Shown piece after piece: positions 1 through 6,177 of a stretch of DNA of 6,177 nt. The DNA is from Trichoplax adhaerens (lineage: Eukaryota > Animalia > Placozoa). The first letter of the stretch is position 1. Every line of letters begins with the position of its first letter. A model generated the notes under the pieces. The model did not search any database and had not been told where the DNA came from. It saw only the letters and a program-made list of their open reading frames with translations. The position numbers and the translations under genes are program-made. The stretch is from positions 1 through 6,177 of the forward strand of contig NW_002061329.1 of the NCBI RefSeq assembly GCF_000150275.1. Direction: 5' to 3'.

Positions 1-160
1 AGGCTTTACTTGTATGATTTGTGCTATTTGGATTTTGTATGGTGAATTGAGTACGAATCACTTAAATCGTAAATTGAAATAATACAGACCACCTCTTATA
101 TGCATGGCATTATATAAGATTAAAAATAAACCTGCAATAAAATAGTCTATCTTAGTATCT

Positions 161-169
161 TATATAAAA
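161..169 (+). promoter_or_regulatory. Possible TATA box
   Basis: tatataaaa lies about 45 nt upstream of two consensus donors (205, 214). This is weak evidence in an AT-rich background. Confidence 0.15.
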
Positions 170-740
170 TTGACACATTTAATAGAATACTAGTTTATCC
201 TCGTGTAAGTACCGTAAGTGTCATGTGCTATGCAGGTGATTTATACATTAGCTTTAGTTTAATTAGTCATCAAGCAATTTTGTATTCATCAATCAATTTA
301 ATGATGCAAAATTATTATCCAATCAATGTTAATTCAATCGTTATTGGTATGCGTGGAAGCTATTGTCATGTTCCTATTCTATTCATGTTCATGCTAATCT
401 TGAACTTATTCTACGTGTAGGCTCAACATTTGAGTCATTTTGATGCTAGTGTTGTGCTAATGATGCGTTTTATAATTATTATTATAATGATGATTGACTT
501 AGATGATTGATATATTAGAAAAACGGATAGAAAGAAGTATCGACAAGAAAGCCTGCCCACTTTAATTTATTTCTTCTCCATCATCCTGATGAATTGTAAG
601 AGAATAATGGATGAATGATTGTAAACCGCTAACAAATAAAGGCGTATCCGATTTGGCTAATTAGGGCACGTTCCTAACTGAAATAGACTTTGTAATGCTG
701 ATCTTGATTTGAAAGCATCGAGCATCCATTATAGTGTGCT

Positions 741-770
741 CTTTACGTATTTTATCACTCATTTGTACAG
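741..770 (+). other. Probable 3' splice site of a 5'-UTR intron of the TPR gene
   Basis: A pyrimidine-rich tract ctttacgtattttatcactcatttgtacag ends 87 nt before the ATG. Candidate donors are gtaagt at 205 and 214 and gtaaga at 596. Confidence 0.35.
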
Positions 771-857
771 CGATCAAAATTGTTAACCCTATCGAGTAGA
801 CAAATTGTGACTATTTTTCTCAAATTATATATTTTGATTGTTGTTGAAAAGTAAAAT

Positions 858-3116
858 ATGGCCAATCAGACGAGCAATTCTACGATATTTGACGAGATTA
901 AATCTATACGCAAAAAGGGCGTGAAATATCATGGCGAAGGCAATTATGAAGACGCGTTATTTTATTTTCAGAAAGCTGTAACTCAAATCAAATCGATAGC
1001 GGAGAGTAGTGATAGTCGTCGTCAACTTGAATATTCTATTTATCTCGCTATGGCTCAATCTTACCGGCAAAAATATCAATTGATAGAAGCCAATGAATAC
1101 AGTGGAAAAGCAGAAAAGTTAGCTGAGAAACTAGAAGAGGTCAAGATTTCTTATTGTTTCGATATCCAGGGCGACTGTAAACGACTTCAAGGTGATTTTA
1201 TGGGTGCTTTGCGTGATTACAACAAATCACTTCAAATAAAATTAAAATCGTTAGGGAGTGAACATCTTGATGTCAGTGAGTCCTATCATAACATCGGCTT
1301 GGTCTACCACAATCAAGGCAAGCATGACGAGGCATTAAAAGAATACAATAAATCATTAAGGATTAAACTGAAAATTCTTAAAAATAATGATCCAAGTATT
1401 GCTGTATTATATAACAGCATTGGACAAGTCTATGCTAATCAAGGCAAGTATGATGGCGCTCTATCAATGTATAACAAGTCACTCAAGATTAAACTGACAC
1501 AACTTGGTGATAATCATCCAAGTATTGCTGATACATATAACAACATTGGTCTTGTCTATTATCATCAAGGCAAGTATGATGACGCTCTATCAATGTATAA
1601 CAAGTCACTCAAGATTAAACTGACACAACTTGGCGACAATCATCCAAGTATTGCTGATACATATAACAACATTGGTCTTGTCTATCATCGTCAAGGCAAG
1701 TATGATGACGCTCTATCAATGTATAACAAGTCACTCAAGATTAAACTGACACAACTTGGTGATAATCATCCAAGTATTGCTGATACATATAACAACATTG
1801 CAAATGTCTATGATAATCAAGGCAAGTATGATGACGCTCTATCAATGTATAACAAGTCACTCAAGATTAAACTGACACAACTTGGCGACAATCATCCAAG
1901 TATTGCTACAACATATAACAACATTGGTCGTGTCTATAAAGATCAAGGCAAGTATGATGACGCTCTATCAATGTATAACAAGTCACTCAAGATTAAACTG
2001 ACACAACTTGGCGACAATCATCCAAGTATTGCTGATACATATTGCAACATTGCAAGTGTCTATGATGATCAAGGCAAGTATGATGACGCTCTATCAATGT
2101 ATAACAAGTCACTCAAGATTAACCTGACACAACTTGGCGACAATCATCCAAGTATTGCTTATATATATCACAACATTGCAAGTGTCTATCATCATCAAGG
2201 CAAGTATGATGACGCTCTATCAATGTATAACAAGTCACTCAAGATTAAACTGACACAACTTGGCGACAATCATCCAAGTATTGCTGATACATATCACAAC
2301 ATTGGTTGTGTCTATGATGATCAAGGCAAGTATGATGACGCTCTATCAATGTATAACAAGTCACTCAAGATTAAACTGACACAACTTGGCGACAATCATC
2401 CAAGTATTGCTGATACATATAACAACATTGGTCTTGTCTATCATCATCAAGGCAAGTATGATGACGCTCTATCAATGTATAACAAGTCACTCAAGATGGA
2501 ACTAACACAACTTGGCGACAATCATCCAAGTATTGCTAATACATATAACAACATTGGTCGTGTCTATAAAGATCAAGGCAAGTACGACGACGCTCTATCA
2601 ATGTATAACAAGTCACTCAAGATTAATCTGACACAACTTGGCGACAATCATCCAAGTATTGCTAATACATATAACAACATTGGTCGTGTCTATAATCGTC
2701 AAGGCAAGTATGATGACGCTCTATCAATGTATAACAAATCACTCAAGATTACACAAACACAACTTGGCGACAATCATCCAAGTATTGCTAATACATATAA
2801 CAACATTGGTCGTGTCTATAATCGTCAAGGCAAGTATGATGACGCTCTATCAATGTATAACAAGTCACTCAAGATTAAACTGACACAACTTGGCGACAAT
2901 CATCCAAGTATTGCTATAACATATAACAACATGGGTCGTGTCTATGATGATCAAGGCAAGCATGATGACGCTGTATCTATGTATAACAAATCACTCAAGA
3001 TTCGACAAACACAACTTGGCGACAATCATCCAAGTATTACTACAACATATAACAACATTGCAAGTGTTTATAGCGATCAAGGCAAGTATGATGACGCTTT
3101 ATCAATGCTTTTGTAA
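858..3116 (+). CDS. TPR-repeat protein made of 42-aa TPR-like units (kinesin light chain / nephrocystin-3-like repeat type), about 18 units, with no other recognisable domain
   Basis: 752-aa ORF. The ATG at 858 is in an aaaatATGG context with an in-frame TAA at 852-854. The units match the TPR consensus (Y4, I7, G/A8, Y11, G15, Y17, A20, Y24, S27) plus the LGDNHPSI linker typical of 42-residue TPRs. There is no KLC coiled coil, NB-ARC/NACHT P-loop, signal peptide or TM segment. The 3' end may be truncated or spliced. Confidence 0.93.
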   Translation: MANQTSNSTIFDEIKSIRKKGVKYHGEGNYEDALFYFQKAVTQIKSIAESSDSRRQLEYSIYLAMAQSYRQKYQLIEANEYSGKAEKLAEKLEEVKISYCFDIQGDCKRLQGDFMGALRDYNKSLQIKLKSLGSEHLDVSESYHNIGLVYHNQGKHDEALKEYNKSLRIKLKILKNNDPSIAVLYNSIGQVYANQGKYDGALSMYNKSLKIKLTQLGDNHPSIADTYNNIGLVYYHQGKYDDALSMYNKSLKIKLTQLGDNHPSIADTYNNIGLVYHRQGKYDDALSMYNKSLKIKLTQLGDNHPSIADTYNNIANVYDNQGKYDDALSMYNKSLKIKLTQLGDNHPSIATTYNNIGRVYKDQGKYDDALSMYNKSLKIKLTQLGDNHPSIADTYCNIASVYDDQGKYDDALSMYNKSLKINLTQLGDNHPSIAYIYHNIASVYHHQGKYDDALSMYNKSLKIKLTQLGDNHPSIADTYHNIGCVYDDQGKYDDALSMYNKSLKIKLTQLGDNHPSIADTYNNIGLVYHHQGKYDDALSMYNKSLKMELTQLGDNHPSIANTYNNIGRVYKDQGKYDDALSMYNKSLKINLTQLGDNHPSIANTYNNIGRVYNRQGKYDDALSMYNKSLKITQTQLGDNHPSIANTYNNIGRVYNRQGKYDDALSMYNKSLKIKLTQLGDNHPSIAITYNNMGRVYDDQGKHDDAVSMYNKSLKIRQTQLGDNHPSITTTYNNIASVYSDQGKYDDALSMLL
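885..1388 (+). repeat. Diverged N-terminal TPR units (about 4)
   Basis: Units at 1137 and 1263 keep the 126-bp register (…QGDFMGALRDYNKSLQIKLKSLGSE; HLDVSESYHNIGLVYHNQGKHDEALKEYNKSLRIKL) but have many silent and replacement differences. Two more degenerate TPR-like hairpins precede them (KGVKYHGEGNYEDALFYFQKA; IYLAMAQSYRQKYQLIEANEYSGKA). Confidence 0.8.
1389..3107 (+). repeat. Coding tandem repeat, 126-bp period, about 13.6 copies, very high internal identity
   Basis: Units start at 1389, 1515, 1641, 1767, 1893, 2019, 2145, 2271, 2397, 2523, 2649, 2775, 2901 and 3027 (last one partial). The exact 126-bp spacing shows no indels. The near-invariant core is caaggcaagtatgatgacgctctatcaatgtataacaagtcactcaag. 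Confidence 0.98.
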
Positions 3117-3908
3117 GGTGTTTGATAAGTTATTTGCTTTCGATATTCTGCTTTTGATTATAACGACAGCGCTAACATCACAATACAACACCATACTGAA
3201 GTATTGTAGTCGGTAAACAACTTGTACAACAAGTATTTCTTAAAGGTTAGGTGTTTCAACCCTGTTCAATTCTAAGTCGGTCTATTAGTCTATTAAGATC
3301 TAATAGATCGTAAAAATCGTTCAATAACAAACCTATTGTAGTAGTAGTGAGTATTACAGCCCCAATATAACTTAAACATTGATTCTAAGGTTGTATGAGT
3401 ATTCGTGCTAGTAGTTATAATATTGTTACGGTTTGGTATATCGTGATGAGATGGAGCTGGGATTAACTCACAAGGTACTCCGACTGTCGGATAGCTGATA
3501 TATTCGACCTACTGACTCACAACAACTTGGTAATCTTCGGTTAAGTATAGTAATGCTTTATTTCTCTATTCACTAAACTGCCCATAGCCGCGAGCTAAGA
3601 ATAACGCAATGCACGTAAATCCTAAGTTATTGCCTGGCCATGCAGGACTTATAATCTCTGAAGAGAATTTCAATTTACTAATCGTTCACGCTCAACCACG
3701 AGCTCTGAGCAAACAACTTTGCCAAATACTTGAATACTATACTATTTAAATACAAGCATCCGTAATGGTAATTGTGAGAATGATACGTCCCTTTACGCGT
3801 AATTTACATTCTAAACTCTACGCGATTACAAAACTAAGACTAGAAAAAGTATAGGTTGCAGTAGTTATTAGAGATGCTGTATTAGGTAACCTTAACACCT
3901 TAACATAC

Positions 3909-4115
3909 GCAAGTAACGAAATCCTAGACTAACTAAGATAGATGTTGAATTCTGTATCCTGATGATACTTTGCAACCAAATGTACATATAAGCGGGAGAT
4001 TTCGTCTTCGAAGTTAAGTTAGTCGTAGCTAATCTGGTCCTTGGTGGAAGCTGTAATTTATTCTCAAGATACGGAAGTCTTTGCTTAAAGTTAGACGCTT
4101 TATCGCACAGTGATG
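3909..4115 (-). other. Candidate minus-strand exon (207 bp) or pseudo-exon of unknown product
   Basis: On the minus strand there is a perfect branch motif TACTAAC (4151-4157), a T-rich tract and AG (4116-4117), 68 open codons (SLCDKASNFKQRLPYLENKLQLPPRTRLATTNLTSKTKSPAYMYIWLQSIIRIQNSTSILVSLGFRYL), and a donor GTATGT (3903-3908). In-frame stops lie a few codons outside both splice sites. Confidence 0.3.
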
Positions 4116-5486
4116 CTATTACAAATTAAAATCATATAGAGTTCAATGAAGTTAGTAATTTTATTGCAATAGAAACGAGATTGCATCTAGGCTGTAGAAT
4201 CGACAACAACTATTTACTGCTGAACCTTATCAAAATTACCCAAACTGATCGCTAACGAAGATTTTTTACTGATACAACGAAAAATCGCAAAGGATTATCA
4301 CATTGCAGTGCTTTCAGCTAAAATGCAGTAGTTTTGCGTAGGGCTAATAAGCCTGGCACTACACAGTATACATATGCTAAATCGATCGTCGCATCTCATT
4401 TATCTTTACTACTGGCTTTTCAAGAAAGCGTTTATAAAATCACTTCTTTACCTATACATAATGCATAATTTTACACCAAAATTAGTAACAGTATATTTTC
4501 AGTAGGCTACAATGATGCTTGGATCTAACTGTATACTAAATAGCTTATTCAATAAGTTGAAAAGAGTACCATCTTTTCTCTAGTTAATTACATCATTTAC
4601 CAACACTGATGAATCAATTAGCTAATGACTTAGTCAGTAGTTTTTTTTAATAAAGATTAGATAGCAAGATATCATTATTTAGTATTATATGACTTACAGG
4701 AAGTGAAGTTTACCTTTAGTAAGCAAGACTACTTCTCTAACTTACGATATAGTAACTAGAATCTTTTCGAAATGCACACACTTTAAGGCGCAACACAGTA
4801 TAACGTGCATAAGTAAGTACTTTTATTGGCCATTATCCCCTTCAACTGTACATACTCTGTCAGTCATTGTAAACATATGTCGATATTTTTAAAACTTAGA
4901 TAACTGTAAATTGACAAAGCTTGTGTAACAACATTCCGTACGTTTAAAAATTTCGTCATTTTCACCTACAGTGCAGGTACTTTGCAATACGAGATTTGCT
5001 GCAATCTTTCAGAGTAAACTGAAATATTTCTTTACAATCATCCGTTTTTCAGTAGTCTCATTTTGCTATCGCTATTTTACAATTTTCTGCAAATGATTTA
5101 TTTATTNTTAAATATGACCGTCTGCAATCGTTTGAAGTTTGATCGTTACAAGTACTACCAAAGCGTAAAAAGCCAAATTCTGTTCAGTAAAATGTGTTTT
5201 GTAATAGTCTTCTTTGAATTAAAGTATATTTTTCAATAAGTTCTCACACTCTGTATTTTTAAAGAGAATAGCTTGCAGTTAGTATAACAACATTGAGTTA
5301 AGTAAATCACACTATATTACAATCATTTAAGCCAAAAGAGTACGTACTTTTAACGTTTAACGATGTTATAATACTTTATAGAAATGTTGAGCGCTTGCAT
5401 GCATAGTAGCGAATGAGATTATACAGTACTTTGGTTTCTTTAATGGCTGATGATACTGTATCTTTGTAATGTCGATTCAACTCTAG

Positions 5487-5603
5487 AACAAGAATCAGAC
5501 GAAACTGAGAAACTCAATGCTAGTTGTGCACCCGGAATTCGATTTGAAGTCTCTGTCGATTCTAATGAAACTGTTGAGATAGAAATGGACGAACCTGATT
5601 CTT
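5487..5603 (+). CDS. Probable coding exon, acidic linker (QESDETEKLNASCAPGIRFEVSVDSNETVEIEMDEPDS), of the death-domain gene
   Basis: Acceptor ctctag ends at 5486 and there is a perfect donor gtaagt at 5604-5609. The 117-bp exon is open, phase 1-1, and joins in frame to the exon at 5893. An in-frame ATG at 5450 is an alternative 5' boundary. Confidence 0.6.
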
Positions 5604-5892
5604 GTAAGTTGTACTATGGCTAACATTTTTTTACTATTTTAAGTGACAATACAGTAAAATCTATCGCATACTACAATAGCAGCGACTTGCCTGATTTGTA
5701 AGATGGAGTCATTTAATTGGTTTGTATAGCAAGCGCTTTCAACAATTGCAACTTAGAAAGAGGAATATTCTTGATTTAGTGTAGAGAGAATCGTTCATTC
5801 TTGCTACATTCAATTTTCTATTAACTGTTTCATATGATGTACCGTAAGTAGCCGCTGATCCTATTTTTGCAAATAAAATAAAATTATTGTAG
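5604..5892 (+). other. Probable GT-AG intron (289 bp), possibly containing small extra exons
   Basis: Runs gtaagt…aattattgtag, phase 1 at both ends. The tandem acceptor tagcag (5890-5895) keeps the frame with either AG. Confidence 0.55.
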
Positions 5893-6138
5893 CAGCCAAG
5901 AAGTATAACAGCAAAATCGCAAAAGATATCGGAACGGAGTGGAAAACTTTGGCAAGAGAATTTGGAATGGATCAACGCGACATCCAAAAAATTATAGCTG
6001 AAAATAATGGATCAGTTGACGATCAATGTGCGCAAATGTTGAGTATGTATGCGAGTAGGAAAGGTCGGAGTTACACAAAGAGAGCATTAGTTGAAGCACT
6101 CTTCAAAAGCGGGCTGCGTTCTGTAGCTGAAGATCATC
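5893..6138 (+). CDS. Death-domain-encoding exon (partial gene, probably continuing beyond the window)
   Basis: The frame of ORF 5949-6164 extends upstream to the acceptor: AKKYNSKIAKDIGTEWKTLAREFGMDQRDIQKIIAENNGSVDDQCAQMLSMYASRKGRSYTKRALVEALFKSGLRSVAEDH. This matches the death-domain pattern (IAxxIGxxWxxLARxxG…IxxI…QxxxML…TxxxLxxALxxxGxxxVAE). Donor gtatgt at 6139-6144. 246 bp, phase 1-1. Confidence 0.85.
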
Positions 6139-6177
6139 GTATGTGTAAAGTTATTCTACATTAAAAATCAAAAAGAA

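Follow-up and report, generated by a model that had tools for sequence, protein, structure and literature searches.

The TPR array described in this work makes up most of the first exon in an expressed TPR-Death gene of the placozoan Trichoplax adhaerens that carries neither a NOD nor a Roc-COR, and the framework of its units is constrained while six positions per unit diversify in replacement, at 3-4 times the synonymous level. The analysis concerned the whole stretch of 6,177 nucleotides (hereinafter the window; assembly GCF_000150275.1, contig NW_002061329.1, positions 1 to 6,177), which an earlier, sequence-only reading had assigned to an animal-like genome and whose source is an animal. 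Taken together, the data are probably best accounted for by a recently duplicated, expressed three-exon TPR-Death gene, whose diversifying array would connect a putative ligand recognition to Death signalling.

Gene structure and domain organization

The features of the window are the following:

1-857, forward strand: 5' flank, common to the paralogous loci in the segmental duplication (92-99% identity to C1360, C963, C1414, and C1333)
858-1400, forward strand: start codon followed by the N-terminal cap, whose degenerate TPR-like helices cover about 181 aa (ORF start; Pfam)
1401-3038, forward strand: TPR array, 13 full units, with hypervariable codons at unit positions 2, 5, 9, 12, 13, and 31
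3039-3081, forward strand: start of the 14th unit and end of exon 1, donor CAAG/GCAAGT (X1 contig)
3082-5486, forward strand: intron 1, GC..AG, 2405 nt (X1 contigs and depth)
3107-3108, forward strand: deletion junction relative to the paralogs (alignment to L031; X19 contig)
5487-5603, forward strand: exon 2, acidic linker, 39 codons, the first and the last split by splice junctions (X1 contigs)
5604-5892, forward strand: intron 2, GT..AG, 289 nt (X1 spliced contig)
5893-6164, forward strand: exon 3, C-terminal Death domain, stop TAA at 6162-6164 (Pfam, Atlas)

The three exons (858-3081, 5487-5603, and 5893-6164) are in frame and yield 870 codons with one terminal stop, exon 1 being open over its 741 codons; domains were searched for in each exon separately, and the spliced join was checked for its reading frame. 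The encoded protein comprises the N-terminal cap, 13 and a third TPRs, the acidic linker, and the Death domain. The first splice is documented by a contig of the RNA-like run X1 that joins 3079(+2) to 5485(+2), that is, 3081 to 5487, at a depth of 92.8; this connection between the array and exon 2 relies on one Logan contig, from a single run that is presumed to be RNA, and on a side of 29 nt, which is absent from all the other fetched paralogs. The same run also holds a GT-AG spliced contig, the junction from 5603 to 5893 being crossed at a depth of 264 with a shorter side of 119 nt, and its depth ranges between 0.5 and 74 over intron 1 versus 178-637 over the exons. A separate X1 contig sets the tail sequence of a paralog (..KQEEEDELA) directly upstream of 5485. 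The first 26 nt of intron 1 (3082-3107) represent the remainder of the truncated unit, and the unspliced ORF ends mid-unit at an in-frame stop (3114-3116). No ORF of at least 60 aa was found in intron 1 except the repeat-frame artefact entering from the array (2938-3216), and the gene contains no further ORF of this size other than repeat-frame artefacts.

Exon 2, which is kept in frame in the paralog L032, has no Pfam match and no known domain. Exon 3 matches the Pfam Death profile (PF00531) with 50.8 bits (cut-off 22.6, E 1.9e-13, profile positions 6-80 of 86), and all of its 30 Atlas neighbours are Death-domain clusters; the X1 contigs and the open frame thus place a Death domain on the same transcript as the TPR array, on the evidence of a single run and a short side. 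Neither NACHT nor NB-ARC was matched by Pfam in the 752-aa ORF or in the other exons, and the window protein is not an NLR, because it has no NOD domain. Similarly, no Roc match falls on the contig of the window (C1028) among the 79 found in the genome, so that the protein does not qualify as a ROCO protein. In the N-terminal cap, Pfam TPR_12 matches residues 105-170, and the AF2 confidence is low over residues 46-115. Homologue searches with the cap returned generic TPR proteins alone (23-48% identity) and no close relative, the genome's own paralogs being missed too, and the Atlas search gave generic TPR clusters only; a look-up of contigs encoding the 752-aa ORF found none on record. N-terminal myristoylation was considered and discarded, since the protein starts with MANQTS, with no Gly2; only two paralogs start with MG.

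Structure of the TPR array

Tandem Repeats Finder detected a single array (1386-3107, period 126, 13.7 copies, 92% matches, and zero indels), enclosed in the ORF 858-3116 (752 aa). It embeds, at 1401-3038, 13 full KLC-type TPR units of 126 nt (42 aa), followed by a partial 14th one, with a DNA identity among units of 92%; in the register adopted here, position 1 is the Ala at 1401+126k. The mean pairwise amino-acid identity of the 13 units (546 aa) is 0.853, or 0.863 without the first unit, which places the array among the highly internally conserved repeats (at least 85% identity over at least 100 aa). This identity is very unevenly distributed, being 0.95 at the 36 framework positions versus 0.29 at the six hypervariable ones.

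With respect to the consensus, the 13 full units exhibit 11 synonymous and 53 non-synonymous codon differences, and 40 of the 53 replacements sit in the six most variable codons. When the replacement differences were randomly placed, none of 100,000 trials reached this concentration or the observed variance; the clustering of replacements at a few TPR positions, proposed by the sequence-only reading, is therefore far above chance. The same reading had counted about six silent differences within 1515-2900, and they are exactly those that it listed (ggt gat once, cta, tac gac, and aaa); the residue sets that it gave for positions 2, 5, 8, 9, 12, 13, and 31 all agree with the in-register codon table. 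Tandem Repeats Finder, the codon counts, and Pfam also bear out its description of a homogenised TPR array. Helix B and the LGDNHPSI linker, said to be nearly frozen at the DNA level, are so, but not entirely, since 9 of the 11 silent differences fall there.

As regards the fold, the ORF 858-3116 is matched by TPR_12 with 704 bits (E 1.9e-217, cut-off 30.1) and by TPR_10 with 458 bits, which assigns the array, by profile and above the curated cut-off, to the KLC/NPHP3-type TPRs. The unit consensus retains the canonical TPR framework (Y4, I7, G/A8, Y11, A20, Y24, and S27), and the array displays both these residues and the helix-turn-helix superhelix. In the AF2 model (pLDDT 85-95 across the array), each unit consists of paired helices of 16 and 19 residues, helix A spanning positions 40-13 and helix B positions 17-35; a Foldseek search with this model matched KLC1 (TM 0.86, rmsd 2.4 A), as well as the OGT and CTPR superhelices, and KLC1/2 are the closest solved natural relatives of the array (E 1e-42). 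Profile matches, solved relatives, and modelled structure hence converge on a KLC-type TPR solenoid, as had been suggested.

The hypervariable positions have a mean phase of 172 degrees on helix A versus 30 degrees for the framework positions, with positions 2, 5, 9, 12, and 13 sharing one face of the helix, opposite the framework residues. According to Magliery and Regan (PMC1261162), these five positions map to the concave ligand face of TPRs. The idea that the variable residues lie on the binding face is thus upheld for positions 2, 5, 9, 12, and 13, but not that they are confined to it: position 31 falls in helix B in the AF2 model and could not be assigned to the concave side.

Selection acting on the units

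A tree-free comparison gave a ratio of 4.0 (bootstrap 3.0-6.4) between piN at the six hypervariable codons and piS in the units of the window, and of 3.1 (2.6-3.7) when computed over the closest paralog group, which supplied 89 unique units. Parsimony counts were also made on a unit tree; trees of this kind, drawn from 126 nt in the presence of recombination, are unreliable. Compared with the global dS, dN came out 2.3-3.6 times as high at positions 2, 5, 9, 12, 13, and 31 (Poisson P between 8e-4 and 2e-10), and at most 1.2 times as high at all the remaining unit positions. At these six positions, replacement exceeds synonymous change 2-7 fold, in agreement with the positive selection that had been postulated; the few selected positions include five placed on the interaction surface (2, 5, 9, 12, and 13) and one, position 31, that could not be so placed. 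Position 8 (G/A), which had been included among the diversifying sites, does not belong there, as its dN/dS is 0.38, with no positive selection. Another 33 codons are under purifying selection (framework pN/pS = 0.012/0.066, i.e., 0.18, in units retained only if their framework was at least 80% identical, a criterion that lowers the framework pN and, slightly, the pS).

Two or three bases are involved in 12 of the 40 hypervariable-codon differences. A targeted hypermutation of the retroelement type was also considered and rejected, as the changes hit all three codon positions and the window is without a reverse transcriptase.

Paralogs and turnover of the array

A segment of at least 6 kb has been duplicated in this genome, and the window represents one of the copies. 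Its N-terminal cap shares 95-97.5% nucleotide identity with those of the paralogs, with a dS of 0.026-0.053 and a dN/dS of 0.5-1.1, the latter fitting relaxed constraint as well as selection. The arrays of these near-identical paralogs contain from 5 to 16 or more units and differ in unit order too. In all, 101 units yield 71 helix-A signatures; only 1 of the 13 window units has a signature present in another array, and one identical unit is common to the window and C1383. In C1333, a block of six units is triplicated at 100% identity, and unit identity falls with distance along the array. Unit number and order thus change far more rapidly than the sequence around the array, as units are duplicated and exchanged within a paralog and from one paralog to another.

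In the closest paralog group, pS is 0.066 within arrays and 0.043-0.123 between arrays; between more distant paralog groups, it is 0.23-0.36 for the units versus 0.56-0.61 for the N-terminal cap. Array-specific homogenisation was rejected, since within- and between-array pS are no different in the closest group: units being equally alike within and between arrays, homogenisation is family-wide, and the earlier suggestion of a homogenised array holds in this sense and not in the array-specific one.

The genome harbors 12 close copies of the Death exon of the window and at least 110 Death exons, TPR-Death-Roc-COR relatives included, and at least nine loci combine a TPR array with a same-strand Death exon 2.5-5 kb downstream, although the downstream parts of several paralogs were judged from match coordinates alone. 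In L044, the closest paralog, the N-terminal cap (96.7% identical) is followed by a Death domain and, further downstream, by a Roc ORF, which is found downstream of this paralog only. A 356-aa ORF located 3' of the paralog L043, tentatively guessed to be ZU5-like, was dismissed, having no Pfam match and being missing from the window.

Loss of the C-terminal portion

At 3107/3108, the sequence breaks off inside a unit and continues with the final 30 nt of the read-through tail of the paralogs, and from 3109 onward the window aligns to L031 from 3983 downward with 94.7% identity; the paralog translations reveal that the window copy has no C-cap TPRs, no E/K/Q-rich charged tail, and no canonical donor. 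A contig of the run X19, labelled as a second organism and carrying the same deletion junction, covers 3078-3831 with no difference before 3141, crossing the junction and running difference-free for 63 nt; hence, the junction is not an assembly artefact. More generally, the unit order is that given by a whole-genome assembly made from Sanger reads, in which the repeat is multi-copy, and one might suppose that the order or number of units, or the junction, derives from collapsed or mixed reads of at least nine near-identical arrays: the window forms an orphan scaffold of 6.2 kb containing one N, the scaffolds of many paralogous arrays are small or gapped, and two DNA runs have no contig across 3079-3261. 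We regard this as extremely unlikely, given that 12 of the 13 window units carry helix-A signatures absent from every other fetched array, that four independent runs cover all the array bins, that the junction is passed by an independent contig, and that the same hypervariable pattern occurs in each paralogous array.

The window copy may thus be a degenerate member of the family, having lost the C-cap and the charged tail and using a non-canonical GC donor. A more radical version of this idea is that it represents a by-product of duplication in decay, drifting after the C-terminal loss, with variable sites that are simply unconstrained TPR surface positions. Besides the deletion itself and the mid-unit end of the unspliced ORF, a dN/dS of the N-terminal cap reaching 1.1 against one paralog, and the fact that the variable positions are those varying most in TPRs generally, speak for decay. 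It is nonetheless a quite improbable explanation: exon 1 stays open for its 741 codons and its frame extends into the Death domain, a spliced RNA contig exists at a depth of 93, the framework pN/pS is 0.18, neutral drift would give a dN/dS of about 1 rather than 3-4, and the deletion is present in the run labelled as a second organism too.

Possible function of the TPR-Death protein

The TPR-Death protein looks like a fast-diversifying recognition protein, and we infer, from the analogies discussed below, a possible immune or non-self role. The sequence-only reading had proposed a diversifying recognition protein, comparing it with fungal NLR sensor repeats; the TPR solenoid, the excess of dN, and the turnover of the array sustain the diversification, recognition being a putative function, and the protein is not an NLR. 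According to the model that we favor, the locus is a recently duplicated member of a large Trichoplax family in which TPR arrays lie upstream of Death exons, with or without Roc-COR. The TPR superhelix might provide a ligand-recognition surface with a specificity that would depend on which units are combined; once a ligand is bound, the Death domains might be gathered and, in turn, associate with further Death-domain proteins, setting off a signal of the cell-death or innate-defence type. Kamm et al. (PMC6321704), who list the TPR/WD40 NLR-type genes, treat TPR proteins as unlikely sensors and consider that these NLR-type proteins play no part in PAMP recognition, a view that counts against a recognition role.

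An alternative to which we assign a minor, though not negligible, probability is that TPR-Death proteins are endogenous adaptors or regulators, that is, switch-less partners or decoys within a TPR-Death-Roc-COR-Death network, plugging in via Death-Death contacts and binding self peptides through their TPR faces; the variation would then reflect subfunctionalisation of paralogs or internal conflict rather than pathogens. This hypothesis fits the kinship with KLCs, the closest solved relatives, which bind cargo, the Death-then-Roc arrangement that follows an almost identical TPR exon in L044, and the existence of an already published ROCO family with TPR and Death domains. Conserved self partners, however, predict conserved groove residues, yet dN exceeds dS at the groove positions, and the arrays differ completely between paralogs whose caps are 3-5% apart at silent sites.

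A broader extension of the recognition model, which appears rather unlikely to us at present, is that the germline of placozoans encodes a repertoire of TPR-Death receptors that have no NOD and are diversified combinatorially, corresponding in animals to the highly internally conserved NLR repeats of fungi, in which inter-locus shuffling of units would make new grooves feeding Death signalling in defence, symbiont control, or allorecognition.

Comparison with known systems

The closest analogue is represented by the highly internally conserved repeats of fungal NLRs (Dyrka et al. 2014, PMC4986451), a set including TPR, ANK, and WD repeats, such as those of the Podospora NB-ARC-TPR or NACHT-TPR proteins and of HET-E/D/R. 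As in fungi, the KLC-like units of 42 residues are about 85% identical to each other, differ in number (here between paralogs), are exchanged within and between family members, and have a few helix positions, facing the concave side, that are positively selected. The architecture is different, since fungal repeats are C-terminal to a NOD (NACHT/NB-ARC) preceded by an N-terminal effector, whereas in the window the array is N-terminal, there is no NOD, and a Death domain is C-terminal. The host also differs, an animal instead of a fungus, and according to the same authors such repeats occur in only 0.8% of metazoan repeat proteins.

Within the same genome, the TPR-Roc-COR-Death (ROCO) family published by Civiero et al. 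2014 (PMC4104024) combines a TPR array of the same type with a tail of the Death fold; unlike it, the window gene has neither Roc nor COR, and its intron leaves no room for an ORF. The catalogue by Civiero et al. concerns domains only, and hypervariable homogenised arrays are not reported in it.

The NB-ARC-TPR and LRR-ROCO candidate receptors of brown algae (Zambounis et al. 2012, PMC3341825; PMC11378527) share with the window family the 126-nt/42-aa TPR modules, their shuffling between loci, signs of diversifying selection, and a clustered birth and death of genes. In brown algae, each module is one exon and diversity arises by exon shuffling and alternative splicing, whereas here the whole array is one exon; moreover, the signal of selection on TPRs is weak in the algae and strong at six sites here, and the algal proteins carry an NB-ARC.

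In KLCs, peptides bind the concave groove built by the A helices. The TPR domain of kinesin light chain (PDB 3NF1, 3ZFW, and 7AI4) resembles the array in having 42-residue units in register; it consists of six divergent, conserved repeats accompanied by a heptad-repeat region binding the heavy chain, and, unlike the window gene, it has no homogenised array, hypervariable sites, or Death domain.

Placozoans are among the simplest animals. The arrays of Trichoplax bear the signature of a recognition surface, that is, a frozen framework, a dN higher than dS on the face of helix A, and a fast turnover of units, and they reveal that a TPR array can be joined directly to a Death domain without a nucleotide switch. 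If the recognition model is correct, the principle combining internally conserved repeats with diversifying selection, found in fungi and brown algae, would extend to animals, and a concrete set of candidate receptors would be available in an organism with intracellular bacterial symbionts.

A last observation concerns the donor sites. The GC-AG donor consensus CAAG/GCAAGT is present in every unit, with 15 copies in the window; a GT donor at 3111 (TTTT/GTAAGG) was rejected, being out of frame with exon 2 and absent from the RNA contigs. More speculatively, splicing from the GC donors of different units could vary the length of the array in the transcripts, the last donor being the one used here.

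The repeat array and its variable codons

The window contig, a complete scaffold of 6177 nt (C1028) and one of the 1414 contigs of an AT-rich genome of 105.6 Mb, carries within an ORF at 858-3116 the following repeat, as delimited by Tandem Repeats Finder:

1386-3107, forward strand: tandem array, period 126, 13.7 copies, 92% matches, no indels

The ORF matches the Pfam families TPR_12 (E 1.9e-217), TPR_10 and TPR_NPHP3 and, when cut in the canonical TPR register (A1 at 1401+126k), yields 13 full units and a partial 14th with the framework residues Y4, I7, G/A8, Y11, A20, Y24 and S27. The 13 units differ from their consensus by 11 synonymous and 53 non-synonymous codon differences; six codons (positions 2, 5, 9, 12, 13 and 31) account for 40 of the 53 replacements, a concentration reached in 0 of 100,000 random placements. 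Whole-unit identity is 0.853 for protein and 0.917 for DNA, with an amino-acid identity of 0.95 at framework positions versus 0.29 at the six variable ones. The sequence-only reading had proposed a near-identical array with replacements clustered at few TPR positions, and both the codon counts and the random placements bear this out; the silent differences inside 1515-2900 are exactly the six that it had given. The array with its clustered variable codons is a real and statistically robust feature.

The residue sets at the variable positions are small and mostly polar:

Position 2: T/D/N
Position 5: N/H/D
Position 9: S/N/R/L
Position 12: D/N/H/K
Position 13: D/H/R/N
Position 31: N/K/R

Positions 8 and 9 are coupled (A with S, N or T; G with R, L or Q), as are 31 and 32 (R or T with Q); such couplings, together with the small residue sets, imply that much of the diversity is combinatorial.

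Gene structure and expression

Logan contigs of four public runs were compared with window 700-6177. Run X1 behaves as RNA, since its depth is 178-637 over the exons and 0.5-74 between them, and since one of its contigs connects 5603 to 5893 over a GT..AG intron of 289 nt. Another X1 contig (depth 92.8, with two ambiguous letters) connects 3079 to 5485, which implies a GC..AG intron at 3082-5486 with its donor, CAAG|GCAAGT, inside the final TPR unit; no other fetched paralog contains this contig's 29-nt side. In a third X1 contig the paralogs' tail (..KQEEEDELA) stands immediately before 5485, so that the same exon is reached in intact paralogs from a canonical donor (GCAG|GTACC). What looks like the end of the ORF, '..GTIERFVRCLIRYLL*', is read-through into the intron, and the gene reads as follows (870 codons, single terminal stop):

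858-3081, forward strand: exon 1
5487-5603, forward strand: exon 2
5893-6164, forward strand: exon 3

The join was examined for frame by script, and the exons were searched one by one. Exon 3 encodes a Death domain (Pfam 50.8 bits, cut-off 22.6, E 1.9e-13), whose Atlas neighbours are Death clusters without exception; exon 2, an acidic linker, contains no known domain. Neither NOD nor Roc is present in the window gene, as judged from ORFs, Pfam and genome-wide Roc matches, and its protein belongs neither to the NLR/STAND proteins nor to the ROCO family.

The consensus GC-AG donor CAAG|GCAAGT (codons Q-G-K) recurs in every TPR unit (15 sites, 1314+126k, 1314-3087), and only the last one (3078-3087) is observed in use in the RNA contigs; use of the internal ones would alter array length in transcripts. 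Window position 900 is A (Lys in DEIKSIRK) and is G (Glu) in all four public runs and all paralogs, which represents either a strain-specific difference or an assembly error.

Fold and placement of the variable residues

The AlphaFold2 model of exon 1 (mean pLDDT 81; 85-95 over the array) shows helix A (40-42 plus 1-13) and helix B (17-35) in each unit, with a turn of three residues between them and a loop of four residues after helix B. Foldseek relates this model to OGT and consensus-TPR superhelices and to the KLC1 TPR domain (TM 0.86, rmsd 2.4 A), and the nearest solved natural sequences are KLC1 and KLC2 (E 1e-42). On a helical wheel of helix A, positions 2, 5, 9, 12 and 13 have a mean phase of 172 degrees, and the framework positions 4, 7, 8 and 11 face the opposite way (30 degrees). 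According to Magliery and Regan, the same five positions are among the most variable of TPRs in general and are exposed on the concave, ligand-binding face (PMC1261162). The idea that the variable residues are confined to the binding face thus holds for five of the six sites; position 31 lies in the last third of helix B.

Selection on the units

In the window, the six codons have a non-synonymous diversity of 0.39 per site, which is 4.0 times (bootstrap over units 3.0-6.4) the synonymous diversity over the unit (0.098); for the closest paralog group, represented by 89 distinct units in nine arrays, the factor is 3.1 (2.6-3.7). This measure is tree-free and robust to recombination between units. 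The other 33 codons (pN 0.012, pS 0.066) are under clear purifying selection. Parsimony counts on a FastTree tree of the 89 units, a set limited to at least 80% framework identity and whose trees rest on only 126 nt of recombining sequence, give for positions 2, 5, 9, 12, 13 and 31 a dN of 2.3-3.6 times global dS (Poisson P 8e-4 to 2e-10), and at most 1.2 for every position outside the six. Both approaches therefore agree with the positive selection suspected at these six positions; position 8 (G/A), which had been listed with them, has a ratio of only 0.38 and represents a framework alternation. Two or three bases are changed in 12 of the 40 hypervariable-codon differences of the window, which would be unexpected under recent neutral mutation, the silent diversity of the repeat being 7-10%.

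If the gene were instead a decaying duplicate, its variable sites would be merely unconstrained surface sites. We judge this very improbable: the frame of 870 codons is open, its RNA is spliced, the framework has a pN/pS of 0.18, and dN/dS lies well above 1.

Evolution of the arrays

The N-cap, the degenerate TPR-like start of exon 1, has a dS of only 0.026-0.053 between the window and its closest paralogs, and array order is shared almost nowhere. Nine arrays, of 5 to at least 16 units each, comprise 101 units with 71 distinct helix-A signatures, and only one of the 13 window units has a signature found in another array. A window unit (1779-1904) is identical over 126/126 nt to a unit on contig C1383, and at locus L032 (C1333, 3977-5740, minus strand) a six-unit block is repeated nearly three times with 100% nucleotide identity. 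Unit identity in the window is 0.93 between neighbours and decays to 0.88-0.83 at the largest distances. Silent divergence of units in the closest paralog group is the same within arrays (0.066) and between them (0.043-0.123), and between more distant paralog groups unit pS is 0.23-0.36 versus 0.56-0.61 for the N-cap. Taken together, the signatures, identity decay, shared unit, triplicated block and pS pattern indicate that the arrays evolve by local unit duplication, unequal exchange and unit transfer between loci, with a framework sequence pool that is family-wide and variable codons that are kept diverse.

Either the C1333 block was duplicated in tandem very recently, or the duplication is one of the assembly. 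The N-cap (858-1262) has a dN/dS of 0.5-1.1 between the window and its closest paralogs, at very low divergence and with small numbers, which could mean relaxed constraint or adaptive change beyond the array.

Paralog family and truncation of the window copy

At least seven other loci share the 5' flank, N-cap, 3' flank and Death exon of the window with 89-99% identity, which makes the window one of the copies of a segmental duplication that spans 6 kb or more. When four units were searched against the genome as DNA, at least 247 matches (76-94% identity) came up across many contigs; the 105.6 Mb also hold 12 close copies of the window's Death exon, at least 110 Death-domain exons, many of them clustered (C1398, C1404, C1392), and no fewer than 79 matches to Roc. 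Nine or more loci, of at least three paralog groups, have a Death exon 2.5-5 kb downstream of a TPR array on the same strand. In the closest paralog, L044 (C1414:12751000-12760999; N-cap 96.7% identical), the TPR exon is followed by:

1-1885, minus strand: acidic exon, then Death, then Roc GTPase ORF
1166-1555, minus strand: Death domain, different from the window's (E 3.5e-9)
1-657, minus strand: Roc GTPase ORF (E 6e-6)

Near-identical TPR exons are thus joined to different downstream modules, and this context agrees with the published Trichoplax catalogue of at least 17 ROCO genes with TPR, CARD and Death domains (PMC4104024). The window protein might be an endogenous adaptor or decoy inside a ROCO-Death network, a reading that we consider rather unlikely.

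After the N-cap, intact paralogs (C1414:12.49 Mb, C1333 and C1414:12.75 Mb) have 5-15 homogenised units and two or three divergent C-cap TPRs, then about 120 residues rich in E/K/Q, and finally the donor. At window 3107, mid-unit sequence adjoins the final 30 nt of the paralogs' read-through tail; the window copy therefore lacks the C-cap repeats, the charged stretch and the canonical donor, in place of which it uses the GC donor of its last unit. A contig of run X19 (labelled as another organism code) spans 3078-3831 and is free of differences ahead of 3141, so the junction is real and does not stem from the assembly. That the array as such is an assembly artefact is, in our opinion, the least credible explanation of all.

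Locus L043 (C1414:12555000-12564999) holds, downstream of a frameshifted TPR paralog, a 356-aa ORF in two 100% identical copies, without Pfam match and absent from the window, which could represent an additional exon or else an insertion:

390-1457, minus strand: first copy
3388-4455, minus strand: second copy

Its C-terminal peptide also borders a gap in locus L031. At L046 (C963, ~2700-2790), the 5' flank is 99.2% identical to the window's, the array of 9 units is wholly different and ends at another junction, ..SVYSD followed by unrelated sequence; this locus may be a further truncated copy, or else a divergent haplotype.

Possible role and known systems

The TPR-Death protein is expressed; diversifying selection acts on its helix-A face, and the make-up of the array changes far more rapidly than the flanks. 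The groove of the array probably binds variable ligands; binding would concentrate the Death domains, and these would then assemble with other Death-fold proteins, ROCO relatives included, to signal cell death or defence. We consider a diversifying recognition protein with ligand-triggered Death signalling a fairly probable overall picture; we are far more confident of its descriptive part, and we rate its non-self part as somewhat less likely than not.

The gene family around the window gene was already catalogued. Kamm et al. listed TPR/WD40 NLR-type genes and considered them unlikely pathogen sensors (PMC6321704). Literature searches yielded no account of placozoan TPR arrays that are homogenised and hypervariable, nor of a placozoan TPR-Death architecture. 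The closest analogue of the array is represented by the highly internally conserved TPR, ANK and WD repeats of fungal NLRs, where KLC-like TPRs are ~85% identical, polymorphic in number, exchanged between loci and positively selected on their concave face; such repeats were found there in only 0.8% of metazoan repeat proteins (PMC4986451). The window gene represents, in an animal, diversifying internally conserved repeats that come without a NOD and are coupled to a Death domain. By analogy, its protein would work like the fungal and brown-algal sensor domains, yet as neither an NLR/STAND nor a ROCO protein. The same 126-nt module is found in brown-algal NB-ARC-TPR genes, where each repeat is its own exon (PMC3341825, PMC11378527).
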